From assembly GCF_036647415.1 (NCBI RefSeq), contig NZ_JAVXKG010000016.1, positions 19-64,018 of the forward strand: a DNA stretch of 64,000 nt, given 5' to 3'. This document shows positions 1-64,000 of the stretch, one piece after another. The notes under the pieces are model-generated. The model was not told the DNA's origin. It made no database searches and saw nothing but the letters and a program-made list of their open reading frames with translations. The stretch comes from Algoriella sp. Lineage in GTDB: Bacteria > Bacteroidota > Bacteroidia > Flavobacteriales > Weeksellaceae. The position numbers and the translations under genes are program-made. How positions within the stretch are numbered: the first letter of the stretch is position 1; every line of letters begins with the position of its first letter.

Positions 1-325
1 TAAAATCCAAATCATATTTACCAATCGTTTCAGCTTGATATTCTACCTCGATTTCAGCATCTTCCATACCCAATTTTTCTTCAGATAATTTGATGATATT
101 TAATAATTTATTAGGTTTTAAACGATGTTCAAAATCATTTGCATTCCATAATTGGAAGTTGACTACTTTTTCTGAACGAATTACACCACCACAATCAATA
201 AAATTTTTAGTGATTTGACCTACCTCCGTAACGTGAAAATATTCTGGCACAAATGTTCCGTTTTCTAATTGAAATTCAACATTTTCTAATGTTGGTAAAA
301 TATCTTTTATTTCTGATAGTTTCAT
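1..325 (-). CDS. DUF6428-like protein (arsenic-locus associated), runs off the window start
   Basis: ATG at 325 reads MKLSEIKDILPTLENVEFQLENGTFVPEYFHVTEVG..DCGG..NFQLW; downstream of ArsR; not in the ORF track because it is truncated. Confidence 0.75.
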   Translation of the reverse strand, partial: MKLSEIKDILPTLENVEFQLENGTFVPEYFHVTEVGQITKNFIDCGGVIRSEKVVNFQLWNANDFEHRLKPNKLLNIIKLSEEKLGMEDAEIEVEYQAETIGKYDLDF

Positions 326-396
326 ACTATTTTAATGTGAGTTATTTTATTTATTGAATATTATGAATGAATTATTCTTATTTATCTAAATCATAT

Positions 397-412
397 ATTG
401 CGATATAACGAT
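397..412. promoter_or_regulatory. Putative ArsR operator (second copy)
   Basis: ATTGCGATATAACGAT, 12/16 match to the palindrome at 781-796. Confidence 0.55.
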
Positions 413-434
413 ATATCTTTTACAAAAAAAGCCT

Positions 435-764
435 TTAACAGCATTGTTTTATATTAACATCTTGATCAAAAAAGATGTGAAACTCTTTTTTAATCTCATT
501 CCAAACTTTTTCGTTTATACAGTAACAAACAGACTTACCTTCAATAGAACCATGAATAATACCAATGTTTTTTAGTTCTTTTAAATGTTGAGAAATTGTA
601 GCTTGTGCCAATCCTAATTCACCAACTAAATCATTACAAATACAATCTTTTTGATTGATGATATATTGTAGAATTGCTATTCTTGCAGGATGTCCCAAAA
701 CCTTAAATAACATAGCTATTTTGTTTTGTTCATCAGTAAATATCTCTGTTTTAGTAAGTCCCAT
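435..764 (-). CDS. arsR: ArsR/SmtB family transcriptional regulator
   Basis: LGHPARIAIL, DCIC, ATISQHLKELK, VCYC, C-terminal CC; likely start MGLTK at 764 (ORF extends to 782). Confidence 0.9.
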   Translation of the reverse strand: MGLTKTEIFTDEQNKIAMLFKVLGHPARIAILQYIINQKDCICNDLVGELGLAQATISQHLKELKNIGIIHGSIEGKSVCYCINEKVWNEIKKEFHIFFDQDVNIKQCC

Positions 765-780
765 GTTTTTCAATATTAAC

Positions 781-796
781 ATCGTAATATTACGAT
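781..796. promoter_or_regulatory. Putative ArsR operator
   Basis: Perfect 16-bp palindrome ATCGTAATATTACGAT just upstream of arsR. Confidence 0.7.
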
Positions 797-856
797 AATA
801 ATTTAAACTATTAAAATAATATCGACTAAAAATTTACTTGTTTCAGAAACCTAATT

Positions 857-925
857 TCAATTCATCTCCATCCTAAACTGTAAAGGCGAAATATTGGTTA
901 TTACTTTTGAAAAGTTTGTTAAAAA
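857..925 (-). pseudogene. AraC-family 3'-tail remnant, frameshifted (copy 1)
   Basis: Minus strand reads FNKLFKS / TNISPLQFRMEMN* with a 1-bp frameshift; direct repeat of 3613-3680. Confidence 0.65.
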
Positions 926-960
926 AAATCAGCGGGTTCTGAGAAACCGCTGATTTTTTT
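922..960. terminator. Intrinsic terminator of the nitroreductase operon
   Basis: AAAAAAATCAGCGG...CCGCTGATTTTTTT. Confidence 0.85.
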
Positions 961-1002
961 TAAATATTATTTTTTAGTTTGGTAGTTGTAGGTGAGTAAA
1001 AA

Positions 1003-1635
1003 TTATTTAATCTCTGTAATAAATTTTTCTTTTGGTTGACGAATCTTTTTCAAAGGCAATAACCAATCTTCATCAACTTTACGTTTTCCTAAAGAAAGTA
1101 ACACAACCGATCTTAAGTTTTTAGATTTCAAGTCTAAGAATTCATCTATTCTTGCTTTATCAAAACCTTCCATTGGCGTAGCATCAACACCCAGTTCGGC
1201 TGCAGCAGCAATTGCTATACCGAAAGCAATATGTGCTTGTTTTGCTGTATGATGATATTGTTCTTCTTCGCTGAAAGTAGAAAATAATTGTTTCAAATTA
1301 GCAACCGTATCAGCAGTTTTATCATTAGATATACCCCGTTGTGCATTGGTATATTCGTACACTTTATCAATTTCTTCATCTGGAATAGTTGCCCAAGAAG
1401 TAAAAACGATTAAATGTGAAGATTCTACAATTTGAGGCTGACCAAATGCAATGGGTTGAATTTTAGCTTTCGTTTCCTGATCGCTTATTACATACAAATG
1501 AACTGGTTGCAAACCTGCTGAAGTTGGAGCCAAACGAGCTGCTTCAATAATTTGATTTACCGTTTCCTCATCTAATTTTTCGCCCGTCATACGTTTCGTT
1601 GCGTATCTCCAGTTTAATGCTTCTATTAATTTCAT
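1003..1635 (-). CDS. NAD(P)H-dependent nitroreductase (NfsB-like)
   Basis: WRYATK, LAPTSAGLQP, TPMEGFD motifs. Confidence 0.9.
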   Translation of the reverse strand: MKLIEALNWRYATKRMTGEKLDEETVNQIIEAARLAPTSAGLQPVHLYVISDQETKAKIQPIAFGQPQIVESSHLIVFTSWATIPDEEIDKVYEYTNAQRGISNDKTADTVANLKQLFSTFSEEEQYHHTAKQAHIAFGIAIAAAAELGVDATPMEGFDKARIDEFLDLKSKNLRSVVLLSLGKRKVDEDWLLPLKKIRQPKEKFITEIK

Positions 1636-1645
1636 TTTGTTTAAT

Positions 1646-2506
1646 TTATAAATTAAATAATTCTTTGATAAAGTCGTTTAGTGATGCTGTTGATCGTCCC
1701 AATAAAGTTTCTAACATATTACTTTCTAGTTCGTACTGATGCATTTTGATGTCGTAAATTGTACCTGAATGTAGATAAATTGCAAAATCAGGGAAACCAA
1801 TTTGGTTTAAAAAAGATTTCAAAGCCACTTCTGAAATATCATTATACTTAATCGTTTTACCTGTAAAATTCGATAATGCAGTTGCTATTTCTTGATAACC
1901 AAAATTTTGCGAACCAGTAATATTGTAGGTTTTATTTTCGTGACCATCTTGCAATAATAAATTGGCAGTAGCTTCGCCCATTTCTCTACGCAAAGCGTAC
2001 GGAACTTTTCCGTTTCCACCAGGTAAATTTATATCTTGGTTTATAACGTTTTCTCCTAAAATTTGAACTAAAGCATCTGCATACATCGTATTTCTTAGAA
2101 TTGTATAGGTCAATCCACTTGCTTTGATGTAATCTTCTGTTTGAAAATGACTAATCATCAAATCCTTCACAGCAGAAGTTTGAATATTTTTGATGGCAAG
2201 ACTTGTATAAACAATATGTTTTACGCCTTGTTTTTTAGCAGCATCTATCACATTTTTATGCTGTTCTAAACGATTTTGATCCATCGTAGAAATCAACAAA
2301 ACTTTCTCAATACCATGAAAAGCTTTATTTAATGAAGCTGTATCCGTAAAATTAGCCAATCGAGAATTTACGCCTTGTTCGGTTAATTTTTTTACGCCAT
2401 TTTCATTACTAGAAGTTGTTACAAATTTATCTTTTGTCGTTACCTTTAAAAGTTGAGCGATCACGCTAGAACCTAAATTTCCGGTTGCTCCTGTTATCAA
2501 TATCAT
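1646..2506 (-). CDS. NmrA/atypical SDR NAD(P)H:quinone oxidoreductase
   Basis: ITGATGNLG Rossmann motif, HIVYTS, TILRN.MYAD. Confidence 0.85.
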   Translation of the reverse strand: MILITGATGNLGSSVIAQLLKVTTKDKFVTTSSNENGVKKLTEQGVNSRLANFTDTASLNKAFHGIEKVLLISTMDQNRLEQHKNVIDAAKKQGVKHIVYTSLAIKNIQTSAVKDLMISHFQTEDYIKASGLTYTILRNTMYADALVQILGENVINQDINLPGGNGKVPYALRREMGEATANLLLQDGHENKTYNITGSQNFGYQEIATALSNFTGKTIKYNDISEVALKSFLNQIGFPDFAIYLHSGTIYDIKMHQYELESNMLETLLGRSTASLNDFIKELFNL

Positions 2507-2521
2507 ATTTTATATTTTAAA

Positions 2522-2559
2522 AAATTCCTATTTCATCTGTAAAAACAAAATAGGAATTT
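2522..2559. terminator. Intergenic inverted repeat (terminator or processing stem)
   Basis: AAATTCCTATTT...AAATAGGAATTT between the NTF2-like and NmrA genes. Confidence 0.5.
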
Positions 2560-2582
2560 CGATTATGGATTAATCAATCGAT

Positions 2583-2993
2583 TTATAATCCGCCAGCGTT
2601 TCCTCCGTATTCTTTAGGATCAGCAGATGAAGCAAATTCTTCCATTTTAGAAATTAATCCATTGGTAACTGTGTAAATTTGGATCCATCGATTTTTCATT
2701 TCAGAGCCGTTTTCTTTCGATATAAAATGTTCATTACCCAAAACGAATAATTTATCATCTCCAGCTTCAATAAATTCGTTCGTATTAAAATAAACAACGT
2801 CTAATGCATTGATATTATACTCAAAAAACATTCTAGCTCCAGCTTTTCCTACAAACTTAGCACTTGGCATAATTTGCGTACCGTGATGAATTAGCACAGC
2901 ATCATCAGAAAAGCTATTAACAATTGCATCAATATTTTGTTGTGCAAATACTTCAAACATTTTATCTACGACTTGTTTTGCTTTAGTTGCCAT
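2583..2993 (-). CDS. NTF2/SnoaL-like protein
   Basis: 136 aa with SnoaL-like pattern (FVGKAG..FF, WIQIYTV.NGLI..MEEF). Confidence 0.75.
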   Translation of the reverse strand: MATKAKQVVDKMFEVFAQQNIDAIVNSFSDDAVLIHHGTQIMPSAKFVGKAGARMFFEYNINALDVVYFNTNEFIEAGDDKLFVLGNEHFISKENGSEMKNRWIQIYTVTNGLISKMEEFASSADPKEYGGNAGGL

Positions 2994-3075
2994 AATTTTA
3001 TTTTTTAAAATTGATAATATTCTGTTTTTAAATCTAATACAAAGTAAAAGACAGTTTACAGTATATTTACCATTC

Positions 3076-3109
3076 GTTTCCTATTAGAAAGTGCTTTCCT
3101 TTAGGAAAG
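3076..3109. promoter_or_regulatory. Tandem operator-like palindromes (putative HxlR-family sites)
   Basis: CTTTCCT-TT-AGGAAAG (3094-3109) and degenerate GTTTCCT-AT-TAGAAAG (3076-3091) in a divergent intergenic region. Confidence 0.55.
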
Positions 3110-3153
3110 TATTATTGTAATGGTATTATTAGTAATTTAGTTATAAAAAAAAT

Positions 3154-3528
3154 ATGAAACCAGAATATAAAGCACCTGCATTTTGCAGATTTAGAACCAA
3201 TGCCGAAAAAGATAGTATGGGCTTACTCACAGGAAAATGGAAAATACATATACTAGGAACTTTGTTGTATGGCGGAAAAATGCGTTTTATGGATTTGCAA
3301 CGTGAAATTGAAGGAATAGGCTCTAAAATGTTATCTAAAGAGTTGCAAGATCTAGAAATGAATCATCTGATAACGAGAACTGTTCTGAATACAAAACCTA
3401 TTACGGTAGAGTATGATTTAACCAATTTTGGAAGAACATTAGAACCCATTATTGATTCGATTGCACAATGGGGAATAGATTATAGAGAAACTGTTTTGGG
3501 ATCCAAAATTCCGGACAGTAAAATATAA
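3154..3528 (+). CDS. HxlR/DUF24 winged-helix regulator
   Basis: GKWKIHIL, RFMDLQREI, KMLSKELQDLE, VEYDLT. Confidence 0.9.
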   Translation: MKPEYKAPAFCRFRTNAEKDSMGLLTGKWKIHILGTLLYGGKMRFMDLQREIEGIGSKMLSKELQDLEMNHLITRTVLNTKPITVEYDLTNFGRTLEPIIDSIAQWGIDYRETVLGSKIPDSKI

Positions 3529-3612
3529 ACGTCTGATTATTTTAGAGCCTAGTTTGATCTCTTTTTGAAAAATTGAAACTTTACGAAAACTTTTACAACG
3601 GATAGAAGAATA

Positions 3613-3680
3613 TCAATTCATTCCCGCCCTAAACTGTAAAGGCGAGATATTAGTTTTACTTTTGAAAAGTTTGTTGAAAA
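3613..3680 (-). pseudogene. AraC-family 3'-tail remnant (copy 2)
   Basis: Minus strand reads FNKLFKSKTNISPLQFRAGMN*, resembling the Bacteroidota AraC C-terminus; no upstream gene body. Confidence 0.7.
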
Positions 3681-3787
3681 TATTTAATCTCAATTGTTAT
3701 TCAATTCAACAAAATAATAATCTCCATTAATGTAGTTTTCAGGAGAAATTTAGATTTTTAAAGAAAAAAACTTCATATTAATAAACC

Positions 3788-5197
3788 TTATTTAATCAAA
3801 TTCAATTCCTCTAAAATAACTTCTTTTACAATTTCTAAATCAGTTTCTGTTGTACGCCAATTCACAAAAGCAGCTCGGATTCCTTTTTTATTATTGTAAA
3901 CAGTTGGTGTCATAAAAACTTTTCCAGAATCGTTTATATTTAACAAAAATGGAGCTACTTTTTCTTGATTTTCATCTCCAACCAATGAAAAACAAACGGT
4001 ATTCAGCCGTACAGGAGCTAACAATTCTAAATGATTATTTTGTTCAATAAATTGACCTAATTGTTGTGTTAGATGAATTGAATTATCAACGATTTCTTGG
4101 TAACCTTTTTTTCCATAAGCTTTCAAGGTAAACCAAACGGGTAAAGCACGCAATCGTCTGGAATTCTCTGGAAGAAAATTTAAATAATTAAAATTATCCA
4201 ATGGATCGCCCAAATAAGGCGCATTTGTATTTTGAAAAGTTTCTATTTGTAATAATTTATGTTGCTCTTTCACAAAGAAAAATGCATTATCATAAGGTAC
4301 ATTTAGCCATTTATGCCCATCAACAGTGATACTATCTGCATTTTCCCAACCGTGAATCAAATGTTTGAAATCTGAAGAACAAGAAGCAAAAGCGCCAAAA
4401 GCAGCATCGATATGCCACCAAAAATTGTATTTTTCTTTCAATTTAGAAATCGCTTCAAAATCATCAAAATCTACCGTATTTACAGTTCCTGCACTTGAAA
4501 TTAAGATAAATGGTTTTGTATTTAATTCTTGAATTTTTTGTTCTAAATCTTCAATATCAATGGCTTCTCGGTTTCCTTCAAGAGTTTTAATTTTAATCAA
4601 ATTATTGCTTCCAATTCCTAACATTGACAAGGATTTGATTGAAGAAGAATGCGCCGTTGCTGAAAAAATCGTCACTTTTTCTGAAATTCCATCTTTAGCA
4701 AAATCTTTTCCTAATTGATTTCCGAACCATTGTTTCGCCACAGCCAAACAAGTAAAATTGGACATTGTGGCACCCGTTACAAATCCGCCAAGAAAATCTT
4801 TTGGAAGATTAAATAAATCCAATAATAACTGAATTGTTTCGAATTCTATATTTGCCGAAATATCTCCTTGACCTTTTATTGTCTGCGAATTTTGATCGAA
4901 AATAGTTGCCAACCAATCGCCAACAATCGCTGCAGGCGTAGAACCTCCAGTTACAAAACCCAAATAACGCGGACCTGTAGAACTTACAATAATAGATTCA
5001 AAACGTTGAATAAATTCAGCCAGAGAAGCTTCAGCACCAATTCCATCAATAGAAAGTTTATTTTCTAACTCAATATTATTTTCTTTTGTAGATGTTGGTC
5101 GAGAATTAATTGATTTCAAAAAATCTACGCCATATTCTTTCGTCAGCTGCAATACGGCTTCTAAATTGGTAAGATCGTTTTGTAAAATAGAATTCAT
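3788..5197 (-). CDS. Group II PLP-dependent amino acid decarboxylase
   Basis: GTVNTVDFD, HIDAAFG, DGHKWLNVPYD (PLP lysine). Confidence 0.88.
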   Translation of the reverse strand: MNSILQNDLTNLEAVLQLTKEYGVDFLKSINSRPTSTKENNIELENKLSIDGIGAEASLAEFIQRFESIIVSSTGPRYLGFVTGGSTPAAIVGDWLATIFDQNSQTIKGQGDISANIEFETIQLLLDLFNLPKDFLGGFVTGATMSNFTCLAVAKQWFGNQLGKDFAKDGISEKVTIFSATAHSSSIKSLSMLGIGSNNLIKIKTLEGNREAIDIEDLEQKIQELNTKPFILISSAGTVNTVDFDDFEAISKLKEKYNFWWHIDAAFGAFASCSSDFKHLIHGWENADSITVDGHKWLNVPYDNAFFFVKEQHKLLQIETFQNTNAPYLGDPLDNFNYLNFLPENSRRLRALPVWFTLKAYGKKGYQEIVDNSIHLTQQLGQFIEQNNHLELLAPVRLNTVCFSLVGDENQEKVAPFLLNINDSGKVFMTPTVYNNKKGIRAAFVNWRTTETDLEIVKEVILEELNLIK

Positions 5198-5221
5198 CTT
5201 GTAATTTTTATATGAAGTTAA

Positions 5222-6631
5222 TTATAAATTAGTTTTTGTACGAGAAAATAATCGATTGATAATAAAACCAACCAAAAAAAGTAAAAGGATTGATGCTAAA
5301 GTTGAATAACCATAAGCGCCGGAAATCTGAGAAAAATTGAAAAATAATTGATTTGAATGATTCAAATATAATCCTACAATAAATGCAATTCCTAAACAAA
5401 TTGATAATTGTTGAACCGTCAAATAAAGTGCTGAACCAACGCCAATCAAAGATTGATTCAAATCACGAAGCGCTAAAGTCATCAATGACGGCAAAACGGT
5501 TCCACAACCAATTCCGTAAAAGAAAAATAAAAGATGAACTTGATTGATTTCTATTTGTAATTGATCAAAAATAATTAAATGCGCTACCAAACCAATAATC
5601 ATAATTGATAATCCTGTTAAAACAACAATTCTTCCCATTTTATCTACCAAACGACTCGCAATTAAACTCGCTAACACATAGCCAATTCCTTGATAAACAA
5701 ATGCAATCCCGGTCATTGTTGGAGTAAATTCTCTATAATTTTGAAGATAATTTGAATTAATAATAAAGTAAGCGTCTTGCACCATATAAAAGGCTAAAGC
5801 TGCAAATAAACCAAGGTTAAAAACTCTATTTTGGAACAACGAAAAATCTATAAAAGACGGTAATTGTTGTTGAAATAAGTTTTTTTCTCTCCTAATAAAT
5901 AGGATCAAAAATCCAATCGAAATGACTAATAAAACTAAAACCCACCAAGACCACTGCAATTCGGGGCCAACAATTAATGGATAAATGAGAAGAATTAATA
6001 TAAAAAATAATTGAATAACCTTATTTATCAATACTTTTTGTTTGATATTAATAACATCTTTCGGAATGATAAAAAATGTTATTGCAATAGCAAAAATTCC
6101 AATCGGAATATTAACTAAAAATATCAATCGCCAACTTTCTTCAATCCAATTTTGATCTGGTAAAATTCCGCCTAAAAATTGTCCTAAAACAGATGCAACT
6201 CCAGCAAAACTTCCATAAATACCAAGTGCAATTGTTCTTTTTTGTTGATTATCAAAAAGAATAGAAATCAAAGAAATGCCTTGCGGAACCATCAATCCAG
6301 AACTTATTCCTTGTAATAATCTCCCACCCAAAAGCATATAAATATTGTCCGATAATCCGCAAATTAATGAAGCTAAAGTAAAGCCAATCATTCCTATAAT
6401 ATACAATTTTTTGCGCCCAAAAGTAGCTCCTGCATTACCTGCATTAATCAACAAACTGGCATAACCGATGATATATAAAATGATTATCCATTGCGTTTTA
6501 CTATTTGATAATTGCAAACTATGTTGAATACTTGGCAAAGAAACATTGATGATAAAAAGATCTAACACAAATAAAAAAATGCCGATTGAAAGAATAAAAA
6601 TTTTAAAAATATCTTTTATATTTAATTTCAT
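5222..6631 (-). CDS. MFS transporter (DHA2-like)
   Basis: LDLFIINVSLPSI, GRLLQG, WRLIFLVNIPIG; many TM helices. Confidence 0.88.
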   Translation of the reverse strand: MKLNIKDIFKIFILSIGIFLFVLDLFIINVSLPSIQHSLQLSNSKTQWIIILYIIGYASLLINAGNAGATFGRKKLYIIGMIGFTLASLICGLSDNIYMLLGGRLLQGISSGLMVPQGISLISILFDNQQKRTIALGIYGSFAGVASVLGQFLGGILPDQNWIEESWRLIFLVNIPIGIFAIAITFFIIPKDVINIKQKVLINKVIQLFFILILLIYPLIVGPELQWSWWVLVLLVISIGFLILFIRREKNLFQQQLPSFIDFSLFQNRVFNLGLFAALAFYMVQDAYFIINSNYLQNYREFTPTMTGIAFVYQGIGYVLASLIASRLVDKMGRIVVLTGLSIMIIGLVAHLIIFDQLQIEINQVHLLFFFYGIGCGTVLPSLMTLALRDLNQSLIGVGSALYLTVQQLSICLGIAFIVGLYLNHSNQLFFNFSQISGAYGYSTLASILLLFLVGFIINRLFSRTKTNL

Positions 6632-6744
6632 TTTAGCTGATTTTAATGATTTAATAGGCTAAATTTACTTCTGAAAAATCAACTAATCAAGTAGTTATAA
6701 AAGATGCACATAGTATCGTTTTTTGTACTAATACACATTATGAA

Positions 6745-7101
6745 GTGATTATGGAAGAAAAAAATGTAAAAAAATATACAAGTTGTTGTGGTACAAATGG
6801 AATTTTCAAGATAATTGGTGGAAAATGGAAGGCATTAATCATCAAATCTATCTCAACTAATTGCCCAAAACGATTTGGAGAATTACGTCGCGATATGGAA
6901 AATATGGCTCAAACTACATTGACCATTCAATTGAGAGAATTGGAACGAGATGGAATTATTTGTAGAAAAATATATGCCGAAACACCTCCACGAGTGGAGT
7001 ATAAATTGAGTGAAGTTGGTAAAACATTATTACCTATTTTAGACTTACTTGATGATTGGTGGTTAGATTATAAGAATCCGAATAATGGTAAATTAAAGTA
7101 A
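6745..7101 (+). CDS. HxlR/DUF24 winged-helix regulator
   Basis: IGGKWK, RFGELRR, LRELERDG, PPRVEYKL. Confidence 0.9.
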   Translation: MIMEEKNVKKYTSCCGTNGIFKIIGGKWKALIIKSISTNCPKRFGELRRDMENMAQTTLTIQLRELERDGIICRKIYAETPPRVEYKLSEVGKTLLPILDLLDDWWLDYKNPNNGKLK

Positions 7102-7154
7102 ATATTTTTTTGATAAATGATACCGTTCGTCGTCCTAATAGTATTTATAACGGA

Positions 7155-7250
7155 ATGACGAATCATCAAAATCTTTCACAGTAGAAATATGAATATTTTT
7201 GATTGTAAAGCTGTATAAACAATATATTTTACATCTTATTTTTTTAGTAG
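7155..7250 (-). pseudogene. Decayed fragment of an NmrA/SDR paralog
   Basis: Aligns to 2145-2240 with shared blocks ATATTGTTTATACA and ATCAAAAATATTCA; frameshifted. Confidence 0.7.
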
Positions 7251-7254
7251 ATTA

Positions 7255-7459
7255 ACCCGTTGTGCATTTTGAATTAAAATTCGTCAGTTCGAGTGATTTT
7301 TAGAAATGACACTTCGATAAACTCAGTACAAGAATGAATTAAAATTGTATCGAGAATAGAATTTTATCTTCTAAAACCTTATTCTCGAAACAAAATTCTT
7401 ACAGAATTCCACTCGAATTGATGGTTTAATTGCTAAAATTAGCAAAATACACAGCGGTT
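7255..7459. mobile_element. 205-bp MITE, IS982-like ends (copy A)
   Basis: Reverse complement of 45167-45371 with about 8 substitutions; left end ACCCGTTGTGCATTTTGA, right end degenerate, no TSD. Confidence 0.85.
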
Positions 7460-7519
7460 TTACTTCTATAATTATGAGAAATTAATAGTTTTTAAAAATA
7501 GAAAAATCAATTTCTATTT

Positions 7520-7945
7520 TTAATATTTTGGATCAAAATCGACAGTCCATTCTATACCATATTTATCTCTAAACATTCCGAAATATGAACCCCAAGGACT
7601 CTCAGCAATTTGTACTTCAATATTTCCACCTTCAGAAAGTTTATTAAAAATATTATTTGCCTCTTCTTTGCTTTCTGCGCTAACAGCTATCTTAGATCTG
7701 TTCTCATTTTCATTTACTTTACCCATAAATTCAGGAACATCATTACCCATTAGGACATTTTTGCCAATAGGTAAAGCTATATGCATTATTTTATCTGCTT
7801 CGTTTTCTGAAATTGGAATTTCTGGATTTGGCATATCTTTAAAACGAATAATCATTTCGAACTCACCGCCAAAAACTGATTTGTAAAAATTGAATGCCTC
7901 TTCGGTATTACCATTGAAGTTGATGTAAGGATTAATTTGAGCCAT
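7520..7945 (-). CDS. VOC/PhnB family protein
   Basis: INPYINFNGNTEEAFNFYKSVFG, IMH, PWG..FG..RDKYGIEW. Confidence 0.88.
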   Translation of the reverse strand: MAQINPYINFNGNTEEAFNFYKSVFGGEFEMIIRFKDMPNPEIPISENEADKIMHIALPIGKNVLMGNDVPEFMGKVNENENRSKIAVSAESKEEANNIFNKLSEGGNIEVQIAESPWGSYFGMFRDKYGIEWTVDFDPKY

Positions 7946-7968
7946 AATTTTATTTTTAAGTTACATTT

Positions 7969-9432
7969 TTATTTGTAGTATTGATAAAATTTATTGTTAA
8001 ATAATTCATCAGGATCATATTTTAATTTTAATTGAAAAAATACATCTGCATTCGGGTAAGATTTTCTCATTTTATCTTTATCAATATGTAAACGATATGG
8101 CAAATAATAAGTTCCTTCATTTTTTAATGCGACCTCTACAAGTTTATTTGTCAATTTTTTCATTTCTACTTCTTGTTTATCTGTCTTCTTTTGATTGAAT
8201 AACAATACAAAACCAAAAACATTTTCACGCGCATAATTCAAATAACTATCATTATCTTGATGAACACCACGGATGGTTATATTAAGCAAATCTATTTTTG
8301 AATTTTGTAAAATAGGTTTCATATCAGTAATGAATTTATTGAAATTTCTTTCAGGAATAAAATATTCTTGAAGTAAATCTGTTGAAGAAGGATCTTTATT
8401 TTCAATTAATGAAACATGATCATTTAAAAGCTCATTTCTTGAGTAAATTTCGTTTTTAGAAACCTTATTCATTCCTGTTTCTAAATCCCAACGAAGTCGT
8501 TTTCCATATTCATTATCTACACTTCCTCTAAATACTAGTCTTTGAGTTTCGGTACTTTTTTCTATTTGTAAAGTCGGAATATTTACGTCAACTTTTTCAA
8601 AGAAATTTAATGTTGCTTCTTCTAAAAAATGTTTATCAGAAATTCTTAATCTACCAAATACAAGATTAACATTTGGATTTTCTGAAATGTACTTTTTGTA
8701 ATAATTAACGTAATTTTCTGGGTTTAGACGAATGTATTTGTATTGTAATGCTTCATTTTCTACAACTTTCAACTTAATATCTAAAATGACACCAAATAAA
8801 CCGTAACCACCAAGTACTAATTGAAAAAGTTCTGAATTTTCTTGTCTGCTACAATTTATAATCACACCATTTTCTTTCATTAAAGTGAAAGAAATTACAC
8901 TTGAAGAAATAGGTGGTGAATCTTTTTGCCAACCATGTCCATTTACACTTATTGATCCTCCAATTGAAAAAGAACTGAACGCTTGCATTATAGCAATAGA
9001 TTTTCCTTTTTTATCTAAATACAATAAAGCATCTTCCCATAAAGCACCAGAACCAATTGTCAAAATATTGTTTTTAGTATCAAGTTTCATTTCTTTGTGA
9101 GGGAGCATATTAAGAAGAATTCCATTTGGATAAATTGTATGGCCACCCATACTATGTTTTGCGCCTGCAATTGAAATTTTCAAATTATTTTCTTTTGCAT
9201 ACTTTAGAACATTTTTGAGTTGAATTTCAATCTCTTTTTTATTATTAGGAACTTGAATTATTGTATCAATTTTAGTCAAATTAAGTTGACTTGCATCATT
9301 TGTAAAGCCTTTTGGTATTTGATTATTAATCTCCTTTTCATTCCATTTTGTTTTTAGAATGTGAACTGTCGGAATAGATAAATATATCATTATCATCAAA
9401 ATTGTTATTATCCAAAGATTCTTTTTCTTCAT
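7969..9432 (-). CDS. FAD-binding oxidoreductase (VAO/PCMH family)
   Basis: GAKHSMGG, SIGGSISVNGHG, LVLGGYGLFGVI; N-terminal hydrophobic helix. Confidence 0.85.
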   Translation of the reverse strand: MKKKNLWIITILMIMIYLSIPTVHILKTKWNEKEINNQIPKGFTNDASQLNLTKIDTIIQVPNNKKEIEIQLKNVLKYAKENNLKISIAGAKHSMGGHTIYPNGILLNMLPHKEMKLDTKNNILTIGSGALWEDALLYLDKKGKSIAIMQAFSSFSIGGSISVNGHGWQKDSPPISSSVISFTLMKENGVIINCSRQENSELFQLVLGGYGLFGVILDIKLKVVENEALQYKYIRLNPENYVNYYKKYISENPNVNLVFGRLRISDKHFLEEATLNFFEKVDVNIPTLQIEKSTETQRLVFRGSVDNEYGKRLRWDLETGMNKVSKNEIYSRNELLNDHVSLIENKDPSSTDLLQEYFIPERNFNKFITDMKPILQNSKIDLLNITIRGVHQDNDSYLNYARENVFGFVLLFNQKKTDKQEVEMKKLTNKLVEVALKNEGTYYLPYRLHIDKDKMRKSYPNADVFFQLKLKYDPDELFNNKFYQYYK

Positions 9433-9622
9433 TAGTATAATCTATTAAACATGTCTTAGTGAACCTTAAATTTAATTATTTTAGTTTGAATTTTAACACT
9501 TTATAAATAGTTTTCATTTTTCCACAATTAATTCCTAATTATTATCTTTTTCAAAAATTAATCAAAATATTTTTAATTTCATTTTACTATTTAGTAGTAT
9601 AATCAAATTCTCCATAAACAAA

Positions 9623-9649
9623 AAAATCCCTCTATATAAGAGGGATTTT
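9623..9649. terminator. Terminator after efp
   Basis: AAAATCCCTCT...AGAGGGATTTT. Confidence 0.8.
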
Positions 9650-9671
9650 AAAAAATATATTATAAAAAATA

Positions 9672-10235
9672 TTATTTCATTCGTTCTACATAAGAACCAT
9701 CTTCTGTGTTGATTTTTACTTTATCACCTTCGTTGATAAATAAAGGAACACGAATTTCTGCTCCAGTTTCAGTTGTTGCAGGTTTTGTTGCATTGGTTGC
9801 AGTATCACCTTTAAGACCTGGTTCTGTATATGTAATTTCCAAAACTACAGTGTTTGGTAATTCTGCTGCTAAAGCTGTTTCGTCTGAAGCACGGAATATG
9901 ATTTTTATTTCGTCACCAGCTTTCATAAATTGAGAATTATCAATCAAGCCTTTATTTAAATAAACTTGAGAAAAATCGTCATTATTCATGAAATGGAAAC
10001 CATTATCATCTTCGTATAAATATTGGTAGTTACGTGTTTCTACACGAACTTCTTCAATTTTATGACCTGCAGAAAATGTATTATCTAATACTTTTCCGTT
10101 TGTCAAAGATTTTAATTTTGTACGAACAAAAGCTGGGCCTTTACCTGGTTTTACGTGTAAAAATTCGATAATTTTATAGGTATCATTATTAAAAACGATA
10201 CATAAACCTTTTCTGATATCAGAAGTTGTTGCCAT
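9672..10235 (-). CDS. efp: Elongation factor P
   Basis: HVKPGKGPAFVRTKL, PGLKGDTA. Confidence 0.98.
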   Translation of the reverse strand: MATTSDIRKGLCIVFNNDTYKIIEFLHVKPGKGPAFVRTKLKSLTNGKVLDNTFSAGHKIEEVRVETRNYQYLYEDDNGFHFMNNDDFSQVYLNKGLIDNSQFMKAGDEIKIIFRASDETALAAELPNTVVLEITYTEPGLKGDTATNATKPATTETGAEIRVPLFINEGDKVKINTEDGSYVERMK

Positions 10236-10256
10236 TTATTTTATTTGTTATTTTGA

Positions 10257-11051
10257 TTAAACACCCGAGCTATAACCTTTCATAATTCCACGATCACTTG
10301 TATTTATAAAATTCAAGATGATTTCACGATAATGCGAATCTGGGAATTTTTCTAAGATTTGTTCTACAGCTTGAGATACATTGTTTTTTTGTTGATATAA
10401 AATTCTGTAAATACCTTGTATTTCGTAGATTTCCTCTGAAGTAAATCCTTTTCTTCTTAATCCAATAGCATTTACACCTGCATAAGCTACAGGATTTTTT
10501 GCTGCTTTTACATAAGGAGGAACGTCTTTACGGATTTGTGTTGCGCCTGCTATGAATGCGTGTTCACCAATTTTTGTAAATTGATGTACGGCACTATAAC
10601 CACCAATAAAAGCATAATCTCCTACTTCTATATGACCAGCTAAACCTACTGCATTTACAATAACTACATTATTACCTACTACACAGTCGTGTGCAATATG
10701 TGCAGTTGCCATAATCAAACAATTGTCTCCGATTTTTGTATAACCTAAAGCATTTGTTCCTTTATTTACTGTTACGCACTCTCTTATCGTAGTATTATCT
10801 CCGATATAAGTTAACGTTTTTTCTCCTTCGTACTTCAAGTCTTGTGGTTCACCAGAAATAACCGTACCTGGATAAATTTTACAATTTTTACCAATACGTG
10901 ATCCTGGCATTATTGTTACATTGGGACCAATCCAAGTTCCGTCGCCAATTTCTACATCTTCATAAACAGATGCAAAAGGGCTAATTGTAACATTTTCACC
11001 TAAAATCGCAGTTGGATGAACGTATGCCATCGGATGATTCATAACTTCCAT
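10257..11051 (-). CDS. lpxA: UDP-N-acetylglucosamine acyltransferase
   Basis: Hexapeptide repeats, PQDLK, HIAHDC, VHQF. Confidence 0.97.
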   Translation of the reverse strand: MEVMNHPMAYVHPTAILGENVTISPFASVYEDVEIGDGTWIGPNVTIMPGSRIGKNCKIYPGTVISGEPQDLKYEGEKTLTYIGDNTTIRECVTVNKGTNALGYTKIGDNCLIMATAHIAHDCVVGNNVVIVNAVGLAGHIEVGDYAFIGGYSAVHQFTKIGEHAFIAGATQIRKDVPPYVKAAKNPVAYAGVNAIGLRRKGFTSEEIYEIQGIYRILYQQKNNVSQAVEQILEKFPDSHYREIILNFINTSDRGIMKGYSSGV

Positions 11052-11059
11052 TTCTTTAA

Positions 11060-12448
11060 TTATTCTTTTGTAATAACTGCCATCATTTCTGCTTCTACAG
11101 CAATCTGATTGTTTACATATCCTATTCCTTGCATATGTACAATCCCTCTACGAATTGGTTCGATTAACTCTAATTTAAATACAATTGTATCTCCTGGAAC
11201 AATTTTGCGTTTAAATCTTGCGTTTTCAATTTTCATGAAATATGTCGAATATTCTTGCGGATTTTCTAATTCTCCTAAAATCAAAAGACCACCTAATTGT
11301 GCCATTGCCTCTATTTGTAAAACGCCTGGCATTACAGGTTCTTTAGGGAAATGTCCAACAAAAAATGGTTCGTTCATCGTCACATTTTTTACACCAACTA
11401 ATCCTGTAGGTGATTTAGAGATTACTTTATCAATCAATAAAAATGGTGGGCGATGTGGCAACAATTTCATGATTTGATTGATATCGTAAACAGGTTCTAC
11501 AGTTAAATCAAATTCAGGCACCTTATTACGTTGCGCTAATTTGATTTGTTTACTTAATTTTTTCGCAAAATTAGTATTTGTATGATGTCCTGGTTTTGTT
11601 GCAATAATTTTTGCTTTCAATTTTTTACCTACCAAAGCTAAATCTCCCACCACATCTAATAATTTATGACGAGCTGCTTCGTTTGGATAATGTAAAGTTA
11701 AATGATCTAAAATTCCGTTTGGACGGATTGATACATCATCACGATTGAATGCCTTGCACAGTTTTTCTTTTGTTTCTGGTGTTATTTCTTTGTCAACGTA
11801 AACTATTGCGTTGTCCAAATCTCCACCTTTTACAAGACCTGCATCTAACAAATGTTCTAACTCATGTAAGAAACAAAATGTACGTGCTTCAGAGATATCT
11901 TGTTTAAAGTTTTTGATTGATGATAAAGTTGCATTTTGAGTTCCCAAAACTTTTGTTCCGAAATCTACCATTGCTGTTACTTGATAATCATCTGACGGTA
12001 TCGCTGTTATTTCTGATCCTGTTTCTGGATCTACATACGATATAATTTCTTTAATTCTGTAATATTCTCTTTCCTTGTCTTGCTCAATTATACCAGCACT
12101 CTCTATTGCTTCGATAAAAAACTTTGAAGAACCGTCCATAATTGGAGGTTCTGCATTATCTATTTCAATATAACAGTTATCTATATCCATACCAACCAAA
12201 GCTGCCAAAACATGCTCTGTTGTATGTATTTTAACTCCTTTTTTTTCTAAAGTTGTTCCTCTTGCAGTACTTACCACATATTGTGCATCAGCCTCTACTT
12301 GAGGTTGCCCTTCTAAATCTGTTCTTACAAATACAAATCCGACATCTGGATCTGCAGGTTTAAATGTTAAACTAACATATTTACCTGTATGTAAACCAAC
12401 TCCTTTTAGAATAGCTTCTTTCGCTAAAGTTTTTTGTTTATCAGACAT
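11060..12448 (-). CDS. lpxC-fabZ: Bifunctional LpxC/FabZ
   Basis: GVGLHTG, TTEHVLAAL, HKLLD; C-terminal LPHRPPFLLID and MPGVLQIEAMAQ. Confidence 0.97.
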   Translation of the reverse strand: MSDKQKTLAKEAILKGVGLHTGKYVSLTFKPADPDVGFVFVRTDLEGQPQVEADAQYVVSTARGTTLEKKGVKIHTTEHVLAALVGMDIDNCYIEIDNAEPPIMDGSSKFFIEAIESAGIIEQDKEREYYRIKEIISYVDPETGSEITAIPSDDYQVTAMVDFGTKVLGTQNATLSSIKNFKQDISEARTFCFLHELEHLLDAGLVKGGDLDNAIVYVDKEITPETKEKLCKAFNRDDVSIRPNGILDHLTLHYPNEAARHKLLDVVGDLALVGKKLKAKIIATKPGHHTNTNFAKKLSKQIKLAQRNKVPEFDLTVEPVYDINQIMKLLPHRPPFLLIDKVISKSPTGLVGVKNVTMNEPFFVGHFPKEPVMPGVLQIEAMAQLGGLLILGELENPQEYSTYFMKIENARFKRKIVPGDTIVFKLELIEPIRRGIVHMQGIGYVNNQIAVEAEMMAVITKE

Positions 12449-12454
12449 TAACTT

Positions 12455-13480
12455 TTACTTTTGTTTGTTTTCTTTTTCTAACTTATCGATACGTTTCACA
12501 ATTTCTGGAAACTTTCTAAAATGCACATACGACTTTCTAAAACTCGTTGCGTCAATTGCTGGCGAACCATACAATTGTGTATTACTCTCTACATCTGCGT
12601 TGATACCGCTTTGGGCTTGCACTTGTACAAAGTCTCCTATTGTCAAATGTCCCACGATACCTACTTGTCCTCCTATCATACAATTACGTCCAATTTTAGT
12701 TGAACCTGCTACTCCTGTTTGTGAAGCAATTACAGTATTCTCTCCTATTTGTACATTATGCGCTATCTGTATTTGGTTATCTAATTTTACTCCTTTTCGG
12801 ATTACAGTAGATCCCATTGTTGCTCTATCTATTGTAGATCCTGCTCCTATTTCTACATCATCTTCGATTAAAACATTTCCTATTTGAGGAATTTTTTCAA
12901 AAGAACCATCTGCAGTTGGTGCAAATCCAAAACCATCTGCTCCAATTACTACATTAGAATGAATGATGCAGTTTTTTCCTATTTCGCACTCATTATACAC
13001 TTGTGCGCCTGAATATAAAACTGTATTGTCTCCAATTTTAACGTAATCTCCAATTGTTACATTTGGATATATTTTTACATTATTTCCTATTGAAACATTT
13101 GCTCCAATATAAGAAAAACTTCCAATATATACATTATCTCCAAGCTGTGCCGTCGAATTTATTTTTGCAAATTCTTCTATTCCAACTTTATTATTTTTGA
13201 TCGTATTATAATGTTGCAATAATTGCGTAAATGCTTGGTAGGCATCTTCTACTACAATTAATGTAGATGATATAGCATCAGTAGCCACAAAATCTTTACT
13301 TACAATAACAATAGATGCTTTTGTAGTATAAATAAATTGCTCGTACTTCGGATTTGCTAAAAACGAAATCGTTCCTTCTGTTCCTTCTTCTATTTTCGAC
13401 AAGGTCGAAACTTCTACATTTGCATCCCCTTTTACGGTTCCTTGCAATAATTGCGCAATCTCTGCAGCTTTAAATTTCAT
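12455..13480 (-). CDS. lpxD: UDP-3-O-acylglucosamine N-acyltransferase
   Basis: DGFGF, IDRAT, KLDNQIQIAHN; ATG at 13480 preferred over TTG at 13489. Confidence 0.96.
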   Translation of the reverse strand: MKFKAAEIAQLLQGTVKGDANVEVSTLSKIEEGTEGTISFLANPKYEQFIYTTKASIVIVSKDFVATDAISSTLIVVEDAYQAFTQLLQHYNTIKNNKVGIEEFAKINSTAQLGDNVYIGSFSYIGANVSIGNNVKIYPNVTIGDYVKIGDNTVLYSGAQVYNECEIGKNCIIHSNVVIGADGFGFAPTADGSFEKIPQIGNVLIEDDVEIGAGSTIDRATMGSTVIRKGVKLDNQIQIAHNVQIGENTVIASQTGVAGSTKIGRNCMIGGQVGIVGHLTIGDFVQVQAQSGINADVESNTQLYGSPAIDATSFRKSYVHFRKFPEIVKRIDKLEKENKQK

Positions 13481-13486
13481 AGTTTG

Positions 13487-13494
13487 CAAAACTA
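13487..13494 (-). promoter_or_regulatory. Bacteroidota -7 promoter box for lpxD
   Basis: TAGTTTTG (TAnnTTTG) 6 nt before the ATG. Confidence 0.55.
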
Positions 13495-13559
13495 ATAATT
13501 ATTCTTAAATTTATAAAATGAATATTTAAGTTATTTAACTTTTTTGTCAAATTCTTTTA

Positions 13560-14777
13560 TCATTTTATACTATGGTAATGGTATTTTGTTATTTCTTGTT
13601 GTAAAAACTGTGTTAATAAGCTTTTCTCTGAATTAGAAATTTCTTTTACTTCCCCATTTTTAAATAAAATTTTAATTGGATTTTTTGATTTATCATACGG
13701 AATTATTTTTATCGTAGTTTGTTCTACAAAATAACTTGCGTCATCAATTTTAAAAAATTCTTTGACACGTTCTTTTTCAACAAATAATTCTGCATCTGTC
13801 AATTCTTTATCCATCAAAAATGATTTTGGTAATTTACGTTCAATGATACTTCGAGATAATTTACTCAATATCAAATCATCATGAAACTGCCATTCTTTTA
13901 TCGAAGATAAAACATCACTATCATCTAATTGTGTGAAAATTTCTAATCCTTTTCGCGATAAATTTCCTTTTTCGTTGTCTTGTAAAAAATAATTGAAAGC
14001 AGAAGTTGCAAATAACTTCTCTCCTCCTTTCACCAATTCTTTTGCTCTTTTTAGTACACTAATCAAGAAATTTTCTGCCGTAAACGACTTCTTGTGCATA
14101 TATACTTGCATATACATAAACATACGTGCCATCAAAAATTTTTCGACAGATGAAATTCCTTTTGATTCTATGACTAATTCATTTTGAGAAACATTCATCA
14201 TCGAAATGATACGTTCGGGATTAATATTTCCCTCTACAACTCCCGTATAAAAACTATCACGTTTCAGATAATCCATTCGATCAAGATCTAATTGACTAGA
14301 TACCAATTGAGAAAGAAATTTTTTATGATATTCTCCTTTGAAAATCTGAATTGCTACTGAAAGTTTATTCTCAAAAATTTGATTTAATTCTTGCATCAAT
14401 CGAAGTGAAACTTCTTCATGATGTAAACCGTTAATTATAGAATGTTCTAGTGAATGTGAGAAAGGACCATGACCTAAATCATGCAAAAGAATGGCAATTA
14501 AAGCGCCATTTTCTTCTTCTGGAGAGATTTCTACATTTTTTCGTTTCAAAATATTCAAGGTTTTTTGCATTAAATGCATACAACCTAATGCGTGATGAAA
14601 CCTAGAATGTCGAGCTCCGGGATAAACAAGTTCTGTTAAACCTGTTTGAGAAATACGTCGTAAACGTTGAAAATAGGGATGTTGAATAATTTGATAAATA
14701 AGTTCGTTAGGTATTGTAATAAATCCATGTACTGGATCATTGACTACCTTTAACTTATTATTGTTTAATGAATTCAA
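13560..14777 (-). CDS. HD-domain phosphohydrolase (SAMHD1/dNTPase-like family)
   Basis: DPVHG, FQRLRRISQ, HSRFHH, LHDLGHGPFSH, LDLDRMDY; TTG at 14777 preferred because the ORF-track start overlaps a TATCTTTG box. Confidence 0.88.
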   Translation of the reverse strand: MNSLNNNKLKVVNDPVHGFITIPNELIYQIIQHPYFQRLRRISQTGLTELVYPGARHSRFHHALGCMHLMQKTLNILKRKNVEISPEEENGALIAILLHDLGHGPFSHSLEHSIINGLHHEEVSLRLMQELNQIFENKLSVAIQIFKGEYHKKFLSQLVSSQLDLDRMDYLKRDSFYTGVVEGNINPERIISMMNVSQNELVIESKGISSVEKFLMARMFMYMQVYMHKKSFTAENFLISVLKRAKELVKGGEKLFATSAFNYFLQDNEKGNLSRKGLEIFTQLDDSDVLSSIKEWQFHDDLILSKLSRSIIERKLPKSFLMDKELTDAELFVEKERVKEFFKIDDASYFVEQTTIKIIPYDKSKNPIKILFKNGEVKEISNSEKSLLTQFLQQEITKYHYHSIK

Positions 14778-14976
14778 ACGTAAAAAATTTATTAACAAAG
14801 ATATAAAATATAGTCAATCATTAACACGACTTTACCATAAATCATCAATTTGAGAAAAATATTTTTAATACGATTAATTTTTTGGACAGATTTATGCTAT
14901 TTAACCGTTTAAATATTTAGCATTTCCAAAGTTTTAGTTTAACAAACAATTTAGATTTTAACACTTCCGTTATCTC

Positions 14977-14984
14977 TATATTTG
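14977..14984 (+). promoter_or_regulatory. -7 promoter box for porX
   Basis: TATATTTG; contains the TTG used as start in the ORF track. Confidence 0.55.
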
Positions 14985-15035
14985 GAAATAGTAAGAAAAA
15001 TAAGAAAACAATTACAACAACATAAAAATACAGAT

Positions 15036-16589
15036 ATGGCTATAAAAATTTTATGGATAGACGATGAAATCGATTTATTGAAACCACACCAACTTTTTTT
15101 AGAGAAAAAAGGCTATGAAACAACAATGATTAATAATGCAACTGATGCCTTAGATGAAATTGAGAAAGAAAATTTTTCTGCTGTATTAATTGACGAAAAT
15201 ATGCCAGGTCTTAGCGGTTTGGAAGCTTTACCAAAAATTAAAGAATTACGCCCAAATCTTCCTGTAATTATGGTTACAAAAAGTGAAGAAGAGCATATTA
15301 TGGAAGATGCAATTGGCTCTCATATTGCAGATTACTTGATTAAACCCGTTAATCCAAATCAAATATTATTGAGTTTGAAAAAGATTTTGGATTCTTCTAA
15401 ACTTATCTCAGAAAAAACGGTGATTAATTACCAACAAGAATTCAGAAATATCACAATGGATATGATGAATGCGCGTGATTATGAAGATTGGCAAGAAATT
15501 TATAAAAAATTAGTTTTCTGGGAATTAGAATTAGAAAATATTGAAGACAAAGCACTTTCTGAGATCATAGAAAATCAGAAAAGTGAAGCAAATGCGGCTT
15601 TTTTCAAATTTATAGAGCGCAATTATGAAGATTGGTTACATGATGAGGATGACAGACCAATATTGTCGCACACGGTTTTCAAAGAATTAGTGAAACCATT
15701 GTTATCTAAAGACGAAAAAGTTTTGTTGATTTTGGTTGATAATTTACGCTACGATCAATGGAAAGTTATTGAACCAATTTTTAATCGTTATTATAATTCG
15801 GAACAAGAAAATTTATATTACAGCATTTTACCAACTGCTACACAATACGCTCGTAATGCGTTTTTCTCTGGTTTGATGCCATTAGAAATTGAAAAAAAGT
15901 ATCCCCAATATTGGTTAAATGATACTGATGAAGGAAACAAAAATATGTACGAAAAAGATTTATTGGGTGAGCAACTAAAACAGCTTGGTTTAGGAAATTT
16001 ATCGTACAATTATTTCAAAATATTAAATTCAGATTTCGAGAAAAAAATCGCGGATGATTTTAATAATTATAAAAATAATGACCTTAATGTAATCGTTTAT
16101 AATTTTATCGACATCTTATCTCACGCCAAAACGGACAATAAAATTGTTGCAGAAATGATTCGAGATGATAAAACTTATCGATCAATCACAAAACACTGGT
16201 TTGAAAATTCATACTTGATGGAAATTGTAAAAAAAGCAGCACATGAAAAAATGAAAATTGTTGTAACTACCGATCACGGAACAATTTACGTAAAAGAACC
16301 AACTAAAGTTATTGGTGATAAAGAAGCAAGCACAAATTTGCGTTACAAATTAGGAAAACAATTGCAATACGATCCGAAAGATGTTTTGGCGATAGATCAG
16401 CCAGAAAGATTCTTTTTACCTAAGGTAAATGTTACGTCAAAGTATATCTTTGCAAAAGAAAATTTATTTTTAACGTATCCAAAAAATTACAATCATTTTG
16501 TTAATTATTATAAAAATACCTATCAACATGGTGGTATCTCATTAGAAGAAATAATAATACCAATGGTTGTTTTAACACCAAAAAATTAA
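15036..16589 (+). CDS. porX: PorX response regulator (REC plus PglZ phosphodiesterase)
   Basis: ILWIDDE, IDENMPG, VDNLRYDQW, PTATQYARN, TTDHG, QHGGISLEE; upstream of tsaE. Confidence 0.93.
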   Translation: MAIKILWIDDEIDLLKPHQLFLEKKGYETTMINNATDALDEIEKENFSAVLIDENMPGLSGLEALPKIKELRPNLPVIMVTKSEEEHIMEDAIGSHIADYLIKPVNPNQILLSLKKILDSSKLISEKTVINYQQEFRNITMDMMNARDYEDWQEIYKKLVFWELELENIEDKALSEIIENQKSEANAAFFKFIERNYEDWLHDEDDRPILSHTVFKELVKPLLSKDEKVLLILVDNLRYDQWKVIEPIFNRYYNSEQENLYYSILPTATQYARNAFFSGLMPLEIEKKYPQYWLNDTDEGNKNMYEKDLLGEQLKQLGLGNLSYNYFKILNSDFEKKIADDFNNYKNNDLNVIVYNFIDILSHAKTDNKIVAEMIRDDKTYRSITKHWFENSYLMEIVKKAAHEKMKIVVTTDHGTIYVKEPTKVIGDKEASTNLRYKLGKQLQYDPKDVLAIDQPERFFLPKVNVTSKYIFAKENLFLTYPKNYNHFVNYYKNTYQHGGISLEEIIIPMVVLTPKN

Positions 16590-16993
16590 TGGAATTTATA
16601 ATTCATACTTTAGACGAAATACCAGAAGTTGCAAAAGAAATTTTTAGTCAACTAAAACATAAATTAATCACTTTCGAAGGAGAAATGGGAGCTGGGAAAA
16701 CAACTTTTATCAAAGAATTTGTAAAAGTTTTAGGTACAAGCGATGAAGTATCTAGCCCTACTTTTTCTATTGTGAATGAATATGATACCGATAATGGAAA
16801 GGTATATCATTTTGATTTTTACCGTCTAAACCATGAAGAAGAAGCACTGGATTTTGGAATTGAAGATTATTTATATTCAAATCAATATTGTTTAATGGAA
16901 TGGCCAAATAAAATTGCTAACTTTATACCAGACGAACATCATACTATAACAATAGAAAATATTGAAGGTAGACGTCATATAAATTTCAATTAA
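16589..16993 (+). CDS. tsaE: tRNA t6A biosynthesis ATPase TsaE
   Basis: GEMGAGKTT, SSPTF, HFDFYRL, EWP. Confidence 0.96.
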   Translation: MEFIIHTLDEIPEVAKEIFSQLKHKLITFEGEMGAGKTTFIKEFVKVLGTSDEVSSPTFSIVNEYDTDNGKVYHFDFYRLNHEEEALDFGIEDYLYSNQYCLMEWPNKIANFIPDEHHTITIENIEGRRHINFN

Positions 16994-16996
16994 ACT

Positions 16997-18202
16997 ATGG
17001 ACGGAAAAAATATTTTTACGCCTTTTTCTCAGGAAGATTTAATTCCTCAGCCCGAGCGATTAGAAATTCCTCGTAAAAAAGACCGATTTGATATTGGGAT
17101 TCCAAAAGAAACAAATAATCAAGAAAAAAGAATTTGCCTTTCTCCAGATGCAGTCGAAATTTTAGTTAATAATGGTCATTTAGTTACCATAGAAACTGGA
17201 GCTGGAGAAGGTGCAAACTATACTGATAAAGAATATTCGGAAGCTGGTGCAGAAATTTCATATAATACACAAGCCGTTTTCGAAAAACCAATTATTCTAA
17301 AAGTTGGTCCATTAACATTAGAAGAAATAGATTGGATAAAACCAAATACACTAGTCATTTCATCTGTACCAACAAATACATTAAAACGCGAATATTTTCA
17401 GAAATTAATCACAAAACGTGTTGATGCTGTTGGTTTTGAATTTATTAGAGATGAACAAAACCACTTACCTGTAGTTCGCTTATTAAGCGAAATTGCTGGT
17501 ACAACTGCAATTTTGGTTGCAAGTGAGTTAATGTGTTCTACCAATGGCGGAAATGGAATTCTGATGGGTGGCGTAACAGGAGTCCGCCCTACAGAGGTTG
17601 TAATTCTTGGAGCGGGAACAGTTGCAGAAAATGCAACAAGAACGGCTTTAGGTTTGGGTGCTTCGGTTCGTGTTTTTGATAATTCTTTGACAAGATTAAG
17701 ACGTTTACAACAAAATATTGGGCAACGTGTTTCCACTTCTACAATAGATCCTAAGGAATTAGGAAAAGCTTTACGTCGTTGCGATTTAGCAATTGGTGCA
17801 TTGCGTGGCGAAACAAGAACACCTTGCGTTGTTAGTGAAATGATGGTTCAGAATATGAAACCTGGCGCTGTAATTATAGATGTAAGTATAGACCAAGGTG
17901 GTTGCTTTGAAACTTCTGAATTAACAACACACGATCATCCGACAATTATTAAGAATGATATAATTCATTATGCCGTTTCTAATATAACTTCTCGCGTTGC
18001 GCGTACGTCTACCAAAGCATTGAGCAATTATTTTTTATTCTATTTATTACAAATTGCCGAAGAATCTGGCTTCTCAAATGTGGTACAAACGGATAAAACT
18101 GTAAGAAATGGTGTATATTTGTACAAAGGTAGAATTGTAAAAAAGAATTTAGGGGATTGGTTTGATTTACCATTTCACGATATTAATTTATTGATTATAT
18201 GA
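16997..18202 (+). CDS. ald: Alanine dehydrogenase-like protein
   Basis: IGIPKE, SEIAG, ILGAGTVA, DVSIDQGGCFETS; catalytic His appears absent. Confidence 0.8.
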   Translation: MDGKNIFTPFSQEDLIPQPERLEIPRKKDRFDIGIPKETNNQEKRICLSPDAVEILVNNGHLVTIETGAGEGANYTDKEYSEAGAEISYNTQAVFEKPIILKVGPLTLEEIDWIKPNTLVISSVPTNTLKREYFQKLITKRVDAVGFEFIRDEQNHLPVVRLLSEIAGTTAILVASELMCSTNGGNGILMGGVTGVRPTEVVILGAGTVAENATRTALGLGASVRVFDNSLTRLRRLQQNIGQRVSTSTIDPKELGKALRRCDLAIGALRGETRTPCVVSEMMVQNMKPGAVIIDVSIDQGGCFETSELTTHDHPTIIKNDIIHYAVSNITSRVARTSTKALSNYFLFYLLQIAEESGFSNVVQTDKTVRNGVYLYKGRIVKKNLGDWFDLPFHDINLLII

Positions 18203-18579
18203 CGTTAACGCAAAGATTTATGAAGTTTGGAATGGGCGTAGGAATTGGCTTGGTTTTTATAGCTATGGCCTTTGGTCCAAGAGCCTTTTCTTGTAATTAT
18301 TTTCCAAATGCAAGAGTTTTAGATGAAGCTTACTCTAAAAGATTATCATTTTCTCCAGAAGCACAAGCTTTTTTGAAAGCAGAGAGTTTAGATTCTGTTT
18401 TCTTGAAAAAACAATTGTTTGCTAAAAGTAAGGTTGATTTTGATAAATCTAAAAAAGATCAGGTTCCATGTAGAGAATATTATGCGACTTATGAAAGTAA
18501 AGATAAAACAAAGAATTACGAATTTACTTTTGATGTCTGTAAAGAAGATTCAAAATTAGTTTCGATTAATAAAAAGTAA
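18199..18579 (+). CDS. Conserved membrane-anchored protein (DUF4258-like)
   Basis: N-terminal TM, CNYFPNARVL. Confidence 0.6.
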   Translation: MTLTQRFMKFGMGVGIGLVFIAMAFGPRAFSCNYFPNARVLDEAYSKRLSFSPEAQAFLKAESLDSVFLKKQLFAKSKVDFDKSKKDQVPCREYYATYESKDKTKNYEFTFDVCKEDSKLVSINKK

Positions 18580-18580
18580 A

Positions 18581-18610
18581 AAAAATCCCTCTAAAACAGA
18601 GGGATTTTTT
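18581..18610. terminator. Terminator after the porX operon
   Basis: AAAAATCCCTCT...AGAGGGATTTTT. Confidence 0.85.
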
Positions 18611-18870
18611 TATATATTTTAATTCATAACTTGTAATAAAACGAATAATACGACTAACATTATTACAGAAACTATTATAACATCTTTAAATTTAATTTTC
18701 TTCGTACCGAATTCTACATTTCGATTCAAACTTTTCTTCTTTCTATTGGCTTGCATAGGATTGGTAATTTAAATAACAAATTTAGTGACTTTTATTTAAC
18801 AATTTACATGCCATTTATCAAGATTACATTAATAATTAAAAAGTTAAATAATCTATAATTTTAATAGAAA

Positions 18871-20106
18871 TTATATACCAATTTCTATTTGTAATCGTGC
18901 ATACCAATTATTTTTCTTTTCTAGATTATAAAATTTTTGTTGCTCATAAGTAAACTCTGCTTGTAGTTTAAATGCATGTTCCCAAATATATTTTGTTAAA
19001 CCTAAACTATATTGATTTGCATTTGGTGTAAACTCAAAAATCTCTTTGTCTACTTTTTGCTTAGAAAATCTACCGATAACTTCCCAATGTTTTGGAAATG
19101 TATACGATCCCTGAAAATCCATTCCGTGACCATCATAAATGTAATTAAAATCTGATACATCTGTTGGATTATAAAACAATGTTTTATCCGAATTTCTATT
19201 CATGTAGGCATACATAAAACTCCAACCACGATACTTTAACATCGCATCCAAAAACAAAGATTGTATATTCGCCGTTCCGTCTGCTACAATATCATCTCCC
19301 AACATTCCTTGGGTTCTGTGCGCCCTGTCATTATAACTATACGCACCAGAAATCATTAATTTTGGAGTTTGCTCGTGTGCTAAATCTCCTTCGTAATTAC
19401 TTCCTCCATCAGTAAATTCTCCTAATGGAAATAATTCTGCTTTTCCTGTATAGGCTAAACCCGTATCTTTATAAGTTGTCCAGTTTCTACCTTCTCCAGT
19501 TGAAATTGCACCACGTAAAATATATGAAAATTTTTCTTTATTCCTTTTATTGTATAAAACCTGAACCCCAAAATCGCGGTCAATATTAAAATCTGCATTA
19601 TTAATCGATCGATCCGTTAATTGCAAAGCTCCAGACGAATTAACTCGCTGACGGTTTCCTGGTAATTTTGTTTGACCAAATCCTAAACTCCAATGTTTAT
19701 TTGGATAATAAAAAATCATGGCATCACGTATAATATTTGTATTTCTCCCTTCTTCTGCCTTACCTACATCGCCTGCAGCAAAAGATAATTGCATAGAGTA
19801 ACCAAACTTTGGATTACCAATATAACCATCAAAACGTAAACGTAAACGTCGAATTTGACCATCAATATTATCTTCCTCTCCATCATTATGATTATAACTT
19901 ACACGATTTTGCATACGAAATCTGATGTTTACTTGATAAAGACTGTCGGGCGAAGTAATTCCCAAACCGTTACCGTAACTGTAATACGGCGACATCATAT
20001 TCTTAAATTCTTGCACAGTTTTCTTCTTCGTTTCGACTGTATCTTTAGTCTGAGCATATGTATTAAAAGAAAATACAATAAACAGTAAGGTTAGAATTTG
20101 TCTCAT
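18871..20106 (-). CDS. Outer-membrane porin (OprO/OprP-like)
   Basis: Signal peptide, IRRLRLRFDG, GQTKLPGNRQR, C-terminal RLQIEIGI. Confidence 0.8.
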   Translation of the reverse strand: MRQILTLLFIVFSFNTYAQTKDTVETKKKTVQEFKNMMSPYYSYGNGLGITSPDSLYQVNIRFRMQNRVSYNHNDGEEDNIDGQIRRLRLRFDGYIGNPKFGYSMQLSFAAGDVGKAEEGRNTNIIRDAMIFYYPNKHWSLGFGQTKLPGNRQRVNSSGALQLTDRSINNADFNIDRDFGVQVLYNKRNKEKFSYILRGAISTGEGRNWTTYKDTGLAYTGKAELFPLGEFTDGGSNYEGDLAHEQTPKLMISGAYSYNDRAHRTQGMLGDDIVADGTANIQSLFLDAMLKYRGWSFMYAYMNRNSDKTLFYNPTDVSDFNYIYDGHGMDFQGSYTFPKHWEVIGRFSKQKVDKEIFEFTPNANQYSLGLTKYIWEHAFKLQAEFTYEQQKFYNLEKKNNWYARLQIEIGI

Positions 20107-20175
20107 GTTTTAATTAATATGTTTGTTGTGGGTGCAAAAATCTAAGAATTAAATTAAATAATTGTAAACTATAAA

Positions 20176-20706
20176 TTAAATTAACGTTAACAATGAATCG
20201 AAATTTTTAATACGATGATTATCATCAACTTCAATGATTTCGATTTGGTCGGGAGATATTCTTTGTTGAACATCAAAAAAATCAATAGATTTTTTTACAT
20301 CTAAAACTTCATCATGAACGCCTAAAAAAACTTTCGTATTCTCAAAACGATTCATATCAGCCAAATATTTTGTTAAGTTTTCTGGAAAATTATTTTCATA
20401 TTTAAACGAAATATCAATCAAAGGATTTAATAAAATCAACTCACTCGATTTTCCGTTCTCTTTCAATTTTTGTTGCAATTGCCAACCAAAATTTCCTCCT
20501 GTAGAACTTCCAATTATAGTCAAATCATCAATAATTCCTTTCAAATACTCATAAGCATTCGCAAGAATTGTTTTAATATTATCTTCTGTTTTCCATTCAA
20601 TACAAATTGCAGATGGATAAACTTTCAAAATAGATTTAAACTTTTTAGAATTTGCAGAGCTATTTAAACCATGTATATAAACAATTTGTCGATTATTAGA
20701 ATTCAT
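20176..20706 (-). CDS. YqiA/YcfP-like alpha/beta esterase
   Basis: YIHGLNSS, GSSTGG, DEVLD, H near C-terminus. Confidence 0.8.
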   Translation of the reverse strand: MNSNNRQIVYIHGLNSSANSKKFKSILKVYPSAICIEWKTEDNIKTILANAYEYLKGIIDDLTIIGSSTGGNFGWQLQQKLKENGKSSELILLNPLIDISFKYENNFPENLTKYLADMNRFENTKVFLGVHDEVLDVKKSIDFFDVQQRISPDQIEIIEVDDNHRIKNFDSLLTLI

Positions 20707-20812
20707 ATTCAGTGCAATTAATTGTTTAAATTAGATATTTTCAGTTAGTTAATCAAATTCGAATGTAAATTTAACACTATAATCCTATTGTGTAATATGA
20801 TTTAATACACAA

Positions 20813-20840
20813 ATAAAGCGATCAAAATTGATCGCTTTAT
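20813..20840. terminator. Terminator after the S9 peptidase
   Basis: ATAAAGCGATCAA-AA-TTGATCGCTTTAT. Confidence 0.8.
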
Positions 20841-20852
20841 ACTTTATTTATA

Positions 20853-20987
20853 ACTCGTTGTGTATTTTGATAAAATTATCAAAAAAATGTCAGTTCGTGT
20901 AAAATTCTATTCTCGATACAATTTTTATTCACTCTGTTTCTAAAATCAGTCGAACTGACGAATTTTCAATCAAAATACATAACGGGT
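20853..20987. mobile_element. 135-bp internally deleted MITE (copy B)
   Basis: Ends ACTCGTTGTGTATTTTGA / TCAAAATACATAACGGGT; shares AAAATTCTATTCTCGATACAATTTTTATTC with 45167-45371; flanks TTATTTATA / TAATTTATA (8/9). Confidence 0.8.
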
Positions 20988-21001
20988 TAATTTATATTCA
21001 A

Positions 21002-23890
21002 TTATTTACTTTTTGATTCATCTAAATCGAATCCCCAATCAATTCCTTTCATTGTTGCAGGTACTCCTTCTGTCATCCATTTTGGAGCAGGTTTATCTTT
21101 CAGATAATGATCAAAAAATTGTACTTGACGTTGTTGAATATCATTTTTATTTGCACGTTTTAATAAATTGTGATCATCTCCATTATAATTCAACATCCAA
21201 ACTGGTTTTCCAAGACGTTTCAATGCCATAAACATTTCAATTCCTTGGTACCAAGGCACTGCTCCATCTTCGTCATTATGCATAATTACCACTGGTGTTT
21301 GCACATTTGGCATTTTAAATAATGGTGAATTTTCGATGTACAATTCTGGCGCTTCCCACAATGTTTTTCCTATTCTACTTTGTGTTTGCTCGTACTGAAA
21401 TTGACGACTCATTCCCGTTCCCCAACGAATTCCACCGTACGCAGAAGTCATATTAACTACGGGCGCACCTGTCCAAGCTGCGGCATACAAATTGGTAACT
21501 GTTATTAAATGTGCTACTTGATAACCACCCCAACTTTGTCCTTGTATGGCAATTTTATCTCCGTTTACCCATGTATTTTTCTTTAAAACTTCTACACCAG
21601 AATTGATATAATCTTCGGCAGATTTTCCTGGATAACCAATTGTATAAGAAATATCTGGTGTAAATATAATATAATCGTTACTTACAAAATACGTATGATT
21701 GATACGAGATGGCGTTGGTGCAGGAGCTTGATAACGGTTTAAGTTATCCGATAGTTTTTCATAAAAATAGACGATTACGGGATATTTCTTATTTGGATCA
21801 AAATTTTCTGGTTTATACACAACACCTGTTGCGTCTTTTCCTGAATATGTTTTCCAATTTACAAGTTCTCCCTTTCCCCAAGTATATTTTTTTTGTTGTG
21901 GATTAATTGCAGAAACTTTTTTCTCATCTTTAAAATTTGACGTTACATAAACATCAGGTGTTTTTTCAAAAGATTCTTTTGTATAAATATATTCATCCGC
22001 ATTAAGTGCTTTTTTCATATTCTGAGCACCCCAAGTATTAGACATTACAAGTTCTTCAGGATTTTTAGCTTTCTCAATAATTGTCTGATAAACACCAGAT
22101 TGTTTATTCGTATTATTAAATGCTCCTAAAAAAATGGGTTGATTACGATTAATCGTTTTTACATCTTCATTCAGTTTATTAATATCAAATGTAATTTTAT
22201 TTTTTCGCCCAAAACCATTTGTCATATTTTCTGGCTTACGATCTCCAACCAAATCAAATTCCCAAATATCATAACGATCTTTTATCAAAACAGTTTCGTC
22301 ATTATCTGTAAAATAAGCAATTCCATACTCTTGTGCTACAGTTGGCGAATCATTTTCTTCGTCATAAAATTTAACTTTTAGCTTTTTATTCAGAACCTTT
22401 GTTTCTTTTGTAAATAGATTGTAGCTCGACCACAAACCTGTTTCACCATTATAGTAAACCGCAAATTTTCCGTTAGGAGAAATTTCAACATCTCCAACCA
22501 AAGCTTTTGCTATAATATCACGTTGTCCAGTTTTTGTATTGATACTATAATAATCTTTACGACCAGTTAAATCCCATGATGCAGAAGATCTGTACGCATT
22601 ATCAGAAATACCAAAAGCAAAATCAGAATTTCCTTCATCAATCATCTCGACACGATTAAGATCAAAATCGGCTAATTGAGTAACTTTTGTCGGATTTGAT
22701 AAATCTATAACAGATAAATAAGCTCTTTTCTTTTCGCGATCAAGATTTTTTAATTGTTGAGGCTGAATAAAATCGTCTTTGTAACTCCAAACATCAACTT
22801 TTGCATGATCATCTGCGATCAAAGTCGTGTCTTTTTCAGCTAACTTTGGTGCAATTCCGAGATATAAAAAGTTTGAATTTTTACTAAATTTTGGTTGACG
22901 ATTTTCAGAAACTTGCCAATCTTTTTTCAATCCTACTAATTCCGTTTTCTTGATTTCTTGTTGATTCGCAGTTGTTGTATAATAAATATGATAGGTTTTA
23001 TTTTCTTTCTTCTCATCATCAGAAGTTCCTACAAAAGCAACTTTACTTGCAGAATCGTCAAACACAAATTGTTTAAATTCTCCAATTGTATCAACCAACT
23101 GTTTTTGAGCAAATGTTGCTGTATTAACTAAAAAAACACCATATTTTGTTTTATCTAAACTATCTTTCTTTTCTTGTTTTGTAGAAAAAATTAATTGTTT
23201 ACCATTCTCGCTAAACTCATAATTTGTCACATTTTTGAAAGACTTTTTTTGTCCAGAAATTAAATTTCTTAGAACCAACTCCAACGGTGTATCTTTTTTG
23301 TCTTTTCCTGCTAGTTTACTTGGTTTATCTTTTGTTTTTGTAGAGTCAGATTTATCTTTTTTATCCTTTTTTAATTCTTCTTTTTCTAACAAATAAGCCA
23401 AAAACGAACCTTCTTTTTTAGGTATTTTGAATGATTTTATATTCGGTAATTTCTCAACTTTATTAGTTACTAAATTCAAAATTCCGATAGAATCTTTCGC
23501 TATTTCATTTTCTTTTTTCTTTTTGATTCTTACCAATTTCAAATCCTTATAAAATGGTTTGATTTTGAAAATTGCATATTTAGAATCTGAAGTAAAAACA
23601 TTTTCTTCACCACGATGAAAATTAAGTGATTTGTCTGTTTTTAATCCAAAAAAGTTAAGCGAATTATCACTCTCTTGCGCATTTACTTGATACGCAACCC
23701 AAGCACCATTATTCGATAATTCTTTCATTCCGATTGATTGCCATTCGTCAAAAACGGTCAAATCAAGAGGTTTTTTTTGCGCATCAACGTTTGTTGCAAT
23801 CATTGCAATAGCCGCAGCATAAATTGCTTTATTTGTTAAAAGTTGAACCGCATAATTTTTTAAATTTTTAGTAGATAATTTCGATTTCAT
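21002..23890 (-). CDS. S9 family (prolyl oligopeptidase-like) secreted peptidase
   Basis: GQSWGG nucleophile elbow, HNDEDGAV, GDDH; propeller-like N-terminal region. Confidence 0.92.
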   Translation of the reverse strand: MKSKLSTKNLKNYAVQLLTNKAIYAAAIAMIATNVDAQKKPLDLTVFDEWQSIGMKELSNNGAWVAYQVNAQESDNSLNFFGLKTDKSLNFHRGEENVFTSDSKYAIFKIKPFYKDLKLVRIKKKKENEIAKDSIGILNLVTNKVEKLPNIKSFKIPKKEGSFLAYLLEKEELKKDKKDKSDSTKTKDKPSKLAGKDKKDTPLELVLRNLISGQKKSFKNVTNYEFSENGKQLIFSTKQEKKDSLDKTKYGVFLVNTATFAQKQLVDTIGEFKQFVFDDSASKVAFVGTSDDEKKENKTYHIYYTTTANQQEIKKTELVGLKKDWQVSENRQPKFSKNSNFLYLGIAPKLAEKDTTLIADDHAKVDVWSYKDDFIQPQQLKNLDREKKRAYLSVIDLSNPTKVTQLADFDLNRVEMIDEGNSDFAFGISDNAYRSSASWDLTGRKDYYSINTKTGQRDIIAKALVGDVEISPNGKFAVYYNGETGLWSSYNLFTKETKVLNKKLKVKFYDEENDSPTVAQEYGIAYFTDNDETVLIKDRYDIWEFDLVGDRKPENMTNGFGRKNKITFDINKLNEDVKTINRNQPIFLGAFNNTNKQSGVYQTIIEKAKNPEELVMSNTWGAQNMKKALNADEYIYTKESFEKTPDVYVTSNFKDEKKVSAINPQQKKYTWGKGELVNWKTYSGKDATGVVYKPENFDPNKKYPVIVYFYEKLSDNLNRYQAPAPTPSRINHTYFVSNDYIIFTPDISYTIGYPGKSAEDYINSGVEVLKKNTWVNGDKIAIQGQSWGGYQVAHLITVTNLYAAAWTGAPVVNMTSAYGGIRWGTGMSRQFQYEQTQSRIGKTLWEAPELYIENSPLFKMPNVQTPVVIMHNDEDGAVPWYQGIEMFMALKRLGKPVWMLNYNGDDHNLLKRANKNDIQQRQVQFFDHYLKDKPAPKWMTEGVPATMKGIDWGFDLDESKSK

Positions 23891-24007
23891 TCTAAAGTTC
23901 TTTACGCGTTAATTTTAATAGAAGCGTGAAAATAGTAAAGTTTTCATAAACAGAACGAATAATTAAGTATTTAAATTGAGTTCTTGTAAATTTGTCAAAA
24001 ATTAATA

Positions 24008-24952
24008 GTGATGAAAAAAATATTCTTAAATATTTGCCTTACAATTCCATTTCTTTCATTCGGTCAAAATCTACAAGTTGTTCCACTTGGCGTTTATGGC
24101 GGAAGCAATGAAAGTAACTTATCCGCTTATTTGATTGGAGAAGAAAACACAACTGATTATTTAGCTTTGGACGGAGGTACAATTTATAGCGGAATAGAAA
24201 AAGCAATAGAAAAAGGTACTTTTGATGTGGAAAACGCTAAGGTTTTGAAAGATTATATCAAAGGATATTTTATTTCGCATGGACATTTGGATCATCTTTC
24301 TGGAATGATTATTAATTCTCCTGAAGATTCTAAAAAACCTATTTATGGTATTACAGAGATGATTAATGTTTTGAAAAATAAATATTTCACGAACGATGCT
24401 TGGGCGAATTTCGGAAATGAAGGAGAAGCTCCAGTTCTGAATAAATATAGTTATAAATATGCCGAAATTGGAAAACAATTTCCAATTGAAAATACAAATC
24501 TGAAAGGAACAATTTACGAATTAAGTCACGTAAATCCGATGAAAAGTGCAGCAATTTTAATTGAAAATAATGAAAATGCAGCTATATATTTTGGAGATAC
24601 TGGTGCTGATCGAATTGAAAAAACAACAAAACTTACTACAATTTGGAAAGCTGTTGCTCCTAAAATTAAAACAGGAAAACTAAAAACATTATTACTGGAA
24701 GTTTCTTTTCCTAATTCGCAACCCGAAAATCTATTATTTGGACATTTAACGCCAAATTTAATGAACGAAGAAATGGCTAAATTAGCAAAAGAAGTTGGTG
24801 TAAAACAATTTAAAAACCTAACAATTATTGTAACGCATATAAAACCGAAAGGTGATTATGAGCAAAAAATACAAGAAGAATTACTAAAAAATAATCCATA
24901 TAAAATAAATTATATTTTTCCGAAACAAGGTGAACGCATTATTCTAAAATAA
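24008..24952 (+). CDS. cpdP: Class II 3',5'-cyclic nucleotide phosphodiesterase, secreted (CpdP-like)
   Basis: SHGHLDHLSG signature, YFGDTG, EVSFPN, GHLTP, THIKP; signal peptide; TAAATTTG box at 23987. Confidence 0.88.
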   Translation: MMKKIFLNICLTIPFLSFGQNLQVVPLGVYGGSNESNLSAYLIGEENTTDYLALDGGTIYSGIEKAIEKGTFDVENAKVLKDYIKGYFISHGHLDHLSGMIINSPEDSKKPIYGITEMINVLKNKYFTNDAWANFGNEGEAPVLNKYSYKYAEIGKQFPIENTNLKGTIYELSHVNPMKSAAILIENNENAAIYFGDTGADRIEKTTKLTTIWKAVAPKIKTGKLKTLLLEVSFPNSQPENLLFGHLTPNLMNEEMAKLAKEVGVKQFKNLTIIVTHIKPKGDYEQKIQEELLKNNPYKINYIFPKQGERIILK

Positions 24953-25102
24953 TATATTTTTATATATTTATCAATTAAAGCCTAGATAATTTTTGGATAT
25001 TTATTTTTATCGGTCATATTTTACAATTTTGATAAAAAACATGTGTTGTTGTTTTTCTATTTGATTTTGCTCTTCTAAATTTGAAGTAAACCATGTAGAA
25101 AA

Positions 25103-25537
25103 ATGACTGCCCAAATAGGAGAAATTTTATTAATAGATAACCAACAATACCTTATTGCCGAACAACCTTTGCACAATTATTTTAAATTGTTAAAACATCC
25201 GCCTTACTTCACTCCTCCTTCGCCGACTTGTTGGCGCGGCTATTATGGAAAGTGGGAATTGAGAAATGATGAGCTTTATTTAATCAATTTCAGAGGATAT
25301 TTAGATAATTTTGATGAAGTCGATTTAGATTATTTATTTCCTCAAAAAGAAGAAATATTTGCGAATTGGTATTCTGGAATTATTAAAATTTCGCAAGGAA
25401 AATTGATAAAATTTGATCAACTAACGCATACATCAATTTATGAAGAAGACGTGATGTTGTGCTTTGAAAATGGAAAACTAATCGATTATATCGTTCATAG
25501 TAATTGTATAAATACTGAACGAGAAGTTGAGATTTAA
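25103..25537 (+). CDS. Conserved hypothetical protein (MTAQ...CWRGY type)
   Basis: ORF with TAAATTTG box at 25076-25083. Confidence 0.7.
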   Translation: MTAQIGEILLIDNQQYLIAEQPLHNYFKLLKHPPYFTPPSPTCWRGYYGKWELRNDELYLINFRGYLDNFDEVDLDYLFPQKEEIFANWYSGIIKISQGKLIKFDQLTHTSIYEEDVMLCFENGKLIDYIVHSNCINTEREVEI

Positions 25538-25559
25538 CCAATCATCACTTCAAAACTTG

Positions 25560-25610
25560 TCGGTGAATTCGTCTTGTTATTTGACCTTATTATTCTGTCG
25601 AATTCACCGA
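25560..25610. terminator. Inverted repeat between convergent genes
   Basis: TCGGTGAATTCG...CGAATTCACCGA, 27-nt loop. Confidence 0.5.
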
Positions 25611-25705
25611 TTTTTAGAAAATAAATAATAATATTTTTTTTTATTCTTTAGACTTTATATTTATCATTATAATCTTCTAGCTCTGACGCTGAATATTTTA
25701 TTTTC

Positions 25706-26158
25706 TCAAAATTTTGACCAAACTATTTTGTAATTATTAAACTCAGTTTCAAAATTTCTTCTAATTTCTTTAAGACTTTCATTGTCAATATTTTGTTCAC
25801 TAATCTCTATTCCAATTATATGATCACTCAAGCACCAACTCTTAACTTTCAGTACTTCATTTGGTTTATCAGAAACTAAATAAATTATTGTGCCAAATTC
25901 AGTTCCGTAACTCATAAGTCCTACTTTATTTAATGCTTTTTGAATTCTTATTTTTATGTGTCTTTCAAGAGGTAATTTTATTTTTTCTACTTCTATTTTT
26001 TCAATTTTTTGAACTGTAAATTTTGTGTTTTTTGTAGCGTATTCTACACTTTCTTCAATTTTTTTTGACCAACTATAATTTCTATCATAAGTCATAAACT
26101 TATAAAACCCAAAAAGGGTAATTAAAGTTATTAAAATGATAATTAATATTTTTTTCAT
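25706..26158 (-). CDS. Hypothetical membrane-anchored protein
   Basis: 150-aa ORF with N-terminal TM, very AT-rich. Confidence 0.6.
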   Translation of the reverse strand: MKKILIIILITLITLFGFYKFMTYDRNYSWSKKIEESVEYATKNTKFTVQKIEKIEVEKIKLPLERHIKIRIQKALNKVGLMSYGTEFGTIIYLVSDKPNEVLKVKSWCLSDHIIGIEISEQNIDNESLKEIRRNFETEFNNYKIVWSKF

Positions 26159-26281
26159 TTGTTTTTTTTATAATCTAATTTTATTAATAACATAAAACAT
26201 TATTATCCACAATAATAAATTTCAATCTCGTTAAGTACAACCCAATATAACAAATTTTATTTTATTTTATTTTATTAAAAC

Positions 26282-26316
26282 AAACAGCGTCCGATACAAT
26301 ATATCGGACGCTGTTT
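26282..26316. terminator. Terminator after pnp
   Basis: AAACAGCGTCCGATA...TATCGGACGCTGTTT. Confidence 0.88.
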
Positions 26317-26342
26317 ATATTTTATAATCTAAAAATTATTTT

Positions 26343-27155
26343 TTAGCAATTCTCAATTACGCTTTTTACAACGCGAATTACGTTTGGCATTGCATTGTTA
26401 GCTGCATTCAAGACATCTTCGTGCGAAACATCAAAAGAAATTTCTGGTCCACCTAAATCTGTAATAATAGATAAACAGAAAACTCGCATATCCATGTGAC
26501 GTGCCACAATAACCTCAGGAACTGTACTCATACCAACACAATCTCCACCGATGAAACGAACTAATCCGTACTCTGATGGCGTTTCGAAAGTTGGTCCTTG
26601 TAAACCTACATAAACACCTTGATGAACCAAAATATCATTTGCTTTTGCAAATTCTACCGCTTCATTCAACATTTCTTTGTCATACGCTTTTGACATATCT
26701 ACAAAACGAGGTCCTAATTCGTCAATGTTTTTTCCACGTAAAGGATGCTCTGGCATCATGTTAATATGATCTCTCACCAAACAAATATCACCTACACTAA
26801 AGCTCGGATTTACACCCCCTGAAGCATTAGAAAGAACAACTTTTTTGATTCCTAAACCGTTAAAAACACGCATCGGGAAAGTTACTTCGTCCATAGAATA
26901 ACCTTCGTAATAGTGAAAACGACCAGCCATCATCAATACTTTTTTTCCTAAAATAGTACCGTAAACTAAATGTCCTTTGTGACCTTCTACAGTAACTTGC
27001 GGAAAATTTGGAATGTCTTTATAATTGATTACAACTTTATTTTCTACCTCATCTTCTAATTTTCCTAATCCAGATCCCAAAACAATTACAAATTCTGGTT
27101 GCTCTGGCAACAAATTATTGATGTACTTTACAGCTTCATTAATTCTGTTTAACAT
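26343..27155 (-). CDS. punA: Purine nucleoside phosphorylase (trimeric type)
   Basis: VLGSGLG, GRFHYYEG, GPTFETPSE, VGMSTVPEV. Confidence 0.95.
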   Translation of the reverse strand: MLNRINEAVKYINNLLPEQPEFVIVLGSGLGKLEDEVENKVVINYKDIPNFPQVTVEGHKGHLVYGTILGKKVLMMAGRFHYYEGYSMDEVTFPMRVFNGLGIKKVVLSNASGGVNPSFSVGDICLVRDHINMMPEHPLRGKNIDELGPRFVDMSKAYDKEMLNEAVEFAKANDILVHQGVYVGLQGPTFETPSEYGLVRFIGGDCVGMSTVPEVIVARHMDMRVFCLSIITDLGGPEISFDVSHEDVLNAANNAMPNVIRVVKSVIENC

Positions 27156-28179
27156 ACTCTAAAATAGTTTGATTAAATTTTTCTTTATCGTTAATTTCGA
27201 TACTAATCGGAATGTAGTATAAATCGTCTTTTATCATCGATTCTTCCATCAAACGCATATAATCTTTCTCTGTTGTTAAGATTATTTTATCCATGCGTTT
27301 TCTACCATCCGTATCCTCGTATCGTTTGTAAATATACTCAATTTCTGATTGACTAAAATTATGATGGTCTGGATATTCTAAATGCAAAACATTTGCAAAA
27401 TTTTCTTCTGCAAACTTTACCAATCCATCTGTTTTAGCAATTCCTGTTACTAAAATTACATTATAATTTTTCCAAGTTGATTTTTCTATATTATCTAAAC
27501 CACCAATAATTTTATTATCATAAATAATCTTCGAAAAAAACAATTGTTGATGTGATTTTAGTTTTATTTTAGATGAAATTTCTTTCAATTTATCTTCTGA
27601 AATTCTATCTGGACATTTTGTTACAATCACAATATCTGCACGTTTCATTCCACTTCTACTCTCGCGTAAATCTCCTGCAGGAAGTAAAAAATCTTTGTAA
27701 TACGGATTGTTGTAATCTGTCAATAATATATTAAATCCTGCTTTTATTGCACGATGTTGATATGCATCATCCAACAAAATTGCTTCTGCATTATAATGTT
27801 CTATCAATTTTTGCGCACCAAAAACACGGTCTTCGCAAACAGCAATAATAATTCGGTTTTTGAAGCGTTGAAAAAACTGCATTGGTTCGTCCCCAATATC
27901 ATACACTTTTGTAGAATAATTGGCGATATGAAATCCTTTGGTTTTTCTGCCATAACCTCTACTCAATGTACTTAGCTGTTTTTCGTCTTTCAGTAAATTG
28001 GCTAAATACATGATGTGTGGCGACTTTCCTGTTCCGCCAACAGAAAGATTCCCAACATTGATTATCGGAATATTAAATGATTTTGAAGGCATCATTCCGA
28101 TAGTGTACATGATATTTCGAACCGAAGTTCCTATCCAATATAAACTCGAAAATGGGAGTAAAAGTTTACGCAAATTCAT
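27139..28179 (-). CDS. lpxK: Tetraacyldisaccharide 4'-kinase
   Basis: VGNLSVGGTGKSP, LSRGYGR, LLDDAYQH, TTEKD. Confidence 0.96.
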   Translation of the reverse strand: MNLRKLLLPFSSLYWIGTSVRNIMYTIGMMPSKSFNIPIINVGNLSVGGTGKSPHIMYLANLLKDEKQLSTLSRGYGRKTKGFHIANYSTKVYDIGDEPMQFFQRFKNRIIIAVCEDRVFGAQKLIEHYNAEAILLDDAYQHRAIKAGFNILLTDYNNPYYKDFLLPAGDLRESRSGMKRADIVIVTKCPDRISEDKLKEISSKIKLKSHQQLFFSKIIYDNKIIGGLDNIEKSTWKNYNVILVTGIAKTDGLVKFAEENFANVLHLEYPDHHNFSQSEIEYIYKRYEDTDGRKRMDKIILTTEKDYMRLMEESMIKDDLYYIPISIEINDKEKFNQTILEYVKQN

Positions 28180-28258
28180 TTTTTGTTTTAATATTTAGCG
28201 AAAATACTATTTTCAATTTTATTGAAAAAATTGAAATATTCAAATTTTAGTATAGATG

Positions 28259-28289
28259 AAAAAACCTATTCCGTAGAACAGGTTTTTTT
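28259..28289. terminator. Probable terminator after DUF4230 gene
   Basis: AAAAACCT...AGGTTTTT. Confidence 0.55.
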
Positions 28290-28298
28290 AAACTTTAT

Positions 28299-28916
28299 TT
28301 AATTGTATAATTTATTCAGTTCGTTTGCGTAACCAGTTTTATCTTCTATTGTCCAGCCATACGTTTTTGCTAAAAAATATAAATCGCCGAGATTCTGAAT
28401 TAATTGCTGATGCGCTTCTTGTTTTAATTTTGTTTGATTGATGGTTTTCTCTACATGCTCTATTGCACGTTTCTTAATTCCATTCAAATCATCTTTATCA
28501 AATTTATTGAAAACACTTTGATCCATGTCATAAAAACTAACATCTGGATACACTTTTATTTCTACTGGAGGAATCGATTTGATGATAATTTTTTTGTTCA
28601 CCGAATCCAATTCAACATCCATTTTTTTCAAATCATACGTTGCTTGTGCCTTTGCATTTACCAATAATGTTACCTTTTTATCGGCAGAATAAATATTCTC
28701 AAAACCTGGTAAAGATTTTTTCGAAGTATGATTGTAAACGTCTGAATATGCTTGTTCTGCAACAATCATTTTATTCATTCGTTCTATTTGATAAGCAATT
28801 ACGTGCGATTGTTCGCTGGTATTTTCTGTTTTGAATTGTTTCATTACAAAATAAGTCAACAAACCACCAAACAAAAAAGCAACTACAACAAGTATTATTT
28901 TTTTTAGATTAGTCAT
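28299..28916 (-). CDS. DUF4230 domain protein
   Basis: N-terminal TM, YDLKKM, IPPVEI. Confidence 0.7.
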   Translation of the reverse strand: MTNLKKIILVVVAFLFGGLLTYFVMKQFKTENTSEQSHVIAYQIERMNKMIVAEQAYSDVYNHTSKKSLPGFENIYSADKKVTLLVNAKAQATYDLKKMDVELDSVNKKIIIKSIPPVEIKVYPDVSFYDMDQSVFNKFDKDDLNGIKKRAIEHVEKTINQTKLKQEAHQQLIQNLGDLYFLAKTYGWTIEDKTGYANELNKLYN

Positions 28917-29460
28917 TAGAATAATTTGGAGTCAATGGTGTCCCATTCACAATTTGTGCCAAATCTTCTTCCAAATAGCCCGAAACTGGCGATTCTACAA
29001 TTCTTCCAACTTCATTTTTTTGATTATCATACACAATAATTGTTGGTACGTGTGTAATTTCTTTGTTTATTTCTTCTCCGTAAAAACTTTTCTTTTCACG
29101 ATTTACAGCATAAACTTTCAGTCTATTTTGAGGAAATTTTATATCGTCCAAAATTTTGTACAAACGTGGCAATTCACGTTGACTATCCGAACACCAAGTT
29201 CCAACAAAAACCTCTAAACGGTAGTTGCGTAAACCTTTCAGACTTTTCAATTTGCTTTTTTCTACTTCATACGAATCAAATTCTGGTTGATACCAACCAA
29301 CATAATCCTTTTTCTGTAAAGCAGAACGTTCAAATTCTCCAGTCAAAATTCGTTCTCCATTTTCATATTTTATCGAACGATTTAAGACTTTTTGCTGCTC
29401 ACAACTCATTATTGTAAAAGTTAAAATAGCTGCAAAAGCAACTGCAAATATTTTTTTCAT
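28909..29460 (-). CDS. Thioredoxin-like lipoprotein
   Basis: Lipobox IMSC, GTWCSDS, HVPTII, GRIVESP. Confidence 0.8.
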   Translation of the reverse strand: MKKIFAVAFAAILTFTIMSCEQQKVLNRSIKYENGERILTGEFERSALQKKDYVGWYQPEFDSYEVEKSKLKSLKGLRNYRLEVFVGTWCSDSQRELPRLYKILDDIKFPQNRLKVYAVNREKKSFYGEEINKEITHVPTIIVYDNQKNEVGRIVESPVSGYLEEDLAQIVNGTPLTPNYSND

Positions 29461-29543
29461 GCTATTTTTAGTATTGATTTTAGTAGGGTTTTTGTTATTT
29501 TGTTAAAATTCGTCATTTCAATTTATACTACAAAGTATTTTAA

Positions 29544-30704
29544 TTAAATTATTTGACCATTTTCAACTTTTATTATTCCGACCTCAAAAGTTGCTAACTG
29601 ATTTAGTAACGGATAATTTTTCTTAACTCCTTTATAAATCTGTTTTTCTGCGTCAATTTCCAAATGTCCAATAAATTTTCTTAAATCTCCTATTTCTATA
29701 ATCTTCGCAATTTGTTCTACCAGATTTAATTCTTCATTATATTCATCTTCAAAATAAATTCCTAAATCTATAATAGAAGAATTTTCTCCATTTTGAACAG
29801 AAACATTGTGTAAAATAATATCTAAATATTTTTGACCATTTTGTGGTATTGATAAATATTCATCAAACGGAAAATCAGTTTTTGTAGCAATTGAATAAAT
29901 TCCAGCAATAATGGCTAATGCATTGTATTTTCTTGTTTCATTTCGTTGATAATCATTTGGGAAATGCCCCGCTTCAAACAACACACAAGGATAACCCATT
30001 TTGGTGAAATTATCTCCGGTTGACATCGGATAAAACTCTGATGTATAGCGACCTACATAACCTGGAATTACTTTTTGTAATTCTGTATTCATCGCTTGGA
30101 TAATTCCCATTGTTTTTTGACGAACTTCGTTCACATCTTCTTCAACATTATAAGAAGGTGCTAAAAACGACAAAGTCGCTGGTTTAGAAGTTTGTCCGAC
30201 ATTAAAAATTGTACGTTGATCGTGTAAATTAAACAACGTTTGGTAATTTCCTTTTTCAATTTGATTCAATAATACATGAATTTCCGTCGATTCTTTTGCT
30301 AAAAAATCTCGGTTAATATCAATACCAATCGCATTTCTACGTGTATTGACATTTGAACCATCTGGATTTAACATCGGAATAAAATCAATTGTCAAATTGC
30401 TTAAAATAGTTTGAGCTAATTCAGAATTTTGTTCAAAAAAATTAATCACATCAAACATCGCACGCGTCCCAGAAGATTCGTTTCCATGCATTTGCGACCA
30501 AATTAATAATCGTTTTTCTCCAGTTCCGAAACTTAATTTATAAATTTCATTTCCTAAAAAAGACGTTCCAATTTGTTCTTTTTGAGTTGATTTTAAATTA
30601 AAATAACGATTTAATTCGTTAAAATTTAACCATTTAGAATCAAAACCTTCTTGTCTGAAAGTTGTGTAATCTTTATCTAATTGATGAATATCAAACATTA
30701 TCAA
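29544..30704 (-). CDS. M14 zinc carboxypeptidase family protein
   Basis: MHGNE, NPDG, DINRDF, LHDQ, LFEAGH. Confidence 0.88.
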   Translation of the reverse strand: MIMFDIHQLDKDYTTFRQEGFDSKWLNFNELNRYFNLKSTQKEQIGTSFLGNEIYKLSFGTGEKRLLIWSQMHGNESSGTRAMFDVINFFEQNSELAQTILSNLTIDFIPMLNPDGSNVNTRRNAIGIDINRDFLAKESTEIHVLLNQIEKGNYQTLFNLHDQRTIFNVGQTSKPATLSFLAPSYNVEEDVNEVRQKTMGIIQAMNTELQKVIPGYVGRYTSEFYPMSTGDNFTKMGYPCVLFEAGHFPNDYQRNETRKYNALAIIAGIYSIATKTDFPFDEYLSIPQNGQKYLDIILHNVSVQNGENSSIIDLGIYFEDEYNEELNLVEQIAKIIEIGDLRKFIGHLEIDAEKQIYKGVKKNYPLLNQLATFEVGIIKVENGQII

Positions 30705-30713
30705 TAAATTATA

Positions 30714-31838
30714 TTAAGAAATTAACTTCTTAAATGTTTTGCGTGCTTTGTGATTCACAGGTGAATATGCTTTCCATAAAACCTGAATACTTTCGTTATC
30801 GGCTAATTCTGGATTAGTTTCTAAAAAATCGATATTATTTCGGTGAAATGTGTCAAACATTGCACTAAAAATAAGTGCTGTAACACCTTTTCCTTGAAAT
30901 TTTGGATCTATTCCGATTAAATAAAACTGAGCAGAATCGTTCTTTTTACTTGCTTGTAACATGTGCCACCAACCAAAAGGAAACATTTTGCCTTTTGCTT
31001 TTTGCATTGCTTTAGAATACGATGGCATTATTATAGCAAAAGCTATCATTTTATTATTTTCGTCGACAATACAGTTTACAAAATCAGGATTGATATATGG
31101 AATATATTTCTTTTTATAATATTCTATCTGATAATCTGCGATTGGCACATAAGTATCTAAATTGCTGTATGTCTTGTCTAACAAATCAAACATTTCGTCA
31201 ACGTAAGGAATTATTTCTGCCGTTTTGGTAAATTTTAATTCTCTTAATTTGTAACGTTCGCGAATAATCTTGTTGAATTTTACGACTTTTTCTGGTAAAG
31301 TTTTTGGAGCAGGTAATTCATATTCTACCCATTCGTTCGCTTTTTCGAAACCTAAAGTTTCTAAATGCTGTGGATAATATGGAAAATTATATAAACCGAC
31401 CATTGTTGCTAATTTTTCAAACCCAAAAGTTAGCATTCCTGCTTTTTCAAGATTAGAAAAACCAACAGGACCTTCAATATATTCTAACTTATTTTCTTTT
31501 CCTATTTCTTCTACTTTAGCCAAAAGTGCCTTTGTTACCTCGATATCATCAATCATATCAAACCATCCAAAACGCATTTTTTTCTTCTCTTGACCATTTA
31601 CTTCTTGCCAATTGATAATTGCTGCTATACGACCAACAATTTTTCCATCTTTTTCAGCTAAAAAATAACGTGCTTCAGCATCTTTAAAAACGGGATTTTT
31701 AGAAACATCTAATGTTTCTTTCTCCTCATTAATAAAGGGTGGAACATAATATTGATTATCCTTATACAAGTTCATCGGAAACTTAATGAATGTTTCCAAA
31801 TCTTGTTTTGATTCTACTTCTTTTATACGAATACTCAT
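30714..31838 (-). CDS. GNAT-fold acetyltransferase (YghO-like)
   Basis: FIKFPMNLY, VGRIAAIIN, RFGWFD, YLIGIDPKFQGKG; start MSIRIKE at 31838 (track start 31991 is too long). Confidence 0.8.
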   Translation of the reverse strand: MSIRIKEVESKQDLETFIKFPMNLYKDNQYYVPPFINEEKETLDVSKNPVFKDAEARYFLAEKDGKIVGRIAAIINWQEVNGQEKKKMRFGWFDMIDDIEVTKALLAKVEEIGKENKLEYIEGPVGFSNLEKAGMLTFGFEKLATMVGLYNFPYYPQHLETLGFEKANEWVEYELPAPKTLPEKVVKFNKIIRERYKLRELKFTKTAEIIPYVDEMFDLLDKTYSNLDTYVPIADYQIEYYKKKYIPYINPDFVNCIVDENNKMIAFAIIMPSYSKAMQKAKGKMFPFGWWHMLQASKKNDSAQFYLIGIDPKFQGKGVTALIFSAMFDTFHRNNIDFLETNPELADNESIQVLWKAYSPVNHKARKTFKKLIS

Positions 31839-31844
31839 AGTTTG

Positions 31845-31852
31845 CAAATGTA
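31845..31852 (-). promoter_or_regulatory. -7 promoter box for the GNAT gene
   Basis: TACATTTG 6 nt before the ATG. Confidence 0.55.
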
Positions 31853-32033
31853 GTAAGTTTTGAAATTTTCTGTATAAAAATGTCAGGATTAATATTTTTT
31901 TTTGATGATAAAAAACAGAACTCTGACATTCGCTCATCAAATTATGTATTTTTGTCTTAAAGAGTATTGTGGAATACTTTTTGAAATTCAATTAATAACT
32001 TAATAAATAATAAATTTAAAACTTATATATAAA

Positions 32034-32726
32034 ATGACAGGATATTACATAATTATTGGTCTATTCATGCTAATTAGTTGGTTTGTTGGTAACAAACTAA
32101 AAAGTAAATTTAGGCATTATTCGAAAGTTTTTTTAGCCAACGGAATGAGTGGACGAGAAATTGCTGAGAAAATGCTTGCTGATAATGGTATAAATGATGT
32201 TCGTGTAATTTCTACTCCAGGACAATTAACGGATCATTACAATCCTGCCGATAAAACAGTTAATCTATCTGATGTTGTTTATAACGAAAGAAATGCAGCT
32301 GCGGCAGCTGTTGCGGCTCATGAAGTAGGACACGCAGTACAACATGCAGTGGGTTATAATATGTTACAATTTCGATCAAAAATGGTTCCGATGGTTAATT
32401 TAGCTTCGCGATTAAATCAATGGATTTTGATGTTAGGTTTGATTGTAATGGCGTCGTCTAAAAATGCAACTTTATTGTGGATTGGGATTTTCTTATTTGC
32501 TGTAACTACGGCATTTGCTTTTATCACTTTACCAGTAGAATATGATGCATCGAACAGAGCTTTGGCTTGGTTAAAAGGAAGTAACATGGTTTTACCAAAT
32601 GAGTATGATGGTGCAAAAGACTCTTTAAAATGGGCTGCACGTACTTATGTTGTTGCTGCAATTGGTTCTTTAGCTCAGTTATTATACTTTGTGATGATGG
32701 CAATGGGTGGAAGAAAAAGTGAATAA
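32034..32726 (+). CDS. Membrane zinc metallopeptidase (YugP-like)
   Basis: LTDHYNP, AHEVGHA, TLPVEYDAS, AARTYV. Confidence 0.9.
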   Translation: MTGYYIIIGLFMLISWFVGNKLKSKFRHYSKVFLANGMSGREIAEKMLADNGINDVRVISTPGQLTDHYNPADKTVNLSDVVYNERNAAAAAVAAHEVGHAVQHAVGYNMLQFRSKMVPMVNLASRLNQWILMLGLIVMASSKNATLLWIGIFLFAVTTAFAFITLPVEYDASNRALAWLKGSNMVLPNEYDGAKDSLKWAARTYVVAAIGSLAQLLYFVMMAMGGRKSE

Positions 32727-32751
32727 ATTGGATTCTAATTTTAAAATATAC

Positions 32752-32781
32752 AACCTTGTTTAATTCATTTTAAACAAGGTT
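32752..32781. terminator. Terminator
   Basis: AACCTTGTTTA...TAAACAAGGTT followed by a T-run. Confidence 0.8.
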
Positions 32782-32905
32782 TTTTTATCTATGATAAATA
32801 CTACTTATGATCAAAATATGTTAGAGCATATATTTGTTAATTAAATCTTAAAATAATATTATAAATAATTTGTATTTTTGTTAACTTATTCAAATAAAGT
32901 TAAAA

Positions 32906-34516
32906 ATGCACCACAATCTACTACTCATCCTTGGTTTGCTATTTGCTGTTTTATTATTAGTAATGTTAGCCAAGTACATTAAAGTTGCTTATCCTATTTT
33001 TTTGGTAATAGCAGGTTTAGGAATAAATTTTATACCTGGAACACCAGTTTTACACCTCGATCCGGATTTAATCTTCTTAATATTTTTACCACCACTACTT
33101 TACGAAGCTGCTTGGTATACATCTTGGAATGATTTCTGGAAATGGAAACGACCTATTGCCTTATTTGCATTTGGTTTAGTCTTCTTCACCTCTACAGTAA
33201 TTGCTTACACATCATCTGCATTAATTCCTGGTTTTACACTAGCGCTTGGATTTTTATTGGGTGGTATTGTTTCTCCACCAGACGCAGTTGCCGCAGCAAC
33301 AGTAATGAAAGGTTTGGGCGTACCAAAAAGATTTATGACAATTTTAGAAGGAGAAAGTTTAGTAAATGATGCCTCTTCATTAATTGTTTTCAAATTTGCT
33401 TTGGCCGCCATATTAACAGGTACATTCTCTATGCAAGAAGCTACTGGACAATTCTTTTTAGTTGCAGGAATGGGAGTTGTAATTGGTATTGCAGGAGCAC
33501 ATATTATTTATTTTATTCACCGATTTTTACCAACCACTCCAGCTATTGATGCAACATTGACTGTAATGACACCTTATTTACTTTTTCTAGCTGCAGAACA
33601 ATTTCATTTTTCAGGAGTTATGGCCGTTGTAAGTGGTGGATTATTCATTTCTTATCGCTCGCATGAAATTTTCAAAACAGGTAGTACCCGTCTTAATATG
33701 TTAGGAGTTTGGACAACTTTAATATTTGTAATGAATGCGTTAGTATTTATTTTGATTGGATTAGAGTTACCAGAAATAATTGCAGGATTAGGTAAATACT
33801 CGATAGAAGAAGCAATAAAATACGGATTAATTATTAGTTTTATTACAATAATTTTACGATTTATTTGGGTGTATATTTCTACTCATATATCTCGTTGGTT
33901 AAGTCCGAAAGCAAGAAAAGAACCTGCACCAGGATGGAAAGGTTTATTAATCCTAAGTTGGTCTGGTATGCGAGGAGTTGTATCATTAGCAACAGCATTA
34001 TCTATTCCAATGATGATGACTGATAACACAACAGCTTTTCCACAAAGAAATTTAATTATTTTTATAACATTTGTTGTTATTTTTATCACTCTTGTTGTTC
34101 AAGGATTATCATTACCATATTTACTTAAAATAATTAAGATAAAAGAAGTAGACCATATAATTCCTTCGGATAGACAACAGTTGGATATACAATTAAGATT
34201 AGACAATTTAGCTCTTTCTATTATAAACGATAAATACGAGAATAAAATAAACGAGAATCATCTTGTCAAATTATTCAAAGCAAACATAGAAAATACGGTT
34301 GAAAACTCTGTAGAAGGTTTAAATTCTTTGAAAGCAAAAGAAGCAAAACACAACAATGTTCTAGAGTTTCATCAAATCCTATTAGATATTTATGGCTTGC
34401 AAAGAAAAGAGTTGTTTAAATTTCGAAAAGAAAACAGTTTTAGTGATGAAGAAATTAGAAAATCTGAATTACAGCTTGATCTTAATGAATTAAAAATCAC
34501 AAGTAGAGAAGATTAA
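32906..34516 (+). CDS. Na+/H+ antiporter (CPA1)
   Basis: FLPPLLY, SPPDAVA, ILEGESLVNDA, GMRGVVSLA. Confidence 0.92.
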   Translation: MHHNLLLILGLLFAVLLLVMLAKYIKVAYPIFLVIAGLGINFIPGTPVLHLDPDLIFLIFLPPLLYEAAWYTSWNDFWKWKRPIALFAFGLVFFTSTVIAYTSSALIPGFTLALGFLLGGIVSPPDAVAAATVMKGLGVPKRFMTILEGESLVNDASSLIVFKFALAAILTGTFSMQEATGQFFLVAGMGVVIGIAGAHIIYFIHRFLPTTPAIDATLTVMTPYLLFLAAEQFHFSGVMAVVSGGLFISYRSHEIFKTGSTRLNMLGVWTTLIFVMNALVFILIGLELPEIIAGLGKYSIEEAIKYGLIISFITIILRFIWVYISTHISRWLSPKARKEPAPGWKGLLILSWSGMRGVVSLATALSIPMMMTDNTTAFPQRNLIIFITFVVIFITLVVQGLSLPYLLKIIKIKEVDHIIPSDRQQLDIQLRLDNLALSIINDKYENKINENHLVKLFKANIENTVENSVEGLNSLKAKEAKHNNVLEFHQILLDIYGLQRKELFKFRKENSFSDEEIRKSELQLDLNELKITSRED

Positions 34517-34588
34517 TCTAATCATAGTTTCTTAAATTTCTAAAAAGAAAAACGGTAACTTTATGATATAATCTTAAAATTACTACTC

Positions 34589-35236
34589 ATGTCAAACGAA
34601 AAAAAAGTTGCCATAATTGGCGTAGGTAACATTGGTACCGCAATTGCTACAAATACAGTAAAAGGAAATCGTCCTGTGATACTTGCAAGTAGAAAACTTG
34701 AAGATGCAGAAGCTCTTTCTAATAAATTAGGAGATTTAGCTACAGCCGCAGAAATTCCTGATGCAATAAACCAAGCAGATATTGTTGTTGTCGCAGTTTG
34801 GTTTAATTCAATTCAAGAAGTATTCACAACGTATGAAAAGGAATTGGAGGGTAAAATAATTATTGATCCATCAAATGCTATAGCGGTTGATGATAAAGGA
34901 AATGTGACAAAAACAATTCCTGATAATGAATCTGCTGGACAAATAAATGCACAAAACTTGCCTAAAAATGCAACTTTAGTAAAAGCTATGGGTAGTTTAT
35001 CAGCACATAGTTTAGCTACGGCATCATTTCAACAACCAAATGAAGCTGTTCTTTTTTATGCGACAGATAATACTGATATTGATACTGATGTAGAAAAATT
35101 TATCCATGACAATGGTTATGAAGCTTTACGAGTTGGGAAATTAGATCAATCAAGAAGAATTGAAGTTTTAGGAGATTTGAATGAATTTTCAATCAAAAAA
35201 ACGGTTGATTTAGATGAAGCAAAAACTAAAATTTAA
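34589..35236 (+). CDS. NADP oxidoreductase (F420-dependent family)
   Basis: IIGVGNIG, IIIDPSNA, LVKAMGSL. Confidence 0.8.
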   Translation: MSNEKKVAIIGVGNIGTAIATNTVKGNRPVILASRKLEDAEALSNKLGDLATAAEIPDAINQADIVVVAVWFNSIQEVFTTYEKELEGKIIIDPSNAIAVDDKGNVTKTIPDNESAGQINAQNLPKNATLVKAMGSLSAHSLATASFQQPNEAVLFYATDNTDIDTDVEKFIHDNGYEALRVGKLDQSRRIEVLGDLNEFSIKKTVDLDEAKTKI

Positions 35237-35250
35237 GACATAATTTCATT

Positions 35251-35278
35251 AAAAAACCTCGCAATTGCGAGGTTTTTT
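35251..35278. terminator. Bidirectional terminator
   Basis: Perfect palindrome AAAAAACCTCGCAATTGCGAGGTTTTTT. Confidence 0.88.
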
Positions 35279-35287
35279 AATCAAATA

Positions 35288-37063
35288 TTATTTTATGTCG
35301 TATAATTTATTGAATAAATCAATATATTTCGCCATCACATTTTTACGTTTCAATTTTAATGTTGGAGTTAACAAACCATCATCTATTGTCCATTCTTCGG
35401 GCGTTAATTCAAACTTTTTTATTTGCTCCCAATGTCCAAGACCTTGATTCATTTTTTCAATTTCTCTCCCTATAATATCTAAAATAGCAGGTTCTTTTAT
35501 TAAATCTGCATTTGAAGCAGGCTCTGAAATTCCTTTTATTTTAATATAATCTTTCAATACTTGAAAGTTTGGCTGAATGATAGCGCAAGGCATTTTTTGA
35601 CCTTCTCCAACTACCATTATTTGTTCTATAAAACGAGATTGTTTAAACTTATTTTCAATCACTTGAGGTGCAATATATTTACCTCCAGATGTTTTAAAAA
35701 TTTCTTTTTTGCGATCAGTTATTTTCAATAATCCGTTTTGTAAAACACCAATATCACCCGTTTTGAAATATCCATCTGGCGTAAAAGCCTCTGCAGTTTT
35801 CTCTGGATCTTTATAATATCCTGATGTTACATTTGGACCTTTAACCAAAATTTCACCATCTTCTGCAATTTTAACATCAATTCCTTTTAATGGTGCACCA
35901 ACAGTTCCAATTCCGAAACCACTTTTACTCATCGAGTTTACAGAAATAACGGGAGAAGTTTCTGTTAATCCATAACCTTCTAAAATTGGAATTCCTGCTC
36001 CCCAAAAAATATGATTAAGTCTTCCTGCAAGGGGTGCAGAACCAGAAACCATACACACAAGATTTCCTCCTACTCCTTCTTTCCATTTACTGAATACTAA
36101 TTTTGATGCAATGGCATGTTTCAAAGAGAATAATCCTCCTTTCTGATTATATGGATCATAATCTTCTACAAGACTAAGTGCCCACATAAAAATTTTAGTT
36201 TTCATACCTCCAGCTGAAGCTCCAGTATTGTATATTTTATCGTAAACTTTTTCTACTAAACGAGGTACAACCGTCATTACATGTGGTTTTACTTCCTTCA
36301 TATTATCACCGAGTTTTTCAATACTTTCTGCATACCAAATTCCTATATTAAGATATTGATACAGATAAATTAGCATACGTTCGAAAACGTGATTGATTGG
36401 TAAAAAACTTAGTGCAATTGGTTGATGAGGAAATTCTGGAATACGATCGACAGACATCAAAACATCCGAAACAATATTTTCATGCGTTAAGATTACACCT
36501 TTAGGACGACCCGTTGTACCAGAAGTGTAAATAAGCGTCACCATGTCACTTGGTTTAATAATATCTTTTATATTATCTAGTTCGTGTTGTGTGGAGTTAT
36601 CTGCTCCTAAATCTAAAATTTCTTTATAGTTTGGAACACCTGGAATTTCATCGAAACTATAAATTCCAACTAAAGTAGAAACCTTATCCTTTACCTTTGC
36701 AATTGTATCATACAATCCTTTATCAGATACAATGATAAATTTACTTTCCGCATCGTTTAGGATATATTCAAAATCTTCTTCGGATAACGTTGGATAAAGT
36801 GGAACACTAATAGCTCCTACTTGCTGTATACCAATGTCACAAACATTCCATTCTGTACGATTTGATGAAGTAACTATTGCTATTTTATCTTGTGGTTTTA
36901 TTCCTAATTTTAATAATCCTCGACTAAATGCATTAGCCATACCCACGTATTCTTGTGTTGAAGTTTTAACCCAAGTACCGTTTACTTTAGACACCAATGC
37001 ATCTTCTCGAGGATTAGTTTGTAATTGATTTTGAGGAAAATCAAATAAACGTTTTATTATCAT
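35288..37063 (-). CDS. fadD: Long-chain fatty acid-CoA ligase
   Basis: YTSGTTGRPKG, EGYGLTET, FKTGDIG, DRKK. Confidence 0.93.
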   Translation of the reverse strand: MIIKRLFDFPQNQLQTNPREDALVSKVNGTWVKTSTQEYVGMANAFSRGLLKLGIKPQDKIAIVTSSNRTEWNVCDIGIQQVGAISVPLYPTLSEEDFEYILNDAESKFIIVSDKGLYDTIAKVKDKVSTLVGIYSFDEIPGVPNYKEILDLGADNSTQHELDNIKDIIKPSDMVTLIYTSGTTGRPKGVILTHENIVSDVLMSVDRIPEFPHQPIALSFLPINHVFERMLIYLYQYLNIGIWYAESIEKLGDNMKEVKPHVMTVVPRLVEKVYDKIYNTGASAGGMKTKIFMWALSLVEDYDPYNQKGGLFSLKHAIASKLVFSKWKEGVGGNLVCMVSGSAPLAGRLNHIFWGAGIPILEGYGLTETSPVISVNSMSKSGFGIGTVGAPLKGIDVKIAEDGEILVKGPNVTSGYYKDPEKTAEAFTPDGYFKTGDIGVLQNGLLKITDRKKEIFKTSGGKYIAPQVIENKFKQSRFIEQIMVVGEGQKMPCAIIQPNFQVLKDYIKIKGISEPASNADLIKEPAILDIIGREIEKMNQGLGHWEQIKKFELTPEEWTIDDGLLTPTLKLKRKNVMAKYIDLFNKLYDIK

Positions 37064-37183
37064 GGTTTTAAATAATTTAGTTGTTGCAAAATATAAAAAA
37101 TAAATTTATAATGCAAGCATAAAAAATTATTTTAGTGTAAATATTACACCGATAAAAAACCATTTATTTTATTAAATCAAGAA

Positions 37184-37420
37184 CTATTCTTCTTCTCCTA
37201 ATTCTCCCATTTCTTGATCATAGAAATCTAAAGCATCTTCTATTAGATTTGCTATTTCTGTGTTAAACTCTTCGTTATCTTCTTCTTCAGAAATATCTTC
37301 AAACCACTCAATATCATCAGTTTCTACATCTAATAAAAAACGAGGATATTCTGTGTGTAAAATAAAGATTTTGTTTGGCATTGTTGAATTGTCTGCCAAT
37401 AAAAATTTTGGTAATTCCAT
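37184..37420 (-). CDS. Small acidic hypothetical protein
   Basis: 78 aa, MELPKFLLADNS..HTEYPRF. Confidence 0.7.
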   Translation of the reverse strand: MELPKFLLADNSTMPNKIFILHTEYPRFLLDVETDDIEWFEDISEEEDNEEFNTEIANLIEDALDFYDQEMGELGEEE

Positions 37421-37422
37421 TT

Positions 37423-38868
37423 TTATATGTTTTTTAATTTATCTTCTAAAATTATATCAGATTGAGGATTTTCTCTAATAAGTTTCTTTGTTTGTTGATT
37501 GTATCTAATCAATAAAAATATTGCCGAAGCTGTTAATCCTATTCCTAAACCAATCCACATTCCAAATGCACGCATTTCGAATACCAAAGCCAAAGTAACA
37601 CCAATTGGAATAGCAATCAACCAATAAGAAATAAAGGTTAAAATAGACGGAATTTTAACATCCGTCATTCCTCTTAATGCACCTAGTAATACCAACTGTA
37701 TACCATCGGACATCTGAAAAAACGAAGCAATGATTAGCAATTGTGCCGAAAGATTTATTACATCTTGATTGTCTAAATATATTGTTGGTAATTGATATCT
37801 AAATGCAATGAATAAAATTCCACACAATATCATAAAAGCAGTTACCATCATAATACATGACCAACCAGCTTCTCGTAATGTTTTATAATCTCTTAAACCT
37901 AATTGATTTCCAATTCTTACAGTTGCTGCAACTCCTATTCCAGTACACATCATAAACGTTGTAGAGGCTAAGTTAATTGCAATTTGATGCGCAGCTAAAT
38001 TTACTTTTGCTAATTCTTGATCTGCGATAGAATTTGTAAATGTATAACCACAAACAAAGGCTGCTAAAGAAAAAGCACTCATTTCGAAGAAAGACGTTAA
38101 AGCTGTCGGAATTCCAATACTTGTTATTTTTTTGAAAATTATTTTCTGAAAATTCTTAAACTGAACCTTTTCTAAAACCGATCTAGTTTTCTTAAAATTC
38201 CATAGTACAATCACCAAGAAAATCATCATCACCATACGAGCAACAAAAGTTCCCCAAGCTGCACCAGCAACTTCTAAACGAGGAAATCCCCAATTTCCAT
38301 AAATCCATCCATAATTCAACGTAATATTAACAACATTACTTAAAACCGTAGCAATTGTAACTGGAATTGTTAACGACAATCCCTCTGATAATTGGCGAAA
38401 TGATTGAAAAATCATTAAAGGAATCATAGAAAAAGTCATAATTGTAAGATAAGGAATACATTTTTCTACAACATCTGCTGGTTGTCCCATATAAAACATC
38501 AATGGTTTCAGGAACGTAATCAATAGAAATAAACATATAGATAACGTTACATTTAACACCAAACTGTGCGAAAAATAAGTTGCTGCCATTTTCTTATTCC
38601 CTTTAGAGTCTTCTGCGGCAATCAAAGGTGAAAGGGCGAAACTAAAACCAAAAGCAAAAACTAATATTGCAAAAAACAACGAATTTCCCAAAGAAGCCGC
38701 TGCTAAAGAAGTTTTACCAAGTACTTCGTCCTGTATATTATCATATTTTCCACCTAAGCCACCAACCATAATATTATCTATAATGTTAACAGAAATCTGC
38801 CCCATTTGGGTAATCATTACGGGTAATGCTAATACTATATTTCGTCTTAAATGCTCTCTTATTTCCAA
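37423..38868 (-). CDS. MATE family efflux transporter
   Basis: LALPVMITQ, DNIMVG, AATVRIGNQLG, DGIQ..GALRG; TTG at 38868 preferred (TATTTTTG box at 38888-38895). Confidence 0.92.
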   Translation of the reverse strand: MEIREHLRRNIVLALPVMITQMGQISVNIIDNIMVGGLGGKYDNIQDEVLGKTSLAAASLGNSLFFAILVFAFGFSFALSPLIAAEDSKGNKKMAATYFSHSLVLNVTLSICLFLLITFLKPLMFYMGQPADVVEKCIPYLTIMTFSMIPLMIFQSFRQLSEGLSLTIPVTIATVLSNVVNITLNYGWIYGNWGFPRLEVAGAAWGTFVARMVMMIFLVIVLWNFKKTRSVLEKVQFKNFQKIIFKKITSIGIPTALTSFFEMSAFSLAAFVCGYTFTNSIADQELAKVNLAAHQIAINLASTTFMMCTGIGVAATVRIGNQLGLRDYKTLREAGWSCIMMVTAFMILCGILFIAFRYQLPTIYLDNQDVINLSAQLLIIASFFQMSDGIQLVLLGALRGMTDVKIPSILTFISYWLIAIPIGVTLALVFEMRAFGMWIGLGIGLTASAIFLLIRYNQQTKKLIRENPQSDIILEDKLKNI

Positions 38869-39010
38869 TTCAAAAAATTTTATAATGCAAAAATACATCA
38901 AATGTTTTGCATCATCATTTAGAAAATGTAAAGGAATTTTTATTTCCTAAAATTCTATTTTATTTTTATCCTTATCTTGCATCAATAACCAACGTTAGAA
39001 AATTTAATAA

Positions 39011-39976
39011 ATGACAATACAAGAGTTTAAAAATAGTTTAGATTTACCTTTGATTACATCGCCAATGTTTTTGGTTTCTCGTACTGAATTGGTAGTAGAA
39101 GCATGTAAAAATGGTGTTTGTGGAACTTTTCCTTCTTTGAATGGACGAAAAGTAGAAGATTTTGAACAAATGCTAATTGATATTACAACTCAATTAAACC
39201 AATTTGAACAAGAAACAGGTAAAAAACCAGCTCCATTTGGTGTAAATCTTATTGTAAATAGAACAAATCCACGTGTACAAACAGATTTAGCTTTATGTAT
39301 AAAATATAAAGTGCCTGTAATTATTACATCTTTGGGCGCTGTAAAAGAATTGGTAGATGCTGTACACAGTTATGGTGGATTGGTATTTCACGATGTCATA
39401 AAAAAACGACACGCTGAGAAAGCTGCTGAGGCTGGTGTAGACGGAATTATTGCGGTTGCTTCTGGTGCTGGTGGACATGCCGGAACTGCAAATCCTTTTG
39501 CTTTGATTGATGAAATTCGTACTTTTTATGATGGATGTTTAATATTAGCTGGTGCCATGAATAACGGAAACGATATATTGGCTGCCGAAACAATGGGTGC
39601 AGATTTTGCCTATATCGGAACTAGATTTATTGCTACAAAAGAAGGTTCTGCCGAACAAGATTACAAAGAAATGTTGGTTGATTCTACTTTTGAAGATGTA
39701 ATTTATACAGACGGAATTTCTGGTGTAAATGCAAATTTCTTGAAACCAAGTATTATTCATTCTGGTATTGATTTGAATGAAAAAAAGGAGGAAGATTTTG
39801 CCGAATTAATTGGTGATGAAGGCCACAAAGCATGGAAAGACATTTGGTCTGCTGGGCATGGTGTTTCTGGTATTCACGATATTCCAACAACGGCAGAATT
39901 AATTACTCGTATGAAAAATGAATATAAAACTGCACTAGAAAAACATGTGCAAGTCTTAAATAATTTGAAATTTTAA
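39011..39976 (+). CDS. Nitronate monooxygenase family protein
   Basis: SPMFLVS, GAGGHAG, AYIGTRFIAT, WSAGHGV. Confidence 0.9.
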   Translation: MTIQEFKNSLDLPLITSPMFLVSRTELVVEACKNGVCGTFPSLNGRKVEDFEQMLIDITTQLNQFEQETGKKPAPFGVNLIVNRTNPRVQTDLALCIKYKVPVIITSLGAVKELVDAVHSYGGLVFHDVIKKRHAEKAAEAGVDGIIAVASGAGGHAGTANPFALIDEIRTFYDGCLILAGAMNNGNDILAAETMGADFAYIGTRFIATKEGSAEQDYKEMLVDSTFEDVIYTDGISGVNANFLKPSIIHSGIDLNEKKEEDFAELIGDEGHKAWKDIWSAGHGVSGIHDIPTTAELITRMKNEYKTALEKHVQVLNNLKF

Positions 39977-39984
39977 TCAAATAA

Positions 39985-40848
39985 ATGAAAACAACACAAG
40001 AATTAATTGATCTCATTACATTAAAAAAATTAGAGGATAATTTATTCGAAGGAAAAAGTTCTTTTATGGGAAGTCCAAACGTTTTTGGAGGACAAGTTGT
40101 AAGTCAAGCTTTACATGCGGCTTATCAAACTGTTCCATCAGATCGTTTTTGTCATTCCCTACATTCTTACTTTATTTTACCTGGAGATTTAGAGCAACCT
40201 ATACAATATGATGTTGCTAATTTGCGCGATGGCGGAAGTTTTAGTACAAGAGTTGTTACTGCAAAACAAAACAATGTACCAATTTTTGTAATGGCTTCTT
40301 CTTTTCAGTTAAAACAAGAAGGTTACGAACATCAAGAAAAAATGCCTATTGTAACGCCTCCAGAAGAATTAATGAGTTGGAATGATGTTGCTGAACAATT
40401 TGGCTCTGTTTTACCAAAATCAATTATGCGTTTTGTTTCTGCGGAACGTCCACTTGATTTTAAACCTGTTGAATTTGTTAATCCTTTCGAGAAAAAAGAT
40501 TATGAAAATTTCAGTAATGTTTGGTTAACTTTTAATGAGGTTCCTGACAATTTACCTTTACCAATTATTCATCAATTAATAGCATATAGCTCTGATTATA
40601 ATTTGTTATCAACTGCAATAAAACCACATGCGTCTAAAGCACATTTTGGGAATACACAGATGGCAAGTTTAGATCATTCGATTTGGTTTCATAGAACGCC
40701 AAATTTGCACGATTGGATATTAGTAAATGTAGAATCGCCAAGTGCAAATGACACAAGAGGTTTTACAAGAGGAAATTTGTTTAACCGTTCTGGTGAAATG
40801 ATATGTAGTGTTGCACAAGAAGGCTTAATAAGACCAATTGAAAAATAA
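39985..40848 (+). CDS. tesB: Acyl-CoA thioesterase II
   Basis: VFGGQVVSQAL, LHSYF, RDGGSF, SLDHSIWFH, AQEGL. Confidence 0.93.
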   Translation: MKTTQELIDLITLKKLEDNLFEGKSSFMGSPNVFGGQVVSQALHAAYQTVPSDRFCHSLHSYFILPGDLEQPIQYDVANLRDGGSFSTRVVTAKQNNVPIFVMASSFQLKQEGYEHQEKMPIVTPPEELMSWNDVAEQFGSVLPKSIMRFVSAERPLDFKPVEFVNPFEKKDYENFSNVWLTFNEVPDNLPLPIIHQLIAYSSDYNLLSTAIKPHASKAHFGNTQMASLDHSIWFHRTPNLHDWILVNVESPSANDTRGFTRGNLFNRSGEMICSVAQEGLIRPIEK

Positions 40849-40868
40849 CACTTCATCGTTTTAAAATA

Positions 40869-40902
40869 AAAAAAGGATAACTTAAAATAGTTATCCTTTT
40901 TT
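40869..40902. terminator. Bidirectional terminator
   Basis: AAAAAAGGATAACT...AGTTATCCTTTTTT. Confidence 0.85.
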
Positions 40903-40911
40903 TATGAAATT

Positions 40912-42483
40912 TTATGTTGTGTATTTTTTCGTTATAAAAAATCGATATAATTTATAAATAATAAGGACAATAACAACTGTAAAACCTATTGCAAATAAGA
41001 TTCTAAATATCTCTATATTACTTATTAATAATGCTTGATTGGCTAATTTATCTTTTAATGTTCCGACAGTTAAACTGGTTGATTCATCACTTAAATGAGT
41101 CATATTATTCTTAGAAAATAATGTATCAAATTGATTTTGAAATATCGAATTTGATTGCTCAAAATTAGTTGTCATATAAGTTTGATGCTTTGTTGTGAGA
41201 TACAATAAACCATTTTGTAATAGCGAATAACTGATTGTTGTCGTCCAAAAACGAATAGCCGTCCCCGTTTGTAAAACACTTGCGTAAAATTCTGGTTTTG
41301 CAGAACTAAGCATATACAAAACCAAAGGTGCAAATAAAACACCTTGTCCTACGCCTTCTAAAAATAATGCTGGTGTAACATATTCTACTCTAGTATCTGG
41401 AAGAAATATGTAACTAAAATATAACATACTCGACGATAGAATGATAAATCCTATTAAAAAAATAGTCAGAAAATTTACATTTCGTTTTACCATTTGGTAG
41501 GCAGAATATAAACCCAATATAGAACCCGCAACGTTAAAATATTGAATTTTTAACACATATTCCCATGGCCATTTCCAAACGACATTCATTACTTGGTAAA
41601 TATTACTCAGACTTGATCGTAGAAGATAAAACATGAAGAACATGACTACACCTGCTATTACTCTTTTCGATTTTAAAACTTCGAAATGATAGATTGGCCT
41701 TTTTGATGTCACTTGTTGCAAGATGAATAATCCTGCGCAGACAATACAAATGATGAATGCTCCTACAATGTAAGGCGACTCAAACCAATAATTTTTTTTA
41801 CCATAAATCAACATAAAAGCTCCGCTTGTTAACGTAATCATCATCAAGAAAACGCCTGGTAAATTAAGTTGATACAATGGTATTTTAGGAAACATCCTGT
41901 TATGATTTAGAAAAAAAACATAAATAAACAAAGCAACAACATGTAAGACAATAATCGTATAAAGAATCATGTTTTGATTGTAATTTTCTATAGCAAATTT
42001 TACAATAGATGTTGTAAACTTATCTCCTGTTAACATAAATCCATACAAAAATGAATATGTTATTAGACGAGAATTTTTTCCTTTTATACTATGTATTAAT
42101 ATTGGATATAAAATACAACCCTCAAAAATTGCAATCGGACCTTGTATAATACGCAAAACAAGAAGCAATTGTGTGTTAATAGAAAGTGTCATGATAAATA
42201 AAATAACAATATTTAGCATGGTCATCAATAACAAATAATTTCGGATATTGAAATAATGAAAAAATCGAATGTGTAAAAATAATCCGCACACAAACATACC
42301 GTAACCCAACGAAAATAAAAATTGAATATCGTCAACCTCTAAATCTAAAAATGATGCAGTGAACGTACTGTTCATATTAAACATCATCAAAATCATTAAG
42401 TGTGGTAAAAGAGCGATTAATAAAATTGAGATAATAATATTATGCGGAACCCATTTATTAAAAATAGAATTTGGAGTGTCCAC
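40912..42483 (-). CDS. MFS (DHA2/EmrB-like) transporter, copy 1
   Basis: Multiple TM helices; follows HlyD; paralog of 45399-46961. Confidence 0.85.
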   Translation of the reverse strand: MDTPNSIFNKWVPHNIIISILLIALLPHLMILMMFNMNSTFTASFLDLEVDDIQFLFSLGYGMFVCGLFLHIRFFHYFNIRNYLLLMTMLNIVILFIMTLSINTQLLLVLRIIQGPIAIFEGCILYPILIHSIKGKNSRLITYSFLYGFMLTGDKFTTSIVKFAIENYNQNMILYTIIVLHVVALFIYVFFLNHNRMFPKIPLYQLNLPGVFLMMITLTSGAFMLIYGKKNYWFESPYIVGAFIICIVCAGLFILQQVTSKRPIYHFEVLKSKRVIAGVVMFFMFYLLRSSLSNIYQVMNVVWKWPWEYVLKIQYFNVAGSILGLYSAYQMVKRNVNFLTIFLIGFIILSSSMLYFSYIFLPDTRVEYVTPALFLEGVGQGVLFAPLVLYMLSSAKPEFYASVLQTGTAIRFWTTTISYSLLQNGLLYLTTKHQTYMTTNFEQSNSIFQNQFDTLFSKNNMTHLSDESTSLTVGTLKDKLANQALLISNIEIFRILFAIGFTVVIVLIIYKLYRFFITKKYTT

Positions 42484-42486
42484 AAT

Positions 42487-43536
42487 CTATTCTAATTTTT
42501 CGGTTGAAACAGAAACATTCATTCCAGATCTTAATTTATCCAAATCTTTGGTGTTTTTCAAGATTATTTTTACGGGAAAACGTTGTTCAATTTTCACAAA
42601 ATTCCCCGTTGCATTGTCTGGTTTTACTAATGAAAACTCCGAACCCGAAGCTGGCGATAACGATTCTACTCGTCCAACAAATTTGATTTTAGAATAAGCA
42701 TCAGCAACAATTTTAATGTCCTTATTTATATCTATTTCACCTAACTGCGTTTCCTTAAAATTAGCTACAATCCATTTTTCTTTCGACACAACTTGCACCA
42801 AAGCTTGACCTTCTTTTATCAATTGACCGACTTGTATATTTTTTGTACCAACCCAACCATCATAAGGCGCAATAACGTATATATAAGACATGATTAATTT
42901 TGCGTCATTTAGTTGCGCTTTACGTTGTAAGATTTGTGTTTTGGCTGGTGCAACTTTTGTTTGTTCTGCATTTGTGCTAATATTTACAGAAAGACGTTCT
43001 TGTTTCAAAGCACTCAAATTTGCATTAGCTTGTTTGTATTTTGCTTCAACTTCTTCAAATTGTTGTAAAGTCGCGGCATCTTCTTTCACTAAATTTCTGA
43101 ATCTGATATAATCTTTTTCTGTTCGCCAAACTTCTATTTTAGCAGCTTCTATATTAGCATCAATTATATTTACGTTACTTGCCTTGGTATCAACAGCGGT
43201 TTCGTAAGTTGCAACAGATTGTGCTGTACTTTCTAAATTTGCTGAAGCAATATCAACCTTATTTTTGAACTCGCGGTTATCAATCACAACAAGTGTATCT
43301 CCTTTATGTACAAATTGATTTTCTTCAAAATTAATTTTATCAATAAACCCTGAAACTTTGCTTGATACTGGCGTTATATATTGTCTTACCTGTGCATCAT
43401 TTGTGTTAACATGCGAACTCGAAAAGAGATAAAACCAACACATTGTACCGAATCCGATCAAAATAAAAATCCAAGCCAAAACAGATAGCGTTCTGTTCAT
43501 TCTTCTTTCGCTTTTTGTCACTTGCTTTGTCGCCAT
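42487..43536 (-). CDS. HlyD/EmrA periplasmic adaptor, copy 1
   Basis: TNDAQV, ANFKETQL, PDNATGNFVKIEQRFPV. Confidence 0.92.
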   Translation of the reverse strand: MATKQVTKSERRMNRTLSVLAWIFILIGFGTMCWFYLFSSSHVNTNDAQVRQYITPVSSKVSGFIDKINFEENQFVHKGDTLVVIDNREFKNKVDIASANLESTAQSVATYETAVDTKASNVNIIDANIEAAKIEVWRTEKDYIRFRNLVKEDAATLQQFEEVEAKYKQANANLSALKQERLSVNISTNAEQTKVAPAKTQILQRKAQLNDAKLIMSYIYVIAPYDGWVGTKNIQVGQLIKEGQALVQVVSKEKWIVANFKETQLGEIDINKDIKIVADAYSKIKFVGRVESLSPASGSEFSLVKPDNATGNFVKIEQRFPVKIILKNTKDLDKLRSGMNVSVSTEKLE

Positions 43537-43542
43537 ATTTTT

Positions 43543-44874
43543 TTATAAATTACCAATTACATATTGCAATTGATAGTATTTTAGTTGTTTATTGATTTCT
43601 AATGATATTAAGTTGGATTGAGTTTCTAAATACACATTATCAGCATCAATCAATTCTGTAATTAAGCTTAATTTATTGGCGTATTTTGTTTTCACAATTC
43701 GGTAATTTTCTTTGGCTTGCGTTATAGCTTCTCTAGCAATCTCAATTTTTTCTATGGATTCTTCTAATTTTCTATTTGCGACAAAAACATCATGTGTAAG
43801 CTGTTCTTCTCTCTCTTCTATTTCTAATTTTGCAATGGAAATAGAACGATCAGCAATCAACATCTTTTGTTTGTTTTTGTACAAATTACTCAACGGCATT
43901 ACAATGTTAATTCCTACTTTCCCGAAACGATATAAGTTTTCTTGTGGTGGAAAAAACATAAAATTGGGATAACTTAAACCATATTCGCCATCCGCAGTTA
44001 TTCGAGGTAAAATATTGGATTTGATTATCTTTTTATCAATTTCTTTTAAGTGTAAATCTTCTTTTGCAATTTGTAGATTTTCATTTTTTTCGAAAGCCTC
44101 TATAATTAACTCATCTACAAAACCAATTTGAGTTGTATTTGTAAACAAATCTGTCGTGTCTATCTGTAATTCTTGCTCTGCAGGTAAAGCAATCAAGGTT
44201 TTTATTTGATGCTCTATAATCGCAATATCATTTGCCAATTCGGTAAATGACATTTTATGATTAGACAATTGCAATTCGGTACGTAAAACCTCATTATATG
44301 TTACTAATCCATTTTTCTGAAACGATTTTACTTGCTTAATATTAATAGAATCTTCGTGTATTTTGTCAAGAAGTAAACTTTGTTGTTCATGCAGATGCAA
44401 TACTTGTAAATACGCCGTTATAATTTGCATACGTAGTTCACGTTCATCTTTTTTAGTACGAAGTTTAGAAATATCTGTTTCTATTTCAGCTTTCTTTTCT
44501 TCGTTTTTTAGCTTTCCTCCTAAATAAATTGGAATTTCGGCAGATAATGTAAAATCATATTGTTCGCGGGGAACTTTATATTTTGTAGACGATTTCAGTA
44601 ATCCATCTTCATACTGATTGATATTACTTAATACATGAAAACCGGTGTGAAAATTGACATCAGGTAATTTTTCATTTTTTAAATCATCTTCTATTAATTC
44701 GGATACATTTGTTTGTAAAGTACGAATTTGAAGTTTTTTGTTGTTTTGTAATCCGATTTCAATTGCTTGATTCAGTTTTAATTGATGGTAATTATATTCT
44801 GTTTGCGCAAAACTAAAACTTCCCATCACTAACAAAATTGTAAGTAATTGATATCTAATTAGATTAAATATCAT
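43543..44874 (-). CDS. TolC family outer-membrane protein, copy 1
   Basis: Signal peptide, AIEIGLQNN, ENYRIV..KY, ITELIDA. Confidence 0.9.
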   Translation of the reverse strand: MIFNLIRYQLLTILLVMGSFSFAQTEYNYHQLKLNQAIEIGLQNNKKLQIRTLQTNVSELIEDDLKNEKLPDVNFHTGFHVLSNINQYEDGLLKSSTKYKVPREQYDFTLSAEIPIYLGGKLKNEEKKAEIETDISKLRTKKDERELRMQIITAYLQVLHLHEQQSLLLDKIHEDSINIKQVKSFQKNGLVTYNEVLRTELQLSNHKMSFTELANDIAIIEHQIKTLIALPAEQELQIDTTDLFTNTTQIGFVDELIIEAFEKNENLQIAKEDLHLKEIDKKIIKSNILPRITADGEYGLSYPNFMFFPPQENLYRFGKVGINIVMPLSNLYKNKQKMLIADRSISIAKLEIEEREEQLTHDVFVANRKLEESIEKIEIAREAITQAKENYRIVKTKYANKLSLITELIDADNVYLETQSNLISLEINKQLKYYQLQYVIGNL

Positions 44875-44916
44875 ATTGGTATTAAATTCTTTTAAATCCT
44901 AATCGTTTTAAGTGGT

Positions 44917-44924
44917 GCAAATAT
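44917..44924 (-). promoter_or_regulatory. -7 box of efflux operon copy 1
   Basis: TATATTTG on the minus strand; copy 2 has TACCTTTG at the equivalent site near 49389. Confidence 0.5.
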
Positions 44925-45115
44925 ACATGGACACATGCAGGTAGAGATTGAGTAAAAAGGAAAATAATTTATCCATTTACGCCAAATGATAAAAATATAG
45001 AAATTATAAAAAAAGTGAAGCTATTTTATCTAAAAATAAATTTGAACGTAATGAAAATTAATTCTAAAAAATAAATAATTCAATATATCTATAGTTTAGA
45101 CCAATTACACATAAA

Positions 45116-45158
45116 AACCAAAAAGATGTTTATCTATTCGAAAAACATCTTTTTGGTT
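45116..45158. terminator. Terminator of efflux operon copy 2
   Basis: AACCAAAAAGATGTTT...AAACATCTTTTTGGTT. Confidence 0.8.
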
Positions 45159-45166
45159 AATTATTT

Positions 45167-45371
45167 ACCCGTTGTGCATTTTGATAATTTTAGCAATTAA
45201 ACCGTCAATTCGAGTGAAATTCTGTAAGAATTTTGTATCGAGAATAAGGTTTTAGAAGATAAAATTCTATTCTCGATACAATTTTTATTCATTCTTGTAC
45301 TGAGTTTATCGAAGTGTCATTTCTAAAAATCACTCGAACTGACGAATTTTAATTCAAAATGCACAACGGGT
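45167..45371. mobile_element. 205-bp MITE, IS982-like, intact (copy C)
   Basis: Perfect 18-bp TIR ACCCGTTGTGCATTTTGA; perfect 9-bp TSD TAATTATTT (45158-45166 and 45372-45380). Confidence 0.92.
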
Positions 45372-45398
45372 TAATTATTTATACCTATTTAGGACTAT

Positions 45399-46961
45399 TT
45401 ATTTTCTGAAAAGTACTGTTTTAAAAGGTTTATAAAAAAACACAAAGAAAGTCATTACAATTCCAATAACAAATAAAGTTCTAAAAATCTCGATATTACT
45501 TACCAATAACGCTTGATTGTATAATTTGGTTTTTAAAACTCCGATTGACAAACTAACCGAATCATTGGTTAAATGAACTGAACTATTCTTCGTCATCAAA
45601 TTATTCCATTGCTCTTGAAAAATTGTACTTGTTTGATCTAAATTTTTCGTCATCAAAAATTGATGTTTCGTCGTTAAATACAAAACTGCATTTTGCATAA
45701 TTGCAAATCCTATTGTTGTTGTCCAAAAACGAGCTGCTGTTCCTATCAACGCTACATTACCCGAAATATTGGGATGTACAGAGCCAATCATATACAAAAC
45801 CAATGGTGTAAAAATAAGACCTTGTCCAAGACCTTCTAACATCAACGGTGGCGCAATTGCGTCTACTTTTGTATCTGGAAAAAATAAATAACTAAACCAC
45901 AATAAACTGATAGATAAAGTAAAAAATCCGATTGTAAAAATGTAACGATAATCAACCTTTTTTATCAATAAAAACACCGAAATTAAAATGCCTAAAAAAG
46001 ATCCCGCAACATTAAAATATTGTATTTGTAGTACATATTCCCAAGGCCATTTCCAAACACTTCCCATTACTTGGTAAATATTACTCATACAAGAGCGTAA
46101 TAAATAGAAAATAAAAAAGATAAAAATACCTAAAATAACACGTTCGGATTTGAATACTTCAAAATGAAACAAAGGTCGTTTTGATGTTCTTTGATGAAGA
46201 ATAAATAAACCTGCAAAAAATAAACATAAGAAAAACGATAATGTGATATAATTTGACTCGAACCAATAGTGTTTTTTTCCATAAACCAAGAAATATGCGC
46301 CAGAAATTAATGAAATTAACATCAAAAATATTCCTCCTAAATTTAATTGATACAATGGTTTTTTAGGAAACATACGGTTCTGATTAAATAAGAAAACATA
46401 AACCAATAAAGCTATTACATGCATTGCCATTACTGTATAAACCATCATATTATGATCATAGTTTTCTATCGCAAATTTCACAATTGAGGTCGCAAATTTA
46501 TCTCCCGTCAACATAAAACAATATAAACACGAATATGCAATAATACGGGCATAATCACTTTTTATTTGCGACATAAGAATTGGCAATAAAATAACACCTT
46601 CAAACAACGTAATTGGTCCTTGTAAAAAACGAAGTAACAAAATAAGTTGTGTATTCTTGGTTAGCGTTATTGCAAATAATATGATAATACTAGCGCAGGT
46701 CATAAACAACAAATAACTTCGGATATTAAAAAAGTGAAAAAATCTGACATGAATAAATAATCCACAGACAATTGTTGCATACGCTAACGAAAATAAAAAT
46801 TGTAAATCGTCAACTTCTAAATCTAAGAAAGAAGCTGTAAATGTACTATTCATACTAAAAATTGTCAATAACATCAAGTGTGGAAATAGTGCAATAACCA
46901 AAATTGGTACAATTAATTTCTGCGGAACCCATTTGTTGAATATAGAATTTTGACTTTGCAT
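45399..46961 (-). CDS. MFS (DHA2/EmrB-like) transporter, copy 2
   Basis: Paralog of 40912-42483 (MNSTFTASFLDLEVDD shared). Confidence 0.85.
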   Translation of the reverse strand: MQSQNSIFNKWVPQKLIVPILVIALFPHLMLLTIFSMNSTFTASFLDLEVDDLQFLFSLAYATIVCGLFIHVRFFHFFNIRSYLLFMTCASIIILFAITLTKNTQLILLLRFLQGPITLFEGVILLPILMSQIKSDYARIIAYSCLYCFMLTGDKFATSIVKFAIENYDHNMMVYTVMAMHVIALLVYVFLFNQNRMFPKKPLYQLNLGGIFLMLISLISGAYFLVYGKKHYWFESNYITLSFFLCLFFAGLFILHQRTSKRPLFHFEVFKSERVILGIFIFFIFYLLRSCMSNIYQVMGSVWKWPWEYVLQIQYFNVAGSFLGILISVFLLIKKVDYRYIFTIGFFTLSISLLWFSYLFFPDTKVDAIAPPLMLEGLGQGLIFTPLVLYMIGSVHPNISGNVALIGTAARFWTTTIGFAIMQNAVLYLTTKHQFLMTKNLDQTSTIFQEQWNNLMTKNSSVHLTNDSVSLSIGVLKTKLYNQALLVSNIEIFRTLFVIGIVMTFFVFFYKPFKTVLFRK

Positions 46962-46964
46962 ATA

Positions 46965-48011
46965 TTATTTCAATTTTTCTGCTGATACTGCCACATTCAT
47001 TCCCGAACGTAATTTTTCATTATTTTTACTCTCTTTTAATATAATTTTGACAGGAAAACGTTGTTCTATTTTCACAAAATTTCCCGTAGCATTATCAGGT
47101 TTCACCAAAGAAAATTCTGATCCTGAAGCTGGAGAAAGTGATTCTATTTTTCCTTCAAATTCAATTGTAGCATAAGCATCAGCTTTTACTTGTATTGTTT
47201 TATCTAAATCAATTTCGCCTAATTGTGTTTCTTTAAAATTGGCAACAATCCATTTCTCTTTCGATACAACTTGCACCAAAGCTTGCCCTTCTTTTATTAA
47301 TTGACCAACTTGTATATTTTTTACACCAACCCAACCATCATAAGGCGCAATAACATAAGTATAGCTTAATCTTAGTTTTGCATCATTTAATTGTGCTTTT
47401 CGTTGTAAAATTTGTGTTTTAGCTGGTGCAACTTTTGTTTGTTCTGCTAGCGTACCTACATTTACAGCGTTACGTTGTTGTTCTAAAGCCAGTAGATTTG
47501 CTTTTGCTTGTTTATATTTTGCTTCTATTTCTTCAAACTGTTGAAGTGTTGCGGCATCTTCTGCTACTAAATTTTCGAAACGTGTAAAATCTTTTTCTGT
47601 TCTCCAAACCTCTATTTTAGCAGCTTCTATATTTGCATTTACAATATTTACATTACTTGCTTTACTATCTACTGCTGTTTCGTAAGTTGCAACAGACTCT
47701 GTTGTACTTTCTAAATTAGCTTGCGCAATATCAATTTGATTTTGAAATTCTCGGTTGTCAATTACAACTAAAGTATCGCCTTTGTGTACAAATTGATTTT
47801 CTTCGAAATTTATTTTATTGATAAATCCGGAAACTTTACTAGAAACTGGCGTAATATATTGTCTTACTTGCGCATCATTTGTACTTACATGCGAACTAGA
47901 AAACAAGTAGAACCAACCAACAGCTCCTACTCCAATCAAAATAAATAACCATGCTATAACAGATAATGTTCTGTTCATTCGTTTTTCTCCTTTCGTCAAT
48001 TGTTTCGTCAT
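46965..48011 (-). CDS. HlyD/EmrA periplasmic adaptor, copy 2
   Basis: Same motifs as 42487-43536. Confidence 0.92.
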   Translation of the reverse strand: MTKQLTKGEKRMNRTLSVIAWLFILIGVGAVGWFYLFSSSHVSTNDAQVRQYITPVSSKVSGFINKINFEENQFVHKGDTLVVIDNREFQNQIDIAQANLESTTESVATYETAVDSKASNVNIVNANIEAAKIEVWRTEKDFTRFENLVAEDAATLQQFEEIEAKYKQAKANLLALEQQRNAVNVGTLAEQTKVAPAKTQILQRKAQLNDAKLRLSYTYVIAPYDGWVGVKNIQVGQLIKEGQALVQVVSKEKWIVANFKETQLGEIDLDKTIQVKADAYATIEFEGKIESLSPASGSEFSLVKPDNATGNFVKIEQRFPVKIILKESKNNEKLRSGMNVAVSAEKLK

Positions 48012-48015
48012 ATTC

Positions 48016-49347
48016 TTATAAGTTTCCTAATACGTATTGTAGTTGATAGTATTTTAATTGTTTATTTATTTGCAAAGAAATTAAGTTAGATTGTGCTTCC
48101 AAATAAGCATTATCTGCATCAATTAATTCTGTAATTAAACTTAATTTGTTCGCGTATTTTGTTTTTACAATTCGATAATTTTCTTTGGATTGATGAATTG
48201 CTTCTTCTGCAATTTTTATTTTATCTAATGATTCGTCTAATCGTTTTTTTGCTGTAAAAACTTCATGTGTTATCTGTTCTTCTCGCTCTTCGATTTCTAA
48301 TTTTGCAATTTCAATTTTTTGATCCGCGATTTGCATTTTTTGTTTATTCTTGAAAAAATTACTTAACGGAACGGTAATATTTACGCCAACCATTCCAAAA
48401 CGATACAAATGTTCTTCTGGAGGAAAAAACATAAAATTGGGATAATTCAAACCATATTCTCCACCTGCAGTTATTTTAGGCAACACATTTGCTTTGGTTA
48501 TTTTTTTATCTAACTGTTTCAGATCAAGATCTTCTTTTGCAATTTTCAGACTTTCATTATTTTCCATCGCTTCCAAAACCATCTGATCTACAATACCCAA
48601 ATGTTCTGTGTTTGTAAACAAATCATTGGTTTGTACATGTATTTCTTGTGCTTCTGGTAAAGACAATACTGTTTTTATTTGATGTTCTATTATCGCAATT
48701 TCATTATCCAATTCAGAAAAAGACATTTTATGATTGGATAATTGTAACTGTGTACGCAGAACCTCATTATATGTAACCAAGCCATTTTTCTTGAAAATTT
48801 CTGTCTGCTTAATATTGGCAGAATCTTCGTGTATTTTATCCGAAATCAAATGTTGTTGTTCTTGTAAATGCAACACTTGCAAATAAGCCGTAATAATTTG
48901 CATGCGAAGTTCTCGCTCATCTTTTTTTATCTTTAACTTCGAAATTTCAGTTTCTATTTCTGCTTTCTTTTCCTCATTTTTAATCTTCCCTCCCAAATAA
49001 ACCGGAATCTCTGCTTTTAATGTAAAATCATATTTTATACGTGGTGTTGCATATTTTGTTGATGATTTTAAAAACCCATCATCATACTGATTTATATTAC
49101 TCAAAACATGAAAACCAGTGTGAAAATCCACATCAGGAAGTTTTTCATTTTTTAAATCACGTTCATTCAATTCAGCCACATTTGATTGCAAGGAACGTAT
49201 TTGCAATTTTTTGTTATTTTGTAGTCCAATTTCAATTGCTTCGCTCAATTTTAATTGATTATAGTCTAAATTTGTTTGAGCAAAAGAAGTACTACTCACC
49301 ATTATAAAAAACGTAAGCAATTGATATCTAATTAAATTAAATATCAT
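48016..49347 (-). CDS. TolC family outer-membrane protein, copy 2
   Basis: Same motifs as 43543-44874. Confidence 0.9.
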   Translation of the reverse strand: MIFNLIRYQLLTFFIMVSSTSFAQTNLDYNQLKLSEAIEIGLQNNKKLQIRSLQSNVAELNERDLKNEKLPDVDFHTGFHVLSNINQYDDGFLKSSTKYATPRIKYDFTLKAEIPVYLGGKIKNEEKKAEIETEISKLKIKKDERELRMQIITAYLQVLHLQEQQHLISDKIHEDSANIKQTEIFKKNGLVTYNEVLRTQLQLSNHKMSFSELDNEIAIIEHQIKTVLSLPEAQEIHVQTNDLFTNTEHLGIVDQMVLEAMENNESLKIAKEDLDLKQLDKKITKANVLPKITAGGEYGLNYPNFMFFPPEEHLYRFGMVGVNITVPLSNFFKNKQKMQIADQKIEIAKLEIEEREEQITHEVFTAKKRLDESLDKIKIAEEAIHQSKENYRIVKTKYANKLSLITELIDADNAYLEAQSNLISLQINKQLKYYQLQYVLGNL

Positions 49348-49538
49348 ATCTATTTTTAAATTCTAAAAAGTTTGTTGATTTATTACTGCAAAGGTACGTG
49401 CAAAGACAACTAACGTAAATGATAAAATAAGAAAATAATTTGCTCATTCTAGCCAAAATAGATAATTTTGTAAACGTATATTTTAGATAAAAAATAATCT
49501 ATATACTCATTTCATTCGTATTCAAACTTCAACGTAAG

Positions 49539-50342
49539 ATGGATCAAAAATTTATAAAAGAAGTCGATCAAAATAACTCTGAATATTACCTACATCATGT
49601 CTATTTGGACACTGTAGAAACAGAGATTCATCAGCATAAAAAAGCACAATTACTTTATGCAGAAGGTGGAATTGTCCATATTTTTATCAACGATAAGCAT
49701 TGGTATTTACCTGCACGTTGTTTTATGTGGATTCCTGCAAATACAGATCATTCTATCTTAACTTATAGTAAAAATGGAGATTTGTATAATTTTTATTTTA
49801 AGACAGAAGAAAATGAAAATGAATTTTACGCCAAAACCAATATCTATTATGCCGAAGATTTACTGCGTGAAATGTTTTTGTATACCAAACCTTGGGATGG
49901 AATTATTGAAGAAAAAGATACTGCAAAATATTATTTTTTAAAAGCAATAAAAGCAATTTTACCCGAAATGGAATCGAATAAATTGCCAATTACAATTCAA
50001 CATCCTTTTCCGAAAGATCAAAAACTGATTGAAATTGCTCAGTTTTTAATGTTAAATATCGAAAAAAACTATACAATTGATGAAATTTCTAAACATTTCG
50101 GAATAAGTTCTCGTACACTATCTCGAAAATTTAAAGATAATTTGGGAATGAATTATGTTCGATTTTTACGCTCTTTACGTATTACAAAATCATTAGAATT
50201 GATTGCAGAAAATAGGTATAATATGTACGAAGTTGCCATGTTGGTTGGTTACAATTCTTTGTCTTCGTTTAGCAATATTTTTCAAAAAGTTTCTGGAATT
50301 CGTCCAACTGAATATGCCCAAATGTTGCATAAAAAGCGTTAA
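49539..50342 (+). CDS. AraC family regulator with cupin sensor domain
   Basis: HQHKKAQLLY, SRTLSRKF, VGYNSLSSFS..F. Confidence 0.92.
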   Translation: MDQKFIKEVDQNNSEYYLHHVYLDTVETEIHQHKKAQLLYAEGGIVHIFINDKHWYLPARCFMWIPANTDHSILTYSKNGDLYNFYFKTEENENEFYAKTNIYYAEDLLREMFLYTKPWDGIIEEKDTAKYYFLKAIKAILPEMESNKLPITIQHPFPKDQKLIEIAQFLMLNIEKNYTIDEISKHFGISSRTLSRKFKDNLGMNYVRFLRSLRITKSLELIAENRYNMYEVAMLVGYNSLSSFSNIFQKVSGIRPTEYAQMLHKKR

Positions 50343-50451
50343 ATCGTGTTATAATAATCCATCAAAAATAAATTGAAAATTCCTAACATATATCAACGGC
50401 TTAAAAGATATTCTACCTTAACTTTGCACAATCAAAATTTAAAAATATAAA

Positions 50452-50997
50452 ATGAAAATATTAGCATTTGCAGGTAGTAATAGCAAAAACTCAATCAACA
50501 AACAATTATTAAATTATACATTAGGTCAACTAGAAAATACAGAGATTGACTTAGTAGATATTAACGATTTCGAAATGCCAATTTACTCTATTGATCGTCA
50601 ATTAGAAAGTGGGTTTCCTCAATTAGCAGAAGATTTTTACAAAAAAATTAAAGAGGCTGATGGTTTAGTTATTAGTCTAGCAGAGCACAATGGTAATTTT
50701 ACGGTTGCTTTAAAAAATATTTTAGACTGGGTTTCTCGTATTGAAATGCCTTATTTAAAGGATAAAAAAATCTTATTATTAAGTACTTCTCCTGGTAGTT
50801 ATGGTGGAGGAAATGTAATGGAAGTTGGACTAAAATATTTCGGAATGTTTGCAAGTGGAGAAATTGTAGCAAGTGCAACTTTTCCTTTTTTCAACGATAA
50901 TTTCCAAAATAACGAGATCGTGAATGACGAACTTAAGAATACTATTTTAGAAAAAATTACAACGTTTAAAAATTCTTTATCAGAAATTGAAGCTTAA
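50452..50997 (+). CDS. NADPH-dependent FMN reductase
   Basis: FAGSNSKNSIN, AEHNG, LKNILDW, STSPG; TAACTTTG box at 50419. Confidence 0.9.
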   Translation: MKILAFAGSNSKNSINKQLLNYTLGQLENTEIDLVDINDFEMPIYSIDRQLESGFPQLAEDFYKKIKEADGLVISLAEHNGNFTVALKNILDWVSRIEMPYLKDKKILLLSTSPGSYGGGNVMEVGLKYFGMFASGEIVASATFPFFNDNFQNNEIVNDELKNTILEKITTFKNSLSEIEA

Positions 50998-51017
50998 TTT
51001 TCTGATAGATAAAATAT

Positions 51018-51042
51018 AAGACCGAATGTTTAATTCGGTCTT
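51018..51042. terminator. Bidirectional terminator
   Basis: AAGACCGAAT...ATTCGGTCTT. Confidence 0.75.
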
Positions 51043-51055
51043 TTTATTTATAATA

Positions 51056-51493
51056 CTAATTTACGTTAATCTCGTAAGTTATTTCTATACCTCCGTTTGC
51101 AAGCATATCGTGTACACTACAATATTTCTTAACAGCTAATTCTGCTGCTTTATTTGCTTTATCCAAATCAATATTTCCTTTTAAATTGAATGTGATATGA
51201 ATATTTGTAAAAATATTTGGAATCTCATCACGTCTTTTTCCTTCAACCTCAACTTGTATATCTTCTATTTCTTGACGTTGTTTTTTCAAAATTTCATTCA
51301 AATCAAACACACTACAACTACCCAAAGCAATCAAAACTAATTCCATCGGACGAACACCTTTTCCTTCTCCACCTATCGACTCTGGACCATCAATATTCAC
51401 TTTTACAGACGAACTTGGCGCAGTTGCCTCATAATGTGACGCATCATTTACTCTATTTAATTCTATTTTCATAATCTCACTTGTTTTGGACAA
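51056..51493 (-). CDS. OsmC family protein (YhfA-like)
   Basis: RPMELVLIALGSCS, KYCSV. Confidence 0.9.
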   Translation of the reverse strand: MSKTSEIMKIELNRVNDASHYEATAPSSSVKVNIDGPESIGGEGKGVRPMELVLIALGSCSVFDLNEILKKQRQEIEDIQVEVEGKRRDEIPNIFTNIHITFNLKGNIDLDKANKAAELAVKKYCSVHDMLANGGIEITYEINVN

Positions 51494-51605
51494 TAAAATT
51501 AAACATTTTTAATCGATTCTCTTCTACATTTTATTTTCTTCAATTTATAAAACCAATCTTTTTTTTAATTAATTTAGACCTTAACTAATTATAAAAAAGC
51601 ACAAT

Positions 51606-51983
51606 ATGAATAGTGTCGTTTATTTTGAAATTCAAGCAAATGATCCGCAAAAATCAATTGAATTTTACACCAATGTTTTTCGTTGGAACTTCATCAAACA
51701 AGATGGTTTACCAATTGAATATTACCGTATCGAAACTTCTGGTATTGAGGGCGGAATGTTCAAACGTCCAGCAGATACACCTTCTCTGAATTGCGGAACA
51801 AATGCATTTACATGCACAATGGAAGTAGAAAATTTTGACGCAATAGCAGAGAAAATCATTCAAAATGGAGGTCAAATAGCTATGCCAAAATTTGCTATAC
51901 CTGGTCGTTGTTGGCAAGGTTATTTTTTAGATTCTGATCATAATGTTTTTGGTATTTTTCAGATAGATCATTCAGCTAAATAA
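51606..51983 (+). CDS. VOC/glyoxalase family protein
   Basis: VVYFEIQA, GGQIAMPK, YFLDSDHNVFGI. Confidence 0.88.
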   Translation: MNSVVYFEIQANDPQKSIEFYTNVFRWNFIKQDGLPIEYYRIETSGIEGGMFKRPADTPSLNCGTNAFTCTMEVENFDAIAEKIIQNGGQIAMPKFAIPGRCWQGYFLDSDHNVFGIFQIDHSAK

Positions 51984-52514
51984 ATGTATATGAAGAAGTT
52001 TATAAAATGGTTTTTCGGAATAATTATAGCTTTAATCGTTCTGATATTGATTGTTGCAGCAATTTTACCAAAAGATTTTCATGCCGAAGGAACAACTACA
52101 ATTAACAAACCAAATAAAGTGGTTTTTGATTATGTTAAACATCTAAAAAATCAAGAAAACTATGGTGTTTGGTTTAGATTAGAAGACAATATCAAAAAAA
52201 ATTATCAAGGAACAGACGGAACTGTTGGTTTTATATACACTTGGAAAGGAGATAAAGTTGGTGAAGGAAAACAGGTAATTACCAAAATTGAAGAAGGTAA
52301 ACGTATTGATATGGATTTATTCTTTAATAATGATCCAAATGCGGCTAAATCTTATATCTCAACTGAAGAAATTTCAGCAAATAAAACAAAGGTAAATTGG
52401 GTAATTGACGGAAAAATGCCTTATCCTTTTAATATAATGAGTCTTTTTTATGATATGAATAAAGATTTTGAGCAAGGTACAGCGAATTTGAAAGAGGTTT
52501 TAGAAAAACAATAA
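51984..52514 (+). CDS. SRPBCC (polyketide cyclase-like) protein
   Basis: N-terminal TM, GTDGTVGFIYTW, VGEGKQ, DFEQGTANLK. Confidence 0.85.
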   Translation: MYMKKFIKWFFGIIIALIVLILIVAAILPKDFHAEGTTTINKPNKVVFDYVKHLKNQENYGVWFRLEDNIKKNYQGTDGTVGFIYTWKGDKVGEGKQVITKIEEGKRIDMDLFFNNDPNAAKSYISTEEISANKTKVNWVIDGKMPYPFNIMSLFYDMNKDFEQGTANLKEVLEKQ

Positions 52515-52529
52515 TTTCAGATTTAAGTT

Positions 52530-52573
52530 AAAAACAAATAGTCAGAAAAGTAATTTTCTGACTATTTGTTTTT
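52530..52573. terminator. Bidirectional terminator
   Basis: AAAAACAAATAGTCAGAAAA...TTTTCTGACTATTTGTTTTT. Confidence 0.88.
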
Positions 52574-52593
52574 TAGATTATTTTATAACGTTA

Positions 52594-53790
52594 TTAAAAA
52601 GTCGTATTGGTTAAAACTGCATACGAAAATGTTAACACAGACAGTATTGTACCTATCATAAAAATAGTATATGTAATGCTCAATAATCTGTATTTACGTT
52701 CTAATACCTTTCCCAAAAAGTATAAATCACGCGTTAAAGAATTGTATAAATAATCTCTATCTTTCATCAATTCTTGCATTGCTTCTTCATAAGACTCTAA
52801 TGACATTTGATAAAAATTACCAAAAAATAACAAGTTCACTTTTTTCTGTTTAACATCTTCTTCGTTAAAACTTTCGTAAGTTACATTAGGTTTTGTTGCT
52901 AAAATCGCGAAAACGATAGAAACAACACTAGAAAACAACATAACAATTGAAGGCAATAAAAGATATTCATTTTTAGGAGTTGCCAATTTCGGAATCAATG
53001 TAGAAAGAGCAATCGAAATTACAATCGCATTTACAGATAATAAAATATTGGCTTTACTATCTGCAATATCACTTAGTCTGGTATGATTATTTAATGTTAC
53101 ACGAAATAAAGTGTCAACGCCTCTGTCGGGCTGTTGCATTTTATCGTTTTTTTTCTTTTTTAACTCAAATTTATTTGGAACATCTCCTATTAATTCTATT
53201 TCTTTGATTTTATTTTGTGTGTAAATCAGATTATTTTCTTTCCCTTTTTGCCATAAATCTTTGGCAGAATCAGTATAAAAATGATGTACATTTAAAAAGA
53301 AATTTCTGTTCTCTAAATTCCATTCATAATCAGAAAATTCTTTCTCACAAACTTTTGCTATTTCATCTCTCAAAAGCTCCGAAATTTTAGGATATTCTTC
53401 CTGACCTAGATGATAATTATCGGCATCTTTTATAATAGATTCTTCAATATTTCTGGGCGTGTAATTAATCTTAGTAGACAAGATATACGCAACTACATTT
53501 GCTATAAAATCTTCTGAAAAATTAATAGATTTTAAATACTCACTTGCAATTTTTGCGCTCTCATCTTCATGTCCTTGTACTGTTTTTGTATAACCTGTAT
53601 CGTGAAACCAACCCGCAACTATTAACTGTTCTTGTGTTTCAACCAAAATTTGTTCGTTTGTACATAAAATTTTAATTGCTTCAACAACTTTCACAGTATG
53701 CATAAAATTATGATACGTAAAATCCAAAGAAAGATTATCTTTGAATAAATTAAAAACATAGTTTTCTATTTTTGATAAGGCCGGATTCAT
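52594..53790 (-). CDS. HD phosphohydrolase fused to Pycsar-type TM effector domain (DUF5706/PycTM)
   Basis: YHN..HT, WFHDTG, HE, DAD; C-terminal IADSKANILL-TM-TM-LLFFGNF...KYRLL-TM. Confidence 0.85.
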   Translation of the reverse strand: MNPALSKIENYVFNLFKDNLSLDFTYHNFMHTVKVVEAIKILCTNEQILVETQEQLIVAGWFHDTGYTKTVQGHEDESAKIASEYLKSINFSEDFIANVVAYILSTKINYTPRNIEESIIKDADNYHLGQEEYPKISELLRDEIAKVCEKEFSDYEWNLENRNFFLNVHHFYTDSAKDLWQKGKENNLIYTQNKIKEIELIGDVPNKFELKKKKNDKMQQPDRGVDTLFRVTLNNHTRLSDIADSKANILLSVNAIVISIALSTLIPKLATPKNEYLLLPSIVMLFSSVVSIVFAILATKPNVTYESFNEEDVKQKKVNLLFFGNFYQMSLESYEEAMQELMKDRDYLYNSLTRDLYFLGKVLERKYRLLSITYTIFMIGTILSVLTFSYAVLTNTTF

Positions 53791-53814
53791 TACGCGCTTT
53801 TAAAGCATAAATGT

Positions 53815-56800
53815 ATGAAATTATTACCAACACAAAACATTAAAAAACTGAATTATCCATTTTTGGCTTTAGTCGGTTCTTGTTTATATATGACATCTTG
53901 TGCGACACAGCATCCACAGTATGGGCAACATATAAAAAATGAGAAAGTACAAAACGTCGAAGGGAAAAAAATTCAATCAATCTACTTAATCGGTGATGCA
54001 GGAAATTTAGATAATCCAAAGAAAAAACAAACTTTAGAAAATTTAAAATCCGAATTGAGTAAAGCTGACTCTGCTTCATATTTATTTTTTTTAGGAGACA
54101 ATGTTTATGAAAATGGGATTCAACCAGATTCTACCAAATCAGACTATACGACTAGCCGAAATAAGCTACAATTACAAATCGATTTAGCGAAATCTTTTAA
54201 AGGAAAAACTTTATTTATTCCAGGAAATCACGATTGGCGAAATGGTTTAGAAGGATTAAAAGAGCAAGAAAAAATAGTTAAAAAACAACTTACAAATAAA
54301 AAATCTTTTCTACCAAAAGACGGCTGTCCTATAGATAAAATTAATGTAAATGATAGTATCGGAATTATTGCGGTAGATTCTGAATGGTATTTACAAGATT
54401 GGGATAAACATCCTGGACTTAATGAAAAATGTGATGTAAAAACACGCGAGGCATTTTTTGAGGAATTAGAATCTCAGTTAAATAAATACCAAAATAGAAC
54501 GACTATTTTGACGATGCATCATCCATTATATTCAAACGGAACTCATGGTGGTCAATTTGATCTGAAAAAGCAAATTTATCCTTTGGGCGATTATTCTAAA
54601 ATTCCGTTACCAATCATTGGATCATTTATTAATTTATTAAGAAGCACAACAGGGCTTAGTCCTCAGGATGTTAATAATTATAAATACCGAGAAATGGCTT
54701 CTCGTATTGCAACATTAATCGAAAATAGAAATAATGTAATTGTTGTTTCTGGACACGATCATAATTTACAATACATCCAAAATAATAATGTAAAGCAGAT
54801 TATTAGTGGTTCTGGCTCTAAAAGTGAATCAGCAAAAGCTGTCGGTAAAAATGATTTTTCTTACGGAGATAATGGTTTTGCTATTTTAGATTTATATGAT
54901 AATGGCGCATCTAAAGTTAACTTTTATGGTTTTACAGAAACTGGCATTGACTTATTACTTTCTAAACAAGTAACAGAAAAGAAAAAAGAGTATTTGGCAC
55001 AAGTTTACGATGATAAAAAAATGCCAAAGAAAAAAGAAACATCTGTTTATCCACAAGAAAATACACAAAAATCTGATCCGTATAAATTCTTTTTTGGACG
55101 ACATTATCGCAAAACTTACGGACAAACGATTAGTGCAAATACAGTTAATCTTAGCGAATTATACGGCGGCTTAACTCCTGTACGAAAAGGAGGTGGTCAC
55201 CAAACACAAAGTTTACGATTAACAGACAATAAAGGTCAGGAGTATAATATGCGTTCGGTGAAGAAAAGCGCAACTCAGTTTATACAACAAGTTGCTTTCA
55301 AAAATAAATATGTTGCAGATGAATTTGAAAACTCATTTACAGAAAAATTTTTGATGGATTTTTATACCACAACACATCCATATTATCCTCTAGCAGTTGC
55401 TGATATGATGAAACCGATTGGTATCATGCATTCTACTCCAAAATTATATTATGTACCAAAACAAGAAGCGTTAAAAGAATATAATGAGTATTTTGGCGAC
55501 GAATTGTACATGATAGAGGAACGCCCTATGTCTGCTTATCAAGAAGGTGTTTTCGGAACACCAAAAGATATTGTAAGTACAGATGACATGTTAACTGCCA
55601 TTCAAAAAAACAAAAATATTATTGTCGACAAACAAGCCTACATGCGTGCACGTTTGTTTGACATGTTGGTTGGAGATTGGGATAGACACCAAGACCAATG
55701 GCGTTGGGGAATTTATGAAGACAAAGGTCAAACGATTTATAAACCAATTCCACGAGATAGAGATCAGGCTTTTCCTAGATATGATGGTTTATTTTTCAAG
55801 GTTATTATGGGAATTCCACCTTTGCGTCACATGCAAGATTACAAAGATGATATAAAAAACATAAAATGGTTTAACAGAGAGCCTTATCCGTTAGATTTAG
55901 CTATTTTAGAATCATCTGATCTTGATGGATGGAAAAAAGAAGCTCGCTATATACAAGAACATTTGACGGATGAAGATATTAGAAAATCTTTCGAATTAAT
56001 TCCCGAAGAAGCTAAGCAAGATTATGATAAAGAAGTAATTCATAATATTATTGAGCGTCGTGAAAAATTAGAAAAATTCGCAGAAGAATATAATAAAACT
56101 CTTCGAAAACTAATCATTTTAAAAGGTACAAATGAAGATGATAAATTTATTGTAACGCGTTTACCTAAAGGAAAAACAAATATAAAAATCTATTCAGGAA
56201 AAGATAGTACATTAATATTTGATGAAGAGTTTACGAAAAAAGAAACGAAAGAAATTCGTGTCTATGGTTTAAATGGTAAAGATCAATTTATAGTTGATGG
56301 TAAACCAAATCATGCCATTCTAACACGACTTATTGGTGGTGTTGATGATGATATTTATGAAGTAAAACGATCTAGTCGAATAAAAGTTTATGATTATGCA
56401 AACGGTAGTGATGCTTCTGAATCTACTTTTTTAACATCAAAAAACTTTGTAAACGACTACGAAATAAACACTTACGATTACACACAACCAAAGTATAACT
56501 TTTTCACAATGTTGCCTAATATTGGTTACAACCCTGATGATGGTATAAAAATTGGTCTTTCACCAACGTATACTGTCAATGGTTTTGATCGTAAACCTTA
56601 TTCTCAGCGTCATAATTTGCAATTAAATTATTATTTTGCAACAAGTGGTTGGGAAGCGAAATACAAAGGTACCATTATGAAAGCGCTTGGTAAATGGAAC
56701 TTGGATCTGAATGCGGCTTACACCAGCCCTACTTTTAGTACAAACTTTTTTGGATTAGGAAACGAAACCATTAATAATGATGAACAAAAAGGAATGGATT

Positions 56801-57540
56801 ATAACCGTGTTCGATTAGAAAGTTATAGTATTGGTCCTTCTATTTTTAAGATATTAAACAACAATGGTCGTTTAGATTTTTCTGCGATTTACAGCTATGT
56901 TAAAATAGAAGAAAATAAAGATCGAATTGTAAGTGAACAAAATATCGGTATAAATAGAGATGTTTTTAAAGGTCAAAATTTTGGAGAAATTGGTGCTAAA
57001 TATGTTTTCAAGAATTACGATAATGCATCATTGCCAAAATTAGGAATGACATTTTTAGCAAATGCAAAATGGATTTCTAATTTATCAGAATTTCAACGCA
57101 ATCATTTCTATACCGAATTAAACCTTGGTTTTACTCATAAAATTTCAGCAAATGGTAGATTAACAGTAGCTTCTATGCTGAAAGGTAAAGCAGTTTGGGG
57201 AAATTTTATGGAATTTTATCAAATGGCAAATTTAGGTGGTGATCAAGATTTGAGAGGTTATCGTTTAGGAAGATTTGTAGGTGATAAAGTCTTTTTACAA
57301 ACATCTGATTTACGTTTTGACGCCTTAAGATTTACAGCAGTTGTACCAATGCGTTTAGGCGTTTTTGTTGGTGCAGATTATGGTAGAGTATGGCTAGATG
57401 GTGAAGACTCAAACAAATGGCATTCATCTATGGGTGGTGGAATTTGGATAAACGGAGTTCAATCTGTGACAGCTACATTATCATATTTCAAAGGAGAAGA
57501 TCCTGGCAGAATAGTAATTGGAATTAACTTCGGTTTCTAA
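53815..57540 (+). CDS. Lipoprotein: metallophosphoesterase plus kinase-like domain plus Omp85 barrel
   Basis: MTSC lipobox; GDAG, GDNVY, GNHD, HHP, GHDH; GGGHQT, DWDRH, RDRD; LRGY; terminal Phe. Confidence 0.85.
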   Translation: MKLLPTQNIKKLNYPFLALVGSCLYMTSCATQHPQYGQHIKNEKVQNVEGKKIQSIYLIGDAGNLDNPKKKQTLENLKSELSKADSASYLFFLGDNVYENGIQPDSTKSDYTTSRNKLQLQIDLAKSFKGKTLFIPGNHDWRNGLEGLKEQEKIVKKQLTNKKSFLPKDGCPIDKINVNDSIGIIAVDSEWYLQDWDKHPGLNEKCDVKTREAFFEELESQLNKYQNRTTILTMHHPLYSNGTHGGQFDLKKQIYPLGDYSKIPLPIIGSFINLLRSTTGLSPQDVNNYKYREMASRIATLIENRNNVIVVSGHDHNLQYIQNNNVKQIISGSGSKSESAKAVGKNDFSYGDNGFAILDLYDNGASKVNFYGFTETGIDLLLSKQVTEKKKEYLAQVYDDKKMPKKKETSVYPQENTQKSDPYKFFFGRHYRKTYGQTISANTVNLSELYGGLTPVRKGGGHQTQSLRLTDNKGQEYNMRSVKKSATQFIQQVAFKNKYVADEFENSFTEKFLMDFYTTTHPYYPLAVADMMKPIGIMHSTPKLYYVPKQEALKEYNEYFGDELYMIEERPMSAYQEGVFGTPKDIVSTDDMLTAIQKNKNIIVDKQAYMRARLFDMLVGDWDRHQDQWRWGIYEDKGQTIYKPIPRDRDQAFPRYDGLFFKVIMGIPPLRHMQDYKDDIKNIKWFNREPYPLDLAILESSDLDGWKKEARYIQEHLTDEDIRKSFELIPEEAKQDYDKEVIHNIIERREKLEKFAEEYNKTLRKLIILKGTNEDDKFIVTRLPKGKTNIKIYSGKDSTLIFDEEFTKKETKEIRVYGLNGKDQFIVDGKPNHAILTRLIGGVDDDIYEVKRSSRIKVYDYANGSDASESTFLTSKNFVNDYEINTYDYTQPKYNFFTMLPNIGYNPDDGIKIGLSPTYTVNGFDRKPYSQRHNLQLNYYFATSGWEAKYKGTIMKALGKWNLDLNAAYTSPTFSTNFFGLGNETINNDEQKGMDYNRVRLESYSIGPSIFKILNNNGRLDFSAIYSYVKIEENKDRIVSEQNIGINRDVFKGQNFGEIGAKYVFKNYDNASLPKLGMTFLANAKWISNLSEFQRNHFYTELNLGFTHKISANGRLTVASMLKGKAVWGNFMEFYQMANLGGDQDLRGYRLGRFVGDKVFLQTSDLRFDALRFTAVVPMRLGVFVGADYGRVWLDGEDSNKWHSSMGGGIWINGVQSVTATLSYFKGEDPGRIVIGINFGF

Positions 57541-57547
57541 TAAATAC

Positions 57548-57582
57548 AAAAAAAATAACCTTCAATAGAAGGTTATTTTTTT
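57548..57582. terminator. Bidirectional terminator
   Basis: AAAAAATAACCTTC...GAAGGTTATTTTTT, overlapping the SRPBCC stop. Confidence 0.85.
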
Positions 57583-57983
57583 TGCACATATCTCTTAATA
57601 TCTTGCATCATATTAATCCATTTTATTTCTGAATGTGATCGTTCGTATTCATCTGCAAAATCTTTCGATTCTATTGATAAATAAGTATAATTACCAGAAG
57701 GTTTCAAACTAAAAATCACTTCAATTTCGTGGTTTGAGTTTTGCTTTTTATAATTGTAACGCAAACGTTCGTCTTCTAAAATTGACGTGATAAAAGCTTC
57801 ATCAATAATGGTTTCTCCATTTAGTTGAGATTCAAATTTTATCTTCTCTCCTACTTTCCAGTCATTACAAGTCATTTTTGTATTCTCAAAACACGCAGCA
57901 AATTCTTGCTCATCTACCAAAACTTTCCAAATATCTTGTGGTGTAGCTTCTATCGAGATATTTAATAAAACTATATCGCTCAT
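57573..57983 (-). CDS. SRPBCC/AHSA1-like protein
   Basis: IEATPQDIWKVL, DWKVGEKIKF, W..M...IKRYV. Confidence 0.75.
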   Translation of the reverse strand: MSDIVLLNISIEATPQDIWKVLVDEQEFAACFENTKMTCNDWKVGEKIKFESQLNGETIIDEAFITSILEDERLRYNYKKQNSNHEIEVIFSLKPSGNYTYLSIESKDFADEYERSHSEIKWINMMQDIKRYVQKK

Positions 57984-57986
57984 TTT

Positions 57987-60305
57987 CTAATCTTTTAATT
58001 CAATATATTTTGTTACTTCTTTTCTATAATTTATCGAAGCTCTAATTGCTAATAAACCATTTATTCCCTGCAAATCATTCACTTCTAAATATTCGATATC
58101 ATCTTTCAAATAATTTTCAGCAATCAATAATTTAAAATATTCTGCGTATTCTTCACGTAAAACATCTTCCGTATAAATTACACAAATTTTACCTGGTTGA
58201 TTTATTCTTTCTGTTGAATCTTTTATAAATGCTTTACTTATTCTTTTCTTAATTATTTCGTATTTAGCATTATTGTAACCATTTACATCAAATCGTTTTT
58301 CATCTAATTTAAAAATAATATCCAACGTGTTATTTGTTGCTAAAATTAATGAAGCTACATCTATTTCTATCGGAACTTTTTCACGAATATTATTATAAGC
58401 TTGCTCTAACGCTAGGTTTGCTTGCAATTGCCAAAATCTTATTTTCTTAACATCTTGATAACTAAATTTTTTCTGAGGCGCAATACTTCTTCCAACATAT
58501 AAATTATAATCAATTCCATCTGTTTTGAAACGCTCATAATAATGTGGAAAAATATTTTGAGCATCTAGTTGAAAAATATCTAACTTATTTGATAATAAAG
58601 AATTGATCATCGAAATTGATTGATCAAATTTTTTGCGTTCGATGTAAAATAAACCCGTCGTAGAATCTAATTTTTCTAGATATTCTGTAATAATAGATTT
58701 TTCATCTTCTTTTACATATTTTGGAATTTCGGGATGAATATTTATCGCGATATAATCAAATAATTCGCTCTCAAAATAAATTTTATCAACATTATGTATT
58801 CGTTCCGAAAAATCTTTTAATTGGTCAATATATTCTAAAAACTTATCTTTTTGTGTACGTCTAAAAAGTTCTTCGCATATTTGTATCAAATAATCAAGTT
58901 GATTTTTATAATCAATACGCATACAATTATTCCGAATGAAAGATGAATTTCTAACATCTATTTCGCCATATATTGGATACACATTCTGAAAAGAAACCTG
59001 AGATTTAGGCTTACTATTTGTGATATGCACCAAATGTTCGCGCGCTTTTTCTCTAAATTTCCAATCTACACTTGGATGCAATGACGTATATTCAGTCTGA
59101 ATGTAAGCATTAATCTGATTCTCAAATTCGACAGAATAACGGTAAATAGATTCTTCTAAAAGTGGAGTAAATTCTCGTAATAAATTCGCATTAACACGAT
59201 TAAAAACACCCGATTTTTTAGATGCAATTTCTAAAATTCCTAAACAATCATCTCCATTTTTAAGTGGATAAAGTATCAAACTTTTGTAACCTTTTTCTGA
59301 AACAATTTTCAATAATTTATCTTCTGGTTGCTTCTCTAACATAGAATCTACATTAGAAATTACATAATAATCTGATTTACTGATTTTATTTTCGAGATGA
59401 ACACATGCTACTTCATCCATTTGAAAATCATTTTTACTATTTAGCAATAAACTCGTAGTCATGTGCTGCAACGGGCTATTTTCTAATAAACTGGTTTCTG
59501 AATTATAAATAGAAAAACCAAGCTCCAAATCGCCAAGTTTGAAAATAGATTTTAATGCTGAAGTTATATCAAGCTTTACCAAATCAAATGGTTCGCCATA
59601 AGTCAATAATTTACTTTTCAATTTTGATAAAGCAATTTCGGTCGTATTATCAAAAAACGAAACTAAATTAAATCCTTTTGCAATCCATGATTGTAGCGGA
59701 ATATATTTCATCCAAAGAGCTGTGTCTTCGTATTTGTTTAGTAATTCTTCTATCTGATCTTCAGATAATTCATACTTTTCATCTGTCGGAAAAATTGAAA
59801 AATAATCATGATTAATGTCTGTTCCTAGATAGATTTTATATCCCTCATCATTAATTATTTCTAATTGATTTGACATTGCGAGATATAAATTTTTATTGTA
59901 ATATTTTGACAAAATAAAACAACAACAAATCTTGTAAATGTTATCATAATCAAGATCCGAATACGTTAGTTTTAGTTTCGAATGTTTGTTATGTAATAAT
60001 TCTTTTAAACGATCTGTCGCAAATATAAATTTATCTGTAAAAGGAAAAGTTATTGCCTTTAAATTATTCTTTATCAAAGGTTTTGGAATAATTTTATCGA
60101 TAATTGGCTCTACATCTTTTACTAATTTTTCAAATTCTTCAAAAGTTTCTACACCATTTATTAGTTCTGGCTTTGTTTCTTTCAAATAATCTAAAAACAC
60201 TTTAAATTCTCCAAAATTATATTCAGAATTTTCTAATTCTTCAATCAAAGAACTGAAAGAATAGACTATTTTTAAGGGTAGTTTATCTATAAAATTAGCA
60301 GTCAT
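57987..60305 (-). CDS. GAF-domain protein with putative divergent class III nucleotidyl cyclase domain
   Basis: GAF core SLILYPLKNGDDCLGILEIAS; LHPSV, FQNVYPIYGEIDVRNSS, RFKTDGI, FDVNG, QPGKICV. Confidence 0.75.
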   Translation of the reverse strand: MTANFIDKLPLKIVYSFSSLIEELENSEYNFGEFKVFLDYLKETKPELINGVETFEEFEKLVKDVEPIIDKIIPKPLIKNNLKAITFPFTDKFIFATDRLKELLHNKHSKLKLTYSDLDYDNIYKICCCFILSKYYNKNLYLAMSNQLEIINDEGYKIYLGTDINHDYFSIFPTDEKYELSEDQIEELLNKYEDTALWMKYIPLQSWIAKGFNLVSFFDNTTEIALSKLKSKLLTYGEPFDLVKLDITSALKSIFKLGDLELGFSIYNSETSLLENSPLQHMTTSLLLNSKNDFQMDEVACVHLENKISKSDYYVISNVDSMLEKQPEDKLLKIVSEKGYKSLILYPLKNGDDCLGILEIASKKSGVFNRVNANLLREFTPLLEESIYRYSVEFENQINAYIQTEYTSLHPSVDWKFREKAREHLVHITNSKPKSQVSFQNVYPIYGEIDVRNSSFIRNNCMRIDYKNQLDYLIQICEELFRRTQKDKFLEYIDQLKDFSERIHNVDKIYFESELFDYIAINIHPEIPKYVKEDEKSIITEYLEKLDSTTGLFYIERKKFDQSISMINSLLSNKLDIFQLDAQNIFPHYYERFKTDGIDYNLYVGRSIAPQKKFSYQDVKKIRFWQLQANLALEQAYNNIREKVPIEIDVASLILATNNTLDIIFKLDEKRFDVNGYNNAKYEIIKKRISKAFIKDSTERINQPGKICVIYTEDVLREEYAEYFKLLIAENYLKDDIEYLEVNDLQGINGLLAIRASINYRKEVTKYIELKD

Positions 60306-60335
60306 ATTTTAAGGTATAAATGACGAAAAGACTAC

Positions 60336-60343
60336 CAAAAATA
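60336..60343 (-). promoter_or_regulatory. -7 box upstream of the GAF gene, inside a probable yaaA terminator hairpin
   Basis: TATTTTTG within minus-strand GGCTACTA-TTTT-TGGTAGTC-TTTT. Confidence 0.45.
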
Positions 60344-60375
60344 GTAGCCTCTGTAAATTTATGAATTTTAATAAA

Positions 60376-61137
60376 TTAACGCGTAAATATTAAAGTTTCT
60401 TGAGTAGATAGATTTTCATCAAAACGATAATTGTCTACATTATATGCTTTTACTTCATCTAATGTTTGTACATTATTTTCTGCACAATATCTCGCCATTG
60501 CTCCACGTGCATGTTTAAAATACATCATTATTTTCTTAAGTTCTCCGTTTTTATAATCTTGAAATTCGACATCGATAACAGGAGCTTTTAATTCTTTTCT
60601 ATTCAAAACCTTCGCATATTCATGACTTGCTAAGTTCAAAATGAATTCACCTTTTTTTAGTTTTGAATTTACAAAAGGTGTCAAAATTTCTTTCCAAAAA
60701 CCATATAAATTCTTTGATCCGTTGACATCAAGCTTTGATCCCATTTCTAAACGATAAAGCATTATTTTGTCCGAAGGGCGTAAAATACCATACAAGCCCG
60801 AAAGTAAAAATGCATTTTTGTTAAGATAATCAATTGCATTTTCGTCTAATGTTTCTGCATTCAAACCTCGGTAAACTTCACCTTTAAATGCTAAAACAGC
60901 AGGAATAGCTTGCTTTGCGCTCGGTTTTATATTCCACGTATGGTTACGTTCGACATTCATATCTGCAATCTCTCTCGAAATTTTCATTAATTTTTCTAGA
61001 TCATTTGCATTCATTTCTTTCATTACACTCATTACCTCTTGCGAATAATCTAGAAACTGTGGCGTAGTTGCTTTCCACTTTGCATTTGTTTCTAAACTCA
61101 TCATTTTAGCTGGAGAAAGTAATATTTTCATTGTCAA
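60376..61137 (-). CDS. yaaA: Peroxide stress protein YaaA
   Basis: LLSPAK, FKGEVY.GL, LSGLYGILRP, YRLEMG, LNLASHEY, KHARG. Confidence 0.95.
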   Translation of the reverse strand: MTMKILLSPAKMMSLETNAKWKATTPQFLDYSQEVMSVMKEMNANDLEKLMKISREIADMNVERNHTWNIKPSAKQAIPAVLAFKGEVYRGLNAETLDENAIDYLNKNAFLLSGLYGILRPSDKIMLYRLEMGSKLDVNGSKNLYGFWKEILTPFVNSKLKKGEFILNLASHEYAKVLNRKELKAPVIDVEFQDYKNGELKKIMMYFKHARGAMARYCAENNVQTLDEVKAYNVDNYRFDENLSTQETLIFTR

Positions 61138-61152
61138 AATTTCTTAATTGTC

Positions 61153-61773
61153 TTATAAATAATCTTCTATATTACCCTTACCTTCACGCAATACTTCTAC
61201 TCCGTCTGTCATATCAACAATTGTAGATGCGACATTATCTCCATAACCACTATCAATTACGGCGTCTACTAACTTATCCCATTTTTCATAAATTAATTCA
61301 GGATCAGTTGTATATTCTACAATTTCATCTTCATCATAAATAGATGTAGATGCAATAGGATTTCCAAGTTTTTCTACAATCATTTGAGGTACAATATGAT
61401 CTGGAACACGAATACCAACCGTTTTTTTACCTTTATACGCTGTTGGCAAGTTTTTAGATGCGTTCATAACAAACGTAAACGGTCCTGGTAATGCACGTTT
61501 CAAAATTCTAAACGTTCCATTATCAATAGGTAATGTGAAATGTGAAAGATGGCTTAGGTCATTACAAACGATAGAAAATTGAGATTTATCTAATTTTACA
61601 CCTTTTATACGTGCCAATTTTTCCATGGCTTTTAAATTTGTTATATCGCAACCTAACCCATAAACGGTATCCGAAGGATAAATAATTAAACCTCCATTTT
61701 TTAAAATTTTAACCACTTGATCAATCGCTTTTTCTTGTGGATTTTCTGGGTGAATTCTGATATATTCTGCCAT
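61153..61773 (-). CDS. Sua5/YrdC/YciO family protein (YciO-like)
   Basis: YPSDTVYGLGC, LPGPFT, VGIRVP; STSI rather than STSAN. Confidence 0.88.
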   Translation of the reverse strand: MAEYIRIHPENPQEKAIDQVVKILKNGGLIIYPSDTVYGLGCDITNLKAMEKLARIKGVKLDKSQFSIVCNDLSHLSHFTLPIDNGTFRILKRALPGPFTFVMNASKNLPTAYKGKKTVGIRVPDHIVPQMIVEKLGNPIASTSIYDEDEIVEYTTDPELIYEKWDKLVDAVIDSGYGDNVASTIVDMTDGVEVLREGKGNIEDYL

Positions 61774-61910
61774 TTTTTATCGTTTATACAAAGGTACGAA
61801 TTTGGCATCAATAATAAACTTCTTCAAATTGTTGTTTTTGATAGGTTAATTGGTAAAATTGATGAATAATCGTATTGATTGAACTATTTATTTCATTTTA
61901 TAACACAAAA

Positions 61911-61938
61911 AAAACTGCATATCGAGATATACAGTTTT
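61911..61938. terminator. Terminator after argF'
   Basis: AAAACTGCATATC...GATATACAGTTTT. Confidence 0.7.
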
Positions 61939-61959
61939 ATGATTTTATTTTAGAAATAA

Positions 61960-62931
61960 TTACTTATTCTTCAAGATTTCGTGGAAAACGGTTTGTGCAG
62001 AATATATACGATTTGTTGCCTCATCTATTACAATAGAATGATCAGAATCTAAAACCTCATCAGATACAACTACGTTACGACGAACTGGTAAACAATGCAT
62101 AAATTTTCCGTTGTTTGTCAAATTCATTTTATCCATTGTTACTTCCCAATCTTTATCACCTTCGTTTTGTTGACCATAATTTTCATAAGAAGACCAATTT
62201 TTTGCATATACAAAATCGGCATCTTTCAAAGCTTCATCTTGGTCATAAGATATTATTGCTCCTTCTGTAAACTGTGTATCTAATTCTAATCCTTTTGGTT
62301 GTACAATTGTAAAATCTACCCAATCTACCTTAGAAAACCATTGTGCAAATGAGTTAGGAACAGCTTGTGGCAAACGTTTTGGGTGCGGTGCCCAAGTCAT
62401 CACAACTTTTACTTTTTTAGCTGGTTGTGTACCTGGTGTATAACCAGTTTTCTCTGCTATCGTAATTAAATCTGCAAAAGACTGTAAAGGATGCAATGTT
62501 GCACTCTCCAAAGAAACAACAGGAACAGAAGATAACTCTTTTACTTTATTGAACATGATTTCGTTATAATCTTCATCACGATCTACTAACTTCGGGAAAG
62601 TACGAACACCTAAAACATCACAATAAGCACTCATTACCTGTATTGCTTCTTTGATATGTTCTTGCGTATCTCCATTCATTACAGCTCCATCAGCCATTTC
62701 TAGCGTCCAAGAATCCGAACCTGCATTCAAAACCCAAGCATTTGCGCCTAAGTTATAGGCTGCCTTGATAGAACTAAGTCGTGTACGTAAACTTGGATTA
62801 AAAAAAATTAATCCAACAGTTTTATTTTTACCAATTTCTTGTTGTGCAAACGGATTTGCTTTTATTTCTAATGCAGTTTTTAGTAATTCGTCGATGTTTT
62901 CTACATCATAAACCGAAGTAAATTGTTTCAT
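61960..62931 (-). CDS. argF': N-acetyl/N-succinyl-ornithine carbamoyltransferase
   Basis: FFNPSLRTR, HPLQ, TWAPHP, HCLPVRRN; TAATTTTG box at 62965-62972. Confidence 0.92.
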   Translation of the reverse strand: MKQFTSVYDVENIDELLKTALEIKANPFAQQEIGKNKTVGLIFFNPSLRTRLSSIKAAYNLGANAWVLNAGSDSWTLEMADGAVMNGDTQEHIKEAIQVMSAYCDVLGVRTFPKLVDRDEDYNEIMFNKVKELSSVPVVSLESATLHPLQSFADLITIAEKTGYTPGTQPAKKVKVVMTWAPHPKRLPQAVPNSFAQWFSKVDWVDFTIVQPKGLELDTQFTEGAIISYDQDEALKDADFVYAKNWSSYENYGQQNEGDKDWEVTMDKMNLTNNGKFMHCLPVRRNVVVSDEVLDSDHSIVIDEATNRIYSAQTVFHEILKNK

Positions 62932-62989
62932 AATTGAGAAGAATCTTTTGTATTATTTGTTCTGCAAAATTAGTTGAAACAAACGAGGT

Positions 62990-64000
62990 TTAAAGATTAA
63001 TTGTAACTAAATTTAATATTAAATTATCCTTTTCTTTCGAAATCATCAAAACTTTATGATCATCTGTTATAGAATTTGGGGTAACATTATCTTCTGTTAA
63101 TTGAAATGATTTAGAAATAAAATTAGTGTCCGAATTTGCTATTTTCAAATTGCCTGAATTTTTCTTTAAATGTTCAAATTCTAAAATATTAAGTTGTTTT
63201 TTAGTTTGATCATAATTGAAATCGACAAAAGATATTTCGTCTTTATTGTATTTTTTAAATGAAGTGAACTCGTTTTTTGAATCAAAATTTAACAGAAAAT
63301 AATTTTTTGTTTGTGAAGAATACAAATCATCTCTTTCATTTTTTAGAATAAAAGAAAATCCATTTTTGGTATCAAAACTTATCAAGGGATTCAAATAATT
63401 TGAAACTTCATCCTTTCTTCCTATAAAAAAATCAAGCTTTGCTGTAAGTCTTAACCAACCATATAAATTTCGAGAAATTGTAGTTCCGTCCTCCTTCAAT
63501 TTCCATCTATAAAATCCCGCATATTTACTCTCTATCAAATCATTATAATTTTTTGAGGGAGATTTATATAGTCCAATTAACGTAAAACCACCTTCAAATT
63601 CCTCAACTCTCGAAATATCAAGAAATTGACTGCTTTCTGTATTTACATTGATCGAAGAAATCAATTTTCCATCATCTAAATTATAAATTTTAAGAACAGA
63701 TCCTAAAAACTTTCTTTTAGACTCAAAATTACTTTCAAGTATAAAAACTTTTCCATTTTTTATGCTAATTAAATTATAAAAACTTTGTTCTAATGAATCT
63801 CTATAATTTTTATAAATTTCCCAAATTGGACTTCCTTTTCCATCTAAAATCTCAATTTTACTTTCTCTAATTTTACTTGAAAATAAATACACTTTTGGTA
63901 ATACATAAGATTCAACAACAAAAAAAGTTTTATTATTATAAGCTATTGGTGTAACTTCTGATAAATTTTTCCCATTTTGTCCTTTCAGAATCTGATGAAA
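62990..64000 (-). CDS. Hypothetical protein, 5' end outside the window
   Basis: Frame is open upstream of the track start at 63892 through 64000 (FHQILKGQNGKNLSEVTPIAYNNKTFFVVESYVLPKV...). Confidence 0.65.
   Translation of the reverse strand, partial: FHQILKGQNGKNLSEVTPIAYNNKTFFVVESYVLPKVYLFSSKIRESKIEILDGKGSPIWEIYKNYRDSLEQSFYNLISIKNGKVFILESNFESKRKFLGSVLKIYNLDDGKLISSINVNTESSQFLDISRVEEFEGGFTLIGLYKSPSKNYNDLIESKYAGFYRWKLKEDGTTISRNLYGWLRLTAKLDFFIGRKDEVSNYLNPLISFDTKNGFSFILKNERDDLYSSQTKNYFLLNFDSKNEFTSFKKYNKDEISFVDFNYDQTKKQLNILEFEHLKKNSGNLKIANSDTNFISKSFQLTEDNVTPNSITDDHKVLMISKEKDNLILNLVTINL

What the first reader, a model, noticed from the sequence alone, without database searches (positions are those of the whole stretch)
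52594..60305. Candidate undescribed cyclic-nucleotide system: GAF-cyclase, HD-PycTM effector and phosphatase/kinase-Omp85
Seen: three large genes are clustered between terminators. They encode a putative class III cyclase with a GAF domain, an HD hydrolase fused to a PycTM-like membrane domain, and an outer-membrane lipoprotein with phosphatase and kinase-like domains. Established: Pycsar is a class III pyrimidine cyclase plus a PycTM effector, and HD domains can degrade nucleotide signals. Inference: the locus combines signal synthesis, signal removal, a membrane effector and an envelope enzyme. It sits among housekeeping genes with no defence-island markers, so it could be a domesticated Pycsar-related envelope or stress circuit, or an unrecognised defence variant.
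Basis: partly seen in the sequence, partly recalled or inferred. Interest (0 to 1): 0.9.

Follow-up and report, generated by a model that had tools for sequence, protein, structure and literature searches.

The report
Core-genome cyclase–HD–PycTM–outer-membrane module
Three neighbouring genes of a Flavobacteriales bacterium (a sensor protein with a hidden nucleotide-cyclase-like fold, a membrane protein joining an HD hydrolase to a domain known from phage-defence effectors, and a large outer-membrane phosphatase/kinase-like protein) stay linked across the order, which points to an undescribed, probably housekeeping, cyclic-nucleotide circuit of the cell envelope.

Summary
At 52594-60305 lie an HD + PycTM membrane protein (398 aa), a lipoprotein with a purple-acid-phosphatase-like domain, a kinase-like middle part and an Omp85/TpsB-type barrel (1241 aa), and a 772-aa GAF protein. 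They form three transcription units separated by hairpin terminators.

No sequence method finds a cyclase in the GAF protein: Pfam and hhalign against real PF00211 proteins are negative. A confident AlphaFold model of its C-terminal 378 residues, however, matches almost only class III adenylyl/guanylyl cyclases in the PDB.

The genes belong together:
- All three are present in 50 of 151 sampled Weeksellaceae genomes and are usually adjacent. The order GAF/HD-PycTM/Omp85 holds in 51 of 80 loci, while the flanks are not conserved.
- In Flavobacterium and Kaistella the GAF-cyclase-like protein is fused to the HD domain and heads one operon with PycTM, the Omp85 protein and often polyphosphate kinase.
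- The same HD subfamily directly follows bona fide PF00211 domains elsewhere.

The distribution is vertical and nearly universal in Flavobacteriaceae, so a mobile defence system is unlikely. Activity, product and output are unproven.

Earlier agents of this scan reached the same reading on other genomes. I found no paper describing it.

The parts
52530..52573 (.). Perfect 20-bp-stem hairpin between the upstream SRPBCC gene and the 3' end of the HD-PycTM gene; terminator-like in both directions
52594..53790 (-). HD-PycTM protein, 398 aa: cytoplasmic HD phosphohydrolase fused to a three-TM PycTM (pJV1-SpdB3-type) domain
53410..53706 (-). HD domain (residues 29-127). H27/H31, H63-D64, H74-E75 and D122/D124 are invariant in 26 orthologues
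   Evidence: faint PDEase_I hit E 0.04
52615..53103 (-). PycTM domain (residues about 230-392), with TM segments at 249-267, 278-296 and 369-393
53791..53814 (.). 24-bp gap between the divergent start codons of HD-PycTM and the Omp85 gene. The median gap is 26 bp in 54 related loci
53815..57540 (+). Outer-membrane lipoprotein, 1241 aa: signal peptide/lipobox, metallophosphatase, kinase-like middle domain, Omp85/TpsB-type barrel
53980..54993 (+). Calcineurin-like / purple-acid-phosphatase-like metallophosphatase (residues about 56-393)
55078..56100 (+). Kinase-fold-like middle domain: GGGHQ loop, invariant GDWDRHxDQW (residues 620-629) and PRDRDQAF
   Evidence: CtkA, E 0.011; PDC-M03A, E 1e-5; weak
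56452..57537 (+). C-terminal beta-barrel region of Omp85/TpsB type (boundaries approximate)
   Evidence: Omp85_fam 1030-1241, below cut-off; ShlB in an orthologue
57545..57584 (.). Hairpin AATAACCTTC-AATA-GAAGGTTATT flanked by A and T runs, between the convergent Omp85 and AHSA1 genes; it overlaps the AHSA1 stop codon
57573..57983 (-). AHSA1/SRPBCC protein, 136 aa, 3 bp downstream of the GAF gene. Not found next to the module in any of 80 related loci, so probably a lineage-specific passenger
57987..60305 (-). GAF protein, 772 aa, soluble: N-terminal sensor-like region, GAF, helical linker, cyclase-fold domain
59121..59573 (-). GAF domain (residues about 245-395)
57990..59120 (-). Class III cyclase-fold domain (residues 396-772). 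Invariant D450, S454/S455, K594-T595-D596-G597, D673, G676, N679, K686-K687-R688
58551..58847 (-). Helical insertion of about 100 residues (about 487-585) between the first strand/helix and the beta2-beta3 hairpin of the cyclase fold
   Evidence: secondary structure of the model
60328..60350 (-). Imperfect hairpin followed by TTTTCGTC between yaaA and the GAF gene start; terminator-like

Best explanation
The locus is one form of a conserved chromosomal Bacteroidota module that most likely signals with a cyclic nucleotide.

Proposed mechanism:
1. The 772-aa cytoplasmic protein senses a ligand through its N-terminal and GAF domains. Through a helical linker this controls a very divergent class III cyclase-fold domain that makes a cyclic mononucleotide. 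cAMP is a guess, based on a Lys/Asp pair at the expected places.
2. The inner-membrane partner reads and ends the signal. Its HD domain is proposed to be the phosphodiesterase. Its three-TM PycTM domain is proposed to be the nucleotide-controlled membrane output.
3. This pair is coupled to an outer-membrane lipoprotein that carries a purple-acid-phosphatase-like domain, a kinase-fold-like domain and an Omp85/TpsB barrel. In other lineages it is also coupled to a beta-propeller lipoprotein and polyphosphate kinase 1. The controlled process is therefore probably an envelope or phosphate/polyphosphate function, not abortive infection.

Shown: the domain composition, the predicted fold, the gene linkage, the fusions and the phyletic pattern.
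Inferred: cyclase activity, the product, the HD substrate, the role of PycTM, and every link to the outer-membrane protein's chemistry.
For: Fold: the model of residues 395-772 has pLDDT 88.3 and pTM 0.84. Foldseek against the PDB returns 49 class III cyclases among the top 50: Cya2 2w01 (E 3.7e-4, TM 0.51 over the target), CyaC, sGC, tmAC, CyaB, Rv1900c and the Pycsar uridylate cyclase 8jsz. The full-length model's best hit is a phytochrome-cyclase chimera, 6fht (E 2.8e-9). Invariant acidic and basic residues sit at the end of strand 1, at the beta2-beta3 turn and at the start of helix 4.

Architecture: the GAF-cyclase-fold-HD fusion (about 967 aa) is found in at least 80 protein clusters from Flavobacterium, Kaistella and MAGs. 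The same HD subfamily directly follows bona fide PF00211 domains in other Bacteroidota proteins, so the cryptic domain fills the slot of a true cyclase.

Operons: fusion > PycTM > Metallophos-Omp85 > (propeller lipoprotein) > PPK1, with gaps of 1-12 bp except 85 bp before PPK1 in L088; the propeller gene is present in L081 and L089, and PPK1 in L081 and L088. HD-PycTM > PPK1 > propeller > kinase-like-Omp85 in L033 and L038.

Linkage: GAF(+) HD-PycTM(-) Omp85(+) in 51 of 80 loci, with median gaps of 7 and 26 bp, while the flanks are not conserved. 50 of 151 Weeksellaceae genomes have all three. Every genome with the GAF protein also has the other two. All 64 GAF-protein-positive genomes of a 401-genome phylum sample have a PycTM protein, against 191 of 401 overall. 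14 of about 33 non-Flavobacteriales genomes have them within 15 kb, including PycTM-only neighbours.

Housekeeping character: the GAF protein is in 27 of 28 sampled Flavobacteriaceae genomes and an HD-PycTM match in 28 of 28. Identity decays with taxonomic distance (72% in the genus, about 35% in the order, about 28% in the phylum). GC content is uniform. The neighbours are housekeeping genes. In the plasmid collection it occurs only on large non-mobilizable replicons.
Against: - No sequence-based method links the domain to class III cyclases. Pfam Guanylate_cyc gives no hit even at E 10. A profile search of PDB sequences gives none. hhalign against 36 real PF00211 proteins gives probability 0.15, also with the insertion removed. 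The motif resemblances are therefore not statistically supported, and the residue-level assignment (metal Asp, Lys/Asp specificity, Asn/Arg) is unverified.
- Foldseek E-values are modest (1e-4 to 1e-2) and TM is about 0.5.
- No PADLOC cyclase model matches.
- In this window the genes are three transcription units, and the GAF gene has been moved to the other side of the Omp85 gene.
- In Sphingobacteriales, Chitinophagales, Cytophagales and a Fusobacteriota plasmid the GAF protein often stands alone.
- HD-PycTM occurs widely without the GAF protein.
- How a cytoplasmic nucleotide would reach an outer-membrane protein is unexplained.
- There are no expression or biochemical data.
Confidence: 0.55

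Rival explanations
1. It is a phage-defence system: a Pycsar-like abortive-infection module in which infection triggers the cyclase and the cyclic nucleotide opens the PycTM pore, with HD as a safety switch.
For: The PycTM domain is strong. The class III cyclase fold includes a match to a Pycsar uridylate cyclase. Cyclase plus 3TM effector is the recurring defence architecture (PMC11224242; bioRxiv 10.64898/2026.08.12.744502). PGAP names orthologues 'Pycsar system effector family protein'.
Against: Nearly universal in Flavobacteriaceae (GAF protein in 27 of 28 sampled genomes, an HD-PycTM match in 28 of 28) and all-or-none by genus in Weeksellaceae. Identity decays in step with taxonomy. No PADLOC cyclase hit. 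No defence or mobile genes nearby and uniform GC. Constant partnership with an outer-membrane enzyme and often PPK1, which no defence system is known to need. Absent from mobilizable plasmids.
Confidence: 0.1
2. The cyclase-fold domain is not a mononucleotide cyclase. It is either a catalytically dead regulatory or dimerisation module, or a palm-type enzyme with other chemistry, for example another nucleotide product or a reaction tied to polyphosphate. The HD domain then acts on that product.
For: No sequence-level similarity to PF00211. The conserved Asp of the hairpin lies before the Gly (KTDG), not after it as in KTIGD. The Asn/Arg spacing differs from the canonical one. There is a helical insertion of about 100 residues. 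PPK1 recurs in the operon.
Against: Many polar residues at the expected active-site positions are invariant over the whole family, which argues for catalysis. Fold matches are to class III cyclases, not to GGDEF domains, and only one is to a polymerase. The HD partner subfamily is otherwise fused to true PF00211 cyclases.
Confidence: 0.25
3. The three genes are unrelated neighbours kept together only by common descent.
For: They lie on different strands, in separate transcription units with terminators between them. The GAF gene is unlinked in several orders.
Against: Flanking genes are not conserved while the trio is. The trio survived an inversion in this genus. It exists as a fusion and as a tight co-directional operon in other lineages. 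Presence and absence are strictly correlated.
Confidence: 0.05

Closest known systems
GAF-regulated class III adenylyl cyclases (e.g. cyanobacterial CyaB1/CyaB2; Pfam PF00211 catalytic domain; structures 2w01 Cya2, 1wc1 CyaC)
   Same: Sensor (GAF) - helical linker - catalytic domain order. The predicted fold of the last 378 residues matches these structures best. Acidic residues are conserved at the two expected metal positions.
   Different: Invisible to the PF00211 HMM and to hhalign. Carries a helical insertion of about 100 residues. Motif details are shifted. Has an extra N-terminal domain of about 240 residues. No activity is shown.
Pycsar / Pucsar (class III cyclase PycC or PucC plus the three-TM effector PycTM/PucTM; PMC11224242; bioRxiv 10.64898/2026.08.12.744502)
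   Same: A cyclase-fold protein genomically coupled to a protein with a bona fide PycTM (PF18967) domain.
   Different: - The effector is fused to (or, in the operon form, preceded by) an HD hydrolase.
- The cyclase-like protein is large, sensor-bearing and not recognised by defence HMMs.
- The module is core-genome and vertically inherited.
- It always travels with an outer-membrane Metallophos/kinase-like/Omp85 protein.
Tandem 'make and break' second-messenger enzymes (sensor-PF00211-HD proteins of Bacteroidota found here, P0408-P0415; by analogy GGDEF-EAL and GGDEF-HD-GYP proteins, from my own knowledge)
   Same: The fusion form GAF-cyclase-fold-HD has the same domain order, and its HD domain is of the same subfamily (32-36% identity) as in sensor-Guanylate_cyc-HD proteins.
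   Different: In the window the HD domain is on the membrane protein, not on the cyclase-like protein. The canonical cyclase-HD proteins have no PycTM or Omp85 neighbour.
Omp85/TpsB proteins with enzymatic passenger domains (e.g. patatin-Omp85 PlpD, from my own knowledge; Omp85 subfamilies surveyed in PMC4104836)
   Same: N-terminal enzyme domains followed by an Omp85/TpsB-type barrel. It is a lipoprotein, like the Bacteroidota Omp85 lipoproteins described in PMC4104836.
   Different: The passenger is a purple-acid-phosphatase-like domain plus a kinase-fold-like domain with an invariant GDWDRHxDQW loop. In Mucilaginibacter-type loci the phosphatase part is missing.

Membership tests
Class III nucleotidyl cyclase (PF00211 Guanylate_cyc) | Match to the family HMM above the gathering score | tested here: not met
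   No PF00211 hit even at E 10. No PF00211 anywhere in the genome, which is 99.97% complete.
Class III nucleotidyl cyclase (PF00211 Guanylate_cyc) | Profile-profile sequence similarity to bona fide members | tested here: not met
   hhalign of A2 against 36 PF00211 proteins gives probability 0.15, E 0.39. The result is the same with the insertion removed or with the C-terminal half only.
Class III nucleotidyl cyclase (PF00211 Guanylate_cyc) | Cyclase homology domain fold | tested here: met
   AF2 model with pLDDT 88.3 and pTM 0.84. 49 of the top 50 Foldseek PDB matches are class III cyclases; best E 3.7e-4, target TM about 0.5.
Class III nucleotidyl cyclase (PF00211 Guanylate_cyc) | Two metal-binding Asp residues (end of strand 1; beta2-beta3 hairpin), plus substrate Lys/Asp and transition-state Asn/Arg | tested here: inconclusive
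   Invariant D450, K594, D596, D673, N679 and R688 lie at the matching secondary-structure positions. No residue-level structural alignment was available, and the spacing differs from the canonical motifs.
Class III nucleotidyl cyclase (PF00211 Guanylate_cyc) | NTP to 3',5'-cNMP + PPi activity | not testable with these tools
   Needs enzyme assays.
GAF domain | HMM or fold match | tested here: met
   Marginal in this protein (E 0.047). Orthologues pass the Pfam cut-off. The family profile hits GAF structures (E 3e-3). Foldseek match to GAF 6oza has TM 0.63.
PycTM (PF18967, pJV1-SpdB3-type 3TM) | HMM match above the gathering score, and three TM helices | tested here: met
   118.4 bits against a cut-off of 27.2. 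PADLOC PycTM E 2.9e-18. Three hydrophobic segments.
Pycsar defence system | Adjacent PycC-type cyclase recognised by defence models, in one operon with the effector | tested here: not met
   No PADLOC hit for the GAF protein. The genes are not in one operon in the window.
Pycsar defence system | Patchy, mobile distribution typical of defence islands | tested here: not met
   In Flavobacteriaceae the GAF protein is in 27 of 28 sampled genomes and an HD-PycTM match in 28 of 28. Genus-wise all-or-none in Weeksellaceae. Housekeeping neighbours.
Pycsar defence system | Protection against phage | not testable with these tools
   Needs phage challenge in a laboratory strain.
HD phosphohydrolase superfamily | H...HD...D metal motif and HMM match | tested here: met
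   PF01966 at 35 bits against a cut-off of 22. H27/H31, H63-D64, H74 and D122/D124 are invariant in 26 orthologues.
Calcineurin-like metallophosphatase (purple acid phosphatase type) | HMM match; similarity to solved purple acid phosphatases | tested here: met
   PF00149 at 40 bits against a cut-off of 21.5. 2bq8 and 1war at E 1e-5.
Omp85/TpsB outer-membrane barrel | HMM match to the barrel | tested here: inconclusive
   NCBIfam Omp85_fam at 65.8 bits, below the subfamily cut-off of 200. The orthologue in L081 passes Pfam ShlB (31.7 against 22.7). No structure model was made.
HipA/CtkA-type (PI3/4-kinase-like) kinase fold | Catalytic loop D-x-H-x-x-N, metal-binding Asp, nucleotide-binding Lys/Gly loop, kinase fold | tested here: inconclusive
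   The profile's best PDB hit is CtkA, E 0.011, aligned on GDWDRHxDQW against GNFDRHNGNW. Weak PADLOC PDC-M03A hit. No Pfam hit.

The most novel reading that the evidence does not exclude
The module is a trans-envelope phosphate/polyphosphate machine under cyclic-nucleotide control. The hidden cyclase and the HD domain set a cNMP level that gates the three-TM PycTM protein in the inner membrane. PPK1-made polyphosphate, or phosphate derived from it, is handed to the outer-membrane protein. There the kinase-fold domain works outside the cytoplasm with a non-ATP phosphoryl donor, and the purple-acid-phosphatase-like domain reverses the step. On this reading PycTM would be an ancestral housekeeping gated channel that defence systems later borrowed.
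Probability: 0.12. Interest if true: 0.9.

Novelty: new variant of a known kind. Interest (0 to 1): 0.72.

Why it matters
If the hidden domain is an active cyclase, three things follow.
- Most Flavobacteriaceae, and many other Bacteroidota that sequence searches score as lacking a class III cyclase (this genome has no PF00211 hit), do have one. That would reopen the question of cyclic-nucleotide signalling in this phylum.
- The PycTM domain, known only as a phage-defence effector, would have a core-genome physiological role next to its own hydrolase. That bears on how defence effectors arise and how their toxicity can be controlled.
- The constant partnership with an outer-membrane protein that carries phosphatase and kinase-like domains, and the recurring polyphosphate kinase, gives a testable entry to an unknown envelope process in a genetically tractable group (Flavobacterium johnsoniae).

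Tried and rejected
- Pfam, NCBIfam and PADLOC on the GAF protein found no cyclase.
- A profile of the whole family against PDB sequences found GAF hits only.
- hhalign against real class III cyclases, with and without the insertion, in local and global modes, found nothing. I therefore do not rely on the motif look-alikes.
- The profile search of 1.84 billion representatives gave 1351 family members, but only the best 150 are listed, and all are full-length relatives. It gave no bridge to canonical cyclases.
- The GGDEF reading was rejected. GGDEF proteins appear only in the full-length search, through their phytochrome parts, and not in the top 50 for the C-terminal domain.
- AHSA1 as a system member was rejected: it is absent from 80 related loci.
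- Canonical cyclase-HD fusions were checked for PycTM neighbours; none were found.
- Literature searches for PycTM + HD, DUF5706, SpdB3 and Bacteroidota class III cyclases found no description of this module.

Full report
**What is there.** The region holds four ORFs:
- 52594-53790(-), 398 aa.
- 53815-57540(+), 1241 aa.
- 57573-57983(-), 136 aa.
- 57987-60305(-), 772 aa.

The organism is a Weeksellaceae member close to Empedobacter: the nearest named relatives of the 772-aa protein are Empedobacter species at 70-73% identity. GC content is uniform across the region (0.26-0.34). The neighbours are ordinary genes: a TolC-like efflux protein, an AraC regulator, an FMN reductase, OsmC, a glyoxalase, SRPBCC, YaaA, a Sua5/YciO-type protein and a carbamoyltransferase.

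Hairpins that look like terminators lie at 52530-52573, at 57554-57577 with flanking A and T runs, and at 60328-60350. In this genome the genes therefore form three units:
- HD-PycTM.
- The Omp85 gene, divergent from HD-PycTM with only 24 bp between the start codons.
- The GAF gene with a small AHSA1 gene 3 bp behind it, convergent on the Omp85 gene.

**The membrane protein.**
- Residues 29-127 are an HD domain and residues 272-380 a PycTM domain (E 2.4e-34).
- PADLOC's PycTM and CBASS '2TM effector' models also match.
- There are three hydrophobic segments, at 249-267, 278-296 and 369-393.
- In 26 orthologues the HD metal residues and a set of PycTM residues (SDIADSKAN, LLFFGNF, K366-Y367) are invariant.
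- A faint hit to class I cNMP phosphodiesterases (E 0.04) is only a hint.

**The outer-membrane protein.**
- It starts with a signal peptide and a lipobox-like Cys.
- Next comes a calcineurin-like metallophosphatase whose nearest solved relatives are purple acid phosphatases.
- Next comes a region of about 600 residues with no Pfam match.
- It ends in a barrel that matches NCBIfam Omp85_fam below its cut-off. An orthologue matches Pfam ShlB above its cut-off.
- In the middle region, GGGHQ, GDWDRHxDQW and PRDRDQAF are invariant or nearly so.
- The family profile's best PDB hit is the HipA-like kinase CtkA, aligned on the catalytic loop, at E 0.011.
- 'Kinase-like' is therefore plausible but weakly supported.

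**The GAF protein and the cyclase question.** Sequence methods see no cyclase:
- Pfam gives nothing but a marginal GAF hit.
- The genome has no PF00211 match at all.
- PDB sequence searches find only GAF domains.

I modelled the whole protein from 36 relatives (pLDDT 85). Its best PDB matches were a phytochrome-adenylate/guanylate cyclase chimera, DosP, phytochrome-GGDEF proteins and soluble guanylate cyclase.

To separate the domains I modelled residues 395-772 alone, from 34 sequences taken from the window and from loci fetched here (pLDDT 88.3, pTM 0.84). Of the 50 best PDB matches, 49 are class III adenylyl/guanylyl cyclases and one is a DNA polymerase:
- Cya2 is the best, with E 3.7e-4 and TM 0.51 over the target.
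- The others are CyaC, CyaB, Rv1900c, soluble and membrane cyclases of animals, and the Pycsar uridylate cyclase 8jsz.
- None is a GGDEF protein.

The order of secondary-structure elements fits the cyclase homology domain, with about 100 extra helical residues inserted after the first strand and helix. Invariant residues fall where the catalytic ones are expected: D450 at the end of strand 1, followed by S454/S455; K594-T595-D596-G597 at the hairpin turn; and D673, G676 and N679 before helix 4.

I then tested the sequence link directly. I collected real PF00211 proteins, aligned 36 of them and ran hhalign. The probability was 0.15, and no better after cutting out the insertion or using the C-terminal half alone. 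The cyclase reading rests on the predicted fold and on architecture.

**Architecture and fusions.**
- One of the best family members, P0059, is 968 aa long. It carries an HD domain after the cyclase-fold domain, 42% identical to the HD part of the window's membrane protein.
- This fusion is common: at least 80 clusters of about 967 aa, named from Flavobacterium pectinovorum, several other Flavobacterium, Kaistella and MAGs.
- The next-best relatives of that HD domain (32-36% identity) sit directly after bona fide PF00211 domains. These proteins have the build propeller/Y_Y_Y or TPR, then Guanylate_cyc, then HD.
- The cryptic domain therefore occupies the same slot as a true cyclase, next to the same kind of HD domain.
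- The canonical cyclase-HD proteins have no PycTM neighbour.

**Gene linkage, by sample.**
- *151 Weeksellaceae genomes.* The GAF protein is in 50, full-length HD-PycTM in 52 and the Omp85 protein in 55 plus two partial matches. All 50 genomes with the GAF protein have the other two, in 13 genera, usually side by side. One congener has lost both the GAF protein and HD-PycTM but kept Omp85. Another has a frameshifted HD-PycTM.
- *401 Bacteroidota genomes.* The GAF protein is in 64, including 27 of 28 Flavobacteriaceae. All 64 have a PycTM-domain protein, against 191 of 401 overall. In 14 of about 33 positive genomes outside Flavobacteriales the two lie within 15 kb, across at least five families. 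Two of these have a PycTM-only protein right next to the GAF gene. Kin are not independent, so I give these as counts, not as tests.
- *80 loci fetched around GAF-protein genes.* The arrangement GAF(+) HD-PycTM(-) Omp85(+) holds in 51. The median gap is 7 bp between the convergent 3' ends, which often overlap, and 26 bp between the divergent starts.
- *Flanks.* Only these three families recur. The next, a propeller lipoprotein of the SdiA-regulated/phytase-like type placed just after the Omp85 gene, is in 36 loci. Flanking genes are in 23 or fewer.
- *The window.* It shows the same trio after an inversion of the HD-PycTM/Omp85 pair and insertion of the AHSA1 gene. It has no propeller gene within its 64 kb.
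- *Other orders.* In Sphingobacteriales, Chitinophagales and Cytophagales the GAF gene mostly stands alone, as it does on a Chondrinema chromid and on a Fusobacteriota plasmid.

**Operon forms.** Where the fusion exists, everything lies on one strand; gaps are 1-12 bp, except 85 bp before PPK1 in L088.
- Metagenome loci L081-L083: fusion, PycTM (204 aa), Metallophos-Omp85, propeller lipoprotein, polyphosphate kinase 1.
- F. pectinovorum (L088): fusion, PycTM, Metallophos-Omp85, PPK1.
- Kaistella (L089): fusion, PycTM, Metallophos-Omp85, a 290-aa gene in the propeller's position (not compared).
- Two Sphingobacteriia-type loci (L033, L038): HD-PycTM, PPK1, a propeller protein and a kinase-like-Omp85 protein without the phosphatase part form one operon, next to a PAP2 phosphatase gene and the GAF gene.

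These forms tie all parts together and add PPK1 as a recurrent partner.

**Defence or housekeeping.** Cyclase plus three-TM effector is the Pycsar and Pucsar pattern (PMC11224242; bioRxiv 10.64898/2026.08.12.744502). Here the distribution argues against a mobile defence island:
- It is nearly universal in one family and all-or-none by genus in another.
- Identity falls steadily with taxonomic distance.
- The context is housekeeping.
- No defence model matches the cyclase-like protein.
- In the plasmid collection it occurs only on large non-mobilizable replicons.

A defence role is not excluded, but I rate it at about 0.1.

**Most likely mechanism.**
1. A ligand-sensing cytoplasmic protein makes a cyclic mononucleotide.
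2. The HD domain removes it.
3. The PycTM domain is the membrane output.
4. The pair controls, or is controlled with, an outer-membrane phosphatase/kinase-like protein, perhaps in phosphate or polyphosphate handling.

Only the composition, the predicted fold, the linkage and the fusions are shown. Every biochemical step is inference. I put 0.55 on this reading. I put 0.25 on a cyclase-fold domain that is inactive or has other chemistry, 0.1 on defence, and 0.05 on unrelated neighbours.

**Novelty.** I found no paper that describes the family, the HD-PycTM fusion or the module. The 2026 survey of cNMP cyclases with three-TM effectors does not mention it in the sections I read. Earlier agents of this scan reached the same reading on two other genomes. 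Their mention of a fusion led me to check the long family members. What I add:
- The negative hhalign test.
- The slot equivalence with true PF00211-HD proteins.
- The co-directional operons with PPK1.
- The family-wide presence and absence counts.

**Limits.**
- No model coordinates were available for residue-level superposition.
- The Omp85 protein and HD-PycTM were not modelled.

Noticed in passing
window 57573-57983 (-): An AHSA1/SRPBCC gene sits 3 bp after the GAF gene. A second SRPBCC (Polyketide_cyc2) gene lies at 51984-52514. Neither accompanies the module in 80 related loci.
   Followed up: partly
L033 4896-9103; L038 12480-19177; L081 6001-14907; L088 9001-18314: Polyphosphate kinase 1 lies inside the module's operon in at least four lineages. 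L088 adds a lipid A acyltransferase-type gene and a cNMP-binding-domain protein just downstream.
   Followed up: partly
L002 17685-18545 and 35 other loci; L081 13201-14076: A lipoprotein of about 287 aa of the SdiA-regulated/phytase-like propeller type is a fourth recurrent member. It is convergent after the Omp85 gene, or in the operon. No match in the window's 64 kb.
   Followed up: partly
L044, L060, L073, L080 (Aequorivita/Ulvibacter-type loci): The Omp85 gene is duplicated in tandem. In L044, L060 and L073 the second copy lacks the DWDRHxDQ loop; in L080 it runs off the end of the locus and was not read.
   Followed up: no
genomes G105 and G088 (same genus as the window): One congener has lost both the GAF protein and HD-PycTM but keeps the Omp85 gene. 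Another has HD-PycTM split into two frames (1-287 and 283-395).
   Followed up: no
genome G185, contig 1, 3519690-3521849: The GAF-protein match lies in an open frame of 1383 aa, which may be another fusion.
   Followed up: no
phylum sample, family f31: Many genomes of one Bacteroidota family encode a stand-alone PycTM protein of about 190-210 aa (42-46% identical) and no GAF protein. The PycTM domain is therefore widespread as a core gene beyond this module.
   Followed up: no
L084 (Haliovirga abyssi plasmid pHIC, 7551-9872): A GAF-protein homologue (32% identity) in Fusobacteriota lies next to IS3 and Rpn transposase genes. This suggests horizontal transfer out of Bacteroidota.
   Followed up: no
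window 45158-45380 and two other sites: Another first-reader note reports IS982-like MITE copies in this window. Not examined here.
   Followed up: no

What the first reader, a model, noticed from the sequence alone, without database searches (positions are those of the whole stretch)
53815..57540. Single polypeptide with phosphatase, atypical kinase-like domain and Omp85 barrel
Seen: lipobox (C29); calcineurin-like/purple acid phosphatase motifs (GDAG, GDNVY, GNHD, HHP, GHDH); a middle domain with a Gly-rich loop GGGHQT (G459), MRSVKK, DWDRHQDQ (D621-H625) and RDRD (D648); then LRGY and a C-terminal Phe. Established: DRHxxN is the catalytic loop of PI3K/PI4K-like kinases, and metallophosphoesterase-Omp85 fusions have been catalogued in Bacteroidota without a known function. 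Inference: opposing kinase and phosphatase activities are displayed on, or translocated by, a type Vd-like barrel.
Basis: partly seen in the sequence, partly recalled or inferred. Interest (0 to 1): 0.75.

Follow-up and report, generated by a model that had tools for sequence, protein, structure and literature searches.

The report
Outer-membrane barrel carrying phosphatase and kinase-like domains
This 1241-residue protein joins an intact phosphatase and a kinase-shaped domain to an outer-membrane barrel, and across Bacteroidota its gene stays next to a cyclic-nucleotide cyclase and a membrane protein otherwise known from phage defence, pointing to an envelope system not described in the papers searched.

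Summary
ORF 53815-57540 (+) encodes a 1241-aa lipoprotein (Cys29 invariant). It has a purple-acid-phosphatase-type metallophosphoesterase with all metal ligands conserved, a 360-aa middle domain, an all-beta linker and a 16-strand Omp85 barrel.

The middle domain has no Pfam match. Its AlphaFold2 model (pLDDT 85) hits only kinase folds in the PDB: CtkA, Rio2, CotH, HipA, HipT, PI4KII-alpha. Its GGGxQ(S/T), K484, D623-R-H-x-D-Q628 and D648-R-D650 residues are invariant or nearly so in 82 orthologues.

"Type Vd-like display" is not supported: the linker is not a POTRA domain, and the lipid anchor lacks the acidic surface-export signal.

The gene belongs to a conserved module. An HD-PycTM inner-membrane gene lies within 10 kb in 72 of 80 flavobacterial loci, a GAF protein in 66 and a propeller lipoprotein in 65. 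In other Bacteroidota families a class III cyclase and a stand-alone PycTM take the corresponding places. Distribution looks inherited, not like a defence island.

Best reading: the periplasm-facing, outer-membrane enzyme subunit of an undescribed cyclic-nucleotide/phosphoryl envelope system.

This scan has already noted the same module in at least eight other genomes.

The parts
53815..57540 (+). Whole ORF, 1241 aa plus stop: lipoprotein signal, metallophosphoesterase, kinase-like domain, beta linker, Omp85 barrel
53815..53901 (+). Signal peptide and lipobox ending at Cys29 (M-T-S-C; family consensus L-x-S-C-A-T)
   Evidence: C29 82/82, S/A at -1, A30 and T31 73/82, no acidic residues after the Cys
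53968..54975 (+). Purple-acid-phosphatase-type metallophosphoesterase domain (aa 52-387)
   Evidence: Pfam PF00149 E 6.5e-10; PDB sequence hits to TRAP5/PAP; Foldseek GAP50 E 4e-9; all ligands conserved
55030..56106 (+). Protein-kinase-like (HipA/CtkA-like) domain (aa 406-764), no Pfam family
   Evidence: AF2 pLDDT 85, pTM 0.85; Foldseek CtkA, Rio2, CotH, HipA, HipT, PI4KII-alpha; PADLOC PDC-M03A (a HipA_C-type model) on aa 610-645, E 1e-5
55189..55206 (+). Gly-rich/P-loop GGGHQT (aa 459-464) between predicted strands beta1 and beta2
   Evidence: G459, G460 and Q463 82/82, S/T464 82/82; position in the model
55264..55266 (+). K484, candidate nucleotide-binding lysine just after beta3
   Evidence: 82/82 orthologues; 139/140 diverse relatives
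55672..55707 (+). Catalytic loop G620-D-W-D623-R-H625-Q-D-Q628-W-R-W631, following the alpha-E-like helix
   Evidence: Invariant; aligns with G-N-N-D-R-H-F-F-N-W of HipA_C-type proteins
55753..55764 (+). R647-D648-R-D650, candidate metal-binding (DFG-equivalent) aspartates after the beta hairpin
   Evidence: D648, R649 and D650 82/82; aligns within one residue of the HipA-type Y-D
56110..56448 (+). All-beta linker domain (aa 766-878), about ten strands and no helices; not POTRA
   Evidence: DSSP on the whole-protein AF2 model
56500..57537 (+). 16-strand Omp85-type barrel (aa 896-1241) ending in Phe
   Evidence: 16 strands in the model; Foldseek BamA/TamA/Sam50; Pfam PF01103; F1241 73/82
57250..57261 (+). 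L6-loop motif L-R-G-Y (aa 1146-1149) between barrel strands 11 and 12
   Evidence: R1147 81/82, G/A1148, Y/F1149; loop position
52594..53790 (-). Partner gene: HD phosphohydrolase fused to a PycTM-type 3-TM domain, divergent, 24 bp between the two start codons
   Evidence: Pfam PycTM E 2.4e-34, HD E 1.7e-8; TM segments 247-271, 275-303, 368-394; within 10 kb of the big gene in 72/80 loci
57987..60305 (-). Partner gene: 772-aa GAF protein that occupies the place taken by a class III cyclase in other lineages
   Evidence: Linked in 66/80 loci; GAF by profile; cyclases in its place; cyclase identity not shown here

Best explanation
The protein is the outer-membrane subunit of an inherited Bacteroidota envelope module.

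Anatomy (inferred topology): it is exported by Sec and lipidated on Cys29. It is held in the outer membrane by a 16-strand Omp85 barrel. Its two enzyme domains hang from the barrel on the periplasmic side: a purple-acid-phosphatase-type metallophosphoesterase and a HipA/CtkA-like kinase-fold domain with a complete catalytic set.

Partners: an inner-membrane PycTM-type 3-TM protein (here fused to a cytoplasmic HD hydrolase); a cyclic-nucleotide cyclase or, in Flavobacteriales, a GAF protein in its place; and usually a periplasmic propeller lipoprotein.

Proposed working, all inferred:
1. The cytoplasmic sensor-cyclase makes a cyclic nucleotide.
2. That nucleotide acts on the PycTM channel-like protein, and the HD domain resets it.
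3. The channel lets a phosphoryl compound reach the periplasm. This could be a nucleotide, or polyphosphate in the lineages that carry a PPK1 copy inside the module.
4. The barrel-anchored kinase-like domain uses or binds that compound to modify an envelope target, and the phosphoesterase hydrolyses it or reverses the mark.
For: Shown:
- Domain anatomy and conserved catalytic residues.
- HipA-type catalytic-loop correspondence.
- Export signals are also present on the split versions, a stand-alone phosphoesterase and a kinase-barrel protein.
- HD-PycTM lies within 10 kb in 72/80 loci, the GAF protein in 66/80 and the propeller in 65/80.
- In family f43 the operon is big gene -> class III cyclase-TPR -> stand-alone PycTM. 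In f36 it is propeller -> kinase-barrel -> TM-cyclase, convergent with HD-PycTM. In G266 all parts sit in one co-directional operon with the phosphoesterase as a separate gene.
- About 106 of 123 kinase-domain genomes in a 301-genome phylum sample also hold an HD/PycTM match. 46 of 47 genomes with the GAF protein hold the kinase domain (the overlaps are my own hand count from those tables).
- Distribution looks core-like: 17/17 genomes of the genus and 21/22 of family f5.
- A PPK1 paralogue lies inside the module in G082 and G298.

Inferred: periplasmic orientation, from the conserved lipid anchor without acidic residues and from the rule that N-terminal extensions of Omp85 proteins are periplasmic.
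Against:
- The periplasm is not known to hold ATP, so a true kinase there needs an unproven donor supply.
- The kinase assignment rests on a predicted fold with modest TM-scores (0.36-0.53). The profile-profile alignment to HipA is not significant on its own.
- The 772-aa GAF protein shows no detectable cyclase signature by sequence.
- 17 of 123 kinase-domain genomes lack a PycTM match.
- In this window the propeller is unlinked and the GAF gene has moved.
- PPK1 linkage was seen in only 2 of 5 genomes tested and in none of the 80 flavobacterial loci.
Confidence: 0.45

Rival explanations
1. Type Vd-like autotransporter. The barrel exports its own N-terminal phosphatase and kinase domains to the cell surface or releases them, and they act on extracellular, prey or host substrates.
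For: - The order passenger - linker - 16-strand Omp85 barrel resembles PlpD.
- The best structural match, CtkA, is a secreted kinase.
- Purple acid phosphatases are usually extracytoplasmic scavenging enzymes (established knowledge).
- Heinz & Lithgow raised both topologies for the PF00149-Omp85 group.
Against: - The linker is all-beta, not POTRA.
- The lipidated Cys is invariant and has no acidic surface-export signal.
- There is tight, phylum-wide linkage to cytoplasmic and inner-membrane signalling genes.
- There is no ATP outside the cell, and the carriers are mostly free-living organisms.
Confidence: 0.2
2. Anti-phage system. The locus is a Pycsar/Pucsar variant (cyclase plus PycTM effector) in which the barrel protein is an extra effector or an outer-membrane sensor of phage attack.
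For: - The PycTM domain matches strongly (Pfam E 2.4e-34; PADLOC PycTM E 2.9e-18).
- Canonical class III cyclases lie adjacent in relatives.
- The kinase loop matches a PADLOC defence-candidate model, PDC-M03A.
- A CHAT-TPR gene lies nearby in f43 loci.
Against: - The module is present in 17/17 genomes of the genus and 21/22 of a neighbouring family, mostly as a single copy, with conserved synteny and ordinary housekeeping neighbours. This is unlike patchy defence islands.
- Neither the big protein nor the GAF protein matches any PADLOC system protein over its full length.
Confidence: 0.12
3. Two-partner-type translocase or assembly factor. The Omp85 barrel moves or inserts the neighbouring propeller lipoprotein, and the enzyme domains are only regulatory or are inactive ligand binders.
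For: - The propeller lipoprotein gene is convergent with the big gene in 65/80 loci.
- Many orthologues carry precomputed ShlB/FhaC (PF03865) hits on the barrel.
- Omp85 proteins are normally polypeptide transporters (established knowledge).
Against: - Both active sites are invariant over 82 orthologues, which argues for catalysis.
- There is no POTRA domain to receive a substrate.
- In this genome the propeller is unlinked.
Confidence: 0.1

Closest known systems
Omp85 'Metallo' subfamily of Heinz & Lithgow 2014 (PMC4104836)
   Same: An Omp85 barrel with an N-terminal PF00149 domain, function unknown. This protein is evidently of that kind.
   Different: The paper calls the domain a metalloprotease. 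In the passages I searched it mentions no kinase-like domain, lipid anchor or partner genes. It describes the group as conserved only at genus level, whereas here it spans the phylum.
HipA / HipT / CtkA atypical Ser/Thr kinases
   Same: Best fold matches. Shares the GGxQ P-loop, the G-x-x-D-R-H-x-x-(N/Q)-W catalytic loop, and an Asp after a beta hairpin. A HipA_C-type PADLOC model matches aa 610-645.
   Different: No Pfam HipA_C or HipA_N match. Gln replaces the loop Asn. The domain is extracytoplasmic and fused to a membrane barrel. There is no HipB/HipS antitoxin partner.
Type Vd autotransporter PlpD
   Same: An N-terminal enzyme followed by a 16-strand Omp85-type barrel.
   Different: The passenger is not a patatin lipase, an all-beta linker replaces POTRA, and the N-terminus is lipidated.
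Pycsar / Pucsar TM-type systems (cyclase + PycTM/pJV1-spdB3 3-TM effector; bioRxiv 10.64898/2026.08.12.744502)
   Same: The partner genes are a PycTM-type 3-TM protein and, in relatives, a PF00211 cyclase.
   Different: PycTM is often fused to HD, and the cyclase is replaced by a GAF protein in Flavobacteriales. The gene set is inherited rather than mobile. It always comes with outer-membrane and periplasmic enzymes, which that preprint does not mention in the passages I read.
Mammalian/plant purple acid phosphatases and Plasmodium GAP50
   Same: Same fold and the seven-ligand motif set, including the Tyr of GDxxY.
   Different: Fused to other domains and membrane-anchored; substrate unknown.
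TamL, the lipidated Omp85 of Bacteroidota (bioRxiv 10.1101/2024.10.17.618404)
   Same: An Omp85 barrel whose N-terminus is lipid-anchored, with the soluble part thought to face the periplasm (abstract).
   Different: TamL carries POTRA domains and no enzymes.

Membership tests
Omp85 superfamily | 16-strand C-terminal beta barrel | tested here: met
   16 strands in the AF2 model; Foldseek BamA/TamA/Sam50, TamA barrel TM 0.59; Pfam PF01103 31.3 bits against a cut-off of 24
Omp85 superfamily | Conserved (V/I/L)RG(Y/F) motif in loop L6 | tested here: met
   L-R-G-Y at 1146-1149 between strands 11 and 12; R 81/82, G/A, Y/F
Omp85 superfamily | One or more POTRA domains before the barrel | tested here: not met
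   aa 766-878 are predicted all-beta, with no beta-alpha-alpha-beta-beta unit
Type Vd autotransporters (PlpD) | Patatin-like passenger plus a single POTRA plus an Omp85-type barrel | tested here: not met
   The passenger is a phosphoesterase plus a kinase-like domain; no POTRA; only the barrel agrees
Type Vd autotransporters (PlpD) | Passenger translocated to the surface and released | not testable with these tools
   Needs protease accessibility or secretome data; the lipid anchor without an acidic signal argues against it
Calcineurin-like metallophosphoesterases, purple acid phosphatase type | Five motif blocks GDxG / GDxxY / GNH(D/E) / H / GHxH giving seven metal ligands | tested here: met
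   All present and 79-82/82 conserved; PF00149 over its cut-off; PAP/TRAP5 by sequence
Protein-kinase-like superfamily | Bilobal kinase fold | tested here: met
   AF2 pLDDT 85; all top PDB hits are kinases, probability 1.0, E down to 1.5e-5, TM 0.36-0.53. This is a prediction, not a solved structure.
Protein-kinase-like superfamily | Gly-rich loop, Lys, catalytic Asp with downstream Asn, metal-binding Asp | tested here: inconclusive
   Candidates G459-Q463, K484, D623, Q628 (Gln, not Asn) and D648/D650 are invariant and in the right order and secondary-structure context. Their 3-D arrangement could not be inspected.
HipA family (Pfam HipA_C/HipA_N) | Significant match to the family profiles | tested here: not met
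   No Pfam hit; hhalign to 30 HipA proteins gives probability 0.2%; only a local match to the HipA_C-type PADLOC model PDC-M03A, E 1e-5
PI3K/PI4K kinases | DRHxxN catalytic loop within a PI3_PI4_kinase domain | tested here: not met
   The loop reads DRHQDQ. There is no PF00454 match. PI4KII-alpha ranks only 14th by fold.
Pycsar (module level) | PycTM or PycTIR effector | tested here: met
   The neighbouring gene matches PF18967 at E 2.4e-34 and PADLOC PycTM at E 2.9e-18
Pycsar (module level) | PycC-type class III cyclase in the locus | tested here: inconclusive
   None detectable in the window. PF00211 cyclases occupy the equivalent place in f43, f36 and f18 loci.
Pycsar (module level) | Patchy, mobile defence-island distribution and phage protection | tested here: not met
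   17/17 in the genus, 21/22 in f5, conserved synteny. Protection itself is not testable here.

The most novel reading that the evidence does not exclude
Bacteroidota run a phosphoryl-transfer pathway outside the cytoplasm. A cyclic-nucleotide-controlled PycTM-type pore feeds a phosphoryl donor (a nucleotide or polyphosphate) into the periplasm. There a kinase-fold enzyme anchored to an Omp85 barrel phosphorylates an envelope target, and a fused purple-acid-type phosphatase removes the mark. As far as I know, this would be the first periplasmic kinase/phosphatase signalling cycle, and a physiological, non-lethal use of a phage-defence effector.
Probability: 0.2. Interest if true: 0.9.

Novelty: new variant of a known kind. 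Interest (0 to 1): 0.72.

Why it matters
- **Kinase outside the cytoplasm.** Kinase-fold enzymes are not expected outside the bacterial cytoplasm, because the periplasm is not known to hold ATP. Here one with an invariant active site is welded to an outer-membrane barrel. It occurs in more than 5,500 protein clusters and in 123 of 301 sampled Bacteroidota genomes, including the genetically tractable Flavobacterium johnsoniae (locus L027).
- **Partner genes.** Its fixed partners are the two parts of a Pycsar-type phage-defence pair, but they are inherited like housekeeping genes. If the parts work together, this is an unrecognised envelope signalling or phosphate-handling route. It would also be a case of a defence effector family used for everyday physiology, or the ancestral state of that family.
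- **The catalogued subfamily.** The result gives a concrete hypothesis for the Omp85 'Metallo' subfamily, which has been catalogued since 2014 without a function.

Tried and rejected
- **Sequence searches for the kinase link.** The middle domain has no Pfam hit at E<=10. A family profile against all PDB sequences gave only chance hits. hhalign against 30 HipA proteins was not significant, although the alignment path joined the P-loop and the catalytic loop. So the kinase assignment rests on the predicted fold plus a local PADLOC match.
- **PI3K/PI4K or Fam20/CotH as closest relatives.** Rejected in favour of HipA/CtkA. CotH ranks 9-10, PI4KII-alpha ranks 14, and Fam20 is absent from the top 50.
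- **POTRA domain.** Rejected from the predicted secondary structure.
- **Cyclase identity of the 772-aa GAF protein.** A profile against PDB and Pfam gave GAF only. hhalign against the neighbouring cyclases was not significant. Precomputed Pfam labels of 120 homologues show no PF00211.
- **Polyphosphate kinase linkage (a lead from earlier notes).** A PPK1 paralogue lies inside the module in 2 of 5 genomes tested. PPK2 is never linked. No PPK turned up among the recurrent or sampled neighbours I scanned, in the 80 flavobacterial loci or in the f43 and f36 loci.
- **'Stand-alone' 430-600-aa kinase-domain proteins.** Many run on into the linker sequence and look like contig-end fragments. I did not count them as an architecture.
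- **Riemerella anatipestifer T9SS metallophosphoesterase (Niu et al. 2021).** The paper is not held, so orthology could not be checked. The kinase domain was not found in 6 of 7 other genera of the family.


Full report
**Observation.** The window holds one open frame at 53815..57540 on the + strand, giving 1241 aa.

Pfam finds a calcineurin-like phosphoesterase at aa 56-267 (40.2 bits, cut-off 21.5). It also finds an Omp85 domain in the last 441 aa (31.3 bits, cut-off 24). NCBIfam's Omp85_fam matches aa 1030-1241. By sequence, the nearest solved structures are human and pig purple acid phosphatases and Plasmodium GAP50. Residues 400-800 match no Pfam family even at E<=10.

**How common it is.** A word-indexed search with the middle region found more than 5,500 clusters. 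Almost all are ~1240 aa and come from Flavobacteriales. Those that carry a source name are called 'metallophosphoesterase' or similar generic names. Empedobacter species lie at 83-85% identity.

An exhaustive search of 50%-identity representatives found 2,099 relatives of the middle domain. They fall into two clear architectures:
- ~1240 aa: phosphoesterase + middle domain + barrel.
- ~860-930 aa: middle domain + barrel, without the phosphoesterase.

In a 301-genome sample of the phylum, 123 genomes in 57 of 144 genera carry the domain. It is present in all 17 sampled genomes of the window's genus, but in only 1 of 7 other genera of its family.

**The middle domain is kinase-shaped.**
- An AlphaFold2 model of aa 400-800 built on 35 homologues has mean pLDDT 85.2 and pTM 0.85.
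- Foldseek against the PDB returns only protein-kinase-like folds among its top 50. These are H. pylori CtkA (E 1.5e-5, TM 0.53 on the target), Rio2, B. cereus CotH, HipA, HipT and PI4KII-alpha. The TM-scores are modest, so this is a distant member of the fold.
- The order of elements fits a kinase: strand - G459GGxQ(S/T) - strand - strand - K484, helices, then a long helix (606-619), then G620-D-W-D623-R-H-x-D-Q628-W, a beta hairpin, then P-I-P-R-D648-R-D650.
- In 140 relatives at 33-50% identity, K484 is kept in 99%, D621 in 100%, D623 in 89%, R624 in 98%, H625 in 86%, D648 in 90% and D650 in 97%.
- In 82 full-length orthologues these residues are invariant, apart from H625 at 81/82.
- At the sequence level there is one bridge. 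PADLOC's PDC-M03A model matches aa 610-645 at E 1.1e-5. That model hits the same ORFs as Pfam HipA_C in two genomes, so it is a HipA_C-type family.
- The family HMM aligns LFDmligDWDRheDqWrW...PIPrDRD with LFDAIVGNNDRHFFNWGI...PIYDSAR of those proteins. This makes D623 the catalytic Asp, Q628 the counterpart of the loop Asn, and D648 the likely metal-binding Asp.
- Full profile-profile comparison with HipA is not significant. A profile search of PDB sequences finds no kinase.
- I therefore say it works like a HipA/CtkA-type kinase, but I do not file it in that family.

**The other parts.** The whole-protein model (aa 42-1241, pLDDT 77.8, pTM 0.72) shows four units:
- the phosphoesterase (aa 52-387);
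- the kinase-like domain (aa 406-764);
- an all-beta linker of about ten strands with no helices (aa 766-878), so it is not a POTRA domain;
- a 16-strand barrel (aa 896-1240), with L-R-G-Y in the loop between strands 11 and 12.

Foldseek of that model finds GAP50 and then BamA, TamA and Sam50 barrels. Across 82 orthologues:
- all seven purple-acid-phosphatase ligands are kept (79-82/82);
- Cys29 is 82/82 and is followed by A-T (73/82) with no acidic residue;
- R1147 is 81/82;
- the terminal Phe is 73/82.

From memory, surface-exposed lipoproteins of Bacteroidota carry acidic residues just after the Cys (Lauber et al. 2016). Their absence, together with the general rule that N-terminal extensions of Omp85 proteins are periplasmic, makes a periplasmic location the better guess. 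This step is an inference.

**Surroundings.** The gene is divergent from a 398-aa gene (52594-53790, - strand), with 24 bp between the start codons. That gene encodes an HD domain plus a PycTM domain (Pfam E 2.4e-34; PADLOC PycTM E 2.9e-18) with three hydrophobic segments. Downstream on the - strand lie a small AHSA1-like gene and a 772-aa GAF protein (57987-60305).

In 80 loci from named Flavobacteriaceae and Weeksellaceae genomes:
- the HD-PycTM gene is within 10 kb in 72, mostly immediately adjacent and divergent;
- the GAF protein is present in 66, tail to tail with HD-PycTM;
- a 289-aa SdiA-regulated/phytase-like propeller lipoprotein is present in 65, in the loci I inspected convergent just after the barrel gene.

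Most loci that lack these genes are short contigs. In the window's own genome the propeller homologue lies on another contig, and the GAF gene has moved to the other side.

**Other lineages show what the partners are**.
- Family f43: the operon is barrel gene -> a 646-666-aa protein with an N-terminal class III cyclase domain (PF00211) plus FlgO-like and TPR parts -> a stand-alone 190-aa PycTM.
- Family f36: propeller -> kinase-barrel protein without phosphoesterase -> a membrane-anchored PF00211 cyclase, convergent with HD-PycTM, with a PAP2 phosphatase next door.
- Genome G266: one co-directional operon reads HD-PycTM -> propeller -> stand-alone exported phosphoesterase -> GAF protein -> kinase-barrel protein.

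So the phosphoesterase can be fused, separate or missing. The GAF protein sits where bona fide cyclases sit elsewhere.

In the 301-genome sample, about 106 of the 123 genomes with the kinase domain also hold an HD/PycTM match. 46 of the 47 genomes with the GAF protein hold the kinase domain (the overlaps are my own hand count from those tables). Some GAF-protein relatives carry a fused HD domain (968-aa forms).

I could not show that the GAF protein is itself a cyclase.

**What it probably does.** The conserved core is a kinase-fold Omp85 protein plus a PycTM-type inner-membrane protein plus a cyclase or its stand-in. Two of these are the parts of Pycsar/Pucsar TM-type defence systems. In those systems the 3-TM effector, also called the pJV1-spdB3 family, forms a cylindrical hexamer (bioRxiv 10.64898/2026.08.12.744502).

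Here the set is present in every genome of the genus and in 21 of 22 genomes of a neighbouring family. It is mostly a single copy, has conserved gene order, and has ordinary neighbours such as SRP receptor, Hsp33, short-chain dehydrogenase and YaaA. That pattern fits inheritance of a physiological system better than a defence island.

Because the barrel protein's enzymes are outside the cytoplasm, the simplest link to a gated inner-membrane channel is a compound that passes through it. I therefore propose cyclic-nucleotide-controlled delivery of a phosphoryl compound to periplasmic, barrel-anchored kinase-like and phosphatase enzymes. A dedicated PPK1 paralogue lies inside the module in two of five genomes tested (G082, G298). 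This makes polyphosphate one candidate, but the link is absent from the flavobacterial loci.

None of the transfer steps is shown.

**Rivals.**
- Surface display or release, as in type Vd secretion, remains possible. It lacks the POTRA domain and clashes with the lipid anchor and the partner genes.
- A defence role fits the parts list but not the distribution.
- A translocase role for the neighbouring propeller fits the Omp85 family, but not the invariant active sites.

**Literature.** Heinz & Lithgow 2014 list an Omp85 'Metallo' subfamily with PF00149. They call it a metalloprotease and leave its topology open. Searches for Omp85 with metallophosphoesterase, Omp85 with HipA, DUF5706, PycTM and spdB3 found no paper describing the kinase-like domain or the gene set. 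Neither the TamL paper nor the Bacteroidota BAM paper mentions it in the passages I searched.

**Earlier notes of this scan.** I worked out the partner genes. After that, a look-up showed that this scan has already noted and followed up the same module in at least eight other genomes, reading it as a housekeeping envelope system and not as Pycsar. My results agree with that reading. Their polyphosphate-kinase link is only partly reproduced here. I could not test their report of a hidden cyclase fold in the GAF protein.

Noticed in passing
window 52594-53790 (-): A 398-aa protein with an intact-looking HD motif set (H27/H31, H63-D64, D122) fused to a PycTM-type 3-TM domain. Its start codon lies 24 bp from that of the barrel gene, so the two promoters must overlap coding sequence.
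   Followed up: partly
window 57987-60305 (-): A 772-aa GAF protein with a highly conserved ~370-aa C-terminal region of unknown family. Some relatives (968 aa, e.g. P0328) carry a fused HD domain, and a few carry the Pfam label PF27174.
   Followed up: partly
window 57573-57983 (-): A small AHSA1/SRPBCC-like gene sits between the barrel gene and the GAF gene. It is found in none of the 80 related loci, so it is probably a local insertion into the module.
   Followed up: partly
L014 (G017:C12:93000-112500): A genome of the same genus has two full-length paralogues of the barrel protein (69-71% identical to the window's) flanking the GAF gene.
   Followed up: no
G082:C25:106418-106954 and G298:C1:1067884-1068408: A second PPK1 (polyphosphate kinase 1) copy lies inside the module, between HD-PycTM and a kinase-barrel gene. 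The other PPK1 copy is elsewhere in each genome.
   Followed up: partly
L141:12771-13625 and L142:3930-4778: In the two f36 loci, where the barrel protein lacks the metallophosphoesterase, a PAP2-family membrane phosphatase gene lies next to HD-PycTM.
   Followed up: no
G000:C33:2801-3379: The propeller lipoprotein that follows the barrel gene in 65/80 related loci has its only homologue in this genome on another contig (38% identity).
   Followed up: partly
G000:C5:13876-14568: The window's genome also holds an ordinary cytoplasmic HipA_C-family gene (333-aa frame), unrelated to the module.
   Followed up: no
L139:2-2380 (and the same gene family in L138, L140, L143): A large TPR-CHAT protein, a domain pair common in conflict systems, lies a few genes upstream of the barrel gene in all four f43 loci.
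   Followed up: no
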